Of a DNA stretch of 64,000 bases, positions 1 to 64,000 are shown in pieces. The notes under the pieces were generated by a model that was not told where the DNA came from, did not search any database, and saw nothing but the letters and a program-made list of their open reading frames with translations. The DNA comes from Haliotis rubra (taxonomy: Eukaryota). The stretch lies in assembly GCF_003918875.1 (NCBI RefSeq), contig NW_025765336.1:1178001-1242000 (forward strand), given 5' to 3'. Made by a program: the position numbers and the translations under genes. How positions within the stretch are numbered: position 1 is the first letter of the stretch; each line of letters opens with the position of its first letter.

Positions 1-252
1 CCAACTATCTGGGGTACCGGAACTGGGCTACACGTTCAGTAGATGTACCCAACTATCTGGGGTACGGGAACTGGGCTACACGTTCAGTAGATGTTCCCAA
101 CTATCTGGGGTACGGGAACTGGGCTACACGTTCAGTAGATGTACCCAACTATCTGGGGTACGGGAACTGGGCTACACGTTCAGTAGATGTACCCAACTAT
201 CCGGGGTACGGGAACTGGGCTACACGTTCAGTAGATGTACCCAACTATCTGG
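1..252. repeat. Minisatellite, 48-bp unit, ~5 copies (runs off left edge)
   Basis: ccaactatctggggtacgggaactgggctacacgttcagtagatgtac repeated. Confidence 0.95.
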
Positions 253-448
253 AGTACATTATTTGTAGGGGTACACAACAATCTGGGGTACATGATTTGT
301 AGGGGTACCTGACAATCTGGGGTACGCGACTGGTAGGTGTACATCATCATCTGGGGTACATGGTTTGTAAGGGTGGACAACCAAATGTTGAAGACATTCT
401 TACATAATCCAATCCATAAACGATGATAACTATCTATGAAATAGAGAA

Positions 449-860
449 TACAAGAAGACAAAGTCATCAATATCCCCCACAATGGCAACAAACTCTTCAT
501 GAAAATGTCTACGAGTTATGATTATGTCAAATATTTAGGTGTGTATATAGAAAAGTGGAAGGAGAGTATTGAAAGGTTTTTAAAGTTCTGCTCCAGAAAG
601 GAGCAATATCACCAATTTCAGTCTAAGTCAAACTTGTTGCCATGGAAATGCCAAAAATATTTTATTCAGAATTCCAAAACTACCAAAAGGCACCAGTACA
701 CCACCAGATCTATGTGCCAAGTTTGGTGAAGAAATATTGAAGGGTTTTAGTGTTCTGCTCTGGAAAAGACAAATATGTACGGACGGACAGACGGAAGCAC
801 GCACACACGGACGGAGTCCATTTTAATACCCCCCGCAAAACGTGTTGTGGGGGATAATTA
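449..860 (+). mobile_element. Non-autonomous Helitron/Helentron-like (HINE-type) interspersed repeat
   Basis: Near-identical copy at 12868-13416; 5' AATATCCCCC complementary to 3' GGGGGATAATT, (GGAC)n microsatellite, 3' hairpin. Confidence 0.65.
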
Positions 861-916
861 ATCGTCAGAAGGAACAATGTTGATCTGACCACACATCTTT
901 GAACACAACAACTCAC

Positions 917-999
917 CTGTAGCTAGCCATGTGGGCGGGGTTATTAGGTGGGCGTGGCGTCTCACATGTCTCTGCCTCTAACTGAACCTTATCCAGCAT
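917..999 (-). CDS. BLTP3B: BLTP3/UHRF1BP1-like coding exon 4 (MLDKVQLEAETCETPRPPNNPAHMASY); gene continues beyond left edge
   Basis: CTTCAG acceptor, GTGAGT donor; matches LDKV.ME..TCEEPR.PN. Confidence 0.88.
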
Positions 1000-1084
1000 C
1001 TGAAGAAAGCAAGAAAGCGAGTGAGTGAGAGTGGAGTGAGTGAGTGAGTGAGTGAGTGGGTGGGTGAGTGGGTGGGTTTTGGGT

Positions 1085-1360
1085 GAGTGAGTGAGTGAGT
1101 GAGTTTAGTTTTACTCCGCTCTCACCAATATCCCAGCCATATGGCGGCGGTCTGTAAATAATTGAGTTGGGACCAGACAATCCAGTGATCAACAGCATGA
1201 GAATCGATCTGCGCAATTGGGAACCCATGAAATGTGTCCACCAAGTCAGCGAGCCTGACCACCCGATCCCGTTAGTTGCCTCTTATGACAAGCATAGTCG
1301 CCTTTTGTGGCAAGCATGGGTTGCTGAAGACCTTATTCTATCCTGGATCTTCACGGGTCA
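1085..1360 (-). mobile_element. Retroposon family 2 (no tRNA head; 5' ACCCGTGAAGATCC)
   Basis: Shared sequence with copies at 6450, 16600, 33355, 36024, 48592, 49076, 57020; microsatellite tail. Confidence 0.85.
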
Positions 1361-1368
1361 GCGGGTTT

Positions 1369-1835
1369 AACATCAGTCTGAACATCATGTCTGAACATGT
1401 CTGACATCATGTCTGGGTTGAACATCAGTCTGAACATCATGTCTGAACATCTTGTCTGAACATCATGTCTGAACATCAGTGTCTGAACATCAGTCTCAAC
1501 ATCATGTCTGAACATCAACATCATGTCTGAACATCATGTCTGAACATCAGTCTGAACATGTCTGAACATCAGTCTGAACATCATGTCTGAACATCATGTC
1601 TGAACATGTCTGAACATCATGTCTGAACATCATGTCTGAACATCAGTCTGAACATCATGTCTGAACATCATGTCTGAACATCATGTCTGAACATCATGTC
1701 TGAACATGTCTGAACATCATGTCTGAACATCAGTCTGAACATCATGTCTGAACATCAGTCTGAACATCATGTCTGAACATCAGTCTGAACATCATGTCTG
1801 AACATCATGTCTGAACATCAGTCTGAACATCATCA
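1369..1835. repeat. Minisatellite, 12-13-bp unit (AACATCATGTCTG)
   Basis: Direct inspection. Confidence 0.95.
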
Positions 1836-2027
1836 TGGTGTGTCAGCTACAAGTGGAGGATAGTCATTGATGTTTGCTACTTTGATAAGTGTCAAGATTT
1901 TTGTCATGACCCAAACTTGGCATGTTGTTATGATTAACCTTGATATCTACATGGGATTTGTACTTCCATCAAACGACAGATTCTGTTAACTAATCACATT
2001 TGTTTTATGTTCATTGTAGACCAGTAA

Positions 2028-2190
2028 GAGTGAGTGAGTGAGTTTAGTTTTATGCCGCTTTTAGCCATATTCCAGCAATATCACGGCGGGGTACAGCAGA
2101 AATTGGCTTCACACATTGTGCCCACGTAGTGAACCCCTCTTTGGCATGACAAGCCAAAGCCTTAACCTGACTAGGCTACCCCATCGCCCC
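2028..2190 (-). mobile_element. tRNA-derived SINE family 1
   Basis: Matches family consensus ggggcggtggggtagcctagtggttaaagcg..ggttcgattcc..gctggaatattgctaaaagcggcgtaaaac+(CACT)n. Confidence 0.8.
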
Positions 2191-2230
2191 GAAGACCAGA
2201 AAGAATCTGCAACCAGTATCAGATACTTAC

Positions 2231-2269
2231 CAAATATATGGGCTGTGATTTTAACTTTGTCCATTGTAT
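2231..2269 (-). CDS. BLTP3B: BLTP3/UHRF1BP1-like coding exon 3 (IQWTKLKSQPIYL)
   Basis: TTGCAG acceptor, GTAAGT donor, 39 nt, phase 0/0; matches IPWTKLKTHPICL. Confidence 0.9.
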
Positions 2270-2372
2270 CTGCAACAGAGGATACACAACAGCTGAATTG
2301 ACTGACACAAACACTGATCCGAACTTTCTTTGAAATACTGATTAGTTACTGCTTTAATAATATTTTGTTTGC

Positions 2373-2713
2373 GAGGTGAAATTGGGTTTTACGTCGTGCT
2401 TGAGAATATTTCGCTCATATGACAACGTGCAGGCGTGTGTATGTGTATGTGTGGCTGCTTGTACTAGCCCAGACTTAAGCTGGTTTTATAGTGCTAGCCC
2501 ACTGAGATATCATGCCGCAGTGAAGCATGAATACCCAACATTATACTGACTCCGAGCCGACCAATCCTTGTTGTACCCATTAATGCCGAGCGCCAAGCAG
2601 GGACCAACAAGTACCATATTTTAACGTCTTTTGGTATGACGCGGTCGGGGATCAAACCCGTGACCTTCCGCTCTCCAGGCGGACGCTCTAACCACTACAC
2701 CACGGAGGCGGTC
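2373..2713 (-). mobile_element. tRNA-derived SINE family 3 (RUDI/MetaSINE-like), full length
   Basis: Reverse complement of 17102-17458; A and B boxes. Confidence 0.85.
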
Positions 2714-3456
2714 TATTTTGTTTGTTGTTTAACACAACACACAGCAATATTTCAGCTATATGGCAGCAATGTGTACATCTGGCGGAGTATAGACCAGACA
2801 ATCCAATGATTGATGTCATGAACGTCAATCTATGCAATTGGGAAATTGATGATAAGTGTCAAGCAAGTCAACAATCCTGACAACCCGATCCCGTTAGTCG
2901 CCTCTTAGTCGCCTCTTACAGCATATTTTCCTTTGGGTATGCCGTGTAAACTGTTGATTGATATTTCAGGAGTATAATTGTAGTCTGTAAGTAATAAAGA
3001 AAGTCTAGTGATTAACATCATGAGCATCGATCTAAACACCAAGTGAAACTAACAAGAAATGAATATTTGATGGGGATGAACATGATACCGGTATAAAACT
3101 TATGTTTTGGACCTTAAGATTGCTGTGTATCGATGGGTGANNNNNNNNNNNNNNNNNNNNNNNNNNNNNNNNNNNNNNNNNNNNNNNNNNNNNNNNNNNN
3201 NNNNNNNNNNNNNNNNNNNNNNNNNNNNNNNNNNNNNNNNNNNNNNNNNNNNNNNNNNNNNNNNNNNNNNNNNNNNNNNNNNNNNNNNNNNNNNNNNNNN
3301 NNNNTGGTTTTGCACTGCTTTTAGCAATATTCCAGCAATATCATGGCAGCGGACCCAAGAAATCAGGACTTCACACATTGCATCTATGGAATTGAACCAC
3401 TAGGCTACCAAACAGCCTGACAGCCATCTGGAGCGCTGGCTCCCAATTCTATGACA

Positions 3457-3622
3457 GTGAGTGGGTGAGTATGGTTTTACGCAACTTTTAGCAATATTCC
3501 AGCAATATCACAGCAGGGGACACCAAAAATAGGCTTCCCACATTGTACCCATGTGGGGAATCGAACCCAGGTCTTCAGCGTGACGAGCGAGCGCTTTAAC
3601 CACTAGGCTACCCCACCGCCCC
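3457..3622 (-). mobile_element. SINE family 1
   Basis: Family consensus match. Confidence 0.85.
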
Positions 3623-3954
3623 TAAGGCTATGACTAGTAGTCTATGGTGAAGAGAATGAGTTAAGATAGTCACAGCACTATGATTGCTTTGTGAAACAGG
3701 ATCCTGGACTGACATACAAATTAATTCTTCTTATCTCACTAAAGGTAAGGATAACATATGTTGCAGGATGATTCATTGGGCATGTTAGCATCACCTGATT
3801 GTAATCACACAGTTCCCGGCTAGTACTGGTACAATTGCCAGCTTCTGCAACTTTATCCTATGAGATGCAGCTGACGCTAGCTTGAACTGATTCACTGATA
3901 CACAGGTGAACCCTGATATCATAGCCAGTGTCACCATAGACATTTACCAGGGTC

Positions 3955-4111
3955 TGAGTGAGTGAGTGAGTGAGTGAGTGAGTGAGTGAGTGTGAGTGAG
4001 AGTGAGTGAGTGAGTGAGAAGTGAGTGAGTGAGTGAGTGAGTGAGTGAGTGAGTGAGTGAGTGAGTGAGTGAGTGAGTGAGTGAGTGAGTGAGTGAGTGA
4101 GTGAGTGAGTG
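3955..4111. repeat. (GAGT)n microsatellite
   Basis: Direct inspection. Confidence 0.97.
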
Positions 4112-4530
4112 TCTTCAACTATGGACATATCAACATATGCCTGATTGTCCGATTTAACAGGATCAGTCTGTCATACAGACCCTGAAACAAATATACCCAA
4201 TACAGCAAGTCTAGAATATGTAGCAAGTCTAGATTACCGCAGTTTCAGGAAAAAGAACAAAGACCCTGATCTTCTGTTTATTATATTTTACGGAGAGGAG
4301 ACAGATAGGAGCAAGATAGGGATGCTGTTGTCCATGTATTTGAGTGAGTGAGTAAATGTTGCTATACTGAACAGTAACACAATCTTTGCCTGCAGTGCAC
4401 TCCTTCAGGCAAGAAGAAACAAGACATCAACAGTTTCAGGTGCAAGCAGAACAAAGTGAGTTTCCCCGTGAAGGACGACTCTACCGGCCCCTGCTGACGT
4501 GAACTAAAGGAGGCGTGGCTACAAGCTGAC

Positions 4531-4693
4531 CTTGATGGACACCCTGTTGCACGATGCCCGCGAGATCTTGAGCCATGTGGGGAGGTCCAGCAGCTCGGTG
4601 ATGATGTCCTCATCCAGCTCCAAGTTACACAGCTCACCTTCACCCTTCAGCGTGCTCAGGCTGATCTTGTCTGTTGACAGGTTCTTACAGAAT
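4531..4693 (-). CDS. BLTP3B: BLTP3/UHRF1BP1-like coding exon 2 (FCKNLSTDKISLSTLKGEGELCNLELDEDIITELLDLPTWLKISRASCNRVSIK; chorein-N region)
   Basis: TTTCAG acceptor, GTCAGC donor, 163 nt, phases 2/0 fit exons 1 and 3. Strong match to FTKNLSPDKINLSTLKGEGEL..LDLPTWL. Confidence 0.93.
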
Positions 4694-4857
4694 CTGAAAC
4701 AAGTCCAAACTTGAGTGAGTGATGTCTAAAGCCCCTTATTATTTACTGAGTGCATGTAATCCCAAATATAACATGTTGCATTTGACCACTTTCTAAATGG
4801 CATTGTGTATTCATAATATGAGACTGCCTGAAACCCTAAATGGGCTTCAAGCATTGT

Positions 4858-5655
4858 ACCCATGTAGGATAAATCACAACCCATGTGGGATAAATCACAA
4901 CCCGTGTGGGATAAATCACAACCCATGTGGGATAAGGTTGTGGGATAAATCACAACCCATGTGGGATAAGGTTGTGGGATAAATCACAACCCATGTGGGA
5001 TAAATCACAACCTGTGTGGGATAAATCACAACCCATGTGGGATAAGGTTGTGGGATAAATCACAACCCATGTGGGATAAGGTTGTGGGATAAATCACAAC
5101 CTGTGTGGGATAAATCACAACCCATGTGAGATAAGGTTGTGGGATAAATTGTGGGATAAATCACAACCCATGTGGGATAAATCAACCTGTGTGGGATAAA
5201 TCACCCATGTGGGATAAGGTTGTGGGATAAATCACAACCCATGTGGGATAAGGTTGTGGGATAAATCACAACCCATGTGGGATAAGGTTGTGGGATAAAT
5301 CACAACCCATGTGGGATAAATCACAACCCATGTGGGTGGGATAAATCATGTGAGATAAATCACAACCCATGTGGGATAAATCACAACCTGTGGGATAAAT
5401 CACTTATGTGGATAAATCACAAACCCATGTGGGATAAATCACAACCCATGTGGGATAAAACCCATGTGAGATAAATCACAACCCGCGGTGGGATAAATCA
5501 CAACTATTTATATGGGATAATCACAACCCATATGGGATAAATCACAACCGTGTGGGATAAATCACAACTCATATGGGATAAATCACAACCCATGTGGGAT
5601 AAATCACAACCTGTGTGGGATAATCACAACCCATATGGGATAAATCACAACCCCG
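4858..5655. repeat. Minisatellite, 21-bp unit (ACAACCCATGTGGGATAAATC) with 13-bp variant spacers
   Basis: Direct inspection; contiguous with a SINE family 1 fragment at 4838-4865. Confidence 0.95.
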
Positions 5656-6449
5656 TGTGCGAGAAATCTGTGATTGAAAAACAGTTTAAAGTATTTTAAA
5701 ATATTACGTTGAAATAAGTGCAAGAACATACATGTATCTGAAATCAACCTTGTCCATTTCAAATTTTGTTGGTCTCTTGTCCAAGAACTCCTGTAGCTAA
5801 TGGTAACACAAGAATTTGAATTGGTCTGGCCAACTGATATTACCATGATTATGCACCTATTAAACTGGACAGTATTGTTCAGAAGTGACTGCATACAGGC
5901 GAATGAAGGGAGGCACACATCTCACACAAATCATCGTCACAGCTCAGTAACAGCAAACAATAAATTAGTCATAAAATAAACAACTGATTACATGTCAGTG
6001 TTAGAGATGAGATCCTACTCAGGGTACTGATCTTTGGTAATGGCAAGTTAACAGGCTTCTTGTCCAATGAAAACATTTCACTGGCCATGGACAGACTCAA
6101 GATAACAGGTTGGTGAACCTGCAGTAATTCTACCCTCATGAGATGGAAAGTTCTGCTGGAAGTCTGGGAAGGTAGAGAATGAAGTTAGGCCAAGGTAACA
6201 CATACATATTGCCAGTGACTCCGTGGTTAACATTTTGGTTGCATTTGTCTCCATACACTAAATGTTTTTAGCCATACTCACGTTTAGCAATATTCTGGCA
6301 ATAAGCATTACACACACACCCCCACCCCACCCCCTCCGTTAGAAATACATACAATACATAATAACCAGCAGAGTCCCCTTCCCCAGGGTCATTGAGGCGA
6401 GAGTGAACATGGAAGTAGGTCATTGTAAGTGGCGATATCTGTCGATTGC

Positions 6450-6688
6450 ACCCGTGAAGCTCCGGGTTAGAATTGGTGTTCAGTAACCCATGCTTGTCTT
6501 AGGAGGGGACGAACGGGATTGGATGGTAAGGCTCACTGACTTGGCTGACTCATGTCATTGTATCCCATTTGCAATTGTGATGTTGATCACTAGATTGTCT
6601 TGTCCAGACTTGATTATTTACATACAGCCGCCATATGGCTGGAATATTGCAGACTGCGGCGTTAAACAACAAACCAACCAACCCAACC
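6450..6688 (+). mobile_element. Retroposon family 2
   Basis: ACCCGTGAAG start, shared tail, (CCAA)n. Confidence 0.8.
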
Positions 6689-7503
6689 TGTTGATTGACC
6701 ACTGCTTTGTGTGGTGTTTAACCTCTTCCTAATTACAGTGTTCACGAATGGTGTTTCAAAGTACCAGGACATTGGGTCCTGTAAGTTTCAGATGTCTGTC
6801 TGACCCATTTGAAAATTCACAGGACCCATAGAATAAATTAAAACACATTTCAGATTTAACATTTCTTATAATTGGCATTGAAATTATTAACAAACATAAG
6901 ATTTATAAACAGCAAACAAGTGTCACATGTCACATATAACAACTTCAGTCAAAGTCATTGTGAAATATACAGTCAGACACTGGGGCCGGCGGGTTGAACA
7001 CTTCTATCGGACTGTTGGCAAATCAGCCGGATTTGTCAGAGGGTCTGACGCTATTCGTGAACACTGTAATTAGCACAACCTACCCCCTTCCCTCAACTTC
7101 TAATCCCATTCCCATGCACCCCTTCTGGATTGTTATTAAATACGTCAAATACAGGATCAGAGGATTCCCACCTCATCCCACCAGGTACCCATTCACTGCA
7201 GGGTGAACAAAGCATCCTTCAAACAAAGTCTCTCATGTAAAGAAACGCCACATGTGCCACACAGTGTCTGGGCTGCCTTAAAATCTCTTAGGAGTCCAGC
7301 TGCCAAACATCCACCCCAATACTCTCTTTGACCAACATTGTTACCATTTGTAGACTGGGATTGCACACAAGACCACATGGCACATGTTAGAAAGCTGGAT
7401 GTACATAAACAAGAGCGACAAGAGGCAATTTCAGCTGATCTTGCTATTTTCAGGTCATTGAAACAATAATGATGCTATTCATTAGTACTTAGCTTTCGAT
7501 TCA

Positions 7504-7780
7504 GGTGAGGGTGAGGTGAAATTGGGTTTAACGTCGCGCTGGAGAATATTTCGCTCATATGACGACGTGCATGCGTGTGTATGTGTATGTGTGGCTGCTT
7601 GTACTAGCCCAGACTTAAGCTGGTTTTATAGTGCTAGCCCACTGAGATACCATGCCGCAGTGAAGCATAAATACCCCACTCAGACACATTATACTGACTC
7701 CGAGCCGACCAGTCCTTGTTGTGCCCATTAATGCCGAGAGCCAGGCAGGGACCAACAAGTACCATATTTTAACGTCTTTT
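7504..7780 (-). mobile_element. SINE family 3, 5'-truncated
   Basis: Family match; flanking direct repeat ctttcgattcag/ttttcgattcag. Confidence 0.85.
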
Positions 7781-8986
7781 CGATTCAGACTGTGACAATA
7801 GCTGATAGTTCAACACAAATTATGTGTAAGTATTGGTTAATTATCTCTGTCAGATTGCTGCATTGACCATGCCAGCTGTTACTATATTGTAGCTGCAACA
7901 CTGCTGGCCTTCAATCTATATTTACTCACTCACTCTATGACAATACCTTAACAATGTCAATGATGGACTGAAGTTGAGTATCTGTATGTTCACTGTGTAG
8001 ACACTACGTATACTCATGTGACCAGTCACGTGACTGTGTCATGTGACTGTGTAGCAACAGGGGTCGCCACCTTCAGTCTGTTTCAAATATATTATGTAAT
8101 TGTTATTTGAAACTTAAATAAATTTTTGTAAAATATATATATATATATATTTTGTGTTATGACTCATCACAAATGAGGTAGGTTTCACTAAAACATACAC
8201 AGCCTATTTTCAACGCCTAAAGGCGCTATGACTGTCATAGTGAGTAAGTGAATATTAGTTTTACGCCGCTTTTAGCAACATTTCATCAATATCATGGCAA
8301 GGGACACTAAAATAGGCTTCACATATTGTACCCATGTAGGGAATCGCACCTGGGTCTTCGGTGTGATGACTATTAGGCTACCCCACTGAGTGAGTGAGTG
8401 CGTGAGAGTATGGTTTTACACCGCTTTTGGGCTTTAATGGGTACACATTGTACCCATGTGGGGAATTGAAACCCGGGTCTTCAGCATGACGAGCGAACGC
8501 TTTAACCATTAGGCTGCCCCACCGCCCCCACATAAACCCTCAAGCAGCATACTTGGCTAACAGTAGTACAATACTGTAATCAACACCAAAACTCTCGTAT
8601 AGAAGAACATCAATCAGTCTTAAGCCAGGGGCCACCATCACCAATAGTACTAAGACGCTATATTGTCTGTGAGGACTGTCTTCAGCACTATTCCCTGGGG
8701 TCGAACCATCCATTTCTGACCCGTCCAATGAGATCTTAAAAGATGGATGCTTTCATCTGTTGTACTATGGATGTAAGTACACACTGTTGTGTATACTTTG
8801 TGAGACAATTAAAACACTCTTTTGTTACCTATGTTGTTCTTATATCACACTGAATCAGCCTGTTAATTCACTAGTATACTTCCTTTAAAGATCTGAGTAG
8901 GAATTCGTCTTCACAAACACATGAATGATGTTAGGGGTGACAAAGAGGATTCCATCCTTGATGCATGCACTGCATGCCCACTGTGT

Positions 8987-9225
8987 CAGGGGTGGAAATA
9001 ACTTTAAAATTGCTAGTGTACTCCGGTACAGTGGCACATGTAAAATCACTTGCCCTGATAATTATTCCACTATACCGGCCGTTTTGTTGTTGATTTTTAA
9101 ATAAACAACATAATTAACATTGGAATATCAACTGGACACCGGTACAGTGTGATATACAAATTTGCTTGCCCGACAGAAAAAAACACTAGACTCAGGCGTC
9201 GGGCAATGGGTTATTTCCATCCCTG
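8987..9225. mobile_element. MITE with CAGGGGTGGAAATAAC TIRs and 5-bp TSD (TGTGT)
   Basis: TIRs and TSD read directly; inverted copy at 19897-20137. Confidence 0.85.
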
Positions 9226-10432
9226 TGTGTAGATAGCTGATAACGACAGATGCCATGATACATCGATGCATCGATACTTTTTGTAAGACAATACAATTAT
9301 CGATACATTCAAAACTGTATGGATATTTAGTTTTGAAAGTATCGGTTTAAATATATTTATGTATCGTTTACATTTTGCAATTGTATACGTTTTTTGATGT
9401 TATGAGAGTCATAAATGACTATTTTTCATGCACAAAGATGGGAAATTAGAACTTTTTAATCTCTGAGAATAAAAAATGTTGATATTTTCATGGACAATTA
9501 TAACATATGAAATATTAATGTTCAAAATATAACTAAATTTACGCTATAATGCCACGAAAATAGGTATCGTGATACATATCCAATCGTGACATGGACATCA
9601 TGATACGTATCAATTCATAAAACTTCAGTATCGTGACATCCCTACTCATAATGTCAATCACTGGATTTCTTGATCCGGGCTGGAATCCTTACAGCCAGTC
9701 ATGCAGCAGGAATATTGCTAAGCACAGTGTGAAACAATTCCTGCTTTTGATTATTGCTTCTTAATAATGCACATTCGCAAGCAACTCCTAATTAATTGGG
9801 TTGAGGTGAGTTTCATGCAAACTTGTAACTCAATATGCAACATTCTTGAATTAAGGGTACCGTACCCAATCAGTCATACGTTCTATCCACTTCATATTAA
9901 AGTTTACCACAATTCAAATTTACTAGCCTCACATCCACCAACCTATTAAATATTTCTCTTCAAGGGTACCCATTGGTGGGCAATGTTCCTGTGGGCAAAG
10001 TTCCGTACAACCCCATTGAAGGTCTCTGGGTACAAAATGTCTAATTGTTCAGTTACATAACTGTCATTATACAATAAATATCACATGACTATGCGTCTCG
10101 GCATTCCCGTGGTTACCTGGGTCCCAGTTACCATCCCCGCCAGACAACAAGCACTTGGTACAAAACCTCAAACCTGGAACCGCCATGCATGGAGCATTGG
10201 AAACACACGGTGTGTTTCAGGTTGGTTTTCAGTATTTGCACCGAGTGCAGCCTGGCATATAGGTTTCGCTGCACCATCAAAATTTTGGTTGCACCACAAA
10301 ATAATATCACTGGTTCTAAAACATAACATAAATACTTGTTTAGCAATTTTCATAACAAGTGCTCAGAACAGAGCCATTCAACAGAACCAGATCCCATCAT
10401 CCCATCCAATTTTGCATTACCTTTATTAATAA

Positions 10433-10819
10433 TAGGGGTGGGTATTGCAGAGAATTTCATATTGCGATATATTGTGATGCGAAAGCATGTATTGCGATAT
10501 GTATTGCAATATATTGCATGAAGTTTTTTTAAACAAAAAACTACTTATAATCGAGTTAATGCTTGATTTATAGAGCAAAAACACAACAAAATCACTAGGC
10601 TTGATTAAGCTTTAATAACAACTTTTAATCATGATACAATAACAATGTGAATAATATTTGGCACAAATGAAAGAAGGACATATCTGAAGATTTCCGAGTG
10701 TTACGAAGTTTTCCGAATGCAAGTCAAAATACCGGTTTTCGTTTAGCGTATCGCAATACGTATCGTTTTCATGTCTGAACCGGTAAATACCGGTAAACCG
10801 GTTATATTGCGCAGCCCTA
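10433..10819. mobile_element. hAT-type MITE (TAGGG..CCCTA), 8-bp TSD ATTAATAA
   Basis: TIRs, 8-bp TSD, repeated subterminal ATTGCGATA motifs. Confidence 0.85.
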
Positions 10820-10951
10820 ATTAATAAATCTCAATTCTATGATTACTGCTATGTAAATGATGAAGGAGTACACAAATATTTATACTTGTAACAAGTTTTG
10901 TTACTTTCAGTCACTTACTTCCCAATTAAAACAAACGATGACATCTATAAG

Positions 10952-11417
10952 CAGGGTATGAAACTCCCAAACATTTCTGCCAGACCACAGGGCTGGTTTG
11001 ATGTAATACTTGGCAGCCCTGACCAAACTGACTGCCTGAGTTTGGTTTTACGCCGCTTTTAGCAATATTCCAGCAATATCACGGCGGGGGACACCTGAGA
11101 AATGGGCTTCACTTATTGTACCCATGTGGGGATTCGAACCCGGGTCTTCGGTGTGACGAGCCAACACTTTAACCACTAGACTACCCCACCGCCCCGCCCT
11201 GACCAAAACTTACCTACCCACAAAAATACTAATTTACTTATTTACTTCATTTTTATGAGTGAATTAATAATGATTTTTATCCTGAAATATGATGAATATC
11301 TCCATATAAATGTCTATATTTTAACCCGACCGTCAGGCAGGTGAATTTGAGAATCTGGCAGTCCGTGTTGAAAATAACCCGTCCCAGGCCGTCGGGCAGC
11401 AGGTATTTCGAACGCTG
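10952..11417. mobile_element. MITE (CAG..CTG ends, TSD CTATAAG) carrying a nested SINE family 1 copy (~11028-11195, minus)
   Basis: CTATAAG on both flanks; nested SINE has TSD gccctgaccaaa. Confidence 0.7.
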
Positions 11418-12475
11418 CTATAAGATGTTGGAGGATTTATTGTTATCTGCACTGGGAGCAACCTGTTGCTTATATAAAAGGCAACCTGAACCAGCCAATT
11501 TGAACATGTACTGGTGCACCCTGGAACAGACTCCATTACTTCCCCTCTACTACAAGCATGAGATGAGACTAAATGGAGTTTGACCTATTAAACACAGGAA
11601 CTACAGTATGACATTGATAACCACAATCAACCACCGCTCCATGTCTCAACAGCCTGCTTTGTGTTATCATAAACAAACAACCACTCCTTCAACTCATTGA
11701 AAACTTTCAAAATTCAAAACATTTTTATATCCGGTTTACTGATCTCAAAAGAGATGACAACCTGTGTTTGAATATACGAGGTCAAGGTCGTTTCCATGGC
11801 CTTAAGATAAAACATTAAACTGTGTTGGGCCCAACATAAAACTAGCACAAAACTTCATTGCTTTCCGAATAACAGTAGTATTGGTGTCATTTAACAGGGT
11901 TCAACATGGCTAACAAGATTGTTGCACTTTAGCTTGACGACAAAAAGATTTATTCCAAAAGATTTTACCATTATTCTACTTGAACCATGATGAATAAGTC
12001 TCACTTAACTCACAGAGGATACCTCATATATTGTGAGCAGAAATTCTGACAATCCTATATTGGTGTATATATAATATTGTCAAATTATCAAGAACAATAC
12101 CCAACATAGCTGTCATGTTATACCATAAACAATATTGTTTCAAATATATTGAAGTGTCAATTTGTAAATAAGTGCATGTCCACATAAATATTAAAATTTA
12201 TCAAAGTAAAAATATCTTTCTTTAAAATATATATGTATCAACCAATAGGTAAAATCCTAACCATCCAAGAACAAGACTTAATTTCTGGGCTGAGGCAATC
12301 TAGACCAGCCAAATCATGAGTGGAGTTCAATATCAATTTATACTTTATGGTTTGGGAGACAGACTGTCCTCTACTGTGAACTTTGACAAAATCTCTGATA
12401 CTAAAAACTATTCAAAAGAATTAAAGCAAGCTCTTACAAATAAAACATACCATGGTTCAGTGTTGGAAGAATCAG

Positions 12476-12642
12476 ACTGACTGAGTGAGTTTGGTTTTAC
12501 GCCGCTTTTAGCAATATTCCAGCAACATCGCGGCTGGGGACACCAGAAATGGGCTTCACACATTGTACCCATGTGGGGATTCGAACCCGGGTCTTCGGGG
12601 TGACGAGCCAATGCTTTAGCCACTAGGCTACCCACACGCCGC
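12476..12642 (-). mobile_element. SINE family 1
   Basis: TSD ggaagaatcaga. Confidence 0.88.
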
Positions 12643-12867
12643 GGAAGAATCAGAAGGACCTTCAGACTGACCAATTTAGTGGTTTTGACCTCGAACAAAG
12701 GTGTATCAAAATTTTACCACTTCAATGTCCCACCTTAGGAAGAGATGTTGTTTGGGACTCCACTAAACATATTTTGAATTATCTTTGTGATATAACAACA
12801 TAATAGAATGTATGACCATAGAGGTCATTCTTAATTGAACATTTCATTTACGTTACAACACATACTT

Positions 12868-13416
12868 AACAAGAAGACAAAGTCATCAATATCCCCGCAA
12901 TGGCAAAATACTCTTCATGATTATGTCTACGAGTTATGATTATGTCAAATATTTAGGTGTGTATATAGAAAAGTGGAAGGAGAGTATTGAAAGGTTTTTA
13001 AAGTTCTGCTCCAGAAAGGAGCACTATCACCAATTTCAGTCTATGTCAAACTTGTTGCCATGGAAATGCCAAAAATATTTTATTCAGAAATCCAAAACTA
13101 CCAAAAGGCACCAGTACACCACAATATGTATCTATGTGCCAAGTTTGGTGAAGAAACATTGAACGGTTTTAGAGTTCTGCTCCGGAAAAGAGCACTACCA
13201 CTAATTTCAGTCTAAGTCGAACTTCTTGCCAAAAATATTGTATTCAGAATTCCAAAACTACCAAAAGACACCAGTACACCACCAGATCCTTGTAAGTGCC
13301 AAGTTTGGTGAAGAAATATTGAATGGTTTTAGAGTTCTGCTCCGGAAAAGACAAATGTGCACGGACGGACGACACGCACGCACGGACGGAGTCCATTTTA
13401 ATACTGGGGATAATTA
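12868..13416 (+). mobile_element. Second copy of the HINE-type element, with the internal core repeat duplicated
   Basis: Same sequence as 449-860; block ttctgctcc..accaaaag..gccaagtttggtgaagaaa occurs twice. Confidence 0.65.
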
Positions 13417-14439
13417 ATATCCAAAGGGCAATAAAGCTAAAATATCACATGAGAAGATATTATGCACTACATACAGAAAATAGGTCACTGTGATCTTTAA
13501 TCATAAGATGTCATCGCTTGTCATACATGTATAAGCTTTCCAATTAGATTATCACCACATGGATTAGATTAGAAATAACCCTATGAAAGGTATTCTTTTG
13601 AAATTTGCAAACTTGATCTTGATCTTTTAAATGCATAGGTTATACACAACCTTTTCAGATCACAGGAAACCCTACGTGTGACAATGGAGAATCATTTCTT
13701 CAGTGTCTGACATTAAGGATGACCTTGACCCTGATATGACCAATCTGAGTCTCAAAAGCAATTCTCACAGCTATTAAGGAGATATATCAGACAATGCATG
13801 TAAAACATTGTAAAAATGATTTGTTTTGATTTGCAGCTCCAGAATTAACTTAATTGACCAACTCAGGTAACGAGGAATCAGCTCAGAGTCAAACCAATAA
13901 TGACACAGCCAATTAGACAAATGCTACTAATTAATATCACCAGACATTAATTACCACCACCCACAGCTGTCATCAGACATTAATTACACAACACCTGACA
14001 TGACAGTGGAAAGATTCCATGACTTCCAGCTGATCCAGAGTTAGTATGCAATTAATGTCCCTTGACCTTGACCTTGACCTTGAGAGAGCTGCATGCCCAA
14101 TTAAGGACTGACCACACATGGTCTGACAACACATCTATTTGTACTTGCTTGATGAATCATAAACTATCAAAACAAGCCCTACAAGGAATATCCCTCACAA
14201 GGTGAAATATAAGCATCCCTTTACATGAGCTCCAGCTGAGATTAGTGACTTGGCTTGTACATATCCCCTGAGAAAAAATCTTCACTTCTGAAGAGGTTCG
14301 AAATTGGCAGAAAGTCTTACTGCTCTGGCTACTTAGTGCAAATCAGCTGTCACCGAGTTGTAGCCCGGGGATCAGAGGGAAATCAATACACACAAACATC
14401 TCTGTGTAGCCCCCTACCTGATACATGCTGCATGGGTGG

Positions 14440-15617
14440 TGATGGTAGATGTGGGTGAGGACAGGAGACCTGGGTAGGGGTGGGAGAGGGAGATGTGGGT
14501 GAGGACAGGAGACCTGGGTAGGGGTGGGAGATGTGGGTGAGGACAGGAGACCTGGGTAGGGGTGGGAGTGGGAGATGTGGGCGAGGACAGGAGACCTGGG
14601 TAGGGGTGGGAGATGTGGGTGAGGACAGGAGACCTGGGTAGGGGTGGGAGAGGAAGATGTGGGTGAGGACAGGAGACCTGGGTAGGGGTGGGAGAGGGAG
14701 ATGTGGGTGAGGACAGGGAGACCTGGGTAGGGGTGGGAGATGTGGGTGAGGACAGGAGACCTGGGTAGGGGTGGGAGTGGGAGATGTGGGTGAGGACAGG
14801 AGACCTGGGTAGAGGCTGGGGAGTGGGAGATGTGGGCGAGGACAGGAGACCTGGGTAGGGGCGGGAGTGGGAGATGTGGGTGAGGACAGGAGACCTGGGT
14901 AGGGGTGGGAGTGGGAGATGAGGGTGAGTTCAGGAGACCTGGGTAGGGGTGGGAGTGGGAGATGTGGGTGAGGACAGGAGACTTGGGTAGGGGTGGGAGT
15001 GGGAGATGTGGGTTGGATTGTGGACGGGAAACCTCGCTGGGAATGGTAGATGTGGTTGGTAGATGTGGGTGGGGGTGGTAGATGTTGGTGGAGATGGGAG
15101 ACCTGGGTGGGGCTGGTAGATGTGGTTGGGACTGGCAGATGTGGGTGAGAATTGTAGATGTTGGGAAGAGCTGGGAGATGTGGATGTATAGATAGGGATG
15201 GTAGATGACTTGGTTGAGATGTGGGTTGGTAGATGTGGGTTGGTAGATGTGGGTGGGGTTGGTATATGTGGGTTGGGTTGGTAGATGTGGGTAGGGATAG
15301 TAGATGTGGGTGGGGATGGTAGATGTGGGTGGGGTTGGTAGATGTGGGTGTGTTTGTAGATGTGGGTGGGGTTGGTAGATGTGGGTGGGTTTGGTAGATG
15401 TGGGTGGGGTTGGTAGATGTGGGTGGGTTTTGGTGGGGATGGTAGATGTGGATGGGTTTGGTAGATGTGGGTGGGTTTGGGTGGGGGTTGTCAGATGTGG
15501 GTGGGTTTGGTAGTTGTTGGTGGGGTGGGTAGATCTGGGTGGGGTTGGTAGATGTGGGATGGTAGATGTGGGTGGGGATGGTAGATGTGGGTGGGGATGG
15601 TAGATGTGGGTGGTGGT
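14440..15617. repeat. G-rich compound minisatellite (38-44-bp unit to ~15010, then degenerate ~19-bp unit)
   Basis: gatgtgggtgaggacaggagacctgggtaggggtggga and gatgtgggtggggttggta repeats; explains the Pro/His/Thr ORFs. Confidence 0.95.
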
Positions 15618-16597
15618 ACAAGCAGGGTGTTGAGAAATAAAAAGGGATGGAAAATAGGGAGCTGGTAAGGATATGTGGTTGTGCCGGGGGGAGATCTGCT
15701 CATGGAGACAGATATCTGTAGTGCTTTCAAGATCTGGATCTTGATTTAGCAAATAAAATATTTGACACGACAAACTTGTTCGGTGCTTTTCCAAACTAAG
15801 ACCGTGACAATCACTCCACGCACCTCAATTACCACAATCACCACAATGAGGCATTTTCTGCTGAACAATCATGGCTGCCCCAACATCATGATAAATAAAC
15901 ATTACATAAAATCCTCAAAGCAAGTGGTGTTTGAAATAATTTGTCCCAAATGATCAATTTGAGGATCAATGTCTTGAAGTAAACATCCAGAAATCAATAG
16001 ACAAAGCAATACCTCCAGATCCGTCTGACGGAATAACGGATCACAGACTCTGGTTATAATTGATGGAAAACAAACTACCTGGGGCCGACTTAGTTCTACT
16101 GATGGATTGATTAACTGCAGTCTGTTACAATCCATACTTTTGAAAACATTCAATGAATATTCTGCTCAATGAACAGAACATGAATGATGTTGTATAAAGC
16201 CAACAACGGACACCAGCAGTGTGTAGCAACAACTCTTTGTCCAACAGGATCAATGGAGCCGTCAACAGCAGATTACCACATATTTTGAGCGATTACTTGC
16301 AAATACAACTTAAAGGAAATTCAGTCAGTACCTCTAGCTACTTTCTGCGTGACTGCAGTAATCGTTCTTTCCTCCCTCCAATATGGAGATTCGGTCCTGT
16401 GTTGATTCTTAAGCATAGGCCCCATGTTTTCACATGCCCTAAGACGCCTGTGCTGGTTGTACGAGGAGGATTTGGATTGGGTGGTCAGGTTCAACCAATT
16501 GTTTGATTGCGGGTTATCGTACCCCAACAGCTTTCATGCAAGCTGGACACATGAAGATATGGGCTAGAATTGGCTTTCAGCAATCCATACTATTTGA

Positions 16598-16827
16598 TTG
16601 TTTAACTCCGCACTCAGCAATATTGCAGCTGTATGGCGGTGGTCTGTAAATTTTATTGAGTCTGGACCCGACAATCCTGTGATCAACAGCATCATTCCAT
16701 GCAACTGGGATATGATGACATGTGTCAACCAAGTCAGCGAGCCTGACCACCCGATCCCGTTAGTCGCCTCTTACGACAAGCATGGGTTACTGAAGATCAA
16801 CATTCTAACCCAGATCTTCACGGGTTC
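16598..16827 (-). mobile_element. Retroposon family 2
   Basis: Family match; perfect 5' stems. Confidence 0.85.
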
Positions 16828-17101
16828 ATTAATAGGTTGTTGAACTTGATCACAGTATGAAATATGATGTGTAAGAATAAACAACACATCTGTGACTTTA
16901 CTAAGTGTTTGGTTGTTTATTTCAGAGAAGTTTCGTGCATCATTTCATCCACCAATCCATATGATCAATGATTCATTCCTGAATCTAAAGATTTATCAAA
17001 ACATACAGTTCTCCACACCTTTACTTCACAGGACCCTCACAATGCCTGCAAGGACCCTTGAAACTAATAATTAGCAGTCCCAGGGACCCCTATGTTTGTG
17101 A

Positions 17102-17458
17102 GACCGCCTCCGTGGTGTAGTGGTTAGAGCGTCCGCCCGGAGAGCGGAAGGTCGCGGGTTCGATTCCCGACCGCGTCATACCAAAAGACGTTAAAATATG
17201 GTACTTGTTGGTCCCTGCCTGGCGCTCGGCATTAATGGGTACAACAAGGACTGGTCGGCTCGGACTCAGTATAATGTGTCTGAGTGGGGTATTCATGCTT
17301 CACTGCGGCATGGTATCTCAGTGGGCTAGCACTATAAAACCAGCTTCAGTCTGAGCTAGTACAAGCAGCCGCACATACACATACACACGCATGCACGTCG
17401 TCATATGAGCGAAATATTCTCCAGCGCGACGTTAAACCCAATTTCACCTCACCTCACC
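17102..17458 (+). mobile_element. SINE family 3 (RUDI/MetaSINE-like), full length
   Basis: A box TGGTGTAGTGG, B box GGTTCGATTCC, (CACCT)n tail, TSD atgtttgYga. Confidence 0.9.
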
Positions 17459-18933
17459 ATGTTTGCGAGCCAAGGTAAAACCCTGCTTATAGACCACTAT
17501 CATATAGCTGGAATAGTGTTGAGTGCTGCATTAAACAAACAAACAAACACAGCATACAGACTGTGATAATACTGACAGCCATACCCAGCTGGAGGTCAAG
17601 TACATCTAGAGCAGGTACAGATAACACTCAGTTCAATAAGAACACTAATATAATTCAGTCAACTCATTTGACACCCATCTTGAGATGTGTGAAGCAGTTC
17701 AATGGCCACCATGATCCCTGCCTGATCAGAATGCCAGCATAGTCTCTGTTATTCCAGTCACACCTTGCCCTGTGATGGAGGCTAGGGAAACTTCTGTGAT
17801 GGAGGCTAAGGAAACTTTGGATCAGACTAGCTCCTCAACCACCAGAATAAATCACCACTGTGTCGCCATGACAACAACAAGGACAGACATATTGTTAGAT
17901 CACTGTAACAATAATCAGAATTCCAACATAACTTCATGCAGAAGACCCGGGTTCAATTCCACACATGGTGATGCCCATTTCTGGTGTTCCCTGCCGTGGT
18001 ATTGCTGGAATATTGCTAAAAGTGGCGTAAAACTAAACTCTCTCACTCTAACATAATTACATAAAATACTTGAATTTGATTGGACAATCAATAAAATTTG
18101 ACACTATCAATTTTGATTGTAAAAGTGTCTGTTTTATGACCGCTTCACTGCGCACGTATACAACACTGCCGCACTACTTCAGCTTGCCCACCAACATGGC
18201 TGATATCAACACAACAGACGTGATGGACATGTTAATAATAAAACATTTATTAAAACTCGAAAAATACAATTATATGATTTTGCTCCACTATTATTAGGGA
18301 ACCTCACTATCATATTACCTTCTATCATAAGAATATTCAAACTCAATTACAAGGTACAGCCCCAACCATAAACACACAATATATAACTTACCAGAAAGCC
18401 CTGGTAAAATTACAAAAATTTACAGCAAAACGTTTGTATGAATTGCCTGCCTGGTAAACGGTATATTTGTTTCCATTTAGAATGGTTTACACAACATGAG
18501 ATATCCAGTGAGTTTGAAGCACTTCCTAAAGAACTAGCGTCATGAGGAAATACGCAATATAACGGTCAGGCGAAACACCAAATTTATGCCACTCATACTC
18601 CCTCCTATCCAGTTGCATCGTGTTCCGTTTCAAATGAAATTTATAGACTATCAATTCAGTATAACATTCTTCTAATGTTCAAACACAATGTGTTTATCTC
18701 CTAATTGAATCACTGAACGTTCAGCTTTGACATGACATATTCTCATAATTTATCTGTATATACACTAATCCAAAGAAGTAAAAAAAAATGACTATTTCAC
18801 ATTACTGTAATATATCTGTTATAGGAACCTTGTCTTGACAAAACCCTTTCAGAACCCAATCCTAAAGAAGTTTAAAGCCAGATGCATTACTACCTTTGGA
18901 GAAAGTATAACCCAAAACCTTCTTGTGAATGTA

Positions 18934-19117
18934 GGAGTGGTCACGTAGCCTAGTGGTTAAAGCGTTCACTTGCCAGTGGTTAAAGCATTCGCGTGTCACA
19001 CTGAAGACCCGGGTTTGAGTCCCTACATGGGTACAATGTGTGAAGCCCATTTCTGGTGTCCCCCACTGTGATACTGCTAGAATATTGCTAAAAGCAGCAT
19101 AATAATCACTCACTCAC
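18934..19117 (+). mobile_element. SINE family 1
   Basis: TSD tcttgtgaatgta. Confidence 0.85.
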
Positions 19118-19896
19118 TCTTGTGAATGTATTTTGCTTACGACTGTGACCTTCACCTCTGACCTTTTCTATGACATCTCTCAAAAGAATTCCCCAGGGTC
19201 ACACAGAAGAAGTCCACGGAAGAATAACTCCTAATGTTGATCATATTGGTGTAAACATCTTTAGAAAAACATAACAGCAACTAACAGTCAAATTTCAGAC
19301 AAAAATCAAAAGCAGTCTACAGTTATTTTGGAAGCTGGCACAGGTAATGGAAGCGAAGAACGATTTGACATGCCACGAGTGGCGATTAAAATGTTGAATT
19401 AAATATATTGTACGTAAGTAATTATTAAATATGGTTGGAAATCTGAGAGCACAACTCTGGGAGAAAATGGGTGTCTACCTTTGATGATGGCGATATCTTC
19501 TTTTGATATTAAAAATATTTTTCGAACCAAAGCGAGGAAAGCACATTGCCAACCTTTCCTCGCTTTGCTCGCATATGGGAAGACTGGTAATTTTCTCTGT
19601 GTTGTGCAACCCTATTTGCGTTACAATTTACCTGTGCTTCATGAATCCAGCATTATGAGAAAACAATTTAGATACTACAAAATCTCACCAATGTTTAACC
19701 AGATAACAGAATATCATAAACATATATTTTATTCGAGGCATGAGTAGACACAATATGATAGTGATTCCTGTTGACACTATATTCGACTGATCACGACGAA
19801 AAGATGAACGAAGGTTGGGAGATCCGCTTACCTACGGAACATACCATTTTAAAACTGATTTTAAGGGTCAAGTTAGGGCCTTGGTTTATCTATGAG

Positions 19897-20137
19897 CAGG
19901 GGTGGTAATAACCCATTGCCCGACGTCCGAGTCCAGTGTTTTTTTTCTGCCGGGCAAGCAAATTTGTATATCACACTGTACCGGTGTCCAGTTGACTTTC
20001 CAATGTTAATTATGTTGTTTATTTAAAAAATCAACAAGAAAACAGCTGGTATAGTGGAAAAATTATCAGGGCAAGTGATTTTACATGTGCCACTGTACCG
20101 GAGTACACTAGCAATTTTAAAGTTATTTCCACCCCTG
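19897..20137. mobile_element. MITE, inverted copy of 8987-9225, 5-bp TSD ATGAG
   Basis: TIRs and TSD read directly. Confidence 0.85.
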
Positions 20138-20644
20138 ATGAGATCGGCCTATCTACAGTAAATAACGGCATATATATGGTAATAATCTGGTAAAATTCAA
20201 TCAATGTAATCATAACTGAATGAATATGAATTCATGATTCTGGAACCAGCTGGTAGTACAGGATTATTCATCCGGATCATCACGTTCATCTGCCATAGTG
20301 TAGGGCAATGTTGGCAATATCACATCCATGCGTGAAAAACACACTACACATTCACTATGTTCACAGCCAGAACATTGTATACAAATAGTGAGGGAGGTTA
20401 GTTTAACACAATATTCCAGCAATTTCGCGATGGGGGACACCAGAAATGCGCTTCAAACATTGTACCCATGGGGGAATCAAACCGGGATCATCGGCATCAT
20501 GAGCAAACACTTGACCACTGGGCCTGTTTCCAAAAAAGACCACTGACCCATCACATTCGATACTAACACAATAGCTGCTCAATGTTAACAACTGTTACTA
20601 TTTGGAAAGTCCCGAGCTGCTTTCATGTTAATCCATATTCACCA

Positions 20645-21179
20645 CATTCTCTTCCCACAGAGGTTACTTGTCATATCTTCCTACGAACCTCTGTTGTAAT
20701 ACGGCCATATTTCCCGGTTCTCGTAAAATCCCCTAGCTGCAAAAAATCGCAACACGAATTACCTCCCTTCATTCTATCCAATCAGAACACGTGTTACATC
20801 GATGCAAGTAAAAATGGGGCCACAAATATCCCTCTTCTCTGTCGGGGACTTGTGTTGATGTGACACACAAGACATTTAATGGCAAGCTTGTCCGTTGTCA
20901 ATGAGGGCGATGGTGACGCCATTGATCCGCCACTACATGACTGAGTTCTGTCTAGAATAAACGTTTGCGTATCGCGCAGGGGAAGAGGTTCCTGTTTTCC
21001 CGAAGCATACGGAAATTACTGAGGCCTTGCGAATGATCACTTTTGAAACAACGTCGCTGATTGCACAACTAAATCTGATTGCAACCAATCACGAATCCTG
21101 AATACTCGCACCATGAAAGGGCCGTATTAGAACAGGTTCGTAGGAAGATATGACAAGTAACTTCTGTGGGAAGAGAATG
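20645..21179. mobile_element. Mutator-like MITE, ~45-bp TIRs, 9-bp TSD TATTCACCA
   Basis: cattctcttcccacagaggttacttgtcatatcttcctacgaacct and its reverse complement at the other end. Confidence 0.85.
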
Positions 21180-21738
21180 TATTCACCAATACCTTTCCAT
21201 CATTTGCATGGGTGGAACTCCACACAAGCCATTTATCATAAAACCATGAAAATATTTCCTTTAGTCAAGCTAATGAAAACACCCACTCTGCACATGAGTG
21301 AGTGAGTGATTATGGTTTTACACCGCTTGTACCAATATTCCAGCAATATCACAGCAGGGGACACCAGAAATGGGATTCACACATTGTACCCATGTGGGGA
21401 ATCGAACCCGCACTGCACATGAATTACCGTCACAAGAATTGGATTTAAATCTGGCATTCAATCATAATTTTATCGATTCAGTGTTCCTTGAAGATAATGG
21501 AATTAGTCGCAGGTAAGGTGTTGGTACATTTAATTGAGTAAGAAATGTTGTGTCAATACATTCTCTGTTATCTACATTCCTGCCAAATCACAGCTTTTGT
21601 TCGTGGGTTCGTGTTTCCAAATTAGCTCATATAAATCATAACAATAACATTAATTCTGATTGGCTGACAGTTTTCTGTTAACCGATAAGACTATAAGTTA
21701 CTTTAATGTGCATGAGTTAACTAATATTGTGACATCTG

Positions 21739-22127
21739 GCCCAGATTTCTCGAAACAAACTTAAGTTTTTACTCAAATCTCAAACTGAGTTTCACAATTT
21801 GAAACAGCTGAACTTTTAACTCAACTTGGCTCGTCACGCCGAAGACCCGGGTTCGACTCCCCACATGAGTACATGAGTGATGTTGCTGGAATATTGTTAA
21901 AAGCGGCGTAAAATCAAATTCAGTCAGTTTAACTCAACTGCATTTTCAAAATATAAAAGCCCAAACAACTTAAGTAATCTATCCACCAAACTCAAATTGT
22001 CTTCTATAGTTTGAGTTTAATACCAATTTTAGTTCATTCTGTGGAATGCATTTTCCTGCGTTTTCTCATATTTGAGTAAAAACTTAAGGCAAAACTCAGA
22101 GTTAAGTTTGTTTCGAGAAATCGGGGC
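21739..22127. mobile_element. Harbinger-like MITE (3-bp TSD CTG) with nested SINE family 1 fragment
   Basis: TIR gccc.gatttctcgaaacaaacttaa. Confidence 0.75.
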
Positions 22128-22158
22128 CTGATCACATGCATATGACTACCTTCAAGAC

Positions 22159-22452
22159 GACCGCCTCCGTGGTGTAGTGGTTGAGAGTGTCCGCCCCGAG
22201 AGCGGAAGGTCGCGTGTTCGATCCCCGACCGCGTCATACCAAAAGACTGGTCGGCTCAGAGTCAGTATAATGTGCCTGAGTGGGGTATTCATGCTTCACT
22301 GCGGCATGGTATCTCAGTGGGCTAGCACTATAAAACCAGCTTAAGTCCGGGCTAGTACAAGCAGCCACACATACACGTACACATGCATGCACGTCGTCAT
22401 ATGAGCGAAATATTCTCAAGCACGACGTTAAACCCAATTTCACCTCACCTCA
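22159..22452 (+). mobile_element. SINE family 3 with ~60-bp internal deletion
   Basis: TSD accttcaagac. Confidence 0.88.
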
Positions 22453-23159
22453 CCACCTTCAAGACAGAGAGGGAGTCAAGATGACTCATATAATCGGGAG
22501 CCTAGGGCAATCGCTATTGGGATCCTATTCTGAGAATAAGAAGGAAAATACCAGTGAAAATCATATGAATGAATAATTGTAAATCAGAGTTGACACCTGA
22601 TGTTTCACAAAGAGTATGATGAACGAAAAAGTGTCATTATGTAACAATACATTACATATGTTCACCTACTGTCAAAACTTACAAGATCAAAAGAATTTTC
22701 ACCACAAACTTCAGAGAAACAGCTTCAAACAATGTGCTGATTCTAGAGAAATAGCCACAGACAGCGTACTAATACTAATTATATGAGAATAATATCTTTA
22801 ATCAGAATTGACACTGACACTAAAGATGGACGCTGCTTGAGGAAATGATGGACAATAATGTTCCTCATGTTTCAAAGTACAGTAATGATCCTGCTATCTG
22901 CTTACAGAACTTGCCTCAGGGCTGTCTGACATTATTTTATATCCTTGGATAAATGCGTGATAAAGAGCCTCTTATGAATGAAGCCGGTGGCTATAGACAC
23001 ATTATCTCATAATAACAACAGCAAAACAAAGATAGAAGTCAGACACACTCAACCTGCTAACATGTCGTGTAATCAGCGTATCTGGTGATTCTGTGACTGA
23101 CTAAACACTGAAACATTGGTAGTGAACCAAATATCAGCAATAGCATCACAATCACCGTT

Positions 23160-23753
23160 AGACAGTGTAGTGTTAGCAGTTAGCACTGCCACAACTTATA
23201 GACAGTGTAGGGTTAGCAGTTAGCCAACTATTAACAATAGCACTGCCACAACTTATAGACAGTGCAGTGTTAGCAGTTAGTCAACTATTAACAATAGCAC
23301 TGCCACAACTTATAGACAGTGCAGTGTTAGCAGTTAGCCAACTATTAACAATAGCACTGCCACAACTTATAGACAGTGCAGTGTTAGCAGTTGCAATAGC
23401 ACTGTGTTGTAGACAGTGCAATGTTAGCCAACTATTAACAATAGCACTGCCACAACTTATAGACAGTGCAATGTTAGCAGTTAGCCAACTATTAACAATA
23501 GCACTAGCCACAACTTATAGACAGTACAATGTTAGCAGTTAGTCAACTATTAGCAATAGCACTGCCACAACTTATAGACAGTGCAATGTTAGCAGTTAGC
23601 CAACTATTAACAATAGCACTGCCACAACTTATAGACAGTGCAATGTTAGCAGTTAGCCAACTATTAACAATAGCACTGCCACACCTTATAGACAGTGTAA
23701 TGTTAGCAGTTAGCCAACTATTAACAATAGCACTGCCACAACTTATTGACAGT
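23160..23753. repeat. Minisatellite, 57-bp unit, ~10 copies
   Basis: actgccacaacttatagacagtgcaatgttagcagttagccaactattaacaatagc. Confidence 0.95.
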
Positions 23754-23879
23754 TATCAATGAAAATCCACAGACATTTCAAGTGAATAACACTGGAAAAT
23801 CACTTTAGAATAATAGCACCATACTGCTTCTTAAATATTCTACAAGACAAAGATAAAACAAAGTTTATGTACTAAGCAG

Positions 23880-24048
23880 ACTGACTGACTGACTGAGTTT
23901 AGTTTTACGCCGCTTTTAGCAATATTCCAGCAATATCACGGTGGGGGACACCAGAAATGGGCTTAACACATTGTGCCCATGTGGGGAATCGAACCGGGTC
24001 TTCGGCGTGACGAGCCAACGCTTTAACCACTAGGCTACCCCACCGCCC
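23880..24048 (-). mobile_element. SINE family 1
   Basis: Family consensus, (GACT)n tail. Confidence 0.88.
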
Positions 24049-25728
24049 CTTAATAAGCAGAAGCACAAACATAATTTACACAGTAAATAGTATTGCACAA
24101 AGCAAGTTCTACAGCTGAGCCCTCATCCCCTCCTCCTAAACCAAAACCACACGCCCAACAAACAAGAAGGCACAATATTCATTCCCCAGGACAAAAATAT
24201 TTTACTGTTCAAATTTATATTTCACATTTTAATCAATTATTTAGTAAAAAGCTTTCATCACTCTACGAGGATGAGTTATGCCAGTATTGTAGAACGGAGC
24301 ACTCAATAGATTACCCATCACATCCCTGTGCCAGGAGCAGTCTTCTCACACTATCACACCAAGCATGAGTTTGCAGTTAGCTTGTGGAAGAGAATCTTTT
24401 TCATAAATTTATGTTGCTATCCATAAAAAGTGTCACGTATTCATGTTCATCCAACTTCAAAATGCCTACGAAAGACTTCAGGGTAATTTATAGTTCCAAT
24501 GTCAAATCATCAATTCTTATTTACGTTAATTGTTACATATTTGCCATTATTTGACAAAAACATTTCTAATAATTTGACAATTACAAAATTAGCTTACGGA
24601 CATAACAGTTTATTGTTTCATATTACCAACAAAGCAATTCTTTCTTATGTTAATTGTATGACATTTGCAATAAATTGCAAAAACATTTCCAGTAATTAAT
24701 TTTGACAATTACAAAATTGGAGTGCATATTTTTTCTGCTCAAAAACATTAGCGAGTTTGTTCATCTGTACTTCATCATTTTAATCATAGATTCAAACTGA
24801 TATGACAAACACACGCAACTGCCAAATTAACCAGCCATTTGTTATCAGTTTTAAAATTATTTCACGAATTCTGATACTTGATAGCATTAGGTTAAAACAG
24901 TATGACAGCCAATTAGCTTTGATGCTCTTGAATCAATTGCTGATTTTGTAATACAGTTGTGTTTTTGACAGAAAAAATTCCAGCACACTTTTTCAGCACA
25001 GGACACAAAAGCCAGGTTGATCGAAATTGTCAAAGTAGGATTCAAACCATGGCTTGGTGAGAAGGAAACACTTTCTCCACAATGCTATGCAGTGCCCTTA
25101 CAGCTGACTGACTGAGTTCGTTTTTTACGCCGCTTTTAGTGAAAGTTTTAGCAATCATTCCAAAAGCAACAAAATATGGTACTTGTTGGTCCCTGGGACA
25201 CGGCATTAATGGGCATCAAGGACTGGTCACATTGTATAATGTGTCTGAGTGGGGTATTCAACGGCATGGTATCTCAGTGGGCTAGCACTAGCCAACCAGC
25301 TTTAACCATACAAGGCCACACATACACATACACACCATGCATCGCTCGCCATATGAGCCCTTATAGCTACAATGTTATACAATATAATCATAGTGAGACA
25401 ATATTTTGAAGATGTTTCAACTTCTTATAGGATGTCCACCAAACATTCACAAATATGCATCAATAAGAGCAGTTTTTTCTGTCTCTAATTATGGTTTGTT
25501 GGTGATTTGATTCATTTGGGATTTACTGTGACCCACACCAATATTTCTGCTGATGATACCTGGGAACAAAATAATCAAACATCAGACAAACAGAACAAGG
25601 AAAACAAAACCGAGTCAAGGAACATGAGCTAAAAAAAAGAATAACTAAAAAAAGAACAAAGAACAGTGGAACAATAGAACATTTCAAAAAGGATCAAAGA
25701 ACAGAGAACAATAGAATCGTTTAACAGG

Positions 25729-26690
25729 ACCAAAGAACAGTGGCACGATAAAGAATTCCAGATAATATATACCAAAGAACAGTGGCACTATAAAGAATTC
25801 CAGATAATATATACCAAAGAACAGTGGCACTATAAAGAATTCCAGATAATATATACCAGAGAACAGTGGCACTATAAAGAATTCCAGATAATATATACTA
25901 AAGAACAGTGGCACTATAAAGAATTCAAGATAATATATACCAAAGAACAGTGGCACTATAAAGAATTCCAGATAATATATACCAAAGAACAGTGGCACTA
26001 AAAAACAATTCCAGATAATATATACCAAAGAACAGTGGCACTATAAAGAATTCCAGATAATATATACCAAAGAACAGTGGCACTATAAAGAATTCCAGAT
26101 AATATATAATATATAAAGAACCAGATAATATAAAAGAACAGTGGCACTATAAAGAATTCCAGATAATATATACCAAAGAACAGTGGCACTATAAAGCAAT
26201 TCTAGATAATATATATAAAGAACTGTGGTACTATAAAGAATTCCAGATAATATATATATACCAAAGAACTGTGGTACTATAAAGAATTCCAGATAATATA
26301 TATACCAAAGAACAGTGGCACTATAAAGAATTCCAGATAATATATATACCAAAGAACTGTGGTACTATAAAGAATTCCAGATAATATATATACCAAAGAA
26401 CCGTGGTACTATAAAGAATTCCAGATAATACCAAAGAACCGTGGTATTATAAAGAATTCCAGATAATTTATACCAAAGAACAGTGGCACTATAAAGAATT
26501 CCAGATAATATATACCAAAGAACAGTGGTACTATAAAGAATTCCAGATAATATATACCAAAGAACAGTGGCACTATAAAGAATTCCAGATAATATATATA
26601 CCAAAGAACAGTGGCACTATAAAGAATTCAAGATAATATATACCAAAGAACAGTGGCACTATAAAGAATTCCAGATAATATATACCGAAA
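25729..26690. repeat. Minisatellite, 42-bp unit, ~22 copies
   Basis: accaaagaacagtggcactataaagaattccagataatatat. Confidence 0.95.
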
Positions 26691-27214
26691 AATAGTTGAA
26701 CTAAAAAACAATTCAGTAGAACCAAAGAAGGGTGGAACAACAGAACAATTCAAAAGAACCAAAGAACAATGGAACAACAGAAGACACAAAGTCCTGGTGT
26801 CTGCAAAAAACCTGCATCAGTCAGACTATGTAAATCTCTTGTATTTCAGCTTCTACACATATGCCAAGACCACCGAGCTGTGGCGCTGTGACAATAAGCT
26901 CCAAGTGCCTAAGGAACACAGTTAAAGAAGACATATTTTCTAAACCTACGGGTATATTCCTTGCAGTGTTGATCATTATTACACAGTAGGTGATAATTGT
27001 ACATTTGAACAACTAAACACATTCCGTTTGCTGTCCACAATATCCATGGGAATTATAACAAATCTGTGGCAGGGAATTATTACTAAAATATTGATACTCA
27101 TATATTTATGATTTTGGCAAACATACACATTTTGATGAACGGATTGCATAAATGTTTGTTAACTACATTTTTTAAAAAGATTTAGAATGCTATCTAAGAA
27201 TCTCATGTTTTATT

Positions 27215-27380
27215 GGGGCGGTGGGGTAGCCTAGTGGTTAAAGCGTTGGCTCGTCACGCCGAAGACCCGGGTTCGAATCCCCACATGGGTACAATTTGTG
27301 AAGCCCATTTCTGGTGTCCCCCGCCGTGATGTTGCTGGAAGATTGCTTAAAGCGGCGTAAACCCAAATTCAGTCAGTCAG
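27215..27380 (+). mobile_element. SINE family 1
   Basis: TSD tcatgtttta(t)t. Confidence 0.88.
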
Positions 27381-30246
27381 TCATGTTTTATTAATAAAAT
27401 TGTCTGAGCATGTTCACCAACATTGTTACAATTTACAAACTTACACTATTTGGTTCAATAAATGACATGTGTTGTTGGAATAAAGCAGTGGTATGAAGTC
27501 TGACACATATTTGTGACCAGACCAAGTTGTCACAAGCACCTGCAACAGCAGATGATGGAAATCTCTCCCACTGAATGTGTTACAGCAGTTGATGCAGATT
27601 AACCTCCTTATATTCAGCTTAGGAACCATTTCAATAACTCACACAGACATCCACACATGTAGACACGCCAGAAGCACAATGAAACAGAGAATTAAAAAAA
27701 TACTTTTTCTAAATGTCATGACATTTCACTCATCTCATTCGTCGCGTCTGACATTTTTAAAGAATTTTAGGCAAATTAGAGTATTTAATAAAAACAAATG
27801 TTTGCCTTCTGGCTATTTTCAACACAGTTTTTTTTCACATCTTTCTACTGTCCTTGGTGATATATTAGCAGACATTCTCTTTAACATTTACAAATGATTT
27901 CGCATTAAAACATTACCAGTCCTTGTACTGCTAGCAAGTTCTAGAAAGCTATCAACCAAGTCATAAATGAGGTACATAACAAATTCTGACTCTAATTTTC
28001 CCTTAGACGTGTTCCGTCATATTCACTGAAACCTTTATTCACTGATGCCATTTAACAGTTCTTATATAAAAGTGTGATGGGTTATCGGGTGCTTAAGGAC
28101 ATCCCCTATTGTCATGATTTTCAAATGAGCAATTGTAAAACATGTCACTAACTTATTAAAGACAACTAAATGTTAAAGCCATCATCCAAGTACTGACTAA
28201 CCTGGGATATTACAGCGCAAGTAACCACTGCTGCCCGAACATGTGAGACATCCAAAACTCAATGTTCCAATGATACATGTATGTAACAATTTTATAAACC
28301 TCTGACAATATTCAGTCTTAGCCTAAAATATATATGTGGCACAATTCTAACATAAAAGTTCAGGGGCTTGTGATGCAAAAGCTAGCATCCATTAATATAT
28401 TGTCAGTGCTGGGGGTCTAAATGCTATATGAAAGGACCCTGGCAGTGACAATATTTACCTTCATTCTATTGTTTTGCATTACATAATGCATACCCCTTAG
28501 CGATACTGTTTGCTTGTCTGTTGTTTAACACTCAGCAACATTGCAGCTATATGGTGCTGGTCTGTAAATAATTGAGTCTGGACCAGATAATCCAGTGAGC
28601 GACATCATAAGCATTGATATACGCAATTGGGACACATAGATAATCTCACCCAAGTGTCTACTGATATCAATCATATCAACACGAGTTGATAAAGTTACAA
28701 ATATCTGAGGCTTGCCGAGTGTTGATATATTTGATATCAGAAGACACAAGGGTGAGATTCTATTTATTATAAAAAATCACTCTTCATTAGTTTTCAATGA
28801 AAAATGTACATCTCTGAACACGGTACTGCCATTAGACTTGCAGTGCAGTGATGTCAAAGCATTGTGACATGATCAAGTTTAAGACATCAGGTTTTTTTGA
28901 CGTCATAGCATTGTGAGTCATGTAATTGATGATGTCAATGGATTGTGATCTCATGTAATTGATGACATCAGGGCATTGTACAAAATCTACTGTCAAAATG
29001 ATATCTCCTAGGAGATATCAGTGATCTCAAACAAGCAACATCTCCTGTGGAACACAGTTTTGGATGATAAAGTACAAGGCGGTCATTAAGCATTCATAAA
29101 CAGCAGGAATTAAAGAAATACCTTTCTCAGTTATCCTGTGTATTATATTTCCTTTCCATAATGATCTACATACCCTGGACCCAGACCACACCAACTGACT
29201 AAAGCTTCAGATGTGTAGATGGTGGGTTAGCCTTGCGGTGAATGCATTCACTCATCACTCTCTAGACCCAGGTTTGATTCCCCAAATGGGTACTATGTAT
29301 GAGGATATAAACTGTGATATTGCTGGAACATTGCTAAAAGCTGTGTAAAACCAAACTCGCTCACTTGATAAGGATCAACAACAACCTCATTTTTAACCTA
29401 GCACAGAATTTATGTTGTTGATGAGTTTGAACTCACCAACAATATAAAGCTTTGTTAAAAGACTTTAGACAGATCGTCTAGCTAAAATTAAGGGCCTCAC
29501 CGAAGTGAGCCCTTAATTAATTCAAAACGTGAATTAAATGAATGTCTAGCAGGAAAAGATGGGGTTTTGCTATTACAAAACAGAAACAAGCCAGACAATC
29601 CCAGTCATATTTGAGATGAGTCAAGTACTTGAATGTTGAACTCAACCTACTTGTGATATGCTACTTCCCTATATAACAAATATCATGTGTTTCAATCTGA
29701 TGATTATCATCATTAATAAATGAAGAGATTGTGGGTCCATGGTATTTATTACAATGGAACAATACCCAGGAAAATCGAAGATGAGGTATATATCCTTCAG
29801 GCTAAAAACAATCTGAAAGACGAACAAACGTGCTGAAATTGGTCATGAGAACATCAGTCTCACACGTGCTAAAACAAACCAATGAAACATGTCTATTATC
29901 TCGCAGCAAAACAGACTTTAAGTTTGCATTATTGCTATTTAATTGTTATTTGAAAAAAATAGTATAATTGTACTACAGGTGACTTCTGGGTTATTGTCAC
30001 TTTTGCAATTGCATTGTTATGACAGCCCACACTCTTGTAATATTCAGTACTGCGACAGTTGTAAACTATTAGAATAGTAATATGGTAACAGTAAACCACT
30101 CCATGGCTGAATAGTTATATCAATTGCTGTAATAGAAATGAATACAGAGTTCTTTGCTTCAAAAACATATATTTTTGACCCAATCAATGGTAAAATGCAA
30201 GAGAGTACCTCTAACCACAAGATCTTGTAATCATGCTAATCACTAC

Positions 30247-30537
30247 TAGAGTTGTGACGATATATCGTAGTATCGATAACCGTGATACTTTTTCTGACAA
30301 TAAATATATCGATACTTTTTTCCGTATCGTGATATGTATCGTTGACCTTTAAATTGTGAATTTTCACCAGAAATTGACGGTTATGTGAAAATTTACAGTT
30401 TCTTGTTATCAAGATACACTTTTTTAAAGAAAATAACTAAAGATAACATATCGTGATATGCATCATATCGAATCATATCGTTCTATGATATCGCGATATG
30501 TATCGTATCGTAAAATTTCTGTATCTTCACACCTCTA
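30247..30537. mobile_element. hAT-type MITE (TAGAG..CTCTA), 8-bp TSD ATCACTAC
   Basis: TIRs, TSD and repeated TATCG motifs; related degenerate element at ~9250-9645. Confidence 0.85.
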
Positions 30538-31271
30538 ATCACTACTAACCAACATGTTTGAAATAGAATTTGTATTATCTATAACCCATTTCAAATATTG
30601 AAACTATCAACTGTCATTCAGTGATACCACTGGCATTTTACAAGTCATGTTGATATAAACAATTGCAATGGATATATTGCTACTCTTGAAAATAGTTCAA
30701 CCCATTTTAACATTGCTGAACAAAAACAAAACAATATATTTTCAAAATTCGAAATGATAACATAACCTCTTTTGTACAGTTTATGGACCCATACCATCAC
30801 TTGTCAAACACTGGCGTGGTACATGGTAGACACTCAACATAGGTGTAACAGTTCCCCTACCTCTGTATTGAAATTATAATCTCCTTAATGAGAAGATATA
30901 TCTTCCCACATCTGACAAATAACCACATCTGACAAGCTGGTCTATGAGGAAGCTGACACGCCCACACCCTTCTCAATCTAATTGAATAATGAGTCACATT
31001 ATTTAATATTTTTCACACGAACTGAACCATATCTCTAGTTTATATTTTGAATAATCACTCCATACCCTTCACTCTCACCATATGTGGTTATTTTTTTAAA
31101 TTTACGCACCTTTTTAAAATCACAATCAAAGGTAGACACGTCTGCTAATTCAAGTTTCGAATGACAACTTATTTGACACATCTGAACACTTGTCACTGTG
31201 TTTCGGTCTTGACTTCCGGGGTAAAGTCGCATTGTGGTGATTTTAAATGACTATCAAATGTAAATACTTAC

Positions 31272-31315
31272 TTAGACAGATGTTTCAAAATTTGATTTTT
31301 CAATAAGGACGCCAT
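31272..31315 (-). CDS. BLTP3B: BLTP3/UHRF1BP1-like (SHIP164) bridge-like lipid transfer protein, coding exon 1 (MASLLKNQILKHLS-K)
   Basis: ATG at 31315, GTAAGT donor, phase 2. Peptide matches the family N-terminus (MAGIIKKQILKHLSR). A vs B paralogue not resolvable; probably the single invertebrate orthologue. Confidence 0.9.
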
Positions 31316-33354
31316 CCCGAGTCACCTGCGACTTGCTACGTGTTCTCACTCATTTTCGCTCGAAAATCTCAGTTGCTATCGCCATGTCGTCTTCTAGCTG
31401 TCGCCGATAACATGCACAATAAATTATATATTCCTAGTGAATAAACAACTGTATTCGTTATGGTGTAGTCACATGTCAAACAATGTAGATCAAATAATAC
31501 AAAATAACACACACGTTGAATTACTTTACACATAATTAACTCGAGTTATCAATGTTAATGATGTATGCGGTCACAAAAGGGACGTAACTCTGATAAGAGC
31601 CCGACGTCAATACCTTTCAAAGGGCATCTAATCATAAGGATCGATTCCGAGCAACCACACCTTTACTTTTCATTGCAGTTTGTCAAAGATATTCTCGAGA
31701 CCCGTTGTATGTAATCTAAAAGGAGCGTTGCGATAATTACAAAACCGCACTCATTCTGTTTGAAACAAACTCTTCGAGGTCTGAAGCTCATGTCTAGTGT
31801 CATTAAGCGTCGAATTAAGCGTCGTAAAATCATAGGCCAACGGAGTTCGCTGACTCGATATTTCGATCTAGGTGCAGGTTAGTTCATATGAATAATGGTA
31901 TAGATAGTGCAAAGTCGACTAGTTATATACTGGACTAGGTGCNNNNNNNNNNNNNNNNNNNNNNNNNNNNNNNNNNNNNNNNNNNNNNNNNNNNNNNNNN
32001 NNNNNNNNNNNNNNNNNNNNNNNNNNNNNNNNNNNNNNNNNNNNNNNNNNNNNNNNNNNNNNNNNNNNNNNNNNNNNNNNNNNTTTTAACTGATTTGGCA
32101 TCTTTCCTCAAGTCCTTGATTTCTGAAATCTGCTGACGCAACGTGCTTGCCTCTGGATCTAGCTGAAGCAGCTCTGGATTCCAGTAGAAAGACATCACAT
32201 CCTTCTTCAACGGTCTTATTCCCAATCACTGTTGTAGCTGGCAGTCCGTCTCCAGAAAATGTTACAAGAAGTCTGTCCATCTCCAGAAAATGTTGTCAGA
32301 ATGTCAGTTCCTCTACAAGCAGCGATACAAAGATTCCAGCTTGTCTACAGGAATGTTTACATGTTCCCATGCCTTACCGTGCCTGTTGACTAGCGAATAG
32401 TCCATCTTACACAAGTTCATAAGTTCAAGACTATATAGTTTATAGTCACTCATTTTGTAACTTATTTTTGTGAAATCTTAAAATTTAGACCAAGATTTAG
32501 TCTTTAAGTTAATAATTCTTAAATGACCAACGTAGATCCAATGGCTTTCCTTCGGAAACATCCTTACTTAGAAAATTTAGATAAAGAAAGATGCTCTGTG
32601 TTCTTTTCATCAGTGTGCAGGAATAATAATATTCACACCAGGAAATAGAACTTAACAGGGACGAGGAATATTGAGATAAGAACATTCAGGGAGGACGGAA
32701 GATGGAGGACCCAGAAAAATGTATGGACGGACTGACATTCTGCAAATATATATTTTACTCTCGCTTCATCCAATTTGACAGTCCCGACTTAAATAACGTT
32801 TTCAAGCAACCTCACCTCATGTTATACTACTCAACATTTCACAAGGATATTGTGAGTTTGCATGTTTGGAGATGTATGAATGGGATGTGAAAGTGGCATG
32901 AAATTTATCCATGGCAAGTATTTATAGTACATACAAGTAAACATGGTTGTGTACGGGGCTTTGTTATATTCACTCAGCAGAAAATTGGTACTCGGTGGAA
33001 TAAGTCATATGCTTATTAACTCAGGCAGCTCAGGCAGCTTTGGATTTTCAGGGGTAATAATGCCCATATTGTTGTATTCGCTTAGAGCATGGCCGTGCTG
33101 TGTTGAGTTCAGCGATATATGTAAGTGGCCTTATTGTTATTGTTATTATAGAATGTTTACTCTTGTATGAATTGAAATAGAGTTTAATTTGCGTCAGGTC
33201 CAGACCATATCGCATCCTATTCATAAACATCATCTGTAAACAAGCAGTGAGATTTATTTATTTATCCCTATCAAATGTGTAGCAGTATTTACATTCTGAT
33301 ACCTGTTTCTACATCATCTTGTACAAATACCAAGTCTTCTTTCAATGACACACT

Positions 33355-34360
33355 CGTGAAGATCCGGGCTAGAATTGGTCTACAGCAACCCATACGTTTT
33401 GTTGTAGTCACCAGGTGTCTAACTGGGTCGAGTGGTCAGGCTCGCTGACTTGGTTGAAACATGTCATCGTATCCCAGTTGCGTAGATGCGTAGATTGATG
33501 CTCATGCTGTTGAATACTGGATTTTCTGGGCCAGACCGCCGCCATATAGCTGGAATATTGCTGTGCAGCGTTAAACACTGACTGACTGACTGAGTTTGGT
33601 TTTACGCCGCTTTTAGCAATATTCCAGCAATGTCTCGGCGGGGGACACCAGAAATGGGCTTCACTCATTGTACCCATGTGGGGATTCAAACCCGGGTCTT
33701 CGGCGTGACGAGCCAACGCTTTAACCATTAGGCTACCCCACCGCCCCACATTTTAATGAAAAACTATAGCACAGCTATAGATAAAATATGATGAATCCAT
33801 GAAAATAATATTAATATTTGAAGCATGTTGTCCGTGGATAGAAAATGTATAAATATTACACACAGAGTTACGCTTAGACGGCTACAGTCTTTATGAATCT
33901 TTGAATTCCCACAAGACCTATCGCTCACTTTTCACTCCTTAAATTGTCATGACTGCATGGCCAAGTCGTGAAGATGCTATCAATATCATTTATTAATTAT
34001 TTGCCAAGTCTGTCAAAAATTGTAATGTATGAACACACATTGCCAAATCTTTTAACATCAAACAATATAGATGTTGTGTAATTAATACCATAGCTTTTAT
34101 CTGAAATATGCATTCAATACCAATAGAAACTTAATATGTTACTAGCACCACGTGCAAGTAATCAAACTTTAATCGTACTATAGGCCCCAGGGCCAACACT
34201 GCTGAATAAAATCGATCTATATCACGGCAGGGGACACCAGAAATGGGCTTCACACATTGTACCCATGTGGGGATTCGAACCCGGGTCTTCGGCGTGACGA
34301 GCCAACGCTTTAACCACTAGACTACCCCACCGCCCCGCAGCGTTAAACAACAAACAAAAC
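33355..34360. mobile_element. Family 2 retroposon (+) interrupted by a composite SINE1-unique-SINE1 insert (33578-34336, minus)
   Basis: 13-bp direct repeat gcagcgttaaaca at 33565-33577 and 34337-34349. Confidence 0.75.
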
Positions 34361-36023
34361 ACAAATTGAGGGTCTTGGCTGCTGTGGACGATACTGTCAC
34401 GTCGTATTTATTCTTCAGACAACTCATTAAACACGGCTTGCTCTTCACAAACTAATGCCGGTCATGTAAGGTATAAATATATCATATTCTAATCAAAGTT
34501 AATATATCGGAAAACAGTTTATATTTTGTCATCAGGATCACATATTTCCATAGTATTTTCTTATTCTGTGACAGCTGTGAAGCTTACGATTGACAACACT
34601 TTTTAACACACGTGGTTAAATACATAACATTGTACAGACATTTGCATATCTGAGTAATCATGCATATGCATATATATTTACTGCGGTATGCCAGTGGCGA
34701 TATAATTGTATAAATTATCACCAAGAGTTGGTTAAAACAACAAAGCTAAGCAATGAAGACTCAGATTTAATTTCTCAACCAAAATTAAACAAATTAATAA
34801 ATGGTATTACAATTAACATGCTGTATGATAAGAATTGATGATTAGAGCATCAAAGACAAAGATCGTAACGTTGTCCTCGGTGTAACTATGGTCAAGTTCC
34901 TAGAATGGCCTACTCAGGTGGAACAAAATACCTTTACAAGGTAGATATGATCATTCTGTGATACAAGGCATCGACGGTGAGTGTCAGAATATATCAATCT
35001 ATATTTTAAAGAATCTAGACATATTTCAATCCTCTCATGTTTCCTAACTATCCCAAAATTGTAAATTTTGTCTGTTATTTTCGACTAAAACACAGGAACA
35101 CATAATGGTACTTATGCAACAAATTAGATAACATTTTAATAATGTTGACAGAGCTTAGGTTTCTTATTTTGCAACGCTGCATGTGATGAATGGTGTTATA
35201 TTTTGTACTCGTTCTGCAAATGAGTATGTGGTCGTGCAGTGGTCGTCACGATATGGGTGAAACATTGCCGATGTGACGTTAAATAATCACTCACTCACTC
35301 ACTCACTCACTCACCAGTACGGTGGACCACCACCTAATGGTAGTAAAGCTCACTTCTGCTCAGTTCCAAGCCTGGCTGGATGAACTCAAATGTGTCTGTT
35401 CGAAACCTTATTATTCGTGGGGGCGGTGGAGGTAGCTTAGCGGGTAAAGCGTTCACTCGTCACGCCGAAAACCCGGGTTCGATTCCCACATGGTTGAAAT
35501 GTGAAGCCCATTTTTTGGTGTTCCCCGCCATGATGTAGCTGGAATAATGCTAAAGGTAACCTCATTCACTCACCCACTCACTCACTCATTCTTATTCGTT
35601 CCTTACGTCGCTATCGGCAGAGGACGTCTGTCATTACAGAGAGTACTATTTTCATTCCGCCGATGTTTATACTTGTTTCGGGAATATTATTTCTAAAAGG
35701 TTTCTTCCGAACCTTTCCAACTGGTAGGTTCTATCAGAATTTGACATGGCCTGTGTTTCTTCAAAAAGATTTTAATGTCTTTCGTAAACTTTTGAAATTG
35801 ATCTATTGAACGTTTGACCGAAAATTCACTTGCGAAATTATTTCTCCGAAAGTTCTGGTTGGATCTTTTTAAATCTTTGTACAATTTGTCAGAAAACATA
35901 ATCCAAACTAATATGAAGAGGTGATTGGTCGGGTGCTTGAGGGGTAGATAATCTACCGTGTTGAAAACTACCCGAAATATTACTGAAAATACTTTTAAAT
36001 TAGCAAAGTCTTTGAGTATGTCT

Positions 36024-36207
36024 GACCCGTGAAGATCCGGGTTAGAAATGATTTTCAATAAACCATGCTTGTCGTAAGAGGCGACTAAAGGGATCGGGTG
36101 GTCAGGCTCGCTGACTTGGTTGACACATGTCATCGTATCCCAATTGCGTAGATCGATGTTCATGCTGTTGATCACTGGATTGTCTGGTCCAGACTCGATT
36201 ATTTACT
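36024..36207 (+). mobile_element. Retroposon family 2, 3'-truncated
   Basis: ACCCGTGAAGATCCGGGTTAG start. Confidence 0.85.
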
Positions 36208-37462
36208 TACTCAGTTGAAGTATATCTAAACGTATAAAAACAAAACGTTATTGTTAAACAACGTTTATTATTATTATTATCATGTCAAAGGTCAATGGTT
36301 TGGCAGCCATATTGAATTTCGAGCTTTAGAATTTATGCTGTTTTCTGAAAGTTAATTCTGTAAATAGCAATATCAACCAACTAATCCATTACATGCTGGG
36401 CTGTTATCGTGATCTTAACCGGAAAATGATATTTAATGGCCAACTGTGCCTGTTCAGTCGGAAATGTGTTTCTATCTGATGTTTGGTATTTACATAAGTA
36501 GCGAGAGGGTCCGTGGCAGATTGGCGTGGTGTACTTGTTTTATACCCATGTATCAGGATATGCTTTATGGTGAATTAGAGATAGCGTATTGTGATATGAA
36601 AAAAAATATTGATGGAACAAAAAAAGTGAATACGGATCGTTTTGGAAGATTTGAGTACTGCTACGTACAAGGTATGGTAAGGAACTGTTATAACGAACTC
36701 AAAGAGGCCGCTAATATAGCTTGTTATGACCGTATGAATACTCCATGCCTTTTAGACAAAAGTTATATTCAACATATGTTCTATGGGATTACAATTTCTA
36801 CATAGACAATGCACATGTGCCAGGATCCTCTTCTCGCCTTCTCGAATACCAAATTCGTCCTGATTATTTTTATCAGGTTAACAGCAACCTGTAGGCGTCA
36901 CCAAATTTCATATCTCACTCACTCACTCATAACCCACCCACTCACTCACGCATGCATGCACGCACTCACGCATAACCCGCGCACGCACGCACGCTCGCAC
37001 GCTCTCTCACCCATCCACCCACTCACTCTCTCACTCACGAAGTGTCCTTGGACAGGTATCCCGTGACAGCTGTTAAAATGAGCCCAGCCAATCATACAAC
37101 GCAAGTTACAGAGACATGAATGGTGTTCCTGATGGGTTTCCATAGCTAAGACGAGCACTATATATACGTCCAGGATTTGCAATGTTCGGAAGAAGACGAA
37201 ACAATATCAACCAAATCGGCAGTTGTACACACTAACATCTTTGAATACAACTGCAGAATCCGTCAAGTCGATAGATGGCATTTATAAAAAAAACGCAAAT
37301 TAGCAGACGACACTTAAACGGACATCACTGGTGGAATCAGCGAAAGAGGAGGACGACATTTGTGAAGTACTCTAGATTGGCAGACGACATTTTTACTGTC
37401 ATTCACTAAACAGACTACTGTTGATTCGGGGAAACAGGAGGACGACATCTGTGGAATCCACC

Positions 37463-38320
37463 ATGTCTGCGTGCAGGAAAGTAGCTGTTGTGACCGGGGG
37501 CAATAGAGGAATCGGGATCAGTCTGGTTCGTAACCTGTGTCAAACATTTGACGGGGCGGTCTACCTCACAGCCAGGAGCGAGGAACGCGGCAAGAAAGCT
37601 GTGCAAGATCTGAAGGCAGAAGGTTTGAATCCTTGCTTCCATCAACTTGATATCGACTCCAGAGACAGTATTTGTGATTTCGCCAAATATCTGAAGGAGA
37701 CCTACGGTGGAGTTAATGTAGTCATTGCAAACGGGTCTGTCAGTTACGAGAAGAACAGTCCCGTCCCTCTCTCGGAGCAGTCTGAAGGTTACATCCGCGT
37801 CAACAACATCGGCAACGCAAACCTCTACCAAGCCCTGGAACCTCTTCTCAGACAAGATGGCCGCTATGTCATTGTGTCAAGTGGGTTTGGACGACTGTCC
37901 AAAATACCCCAGAAGCTTCGACCAAAATTCCAAACTGAAAATAAGTCGATTGATCAACTAAACTGTGTCCTCAACGAATATGTGACATCAACCAAAGACG
38001 GCAGCTTCAAGGAGAAAGGGTGGCCAGATTGGCCAAACGTCGTCTCCAAGCTGGGCCTTGTAGCTCTAACCAGAATCATTGTGCGGAATCTAAAGGGCAA
38101 CCCTCGTCGTCTGCTCGTGAACGCCTCATGTCCCGGATGGACTGTCACAGACGCCGCAAGGTCATTTCTGGACGAAAGAGGGATGTTTGGTAACGTGAAG
38201 GCAAAGCACCCGGATGAAGCTGCAGTCGACATGATTTGGCTCGCCACGTTGCCTCCTGGAACAACGTCGCCACACGGAGAGCTGATTCAGTACAGAAAGG
38301 TCCTGTCGTATGAAGGGTAA
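37463..38320 (+). CDS. Carbonyl reductase [NADPH]-like short-chain dehydrogenase/reductase, 285 aa, intronless CDS, atypical NxxSK active site
   Basis: CCACCATG Kozak context; VAVVTGGNRGIG Rossmann motif, ARSEERG, HQLDI, GWP, CPGW motifs typical of CBR1-type SDRs; AATAAA at ~38520. Confidence 0.92.
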   Translation: MSACRKVAVVTGGNRGIGISLVRNLCQTFDGAVYLTARSEERGKKAVQDLKAEGLNPCFHQLDIDSRDSICDFAKYLKETYGGVNVVIANGSVSYEKNSPVPLSEQSEGYIRVNNIGNANLYQALEPLLRQDGRYVIVSSGFGRLSKIPQKLRPKFQTENKSIDQLNCVLNEYVTSTKDGSFKEKGWPDWPNVVSKLGLVALTRIIVRNLKGNPRRLLVNASCPGWTVTDAARSFLDERGMFGNVKAKHPDEAAVDMIWLATLPPGTTSPHGELIQYRKVLSYEG

Positions 38321-38960
38321 AGTGCCATGCATGTAGATCACCCTAGGTCATCTAATACAATGTTGAGGACAGCATTATGTCAGAACATTAAGTAATATAA
38401 CCTTTGATATATAATCAAGACAATCACGAAAGGTGTGTATAATCTGGCTGTTTGTGCCGGAAACATCTAATCCTTTGCATGTATGTTTTAAACACGCAGC
38501 TTGCGTTTCAACTAAAATGAATAAAACGCTGATAGTGTTGTGCATATAGCCATCTATTATAATGCATATTTTTCTGTTATATCTTTTTCGACTAGTTGTT
38601 AGGCATATGTCATAATCAGTTGACGAGATACACTTGTTAGGAACTCGTACGTGTCTTCCTACTGTCTGTGCCGAAGGAGTGTGTTTCTGTCAGAAATGAT
38701 ACAGCGAGCATACCCTGTACGTTTTCTTCAATATGACGTCAGTTTCTCCCCATCCTACATGTAGTGGATCTTAAGGCTGGCCCTACCTCGACTACTTTCA
38801 TTGTTGTTGTAAACACATGATATCTTAACGCCTTTAAAGATTGGGGAATACGCGTAGCTAAGATCTTTTCTTTAGCTACAACTTTACGACAATCTTAGTA
38901 CCAAGCAGTGATAATACATAGCTAAGGTTTTATTGGCTACGACAACCTTAAGACAATGGT

Positions 38961-39700
38961 AAAGTAACGTATGTGTGTACAGGTAACGTATGTGTGTACA
39001 AGTAACATATGTGTGTACATGTAACATATGTGTGTACATGTAACGTATGTGTGAACAGGTAACGAATGTGTGTACAAGTAACGTATGTGTGTACAGTTAA
39101 CGTGTGTGTGTACAAGTAACGTATGTGTGTACAAGTAACGTAACAAGTAACGTGTGTGTGTACAAGTAACGTATGTGTGTACAAGTAACGTACAAGTAAC
39201 GTATGTGTGTACAAGTAACGTGTGTGTGTGTACATATGTGTGTACAAGTAACGTGTGTGTGAACAAGTAACGTATGTGTGTACAAGTAACGTATGTGTGT
39301 ACAGTAACGTATGTGTGTACAAGTAACGTATGTGTGTACAAGTAACGTGTGTGTGTACAAGTAACGTATGTGTGTACAAGTAACGTATGTGTGTACAAGT
39401 AACATATGTGTGTACAAGTAACGTATGTGTGTACAAGTAACGTATGTGTGTACAAGTAACGTATGTGTGTACAAGTAACGTATGTGTGTACAAGTAACGT
39501 ATGTGTGTACAAGTAACGTATGTGTGTACAAGTAACGTATGTGTGTACAAGTAACGTATGTGTGTACAAGTAACGTATGTGTGTACAAGTAACGTATGTG
39601 TGTACAAGTAACGTATGTGTGTACAAGTAACGTATGTGTGTACAAGTAACGAATGTGTGTACAAGTAACGTATGTGTGTACAAGTAACGTGTGTGTACAA
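38961..39700. repeat. Minisatellite, 19-bp unit (AAGTAACGTATGTGTGTAC)
   Basis: Direct inspection; inverted shorter array at 43122-43297. Confidence 0.95.
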
Positions 39701-40016
39701 GTTTCCTTGAGTGCGTGAGCCATTGCGTGTGTGACTACCGCTTTCAGCAATATTCTAGCTAAATCCCGGCGAGCGGCACCAGAAATTGGCTTCACACATT
39801 GTACCTCTGTGGAAATCGAACCCTTTGGGATAACATTTAATTATTACGCCTAGGAGAGCGGTGGGGTAGCCTAGTGGTTCAAGCGTTCGCTCGTCACCCC
39901 AAAGACCAGGGTTCGATTCCCTGGTACAGTGTTTGAAGCCCATTTCTGGTGTCCCACGCCGTGTTATTGCTGGAATATTGCTAAAAGCGGCGTAAAACCA
40001 AACTCACTCACCCACT
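39697..40016 (+). repeat. Left arm of ~320-bp inverted duplication (two SINE1 pieces plus spacer)
   Basis: Near-identical reverse complement at 42694-43013, including non-SINE spacer and private variants. Confidence 0.9.
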
Positions 40017-40227
40017 CATATGCTACATGCTACACAAACAATGGAAATAGTTCGAATACGATTTCCAAATTAAATACCAACATATTACGCTGTTTCGCCA
40101 TCCTGACCAACTCCAATACCGGCCTGGAATGGTAGACCAATTGTAAAACAACCCACACTGAACAGTTAATGACGTTCATGTGGTGTAAAGATGTAAGGCT
40201 TAAGGGTCATTGCTGGCTATACATATA

Positions 40228-40792
40228 CAATGCCGTCCGGTAATTCCGCGCACCTAAGCGCATCGATCGCAACACGGCAACTAACGTCTCTTATTTTTTT
40301 AGGTTTACGTGACTAAACATGCTGGTATGCATCATTTTTACCTAAACTATAAGATTCTAACGTTGCATTATGCCATACGGTTGACCTTACCGGTGTTCTG
40401 ACGACATCGCTTACTGCGATCCGGTAATTCTGCGCAGCAACTGATGCGCTTAACATCCGGCTGGAGATCCGAAGTATGGAAGCGTATTAGGGCCAGATTA
40501 TTTTCAAAAATCACTTCATTAATGTAAGGAAGAGTGTTTCATATCAAATCCAATTATGAATAATTAAGAAAAAGGTTTAAAAGTCTGAAGAAAACTAATT
40601 TTTATAAAACTGTCAATTTATCTGTCAATTACTGTTATTTACTTACCTTTGGTGATTAAAAGCCAGTCCCTTGTAGTAATGTCTCGATTTCAAGCGTAAA
40701 TGTGGTAGCAGACGATGTTTACCTGTGATACGGAAGTACGCTATTGCAGCTGCACAGAATTACCGGACGCGCGGAACTACAGGACTCGCTTG
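40228..40792. mobile_element. Tc1/mariner-type MITE-like element, TA flanks
   Basis: Imperfect TIRs caatgccgtccggtaattccgcgc / gcgcggaactacaggactcgcttg, repeated subterminal ccggtaatt motif. Confidence 0.55.
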
Positions 40793-40987
40793 TATACTTA
40801 AGCAGGAATCTTCGCAACGCATATATACTGTACTTGTTGCCTGAATCTAGTGAAAAAATCAAAGACTCTAATAAAAGACACACACATCGTCCATGACAGA
40901 ACTTTCAGATAATTTTAATTTCAAATATGCCTCATTGGTTATATTGCCGGAAGTTAACAGTGTGTGTATTGTCCACCTCATGGCTAG

Positions 40988-41846
40988 CTACCCTTCATAG
41001 GACAAGACCTTCCTGTACTGGACCAGCACTCCCATTGGGGACGTTGTTCCAGGTGGCAACGTGGCCAACCAAACCACGTCGACTGCAGCTTCATCCGGGT
41101 GCCTTGCCTTCATGTCACCAAACATACCTTTCTCATCCAGATACGTCTTGGTAGCGTCTGTGACAGTCCATCCGGGACAGGAGGCGTTCACGAGCAGACG
41201 ACGAGGGTTGTCCTTCAGATTGCGCACAAGGATTCTGGTTAGAGCTACAAGACCCAGCTTGGAGACGACGTTTGGCCAATCCTGGCCACCCTTTCTCCTT
41301 GTAGCTGCCGTCCTTGGTTGATGTCACATATTCGTTGAGGACACAGTTTAGTTGATCAATCGACATATTGTCCGTTTGGAATTTTGGTCGAAGCTTCTCA
41401 GAGATGTGGGACAATTGCCCAAACCCACTTGACACAATGACATAGCGGCCATCTTGTCTGAGAAGAGGTTCCAGGGCTTGGTAGAGGTTTGCGTTGCCGA
41501 TGTTGTTGACGCGGATGTAACCTTCAGACTGCTCCGAGAGAGGGACGGGACTGTTCTTCTCGTAACTTACAGACCCGTTGGCAATGATTACATTAACTCC
41601 ACCGTAGGTCTCCTTCAGATATTTGGCGAAATCACAAATGCTGTCTCTGGAGTCGATGTCAAGTTGATGGAAGCAAGGACTCAAACCTTCTGCCTTCAGA
41701 TCTTGCACAGCTTTCTTGCCGCGTTCTTCGTTTCTCGCTGTGAGGTAGACCGCCCCGTCAAATGTTTGACACAAGTTACGAACCAGACTGATCCCGATTC
41801 CTCTGTTGCCCCCGGTCACAACAGCTACTTTCCTGCACGCAGACAT
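40988..41846 (-). pseudogene. Second carbonyl reductase-like SDR copy (inverted paralogue) with a 1-bp insertion at ~41281-41282; pseudogene or sequencing error
   Basis: 859 nt vs 858 nt for copy 1; TGGCCAGGATTGG vs TGGCCAGATTGG; both halves otherwise open and colinear to the same stop position. Confidence 0.8.
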
Positions 41847-42693
41847 GGTGGATTCCACAGATGTCGTCCTCCTGTTTCCCCGAATCAACAGTAGTCTGTT
41901 TAGTGAATGACAGTAAAAATGTCGTCTGCCAATCTAGAGTACTTCACAAATGTCGTCTGTTGGTTTGGAGGATGTTACAAGTTTCTTCTAAGGGTATTCA
42001 GATGTCGTCTGATGGTGGTGCGATTAGCCGCTCTTTCCCTGCGATACGAAAGGTGTGCTCCTATTCAGTGTAGCAAGGCGAGATCTGACCAGATCAACCA
42101 ACAGCCAGACTATTCCGCCAGACCGGTAGCGTGTTGATACAAAGCTGATCAAGGGGGATTGTGCAATATTGCAAACGACCCCTTATACAGAGTTATTCTG
42201 ATATGGTATTCCCGCCGTAGTGCAAGTAGACCGCGGGTGTCAACCTCCTGAAGGAATGTTATCTTACCTCCATGACAGAATGCTGAGATCTGACCCGATC
42301 CTGCCACATTTCCGTGTATCCCGCCAGGGAGGGAAGTGAAGTCCACAGCTGGAGAAAAAATCCCATCAACCCCGCTACAAAGCGGAAGCCACTCAGTGAA
42401 AGACACGTAACACAGTACAAGTCAACCTCAGCTCATTAAAACATCTGTTCTTAGTTATTTTTTAATTCCTTCTAATTCTTTTACAATGGCAAATTAAAAA
42501 ATGTCGGTGTAGCAGTATCATCGTAGCCCCGGCGCATGACGTGTATAATCAAATGCTACATACGTATAATACTACATGCACCCCTCGTTATACTGCTTCA
42601 ATATGTGTTATCTCATTAGAAGATTGCTGACTCACAGTGGGTTGCTTTTGAGAGCACAAGCAGCCCCTTAAAATGTTTTGAAGACTTTCGTAA

Positions 42694-43297
42694 AGTGGGT
42701 GAGTGAGTTTGGCTTTACGCCGCTTTTAGCAATATTCCAGCAATAACACGGCGTGGGACAGCAGAAATGGGCTTCAAACACTGTACCGGGGAATCGAACC
42801 CTGGTCTTTGGGGTGACGAGCGAACGCTTGAACCACTAGGCTACCCCACCGCTCTCCTAGGCGTAATAATTAAATGTTATCCCAAAGGGTTCGATTTCCA
42901 CAGAGGTACAATGTGTGAAGCCAATTTCTGGTGCCGCTCGCTGGGATTTGGCCAGAATATTGCTGAAAGCGGTAGTCACACACGCAATGGCTCACGCACT
43001 CAAGGAAACTTGTCGTTGTATACAGGGAGTGCTTGGAGTGAGTTTTGATATATTTTGATGACAGCTGGAATGAGATGAGCGATGAACGTTATGTTATACT
43101 GTGTTATACACATTCATTCATTCACACATACGTTACTTGTACACACATACCTTACTTGTACACTCATACGTTACGTGTGCTTGTACGCACATACATGCAC
43201 TTACTTGTACACACGTTACATGTACACACATACGTTACCTGTACACACATACGTTACCTGTACACACATACGTTACCTGTACACACATACGTTACTT
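42694..43297 (-). repeat. Right arm of inverted duplication plus inverted 19-bp minisatellite
   Basis: Reverse complement of 39697-40016 and of the 38961-39700 unit. Confidence 0.88.
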
Positions 43298-45119
43298 GAA
43301 CGTTATGTTATACTGTGCCGATCCGTCGTTGTTTTAACCCCTTAATACCGAGCACCAGGCAGGCAAACAACAAGTACCACCTTATAACATTTATCAGTAT
43401 GAGGTTGGGAGATGAGAATAGCACCATCGGCTCTCCGGATAAGAGTGAGCGAATTTAGTTTTACGCAGCACTCAGCAATACTCCAGCTATGAGCATCGAT
43501 CTACGCAATTGGGACACGATGACATATGTCAGCCAAGTCAGCGAGCCTGACCACCCGATCCCGTTAGTCGCCTCTGACGACAAGCATGGGTTACTGAAGA
43601 TCAATTCTAACGGGTTCTCTGGACAAGAACTACCTCCACTAACTACATAGTAGAATATATTTAGATCTAAAGTCACGAGGTTCCGAGTTCCATAATTTCA
43701 ACATGTTTAGAAATAAATTACGTTTTCACCATATCAAGGAGTAAACATGTTTAAATTCGCACACCAACTAATATAAGCTGTGGGACCTTGGCTCGTTTCG
43801 TGTGTTTAAATACTAGCACCGAATAAGTATTCCGGTTTACCATATAAACACATTACTCAACATGATTAGGTTCTGTTTAGATTCTAAACCTATTTATACA
43901 GTTAAATAACTAAAGCTGACAGTGGTATGAAAATAAGAGCGAAAGTATATTATCATCAAGTGTTTATTATCGTAACCCATATGATAATGGGTGATACACA
44001 CGCTGTGAAAGACAATGGTACATATTGGTACATAAAGGTACATAATATATACAACTTCAGATTGCACACACAAGGATTCAATATTTGCCAGGATTTCTAA
44101 ACCTGTTCAGTGTCCCATAATTCTTCAGACCGACAGTAGCACAGTTACCATGACAACCATGCCATGACATCTGTTCTCCCGAACATGTTCGTATAAATGG
44201 CTACAGTTGCATCCGAAACGATGTCTTATCTCGACAATGCATATTTTTCGAAACATGAAAAGAATGAAACCTACGTCCTTATCAGCGTTCCACAAACTCA
44301 TTCCGCAACGACACAGTACAACCGCGACGACGTTTTCAATGGTACGTGATCGGACCAGAATTATGACAAGGCCGTTTGAAATACATACCACTTTTTGGAT
44401 GACGGAATCACATTCCACCTCACAGTTCGAAGTCATGAACCTTTTGCCCAACACACCATACAAACGTTTGGTGAAACTAATACAAAACAATATGTATGAG
44501 GGAATGGGAATGTGAGTGAGTGAGTATGGTTTTACGCCGCTTTTAGCAATATTCCAGCAATATCACGGCGGGGGACACCAGAAATGGGCTTCACACAATG
44601 TGCCCATGTGGGGATTCGAAGAATGTGAATATGAAACATGTATATCGCAATGTACTTTTTGTAACGTTTTCTCCACAAAGAAAAATAACAAAGTGTTTGC
44701 AGGCCAATGCACATCGTACATAAAACGCAAATGCCTAAAATCATACGGACTTTCTCATCAGTAAACATAATGTACGTGAAAACTACAGAACTGGTAGCTG
44801 TTAGAAAACAAATTTGAATAAACATAAATAACTTATGGGACAGTCGATCCAGCAATGAAAGAAGCTATAACCCATCTTCACATTCCACGTAATACTCCAC
44901 TTTTCATAGGGATATGCTTATCTGTCTGTGGTGCACAAAGCTGATTTTCGTGTCAAGTGTATATATACATAGAAGAAATATGTGATTGGCCTCAGAAAAC
45001 GCTGAACAATTTAACATTTTTGTAGAAATGACGGCCACATGAAGACGGGGTGCTTGTGATCAGACAGTAACCATGAAAATATACAATTATAGGATTAAGA
45101 GGCAACAGAACCAGCCAAG

Positions 45120-45548
45120 AAATAACAACCGTTACAATAAGTTACAAGAAATAGCAACCGTTACAATAAATAACAACTCTACAACGTTCGTTGCAGTAAC
45201 CCTTACAACGTCCGTCCAGGTAACCCTTACAACGACCGTCACAGTAACCCTTACAACGTCCGTTACAGTAACCCTTACAACGTCCGTTGCAATAACCGTT
45301 ACAAGAATTAACAACCCTTACAATCGTAACAAGAATTAACAACCCTTTCATCAACCGTTACAAGGAATACCAACAACCATTACAAGGAATAACAACCGTT
45401 ACAAGGAATACCAACAACCATTACAAGGAATAACAACCGTTACAAGGAATAACAACAACCGTTACAAGGAATAACAACCGTTACAAGGAATAACAACAAC
45501 CATTACAAGAATTAACAACCCTTACAACAACCCTTACAATAACCGTTA
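45120..45548. repeat. Degenerate minisatellite, ~20-24-bp unit (AACAACCGTTACAAGGAAT)
   Basis: Direct inspection. Confidence 0.88.
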
Positions 45549-46038
45549 ACTGTTATAACAACATATTAGAGCAGAGTAGAAGTCAAGAGCAGCCAAATGA
45601 AAATACTCCCAACCCATTAATATGTTATGTTGTTACATGCCAAATACAAATTACATTTAAACATGAAACATGGAAAAATGGTTCAGAATTCAATAAAATA
45701 TGACAACAGGGCTCGTGTGAGCAGCACTTTCATAGATCATCTATCTCTCCATTTGGAAATGGGGACGCTTCGTAAAACATGGAATAGCATGAAGTGTTTC
45801 CCTCATTGGTTGAGGAATGAATCCAAAAGAGAATGTCACTTACCAATATAAGTATACCTCTCCAATTATTTAATAAGTAAAACCCTCACAAATTTAAAAT
45901 ATATATATATCTAAAATTCGCAACTGCCATTATGTCCGTACGCCCAAAAGAAGCAAAACAAACGCTTCCGTTGCCACGTTACTTCATGTAAGAGGGAGCT
46001 GTTGTCCAGTTTTCGTTCACTGTGTAATCATAACGCGT

Positions 46039-46259
46039 CTATACCAATAAAGGCGGCGGCTTCACATTCCGATCCCCTTCTTCCAGTTCCTGCATCTCAA
46101 CATGACCGTACCTACGAACTTTCCTGTGATACGAATGAGGCAACGCCACCATTCCTGATGGATAATATCCATAGCGTTTTGGTGCCAGTTTGTGAGCCCT
46201 TGTCCATCCATAAGAGAAGCCCTGGTCATCAGCTCCCTGTTTCTGCTTCACCAGCTGGC
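46039..46259 (-). CDS. PACSIN-like last exon 13 (SH3 C-half GQLVKQKQGADDQGFSYGW...GYYPSGMV + tail, TAG stop)
   Basis: TGTTCCAG acceptor, phase 1 fits exon 12; DDQG and GxYP match PACSIN-type SH3 (DEQGW, GLYP). Confidence 0.78.
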
Positions 46260-46773
46260 CTGGAACACATAGACAAGACAAGTCAAAACGGTACTCTAAC
46301 CCCTAAGAATATAATACAACTATATTTGCCAATCTTATAAACGGCATAAAAATACAAATGTAACGGACATGTTACTATGGGGTAGCGTAGTGGTTAAAGC
46401 GTTCGCTCGTGATGCCGAAAACACAGGTTCGATTCCCACATGGGTGCATGTCCGTGCCGTGATATTGCTGGATTATTGCTGAAAAAGGCTTAAAACTAAA
46501 CTCACACATTATTATGCGATTGTTACATTTCATGTGTTAGGTAAATACAACCAGTTACTTAATAGTACGTGTAGGGCCTGTAAGTCTCGTGAGCGCTACT
46601 TCCGGTGCTAAGCTAATTCCCGGCTCCATTTGTGCGCTAATTTGCGATATGCGAGACGGGGCCTAGTTTACTTACGGCGTATATTCAAGAACCAGTTCTG
46701 GTTCCAAATTGCGCGACCGCCAAATATGACTTTACCAGATCGGACCAAGCGTATAACCATGCTTGGCTGTCAG

Positions 46774-46921
46774 GGCCCCGTTTCACAAAGCTCTCGTAGA
46801 CCTAAGATCTCGTAACTTTTCTCGTAGCATTCGAATTCCCAATGTTACAGTATAGGAGGTACGAATGCTACGAGAAAAGTTACGAGATCTTAGGTCTACG
46901 AGAGCTTTGAGAAACGGGGCC
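46774..46921. mobile_element. Palindromic Harbinger-like MITE (~60-bp arms), TSD CAG
   Basis: ggccccgtttcacaaagctctcgtagacctaagatctcgtaacttttctcgtagcattcg and reverse complement. Confidence 0.88.
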
Positions 46922-48028
46922 CAGTGTCATAGCTGTTGACACTTGGCAGTCGGCTAATTTGGGATGGTTAGATCGGAAATGAAACTTTGTCACCGGAAGT
47001 ACTAAACAACGTAAGGTCTCGCGAAGTACCGTATCCTACTTACGAGCCCTATTGATTGAGTCCCCACAATCTCGCCTCTTATCCTTCTTACTTAAATCTC
47101 ACCAATTGAAACTGTACTATTCTTATAGCATCAATGAAAGGAATGCAGCATAAGTTGATTCATATGTAAAATGATGAGTTAGGACCGTTCAAACTATATG
47201 GCTGGGGGAGAGGGGGGTTAGTTGTGGTAGTGGTGGTACATAGAGAAGCATGTACAATGTGAATGCCCCCCCAAAAACAAACAAAACAACAACAAACAAA
47301 CAAACAAAAAACATGAGTATATCATACGCACATGGATTTCCTCCCTTACTTAGGACTTATCATGGTTTTTACAGAGTACGTTTTCATTAGTAATATATAT
47401 CTACCTGTTTCAACTGAAAGTCTAAAATATCTGAATCTAAAAATCTAAAAATTGGAATACATGTATCATGGTCAGACTAGCACTAGTATCTATTTAGAGT
47501 GGTATGCCTTGTAATATAGCTGATGTAATAATGCCCCATGACAAAACACACTAAGCTAATGTAATAATGCCCCATGCCAAAACATTAATAGGTTTCTTTA
47601 GGTGTTTTGGAGATTTTGAATTTTGCATTTTTTGCGTCATTTCCGGGAGGCCGAAGTCGACACCCACACCGATGAAGTCTTAGCTTCATTTGACATGAAT
47701 GTTTTCTGCTTTTGTAAACAAACGCGCCTTTTCTGAAATCATATTGGACTAAACGAGTATATCGGGTTTGTTCGGGTTTTGAAACGCTGCTTTCAATATT
47801 CCAGCCATATAACGGTCTATAAATAGTGGAGTCTGGATCAGACAATCCAGTGATTGATTCAATGATATGACATACATCCAACACGCAGCAAACCATACAA
47901 CCCAGTGCTGTTAATCGCCGCTAATCATAGATTGGAGGAGATCAGTTCTAACGTGGATATTTTCTTGAGCCCTGATAAACAGATTCCAGGACTAATCCGT
48001 ATCCCGTCTCACTTGGATCCAAACTAAC

Positions 48029-48343
48029 CTTGGTCCAGACTAATCTCCCTTGTGTTTCTAGCCTGGTAGGCGTGCAGGGCTCGAACTCGTACATTCGACA
48101 TGAGGCTGACTTCGTCGCTTTCACTGCTGCTGTTGCAGCTGCTGGAACTCAGATCATCAATGCTGTAGCCGCTGCTGTTGAGGCTGAGGTCGTCCAGGTC
48201 TTCTTGCATGTCTTCGAGGTCCTTGAAATTGCTTAGGAGTTCTCCCGGCGCCAGGGCGATGACTTGCGTTAGGGTGACCTCTTCGTCCTTCCTGAACAAC
48301 TTACGGCGAAGCCCTATTGCCCAAACATGCACTCATTTAGAAT
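48029..48343 (-). CDS. PACSIN-like exon 12 (acidic/Ser-rich linker + SH3 N-half VRVRALHAYQARNTREISLDQ); in-frame TGA at 48333-48335
   Basis: TACAG acceptor, GTTAGT donor; ALxxY...E.S...G SH3 motif. Confidence 0.72.
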
Positions 48344-48591
48344 CTGTACAGTGGAATGTCAAGACTGTAATTCTAATGCTCACCTGTCTTCCTTGAATTT
48401 CTATTACGTGATGATTTTGTTTTATGATCTGAAGCTATAGAGTGCGGTATTATACAGTGACTGGAGAAATCAAACCAATGTCTGAGAGTGAAAAGACGGT
48501 AAAGACCATCACTGTTCAGACCATCACTGTACAGACCATCACATTAGAGGCAGCCACTTTAAAGACCATCATTGTCAGGACCACCACTGGA

Positions 48592-48829
48592 GTGAGTTTA
48601 GTTTTACGCCGCACTCAAGCTATATTCCAGCTATATGGCGGCGGTCTGTAAATAATCGAGTCTGGACCAGACAATCCACTGATCAACAGCATGAGCATCG
48701 ATCTGCGCAATTGGGAACCGATGACATGTGTCAACCAAGTCAGCGAGCCTGACCACCCAATCCCGTTAGTCGCCTCTTACGACAAGCATGGGCTGATGAA
48801 GGTTCACTCTAACCCGGACCTTCACGGCT
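48592..48829 (-). mobile_element. Retroposon family 2, full length
   Basis: TSD ccaccactgga. Confidence 0.9.
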
Positions 48830-49075
48830 CCACCACTGGATAAAACATCCTGGCAAAGGCCACCACTATAACGCCAATCTTAGTAATGGCCATTCCGATA
48901 AAGGCCATCAGTTTATCCTTAGCTGAGCAGCCACGAATAAATAATGCTTTTTTTCAAGTTACGAGTTTGATATTTCTAGAAATCGATTGTGATTGAAGCA
49001 CACAGAAAGTTCCAGTATACAGTATCAGCTCGCTTACGCGATGTATATCATTTTTTCGTGTAATACTAACAAATG

Positions 49076-49295
49076 GTTGTTGGTTGGTTGTTTAACGCTG
49101 CACAGCATTCCAGCTATATGACGGCGGTCTGTCAATAATCGAGTTTGGACCAGACAATCCAGTGAGCATCGATCTACACACTTGGGATACAATGTGTCAA
49201 CCAGGTCAGCGAGCTTGACCAGCCGATCCCGTTAATCGTCTCATACGACTAGCATGGGTTACTGAAGATGAATTATAACCGGATCTTCACGGCTC
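49076..49295 (-). mobile_element. Retroposon family 2
   Basis: TSD actaacaaatg. Confidence 0.85.
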
Positions 49296-49322
49296 ACTAA
49301 CAAATGATAAATAAAATCATAC

Positions 49323-49349
49323 CTTTAGCAATTGACGTTAGGCGGCGTT
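49323..49349 (-). CDS. PACSIN-like putative 27-nt microexon 11 (ERRLTSIAK)
   Basis: TGTTCCAG acceptor, GTATGA donor, symmetric phase 1/1. Confidence 0.5.
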
Positions 49350-49776
49350 CTGGAACATAAACATCAACAAAATAAAGAATATATAGAAAAAATCTGAAAA
49401 TATTTTGTGGATTCCTGACACAAGTACTCGTGGTTCTAGTCTGCCAGGAACGGTGGGGGTAGCCTAGTGGTTAAAGCGTTCGCTCGTCACGCCGAAGACC
49501 CGGGTTCGTTTCGCTCACATGTCTGGTGTCCCCTGTTGTGATATTGCTGGAATATTTGCTAAAAGCGGGGTAAAACACATTCACTCTAATCTGCCCGAGG
49601 ATATCCACACAAGATCATGTTAAAGTTAAATAGTGGCGTATTAAAGTAAAATGTTCGCTTAGTTTCTATCAATAGTTTACGATGAATTTACATGAATACG
49701 CATGACAAAGGGTACTGAGATATTTTTCTGGAAACATCGTATGCAAAGACAGAGATTAGTAGCTGCAATGTTCGAT

Positions 49777-50170
49777 CCTGTTGGAGAGCTTTAGTTATAC
49801 CAAAACCGCCTTCCGTAACCCGTACCTGTTGGAGAGCTTTAGTTATACCAAAAACGCCTTCCGTAACCCGTACCTGTTGGAGAGCTTTAGTTATACCAAA
49901 AACGCCTTCCGTAACCCGTACCTGTTGGAGAGCTTTAGTTATACCAAAAACGCCTTCCGTAACCCGTACCTGTTGGAGAGCTTTAGTTATACCAAAAACG
50001 CCTTCTGTAACCCGTACCTATTGGAGAGCTTTAGTTTTACCAATAACGCCTTCCCTAACTCTTACCTGCTGGAAAGCTTTAGTTTTATCAATACCGCCTA
50101 TTAGTTAACCCTTCCTTGTTGGAAAGTTTTAGTTTTACCAATACCGCCTTCTCGTTAACTCTTACCTGTT
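49777..50170. repeat. Minisatellite, 48-bp unit, ~8 copies, abutting the exon 10 donor
   Basis: gtaacccgtacctgttggagagctttagttataccaaaaacgccttcc. Confidence 0.93.
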
Positions 50171-50300
50171 TGCGACATAGCGTCATCCTCATCGTCCTCA
50201 TTTTCGGCACAGAAGTTGCGCACGTCGAAGGGTAGATGATGACGAGGCAGCTTGATCATCTCCGGGGGCAACACAAGTGACTCCATCGACTGTGTGCTTT
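50166..50300 (-). CDS. PACSIN-like exon 10 (ESTQSMESLVLPPEMIKLPRHHLPFDVRNFCAENEDDEDDAMSQT)
   Basis: TTTCTCACAG/GTAAGA, phases 1/1. Confidence 0.75.
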
Positions 50301-50728
50301 CTGTGAGAAATAATTGGTGAAATCAAACCATTAACAGATCAGAATTTGCACAGTAATTGTTCACAAGAACAAGACGCACGATACAGCCAGAAGCAGGGTA
50401 GGGTGTGAGAATGAATCGACAAGTATACAACAGTGAGGTATCAGGATTTAACTCTAGCCATTTTTACTCTGATAACACATACCAACAGCGATGTGGTACA
50501 AAGACATTTAACAGCGAATGGCGATGCGCTCGATCAGTGTCACACTTATATATCTCTGACAGCATATGATAAACATGTTTTCAAGAGATTGAGAATGAAT
50601 AGAAACCTTGATCCTTGATGTTCACAGTTTTCCGTGACTTGGCCTTCACAGCGGGCTAAATGTGGATTGGTCATGTCAGTTGTATATATAATAACAAAAA
50701 TAGCCATGTACTATACTTGGAAACTGAC

Positions 50729-51537
50729 CGAAACTGGTGGACGTAGTTGGAGGGGGGCTACCAGCCTTGGCGAGCACGGAGTCGTTGGAATAGGAGATGA
50801 ATACGTTCTTGATACATTGCTGGTTAACCTTTATCTCATGGTCTGACACCTCAACTGTCTGTGTGGCGCATTCGTCAGCCACGTCTTCCCCAGCTGTCTG
50901 TATGACGTAGTTGCAGGTAGGGTAATTTCCAGAAGTGATGCATTCGCTGCCAAGGTCATGACTACCTGGGTGATTGCCGAGGAGGTCGTTCTGGCTCGCA
51001 CCCCCGGCCGGATGTGTGCTGTTCACGTCGTCCTCACTCACACCTCCAACCGGATGTCCGCTGGTCAAGTAGTTCTGACTCTCACCCCGAACCGGATGTG
51101 TGATGGTCAAGTCGTTCTGGCTCGCACCCCCAACCGGATGTCTGTTGGTCAAGTCATTCTGGCTCACACTCCGAGCTTGATCTGTGCTGTATATTTCTCC
51201 GTGGCTATCATCCCCAAACGGATGTCTGGTGGTCGGTTCGTCCGGACTGGCACTCCCAGCCGGATGTGTGCTATTCCGGTTGTCCTGATCTTCAGCCCCT
51301 GCAGGAAGTGTGCAAGTCAAGCCGTCTTCACTCGCAGCCCCAGCCGGATACGTCCTGGTCAAGTCGTCTTGACTGGCACCCCTAAGGTACTCGCTGACCA
51401 GATCTTCCTGACGCCCAGACGTCCTCGCAAGGTACTCGTTGACCAGCTCTTCCTGTCGAGTCTGAATCTTCAACAGGTGATTCACACGTGCTATCTGAGA
51501 ACAGCCGTACTGGACCTGAGACGTGTTCGGCAAAGGC
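50729..51537 (-). CDS. PACSIN-like exon 9, large low-complexity exon with ~10 degenerate 14-aa repeats (ASQNDLTxxHPVGG)
   Basis: ATTTCAG acceptor in phase 2, open frame (ORF 50676-51533), GTCAGT donor in phase 1 matches exon 10. Confidence 0.75.
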
Positions 51538-52241
51538 CTGAAATAGTTTTGTCACCAAATATAACTATCAATTATCACTATTCTATTTTAGCAAAGTTGT
51601 GCATATAATAGCATACGAACAGCGTCACGATTTTAATGCTCCTCAGAAAAGGTCTTCTATTATAGCAATTCGTGTCTGTCAATTACCTGAGTAAAGAAAA
51701 ACAACAAACGGATCCTCCAGTTGAGAAGAATTACTTCAAAAAATAATTTGCAAATACATATAGGTGAGTGAGTTTCGAACAGATTAGAGTGAGTGGGTTT
51801 AGTTTTAGCAATATTCCAGCAATATCACGACTGGGCCCACAGAAATGGGCTTCAGACATTGTACCCATGTGGGGAATCGTACCGGGGTTCTCGGCGTGAC
51901 AAATGAACGGTTTAATAACCACTAGCCTACCCCGCCGCCCCTAAATACATATAAGACAAAGCCAGACAACAATATACCGAGCCAGATTCTAATGAACGTA
52001 AGAGGTAAAACAGTTGGGAAAATTATAAGAATGGATCGCTGAAAATCATCAATGAGACATGGTGTTCGCGAAAGAGGTATCATCATAGCCTGAACTATCG
52101 GCAGCACCCGCTACTCAGATAATTTGCCCAAGACTCCACAGATCACGTGACTGCCTGTAGATACAGGACATTGCATCTACGCTTTGTTTAATACAGTGTG
52201 ATTTCACGTCCTTCTTGTCGGGTGACGGACTATCGTCTCAC

Positions 52242-52412
52242 CCGCCAGTGGAATCCTCCCTGAGCGTGCTGATATTTTGCGGACAAACTGGAGACGGGGA
52301 GCTAGGCCGGAAGCGGAAGGTGTCAGGACCGGGAGCAGGCGGACGACTCCTAGGACCCTCACTTCCGGTCGATCGCTTTTTCTTCTTTGTTGGTCAATCC
52401 GCTAACCAGGTC
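52242..52412 (-). CDS. PACSIN-like exon 8 (DLVSGLT/TKKKKRSTGSEGPRSRPPAPGPDTFRFRPSSPSPVCPQNISTLREDSTGG), apparent +1 frameshift near 52375-52392
   Basis: TCTTTTCTACAAAG acceptor, GTGAGA donor; 171 nt where 3n+2 is required. Confidence 0.6.
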
Positions 52413-53040
52413 CTTTGTAGAAAAGACAGAATGTTTGCATGTTTTATATGTTTTTCATTATGCCGCTGAATAGAAAATCTGAAAGTAATAATATAGCAAA
52501 GTAGTATTAATATATATGTAATTTCACAGACTGAGACACTAAATTATTCAGTGTTTCGCCAAAGATGAATCTCTTATTCGTCTATGGACAGTGGGTCTCG
52601 CAATCACAAATTCGACCAAGACGAGTCTCTCAAACACTAACTCGCCTTGGGTGGGTCTTCCAACCACTGTTTTTGTTGTTTAAATTATTTTTTTGTTGTT
52701 CAGTAAATGACTGATTCGGCCCAGACAATCCAGTGATCAACAGCATGAACATCAGATAAGGACAAACTTAATGGATGAACAACTTCTTTATTCGGCTCAT
52801 TATGGTTCATCCATAAAGTTTTTGTCCTTTTCTGGTTCACCAACTTCTAAATATGCCACTCAGAGAACCATGAACATCGATCTACGCAACTGGGATACGA
52901 TGACATGTGTCAACCACCCGGTCTATTTAGTCGCCTCTTACGACAAGCATGGATTTCTGAAGACCAATTCTAACGCGTATCTTCACGGGTCTCCAACCAC
53001 TGACTCCTACACTTGTCTCCATTAGCGTGTCTCACCTGCA

Positions 53041-53210
53041 GGGGCGGTGGGGTAGCCTAGTGGTTAAAGCGTTCGCTCGTCACCCCGAGGACCCGGGTTC
53101 GAATCCCCACATGGGTACAATGTGTGAAGCCCATTTCTGGTGTCCCACGCCGCGATGTTGCTGGAATATTGCTAAAAGCGGCGTAAAACCAAAACTCAGT
53201 CAGTCAGTCA
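53041..53210 (+). mobile_element. SINE family 1 inserted at the exon 7 splice donor
   Basis: TSD gtctcacctgca at 53029-53040 and 53211-53222. Confidence 0.92.
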
Positions 53211-53217
53211 GTCTCAC

Positions 53218-53365
53218 CTGCAAGGTGAAATGAGCAGCGTTCTCTTCCATTACCGTCTGCAGCACCTTTTCCCTCACCGCCGAAAACATCTTCTCCGACA
53301 ACGTGGTTTCGGGGACGTTGGACAACATGTTTTTACATTCATCCAACGTCAACGTCTTAGCTACC
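53218..53365 (-). CDS. PACSIN-like exon 7 (VAKTLTLDECKNMLSNVPETTLSEKMFSAVREKVLQTVMEENAAHFTLQ)
   Basis: TATTAG/GTGAGA, phases 2/0. Confidence 0.72.
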
Positions 53366-53567
53366 CTAATACAACATGAAGACAAGAATGATTCAAACAT
53401 GTACACAACGAATATAGGGGATTATTTTGATGCATGAAAATATGTAAAGACGACCACTAATTAAAAGTACGCAAATGCTAGTGAATAAAATCTACCCTCT
53501 TCTGTTCGTTTAAGGACTGCGCCAAGAACTGTGTTGAGTTATCAGTACATGAGACAGTTTCTCGAAC

Positions 53568-53686
53568 CTGTTTTCCGGAATCTCGTGTTCTGCGAGAGTG
53601 AGTATGAACATCCGAGTCAGCTCTAGGGTGTCACATAGCCGGCGGTGGTAGAACAGGTTCAAATCCGACTGCATTGTCTCGAGGAG
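53568..53686 (-). CDS. PACSIN-like exon 6 (LLETMQSDLNLFYHRRLCDTLELTRMFILTLAEHEIPEN-R)
   Basis: TTTTTCGTCCTTAG acceptor; weaker GTTCGA donor chosen by phase; resembles last F-BAR helix (ExxRL). Confidence 0.68.
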
Positions 53687-53802
53687 CTAAGGACGAAAAA
53701 TGTACATGAATTTTCAGTTAGTCAACGCCGGACGTTAGAAATAATCCATCTATCGTATTGGTCTGGATGGACAGCGGACGGTCGGTGGTTACAATCATGG
53801 TC

Positions 53803-53965
53803 GGGGTGGTGGGGTAGCCAAGTGGTTAAAGCGTTCGCTCGTCGCGCTGAAGACCAGTGATCGATTCCTCACATGGGTACAATGTGTTAAGCCCATTTCT
53901 GGTGTCCCCTGCCGTGATATTGCTGAAATATTGCTAAAAGCGGCGTAAAACTAAACTCACTCACT
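53803..53965 (+). mobile_element. SINE family 1
   Basis: TSD acaaYcatggtcg. Confidence 0.85.
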
Positions 53966-54606
53966 ACAACCATGGTCGCTTCATACCAAGAGAGGCTGCA
54001 GAAGCTACTTGCTGCTACCCTGTCTAGAGTTTGCCATCAAGGGACACAACGAGGACTGGTCGGCCCGGCGTCAGTATATAGTGGCGGGGGTAGGGGTGGT
54101 GTGTGTGGGTGGGGGTGGTAGTGGTGGTGGTCCATTTTAAACTGTGGAAAGTGAGCAGGCGTTTTAAAACCGGAACATCTTTCTCTGACAAAAGTATGCA
54201 GCTGTGCGTCTGAATCGGCTCCATCTTTCTTTTCAGTTAGTCAACTAATGTACTGAAGTTCATAAGAGGGTGAGTGAATTTTAAATTAGACAAAAGTTTT
54301 AAGGATAACATATTTTTTCAATATAATGTAACAGCAACGTTTTGGTAGAAATTACCGTTGTCAACAAAGGTTTTCACAGAAACATGGGTATTACAGTGTA
54401 ACAAAGATCGTGGTGTCTTTAACCTTTTTCTAAAACATCTGCCAGGTATTTTAATAACGTTGTAACTTAGCCGAATTAAGTCAAAATGAGTTAAATTTTG
54501 TGTCATGATACTTAGAACAATTTCATTCATCTACAACCACCAAAACATGCAATAACATTCATTTGAGCAAAACCAAGGTTATTTGTGTGTTTTATTGAAC
54601 ACCAAC

Positions 54607-54817
54607 CTTCCTCTGAGTTTTGAGATAAGCGAGCAGTTCGTTCTCCTGTTCCTTGAGCTGCGACTGCTGAACGTCCGAGTACCTTTGGAGGTGATACTGT
54701 CGGCATTCCAGCGTCTCCATCTTCCTCGCCGACAGGGGGGCGTGGTGTGTTGCGGCGCCGCCTACCGTCCAACTTCTCATTCATGTCACGTGAAGCGGAT
54801 AATGCATATTCATATTG
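54607..54817 (-). CDS. PACSIN-like exon 5 (QYEYALSASRDMNEKLDGRRRRNTPRP/LSARKMETLECRQYHLQRYSDVQQSQLKEQENELLAYLKTQRK), one extra base, best placed in the C6 run
   Basis: TTATTTTCCACAG acceptor, GTTGGT donor; 211 nt = 3n+1 although both neighbours need phase 0. Confidence 0.68.
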
Positions 54818-55548
54818 CTGTGGAAAATAACGTCACTAAATTAAAATTTTCAGATTAAATTAGAATCATTGACAGATTTGGCAAACCCGCTATATTTGCT
54901 CACAGCCGTTTATGCAAACTGAATTCGTTCAGACTTCTAATTTTGTTTAGATATTTATGTGTAGTAGAGTACTACAATTCTTTCTGATGACGTGGTATGT
55001 GTTTTTGTGTAATTTTATGTATTGACCTTTGACCCATTGTACATGAAATTCCGGAAATCAAGGAACAGAACTGGTCAACCAAAACAAAATTCCATGTTCT
55101 TAAATTCGTATACTGTTTAGTGACTATCTGTATGGCATTTGTACTATACTTTTCAGCGATTCTATAACAACATTCACCAGTCGTACAGTTAATAATTAAT
55201 TGTGTATGACAGTCTCGTCTGTGAGGCACAGAGCAACAAAAGTTTGAAGACGACATAGGGGTTCAACATTACTTGAAGAAGCGAACGTAAAATATTCCGA
55301 AAGCTGACACGTCATTGTCTCGAGACGCGTGAGAGATGACGTATTTATTTCGCCAATGTCACATGATAGATAATTTGAAAAGTGTTTTGATTTTTGTGAC
55401 TAACAAATTCACATTAATCGTTGACGATTCTACTTGTAATGATATCACTCCAACTAGCGAAAATGAAATCTCTAAGCAAAACGTTAAAATGCATAAAATG
55501 ACAATGAAACTGGTAATGATATATTTCATGAACATCAAACTTGTTAAC

Positions 55549-55672
55549 CTGTTTCTTCCTTCGGACTTCCCCTTCAAGCTCCTGACGCCGGCGCAACTTG
55601 GCCTGGAACTGTAGCACTGCTGCCGAGTACACCCGGTTTGTGTCGGACACCATGGTCCGCTCCTCCAAACAT
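55549..55672 (-). CDS. PACSIN-like exon 4 (CLEERTMVSDTNRVYSAAVLQFQAKLRRRQELEGEVRRKKQ)
   Basis: TTGCAG/GTTAAC, phases 2/0, coiled-coil character. Confidence 0.75.
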
Positions 55673-56299
55673 CTGCAAGAGTGAGTAAGCGCAAGGTTGA
55701 GTGGCTGGGTGAGTAAGTGTGTGAGTGAGTGGGTTCATGATATCTATCAATCTGTGTCGTCATTATGTCAATATGTATCATCAATATTTCATGAAAGAAC
55801 ACGAAAGTTTGATAGGTGTTTATAGATGCGAGTGAGCGAAAAAGAATATAAACGCAAAAAGACACAACCCCCTCCCCCTCCCCCCAAATAATAATAATAA
55901 TAAAATAATAATACAATAAATAATTAAAAAAAATAAAATAAATAAAACCAAACAAAACGAAACAACTCTACTTGGTTAATCAATCAATGCCCAGAAATCC
56001 CTTGCAGTAAAGTTGACTTCAACACTTTTACATTTACGTGCGTTTGATTCGTACACCCGGTTTCACGTTTGTAACTTCAAAAATGCAAACATGTGTTGGA
56101 AAATATATATACGTCAGCTATATAACTCTTTCAGACTGCTTCTTCAGTCATTAAGCCACAAAATCCAATACGGACTGGTATCTTGGCCTCGGTGCGCTGT
56201 GCTTAGTTTAGTCAGGGAGACTATATAACGTGATACCAGTCTACATGTAAACTGCCCAGTATTCCTGTTGGGACTACTCTATGACTTGTCTATGACTTG

Positions 56300-56681
56300 T
56301 GGTGACGCGTGGTCCTGTGCTCAAAGCTCAGGTCAAAAATCGGTAAAGTTAAGCAGTGTCGAGCTCGGAGAGTCCTTGGATGGGTGACCGTGTTTGGCAG
56401 CTTGACTCCTGAGTGTTTCTAGGACTTGAGTCCAGCCCCACAACGAAGCACATGTGACATATGTGGTCTCACCTTAGGCATGTGAGTTTGTTCAAAATTG
56501 TCTCTGTTCACCCAGCAGGAAAATGGGTACCCGGTGGAAAAAGTCATATGACTATAACCTTCTAGCGCCTAACAGGCAGCTTGGGTAATCCGGGGTAATA
56601 ATGTGATGTGCCTTGATTGTTAGCGCTATGAGCATACCTAGTGTGGAGTTTGGCGCTATATAAATGGACACATTATTATTG
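56300..56681 (+). mobile_element. SINE with 5S rRNA-derived segment, CORE-like body and (ATT)n tail
   Basis: aagttaagcagtgtcg...ttggatgggtgaccg resembles 5S box A/box C; cacccagc..aaatgggtacc; gcgctatataaatg..attattatt end. Confidence 0.6.
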
Positions 56682-56712
56682 GCAGCATAATCCGCGTCGG
56701 GACCGTACTCAC

Positions 56713-56854
56713 TGCACTCGTTTCCGGAACTGGAGACAGGGCCCGTCTGCACGAAGGATGTCATTGTACAACTTCTGATGAAGGTTAGCCTGCGCCTGCG
56801 CCTCGCGAGCCGGTGTAGCCAACAAATTTTGCACTTCCGGTGGGAACGGAGAAC
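56713..56854 (-). CDS. PACSIN-like exon 3 (GSPFPPEVQNLLATPAREAQAQANLHQKLYNDILRADGPCLQFRKRV)
   Basis: TAG/GTGAGT, phases 1/2 consistent; EAxxxxxLH F-BAR motif. Confidence 0.8.
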
Positions 56855-57020
56855 CTAGATGGACAAATATAAAACTTTTCCACGTTCCACCTCAACCATT
56901 AGGCGTTGAAAATATACATTCAAGAATGTCTAACAACTAGTTACGAGTTCTTTCTGAAAACGACTCATTAGATCTACGTATACATATGTTATAACACATA
57001 GCATTGGCCTGACAGTTTAT

Positions 57021-57235
57021 CTGTGAAGATCCGGGTTAGAATTGGTCTTCAGCAACCCATGCTTGTCGTAATAGGCGGCTAATGGTATCGGGTGGTCAGG
57101 TTGCTGACTTGGTTGACACATGCCATCGTATCCCAATTGCATACATCGATGCTCATGCAGTTGATCACTAGCTTGTTTGGTCCAGACTCAATTATTTACT
57201 GACCGCTGCCATATAGCTGGAATATTGCTGAGTGT
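57021..57235 (+). mobile_element. Retroposon family 2
   Basis: Family match. Confidence 0.85.
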
Positions 57236-57324
57236 AGTCTGGTCCAGAGTCCATTATTTACATATGACTGCCATTTAACGTAAAAAAGTTCCTGTTTACA
57301 TCGTTAACAAACTCACCTGACGGG

Positions 57325-57684
57325 GACCGCCTCCGTGGTGTAGTGGTTAGAGCGTCCGCCCGGAGTGCGGAAGGTCGCGGGTTCGATCCCCGACCGAGTC
57401 ATACCAAAAGACGTTAAAATTGGTACTTGTTGGTCCCTGCCTGGCGCTCGGCATTAATGGGTACAACAAGGACTGGTCGGCTCGGAGTCAGTATAATGTG
57501 TCTGAGTGGGGTATTCATGCTTCACTGCGGCATGGTATCTCTGTGGGCTAGCACTATAAAACCAGCTTATGTCTGGGCTAGTACAAGCAGCCGCACATAC
57601 ACATACACACGCTTGCACGTCGTCATATGAGCGAAATATTCTCAAGCACGACGTTAAACACAATTTCACCACCACCACCACCAC
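57325..57684 (+). mobile_element. SINE family 3, full length
   Basis: TSD cacctgacgggga, (CAC)n tail. Confidence 0.9.
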
Positions 57685-57867
57685 CACCTGACGGGGAACG
57701 AGGAACGTTGTGATACTCCAAAATCAGGAGTATTCCAGCAATAGGCTCAGACGCACCGTTAACGTATATACATAATTAATTATCTATAGCTCTAAATCTC
57801 TCTATCTGCATCGTATCTGCCATTGAAGCTTCCAGTTCGAATTTGTTAAGTTTATGGCAACACCTAC

Positions 57868-57980
57868 CTTCCTTGGTGACCCCATGGGCAAGGGCCCCCG
57901 CCCACTTCTCCAGACTGTTGATGTACGCCAGCTCCACCCTCCCCCTCTCCCACATCATCTCCTGCACGAATTGCTGGCAT
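57868..57980 (-). CDS. PACSIN-like exon 2 (CQQFVQEMMWERGRVELAYINSLEKWAGALAHGVTKE; FCH helix)
   Basis: CCCCAG/GTAGGT; ERxxxExxYxxxLxxW F-BAR signature. Confidence 0.82.
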
Positions 57981-58113
57981 CTGGGGGGTAGAGATACAGA
58001 CAGTCAGGGGGATACAACAACGTGGGCAAATATCTAGGGCACAATCTCACATAAGAAGCAATTGCGACTTCGTAGATAACAGCTGCAGAGTGTGATGAAC
58101 TGTCTGCCTCTGA

Positions 58114-58279
58114 GGGGCGGTGGGGTAGCCTAATGGTTAAAGCGTTGGCTCGTCACGCCGAAGACCCGGGTTCGATTCCCCACATGGGTAAAATGTGTGA
58201 AGCCCATTTCTGGTGTCCCCCGCCGTGATGTTGCTGGAATATTGCTAAAAGCGGCGTAAAACCAAAACTCAGTCAGTCA
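58114..58279 (+). mobile_element. SINE family 1, full length
   Basis: TSD gtctgcctctga. Confidence 0.9.
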
Positions 58280-59357
58280 GTCTGCCTCTGAACTCCCACA
58301 CAGTTACGTGTTTAGTGATGTACGGTATACACATGTGCCCTTTCTGAGTAGAAGTTTACGTCGCATCGCATTCTTTCAGCCATATAGCGATGAAACCAAG
58401 TCTGCATAATACACATTTTCAGTTTCTTAAGTTTCTTAAAATACATATTTCCAATACGTATTTATTTACAAACAGAAAAAGTCATAGCTCCAAATTTAAA
58501 ACAAAACAAACAGCAATCCGTCATACATATCACATAGTTATAATTTACGATAGAGGTCAATTTCCCTTACGTAGTTCACAATGAGATGCCCACAATGAGA
58601 TCTTTCAGATTTATCGCTTCATAATGGGAATCCCTTGCACATGAAACGGTCCACACAGTCACGAAGAATATGCTTGATGGTGAGCCTTTCACCACAAAAG
58701 ATGTGTTTTTCTGAACACTTTTAGCATCTAAGCAACAACTAAATACAACATACCAGTAACATGTTTAGAATTTAACATCCCTTCTCAACACGTCAACACA
58801 CTAAATGCGTCAACATTTTGGAAAAGGACACACTAAGATTTCTAAACACATATTTTAGTGCAAGTAGAGCTGTTGGATTGATAGATATTATGAACCCACA
58901 CACTCACACACTTTCTGATTGACATAAAACGAGAACTCATTCGATTAATGGTAAAGTGCTGATGAAACTGTCATTTGATTTATTCAGACTACGATTCTCA
59001 TCAATCCAAATCTTATCGCACCTACCTCCGCCTTCAAATATATAAAAGTAATTATACATTATTACTGACAGGTACATTTTGACAGCATATATTATTTTAC
59101 TTTTGTGTTTGTCTGGTTTTGGTATCGTTACCTCATTTGTCATCGAAATTTCATCACTCTATTGCATATTATTTATAAAGTTATAGAAACTGTGCATTTC
59201 CTCCTCAGTATAAAAAAAATACTCATGAAACACTCGAAAAGAACGTGTCGTGTAAGTGCTAGTTAGTTTTCCTGGATCCACTTGCCCAGAAAAATGAAGG
59301 TTAAACATATCACTATTAGGAAAATAAGTAAATATTTAATCGACTCATTCCGCATAC

Positions 59358-59431
59358 CTTTTGGCGCTTTCGTGTTGTCGTATTGTTTCTTGGACCAAGA
59401 GCCAGATGAACTTGTCCGTCTCCTCCGCCAT
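59358..59431 (-). CDS. Divergent PACSIN-like F-BAR/SH3 gene, exon 1 (MAEETDKFIWLLVQETIRQHESAK-R)
   Basis: GAAATGGCG start in CpG-rich context, GTATGC donor, phase 2 fits exon 2. Confidence 0.72.
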
Positions 59432-59447
59432 TTCGCCGCGCTGTCTG

Positions 59448-59466
59448 TGACGTCACTCTGACGTCA
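59448..59466. promoter_or_regulatory. Two perfect CRE palindromes (TGACGTCA) 11 bp apart just upstream of the PACSIN-like ATG
   Basis: TGACGTCA at 59448-59455 and 59459-59466. Confidence 0.55.
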
Positions 59467-60287
59467 TATCATTGTTTACATCACAGCTGACATGCTGTCG
59501 TAACACTTGACTCGGCGATGGTTATGATATACCATAAATTTTTAATACTGTTTAAAACTTTCACTTATTTGTTTTAAAAAATATATATACAAATTTGTTA
59601 AACAAACATATTTGATATCTCTTTAGCGGTAGGCAGTGTGCTTAAATCTGTCTTTGGTTTAATTTATCCCTAATTGGGACACTTGATCTGAGGAAGAGTA
59701 AATCAGGTACAGATATTCCATCCCAACTGAGAGGTAATATTTCATCAGTTTAATACTCTAGATATTTAGATGGAAACTCAATTTTACTCATTGTGTACAT
59801 CAAATACGATTAACTGTAACGGAATTAACCGAATACTCCCGATCGGCTGATGATTAGAGTGACCTCCCTTTTATGTCACATGTTGATAAAAGCTGTCTGC
59901 TTGCAGGAAATATACTTTGATCTATATTGTATACTTCTTATCCTGTACTGACAACACTGGTATTTGCCATTATGAAGTGAAGTATACGTTTAAATGTTAT
60001 TGGCGTATCTGAAAATGACAGTTCTGTTGTGATTTCTCTGATGTGACCGAAGTTATCTGTGTGCATTTCGACATTCTGACAAGCCGAATGATTCTGATTG
60101 TAGCTGATTAGTGATCACAGTTCTCAATCTCAGATTGCGGATAACACGATCGGAATCGTGTCAACGTCACAGTTCATCTCCGATTTTCAGACGGATTTAG
60201 TAATTGGCCGTTACCAAAATGGAGCAAAAGAGAAACTGGGTAAGTAATAGGTTTTAATACATAATATGTCGCTGTTCAATGTATTCA

Positions 60288-60590
60288 GGGACCGTTCATA
60301 ATTTATGGGTTGGGGGGGGGGGTGATGATTTTTGTGGAGAAGCATGTACAATGTGAATGACCCCCCCTAAAATGTATGTACAATATAAGTTGACCCCCCA
60401 TGTCATGTACAAAATCAATGACCCCCCTCTCCTTCCCATAATTTCTAAGCATATTTTTAAACAAATTATATGTACAAAATTGCTAACCCCCCAAGTACGT
60501 GTGTACAAAATTGCTGACCCCCAGCACAAAATGGGTGACCCCCAATTAAAATCATCATCCCCCACCCAGCCATAAATTATGAACGGACCC
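60288..60590. mobile_element. MITE with GGGACCGTTCATAATTTATGG TIRs
   Basis: TIRs read directly; partial copy at ~47180-47272. Confidence 0.75.
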
Positions 60591-61085
60591 AAAATAATCG
60601 AGTTTTAATTGTCATTGCTGTAACGATTATATTCAATTATCATTTTTGTTGGCAACTGCATCACTCTTGATAATGCCATATACATCATAATCAATATTAT
60701 GATATTTAATATTCCTATATTTATGAGAACTGTTGGCAGCAGTCCCTGCACAACAGGTAACATATTTATGTTTGTGTTGATGAACATGTGACCTGCCATT
60801 AAATGTCAGATTCTGAATTCTAGGTTAGAATTGGTAGTGACAGGTAAATCAAGTTCTGGTTCATTTGGGTCCGTAGTAGGACCTTCATGGGTACCAACCA
60901 GACCTGTGGTCAATCATGTATGTGATAGGTTGATTTCAGACAATAATCATTGAAACTCTATTTCTGCAAAGAAGGCTCTTGCATTTCTTTCTGACTATAC
61001 AAGCATTACTTCTGACTTATATATGTTTGAGTAGAGATAAAGCCTCTGTCACTTTAACTCATTCGTTATCAGATCGTTTTGTCGT

Positions 61086-61248
61086 GGGGCGGTGGGGTAG
61101 CCTGGTGGTTATAGCGTTTGCTCATCACGCCGAAGGCCTGGGTTCGATTCCCCACATGGACACAATGTGTGAAGCCTATTTCTGGTGTCCACTGCCATGA
61201 TATTGCTGGAATATTTCTAAAAGCAGCGTAAAAACCCAACTCACTCAT
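61086..61248 (+). mobile_element. SINE family 1 (second degenerate copy at ~61380-61535)
   Basis: Family consensus. Confidence 0.82.
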
Positions 61249-63127
61249 TCGGTTTGTAGGTGTATTGGAATAGTTTTATCCAGGGCTTCAGTAAAACTAT
61301 TTCCAATCAAACATTTTCTACCCAACTCTGTAGGGTCAGGTAACAGGGAGACAATTTGGACTCGACCCATCCTCAGTGAGGTTGTGGGGTAGCCTAGTGG
61401 TTAAAGCGTCTGCTTGTCACGCCATAGTCGTGGGTTCGATTCCCACCATGGGCACAATGTGTGAAGCTCATTATTTGTGTCTCTATGGTATTGCTGGAAT
61501 ATTTCTAAAAATGGAGTAAAACCCAACTCACTCACCCATTAGAGACCTATGTTCAATGACATGGTTTATTGTTTACTCCAGGCTTGATACTTCCCAAGCC
61601 TCCATGAAGTAGTGTAATGTGGCATCGCAGACCAAACTGTAGCTAGTGTCATCCCAGTTGTTATAGATGTGAAGTAAATGAACCATTTGTTTTACTACAT
61701 TTTGATAATCATGCTCTTAAAGTTCTTCAAACAGTGTAGTAAATGAGGCCCGTCTGACTGCCTGAGATGGACAAGATTTTTGACGGACGGTCTAAATTTA
61801 CAGCTAGCCATCCTGATGGTCTGGTAAAAACTTTCCATCTGAGTAAATTCAGCATATCTTGGTGTCTGGTCTGGTTAAATCCATTTTGGGCTGGTAACAT
61901 TTTGAAGTTACCAGCCCTGATGTCTGGCTGGGTTTTTGGCTTATTTCATACACTGCTTCAAAATGACAGCATTTGAAGGATGTCATGGAGAAATTCCAGT
62001 AATGGCTGAAGCTGCAATGAAAGCTGAATAAGCATTCAAAGGAATGTGTGTGTGTGTGGGCGTGCATGTGTGCATGTATGTGTATTATCTCTCTCTCTCC
62101 GCTCTCTCTCTTCACTCTCTCTCTCTCCACTCTCTCCTNNNNNNNNNNNNNNNNNNNNNNNNNNNNNNNNNNNNNNNNNNNNNNNNNNNNNNNNNNNNNN
62201 NNNNNNNNNNNNNNNNNNNNNNNNNNNNNNNNNNNNNNNNNNNNNNNNNNNNNNNNNNNNNNNNNNNNNNNNNNNNNNNNNNNNNNNNNNNNNNNNNNNN
62301 NNNNNNNNNNNNNNNNNNNNNNNNNNNNNNNNNNNNNNNNNNNNNNNNNNNNNNNNNNNNNNNNNNNNNNNNNNNNNNNNNNNNNNNNNNNNNNNNNNNN
62401 NNNNNNNNNNNNNNNNNNNNNNNNNNNNNNNNNNNNNNNNNNNNNNNNNNNNNNNNNNNNNNNNNNNNNNNNNNNNNNNNNNNNNNNNNNNNNNNNNNNN
62501 NNNNNNNNNNNNNNNNNNNNNNNNNNNNNNNNNNNNNNNNNNNNNNNNNNNNNNNNNNNNNNNNNNNNNNNNNNNNNNNNNNNNNNNNNNNNNNNGCCTG
62601 TGTGTCTATGTCTGTCTGTCAGTGTGTCTGAAGTAGTCTGTGGCATACAACCATTTTTCATAAATCCCTTCAATCCCAAATCTCCATTTGAAGAAAGTTG
62701 TCATATTGTATCACATAACAGTTATGTATCTTCATGACTGCTAGTACACAACATTTCTATGCTTGCAGATAGGATTGTTTCTCCTTGGGACAATCAACAA
62801 TCTACCATATGTTATTGTCAACTCCGCTGCCAGCACCATTGCAGACAGGTGGGTAGCGACATAATCCTGGGATCCAGTGTCATCCACAAACCTCAACACC
62901 TGGGTTAGAAAAGTCCCAAGCACTTGATTACTTGTCACAGTGAGGGAACCCAGGTCAGAATAGGTCCCCAGTAGTGCTAATAATGGACTTCTCGTCATAT
63001 TTTAGGGGACTTAGTTGAACCATGTAATCAGACCCATTGTCTTGACAGTGTGTCATACACGTCAGAGCAGGATTTGATTACAACGTCCATTATACCTGTA
63101 ACATATGTTATATTTGATTATATGGAA

Positions 63128-63552
63128 GCCCCGGTGGCTGAGCGGTCTAGGCGTCTGACTTTATGTGCTGGCGATTAGGTGCCTGACTCTGAGGGTGTGG
63201 GTTTGAATCCCGGATGGGACTAAACTCAAAATGTACTAGAATCTGTACTTTACTAAGAAAGTGTAATCCCAAATATAATATACAATGTATGTTACATTTG
63301 ACCACATTCTAAAATGTTACATTTGACCACATTCTAAAATCTAACATTTGACCACATTCTAAACTGTTACATTTGACCACATTCTAAACTGTTACATTTG
63401 ACCACATTCTAAACTTACATTTGACCACATTCTAAAATGTTTAACATTTGACCACATTCTAAAATGTTACATTTGACCACATTCTAAAATGTTACATTTG
63501 ACCACATTCTAAAATGTTACATTTGACCACAAATGGCATTGTGTATTTCATC
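63128..63552 (+). mobile_element. tRNA-derived SINE family 4 with an internal 25-bp minisatellite expansion (63290-63530)
   Basis: A box TGGCTGAGCGG, B box-like GGTTTGAATCC; 3' part matches 4755-4813. Confidence 0.7.
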
Positions 63553-63932
63553 CATTATACCTACCTGGATTTTGTGTAAATTACTGTGCCCACTTTAGTG
63601 AGTGTTGGCATAGCCAGGTTAAACGACAGTGAGTTGAGTTTAGTTTTATCCAGCACTCAGCAATATTCCAGCTGTATGGCGGCGGTCTGTAAATAATCGA
63701 CAATCCAGTGAAACAACAGACTAGTATAATACACATAGATTTATTTACATGAATATCATATGCCTCCTGTATTTAAGTAATTAACAGTTATGTACAACAA
63801 TAGTGAGCATGTATAGACTTCTTTCAGAGGAAGGCTACAAGATGTCTGTAGCCAATTTCCCAAACTGATATTAATGCTACTTTACATATATTTACATGGT
63901 ATACATTGTGGTATATCACTTTGGTATCATGG

Positions 63933-64000
63933 CAGAGGTGGAAATAACCCATTGTCCAACGCCCCAGTCCAGTGTTTTTTTCTGTCTGGCAAGCAAATTT
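63933..64000. mobile_element. Third copy of the 5-bp-TSD MITE, cut by window edge
   Basis: cagaggtggaaataacccattg matches 19897 onward. Confidence 0.8.

Follow-up and report, generated by a model that had tools for sequence, protein, structure and literature searches.

Few residues in SDR enzymology are as conserved as the tyrosine of the YxxxK motif; according to PMC4988501, it is replaced in just a handful of more than 500 SDRs. In porcine carbonyl reductase (CBR), Tyr193 is regarded as the proton donor, as stated in PMC3960098. A natural departure is described in PMC4988501 for isopiperitenone reductase of Mentha (5lcx, 5l4s), from the salutaridine/menthone reductase group with its CBR-like fold, where Glu takes the place of the catalytic Tyr, a 1,4 (ene) reduction is performed, and this residue together with Ser holds the carbonyl of the substrate. 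The reverse swap in isopiperitenone reductase is reported there to restore ketoreduction, so that the swap of the residue amounts to a swap of chemistry, and the Y244E variant of MNMR had its ketoreduction abolished and gave only 3% ene product.

In the abalone Haliotis rubra, translation of the window (the whole stretch of 64,000 nucleotides that was analysed) revealed an unbroken, intronless ORF at 37463-38320 of the plus strand, coding for 285 amino acids followed by a stop, with asparagine at this position. Its ATG sits in the context CCACCATG, and the encoded protein (P0001) contains TGGNRGIG, IANGS, VSSG and GWPDWPNVVSK. The features of the gene, with the evidence in brackets, are as follows:

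37463-38320, plus strand: intact intronless ORF (copy 1) for P0001, a CBR1-fold SDR of the Tyr-to-Asn subfamily (translation, Pfam, HMMER, model)
37493-37516, plus strand: Rossmann glycine motif TGGNRGIG, residues 11-18 (translation and alignment)
37574-37588, plus strand: Arg38 to Arg42, equivalent to Arg37 and Arg41, with which porcine CBR contacts NADPH (alignment; contacts from PMC3960098)
37802-37807, plus strand: Asn114, the tetrad Asn, which is kept, and Asn115, which is specific to the subfamily and is Tyr or Phe in Tyr-type CBRs (alignment, conservation)
37880-37891, plus strand: Ser140 at the catalytic Ser position, followed by G-F-G, with Phe142 and Gly143 conserved in the subfamily (alignment, conservation)
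38018-38050, plus strand: GWPDWPNVVSK, where Asn192 (38036-38038) takes the place of the catalytic Tyr and Lys196 is kept (translation and alignment)
38129-38140, plus strand: Cys223-Pro-Gly-Trp, equivalent to Cys226-Trp229 of CBR1 (alignment, conservation)
38159-38188, plus strand: substrate-loop insertion of about 10 residues (233-242), not found in CBR1 and predicted to form a short helix and a hairpin (alignment, model)
38520-38525, plus strand: candidate polyadenylation signal AATAAA, about 200 nt past the stop (sequence)

P0001 was assigned to the Pfam family adh_short (E 1.7e-20), and its best solved relatives in HMMER were human CBR1 (1wma, E 2.6e-56), porcine testicular carbonyl reductase (1n5d) and CBR3 (2hrb), all at E 1e-52 or better. 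In the HMMER alignment, Asn192 falls on human CBR1 Tyr193, Lys196 on Lys197, Ser140 on Ser139 and Asn114 on Asn113. The YxxxK motif is absent, with N192-V-V-S-K196 standing where CBR1 has Y193...K197, and the Tyr-to-Asn observation, made from the letters alone in an earlier note on this DNA, holds. P0001 displays the features of a classical SDR (TGxxxGxG Rossmann fold, catalytic Ser and helix-E Asn), along with the hallmarks of CBRs, namely GWP, CPGW and the helical insert before the catalytic helix (alignment, model). The alignment with CBR1 and porcine CBR bore out the same note's listing of the Rossmann motif, the basic NADP(H)-type residues and the catalytic Ser and Lys as retained; as far as the letters tell, the basic residues are Arg15, Arg38 and Arg42, at the places of Lys14, Arg37 and Arg41. 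Its statement that NNAG reads IANGS is right for the first Asn, which is lost, and has to be refined for the cofactor-binding Asn, which is kept (CBR1 Asn89 corresponds to Asn90). Among the NADPH contacts listed for porcine CBR in PMC3960098, 9 of the 13 hydrogen-bonding and 6 of the 8 hydrophobic ones are identical in P0001.

The AlphaFold model of P0001, built on an alignment of 36 rows, reached a pLDDT of 96.5, and Foldseek matched it to CBR1 with a TM of 0.91, which like the Pfam E value is far beyond chance. A separate structural comparison with CBR1 gave Z 40.4, with an rmsd of 1.5 Å over 271 residues at 40% identity. Human CBR1, CBR3 and porcine CBR share with P0001 their fold, down to the helical insert that precedes the Tyr helix, as well as the NADPH contacts, the Ser and Lys, Asn113 and the CPGW motif. 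Between CBR1 and P0001, by contrast, Tyr193 is changed to Asn, Ser191 to Trp, Phe114 to Asn, Met141 to Phe and Met234 to Ala, and P0001 additionally has the 10-residue lid insertion, no introns and a place in a separate clade. Judged by alignment, model and tree, P0001 falls outside CBR1 on the catalytic Tyr and on its phylogenetic position, and its NADPH binding is likely CBR1-like. Isopiperitenone reductase (5l4s) was as well a structural neighbour of the model in Foldseek, but it differs in having an acid, Glu, rather than Asn, in its 25-26% identity and in its plant lineage; by its residues, which include Asn and no such Glu, P0001 is not of the isopiperitenone reductase type. The conservation table described below contained no conserved Tyr, His or Glu at the catalytic position, which answers the earlier proposal to look for a replacement there. 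Four tyrosines were considered as stand-ins and rejected: Tyr173 is present in 85% of the family, but it aligns to the insert helix, away in sequence from Tyr193, and none of Tyr95, Tyr110 and Tyr277 is conserved.

Of 1541 candidates in a first search for relatives, 93 proteins reached E 1e-30 or better. The nearest named homologue was that of Haliotis rufescens (83%), followed by proteins of Littorina and Batillaria (52-53%), EukProt entries including the euglenid Entosiphon sulcatum, and a large number of proteins from bacteria or metagenomes (40-49%); nearly all of these carried GWPxWxNxxSK, and they ranked above Tyr-type animal CBRs. Orthologues of the abalone gene occur in three other gastropods, the best matches outside molluscs were bacterial or protist (43-50%), and further Asn-type members were found in the fungus Hyaloraphidium curvatum and in one MMETSP transcript. 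In GTDB, 358 stretches matched WP[DEA]WxNx[PTV]SK and 272 of them encode a relative; the best 80 of these 272 belong to Pseudomonadota (49), Actinomycetota (9), Myxococcota (7), Chloroflexota (6), Acidobacteriota (4), Thermomicrobiota (1) and Thermodesulfobacteriota (1), with 3 unassigned. These matches and the alignments establish that a bacterial subfamily with GWPxWxNxxSK and an end of the form GEL..++KV, which the earlier note had mentioned, exists. Its members (Reyranella, Anaerolineae, Streptomyces, Parendozoicomonas and others) have the same Asn, Asn115, SxFG, lid insertion and GEL end as P0001 at 33-47% identity; they differ in usually having Pro194 and Gln199, where P0001 has Val and Leu, and in forming their own clade without gastropods. 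Two plasmid records with the subfamily were found, both of them Embleya megaplasmids, and a strict search with residues 100-289 of P0004 (E 1e-45) gave 3 matches. NCBIfam yielded no model at cut-off among the best 25 listed for each of five proteins, ESM Atlas yielded only generic SDR clusters, and the open-access literature yielded no description of the subfamily.

Conservation was compared between 141 Asn-type and 120 Tyr-type rows, some proteins being entered as both a P and an L row. The conservation of W190, N192 and K196 in this table is circular because the Asn rows were chosen by the motif. Outside the motif, the 141 Asn rows retain Ser140 (100%), Asn114 (99%), Gly143 (99%), Asn115 (97%), Gln199 (96%), Cys223 (95%, compared with 52% of the Tyr-type rows), Arg233 (88%) and Phe142 (85%). 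The pocket of the subfamily is thus made up of Asn115, Phe142, Gly143, Trp190, Asn192, Gln199, Cys223 and Arg233 together with the lid insertion; P0001 carries W190, N192, N115, S140-x-F-G, the insertion and the C-terminal GEL motif and differs at Gln199 and Pro194. In the orthologue of H. rufescens, Lys196 is replaced by Gln and Gly141 by Arg. On these alignments, the swap is not a private mutation and marks a subfamily without a name that has conserved pocket residues of its own. Since it is common to snails, some protists and hundreds of bacteria, it likely denotes a distinct type of enzyme with different chemistry.

A further Tyr-less relative, labelled 'CBR1-like', is found in the bivalves Saccostrea, Mizuhopecten, Mactra and five Mytilus species. 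It resembles P0001 in lacking Tyr, in the lid insertion and in the C-terminal motif, and is sister to the Asn-type proteins in the trees; it differs in that the Tyr site is occupied by D, S, K, L, I or C, and in that most of the proteins have lost Ser140 and Asn114, with Asn in place of the former in 6 of the 8 and Asp in place of the latter in 5. Decay toward non-catalysis thus occurs nearby, and this pan-bivalve paralogue (P0109, P0110, P0262 and P0264, from Saccostrea, Mizuhopecten, Mytilus and Mactra) is a candidate pseudoenzyme. The oyster protein P0109 (XP_062598145.1) has 810 amino acids, with a receptor-like N-terminal part joined to the SDR, and is possibly a mis-joined gene model. 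Three other proteins from ENA/Logan (P0029, P0031 and P0032) are otherwise ordinary CBR1-like proteins, yet have GWPxWPNAV[AS]K, with W-P-N as in the query. P0029 grouped with the Tyr-type P0033 in the careful tree (99/99), all three did so in FastTree, and their Tyr-to-Asn change apparently arose independently. When metagenomes were scanned with P0029, nothing closely related came up, the best segments being 63% or less.

The genome of H. rubra contains 6 Tyr-type CBR paralogues, lying as intron-split genes on four other contigs. Each of the five paralogue regions that were fetched is divided into 5-7 exon pieces, in agreement with the earlier remark on an intronless CDS within an intron-rich genome, and the six catalytic exons seen all read YGxSK. 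On one contig (G000:C1169:770000-829500) several intron-split Tyr-type CBR genes form a cluster on both strands, and near-identical copies are also present on C2643 and C2731. With the scallop Tyr-less protein as the query, the only long matches in the genome were the two copies in the window.

The origin of the gene was approached with trees of 217 rows (FastTree), 70 rows (quick IQ-TREE) and 50 rows (quick and careful), the last obtained by removing 20 of the 70 rows as near-duplicates, long branches or surplus. The root was placed on plant and myxobacterial Tyr-type proteins, with CBR-like proteins of Perilla and Cuscuta as the plant outgroup and isopiperitenone reductase left out; the tree labels 'prot' and 'biv' include rows with no named taxon (P0005, P0261, P0018 and P0259). 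FastTree, quick IQ-TREE and the 50-row trees agree in placing the molluscs outside the bacteria. In the careful tree, the Tyr-less proteins form one clade (100/100), in which the bivalve proteins (99/96) are sister to an Asn clade (100/95) that unites P0001 with the bacterial members. The bacteria together with Entosiphon, P0261, the fungus and the MMETSP protein make up a clade without gastropods (100/97), and the nearest outgroup is animal CBR rather than myxobacterial CBR. Trees of the N-half and the C-half again left the gastropods outside the bacteria (98 and 97). The half scores (405 for the C-half against a bacterial-type protein, compared with 153-218 against Tyr-type animal CBRs) had hinted at a chimeric protein whose N-half is animal and whose C-half is bacterial, which both half trees rule out by excluding the gastropods from the bacteria.

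In the AU test, grouping the gastropods with Tyr-type animal CBRs, apart from the bacteria, was rejected at p 0.000164, being worse by 60 log units. P0001 is therefore no ordinary orthologue of animal CBR1; nesting among such orthologues was the outcome that the earlier note had named as fatal to its idea of transfer. This rejection implies a cross-domain transfer, and by sequence comparison the gene likely crossed between eukaryotes and bacteria. The direction which that note had implied, from bacteria to the animal, did not fare as well: full-length and half trees put the gastropods outside the bacteria and the bivalve Tyr-less proteins outside both, so that transfer from bacteria to snails is not favoured, and the best tree, rooted in this way, would read from eukaryotes to bacteria. 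Under this history, a Tyr-less CBR offshoot would have arisen long ago on the eukaryote side, persisted in molluscs alongside the intron-split Tyr-type genes, and then probably been passed into bacteria. The missing introns are compatible with retroposition as well as with import. One Littorina isoform (P0007) has a 25-residue insertion which, at the level of protein models, may reflect an intron whose position differs from those of the paralogous CBRs.

Import from bacteria into gastropods or early molluscs, with the root of the tree misplaced, is a serious possibility, to which we would give about one chance in three. It would explain why the gene is intronless among paralogue regions of 5-7 exon pieces, and it agrees with the bacterial or protist nature of the best non-mollusc matches, with the C-half score, and with the patchy spread in eukaryotes, two rows of which nest among bacteria. 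Gastropods inside bacterial subclade A were not rejected (p 0.12), but this placement is 23.6 log units worse, and no tree recovers it. All molluscs inside subclade A or B gave p 0.040 or 0.037, values that are marginal, uncorrected and obtained for subclades that were named once a tree had been seen, whereas monophyly of gastropods and bivalves was not rejected in the 70-row set (p 0.45); the animal rather than myxobacterial outgroup speaks against import as well.

A second copy of the gene lies downstream in the window, and comparison of the window with itself revealed the following features:

40988-41846, minus strand: copy 2, a paralogue in inverted orientation that carries an extra base at 41281/41282 in the assembly, with Asn192 kept and the original frame stop-free after the indel (comparison with copy 1)
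37352-38319, plus strand: duplicated unit of 111 nt of 5' flank and the CDS, ending at the stop; partner 41957-40989 (self-comparison)
39697-43013, no strand assigned: 320-nt inverted arms at 39697-40016 and 42694-43013 (98%) around copy 2, each adjoining a 19-nt satellite array, in opposite orientation (self-comparison)

The two copies are 93.6% identical over 969 nt, and copy 2 likewise has Asn at position 192, as the earlier note had read. Computed in two pieces split at the indel of copy 2, dS is 0.18, dN 0.046 and dN/dS 0.25 (0.20 before and 0.31 after the indel). Since copy 2 has no stop in its old frame and dN/dS is low, its frame break would be either recent or an assembly error, and we infer that the duplication in the abalone lineage is recent. 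Amino-acid changes between the copies cluster at residues 144-150, 232-248 and 271-275, the first two of which are substrate-side loops. The 19-nt satellite occupies 38937-39700 and 43120-43310, in inverted orientation around copy 2; inverted satellite and 320-nt arms enclosing this copy suggest a local inversion or a duplication aided by a mobile element. The gene lies amid repeats that recur across the window, and Pfam, run on 120 of the 138 window frames of at least 70 amino acids, identified no convincing host gene. Two ORFs on the minus strand (48024-48332 and 50676-51533) had no Pfam match and may be exons of a neighbouring gene; the first ends in what we take to be an SH3-like motif (VRALHAYQA...) and the second in a presumably TIR-like one (VFISYS).

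Sequencing runs provided a further view of the two copies. Contigs of runs X5 and X6, which come from one sample that is maybe the source of the assembly, join the gene to both types of flank, and both copies are thus present in the read data. The extra base of copy 2 was absent from all four runs examined. The X5/X6 contig is, however, closer to copy 1 (a piece of X5 has 11 differences from copy 1 compared with 35 from copy 2), and a piece of X7 shows copy-1 letters, so the runs bear out neither the indel nor its absence. In X2, from a related organism, a 1412-nt contig spans copy 2 and both its flanks without the extra base, and other contigs of this organism do not cover the flanks of copy 1, which suggests that the minus-strand position is the older one. 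Contigs about 88-90% alike occur in X1, X2 and X3, presumed RNA of the related organism, which does not by itself prove transcription; X8 had none.

As to function, we tentatively favour the reading that P0001 may be an active NADPH-dependent 1,4 (ene/quinone-type) reductase rather than an enzyme of ordinary ketone reduction, with small electrophiles as its probable substrates, for instance enones or quinones from algae in the diet; this reading draws on sequence, model and analogy. NADPH would be bound as in CBR1. Asn cannot donate a proton, so Ser140 and Asn192 would act as an oxyanion pair that holds and polarises the carbonyl of the substrate, hydride would be delivered to the beta carbon, and the enolate would be protonated by a water held by Lys196 or by Cys223. 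In Old Yellow Enzymes a His/Asn pair plays this oxyanion-pair role. Isopiperitenone reductase is only a partial precedent, because its Glu is an acid and Asn is not. Counted for the ene/quinone reading is that ordinary ketoreduction is covered by the 6 Tyr-type paralogues, and for an active enzyme, the dN/dS of 0.25 with changes in the substrate loops; Gln196 and Arg141 in H. rufescens and the loss of the tetrad in bivalves count against the latter.

The bacterial surroundings were surveyed through 183 hand-picked neighbouring ORFs in 58 of the best 80 loci. No neighbour was common to most loci, many of the scanned ORFs having no Pfam match; a divergent lactonase-like gene was shared by 15, mostly of Reyranella. 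LysR within two genes (8 loci), divergent TetR (5), SnoaL (7), a second SDR (6), the zinc-ADH/quinone-reductase type (5) and F420_oxidored (3) were seen among the 58 loci, and nitroreductase, CMD, DsbA and glyoxalase genes once or twice. Six loci (L036, L045, L058, L066, L071 and L089) combine a LysR/AraC regulator, an S15-type alpha/beta hydrolase and SnoaL, with a second SDR in 3 of the 6. As predicted from their sequences, these neighbours would suit a stand-alone small-molecule redox enzyme and name no substrate.

That P0001 still reduces C=O groups, with a water held by Asn192 and Lys196, or Cys223, in place of the Tyr acid and with activated carbonyls as substrates, is unlikely in our estimate. 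It would account for the retention of Ser140, Lys196, Asn114 and Cys223 and for an overall fold nearest to CBR1, but loss of Tyr abolished ketoreduction in MNMR Y244E of the same fold group (PMC4988501), and six Tyr-type paralogues are already in the genome. We grant an equally small chance to a non-redox or net-neutral catalyst (isomerase, dehydratase or cyclase), or a C=N reductase, using bound NADP(H). Vitrosamine synthase (5o98) is among the plant folds nearest to P0001, SnoaL-like genes lie near 7 bacterial loci, and iminium reduction requires no acid; against this, a fixed, pathway-like gene cluster was not found in the scanned bacterial loci. Less probable still is the alternative raised by the earlier note, a protein that binds NADP(H) or senses redox state without catalysis, for which an NmrA-like role is the model. 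The acid is gone, the H. rufescens orthologue is also without Lys, and the bivalve sisters have lost more of the tetrad, but Ser140 is present in 141 of 141 rows and the family-specific pocket is nearly invariant from bacteria to snails, which makes the sensor the weaker rival. The bacterial gene moreover lies among enzymes, often behind a regulator and with no fixed partner, and the changes between the paralogues cluster in substrate loops. A decaying retrocopy or contaminant, to which the lack of introns and the frameshift of copy 2 might point, is very improbable given the intact ORF, the orthologues in three other gastropods, a dN/dS of 0.25, the repeats around the gene that recur in the window and the X5/X6 contigs that join both types of flank.

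Taken as one history, a mollusc-lineage intronless CBR offshoot would have changed Tyr to Asn, become an acid-free NADPH ene/quinone reductase and moved from eukaryotes to bacteria (at least six phyla) and on to some protists and fungi; we consider this complete chain rather doubtful. If true, a reductase born in eukaryotes, working without an acid and exported, would add a catalytic type to the SDRs and be a rare case of a metabolic enzyme passing from eukaryotes to bacteria, and the family offers a testable case of transfer in an unusual direction. The subfamily spans kingdoms and combines a non-acidic Asn with a new pocket that is conserved, but the labels given to its members are 'carbonyl reductase 1-like' or generic SDR. 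They are small soluble targets for studying SDR chemistry without the Tyr acid and could serve flavin-free ene reduction, and in grazing snails the enzyme may contribute to the handling of algal electrophiles.
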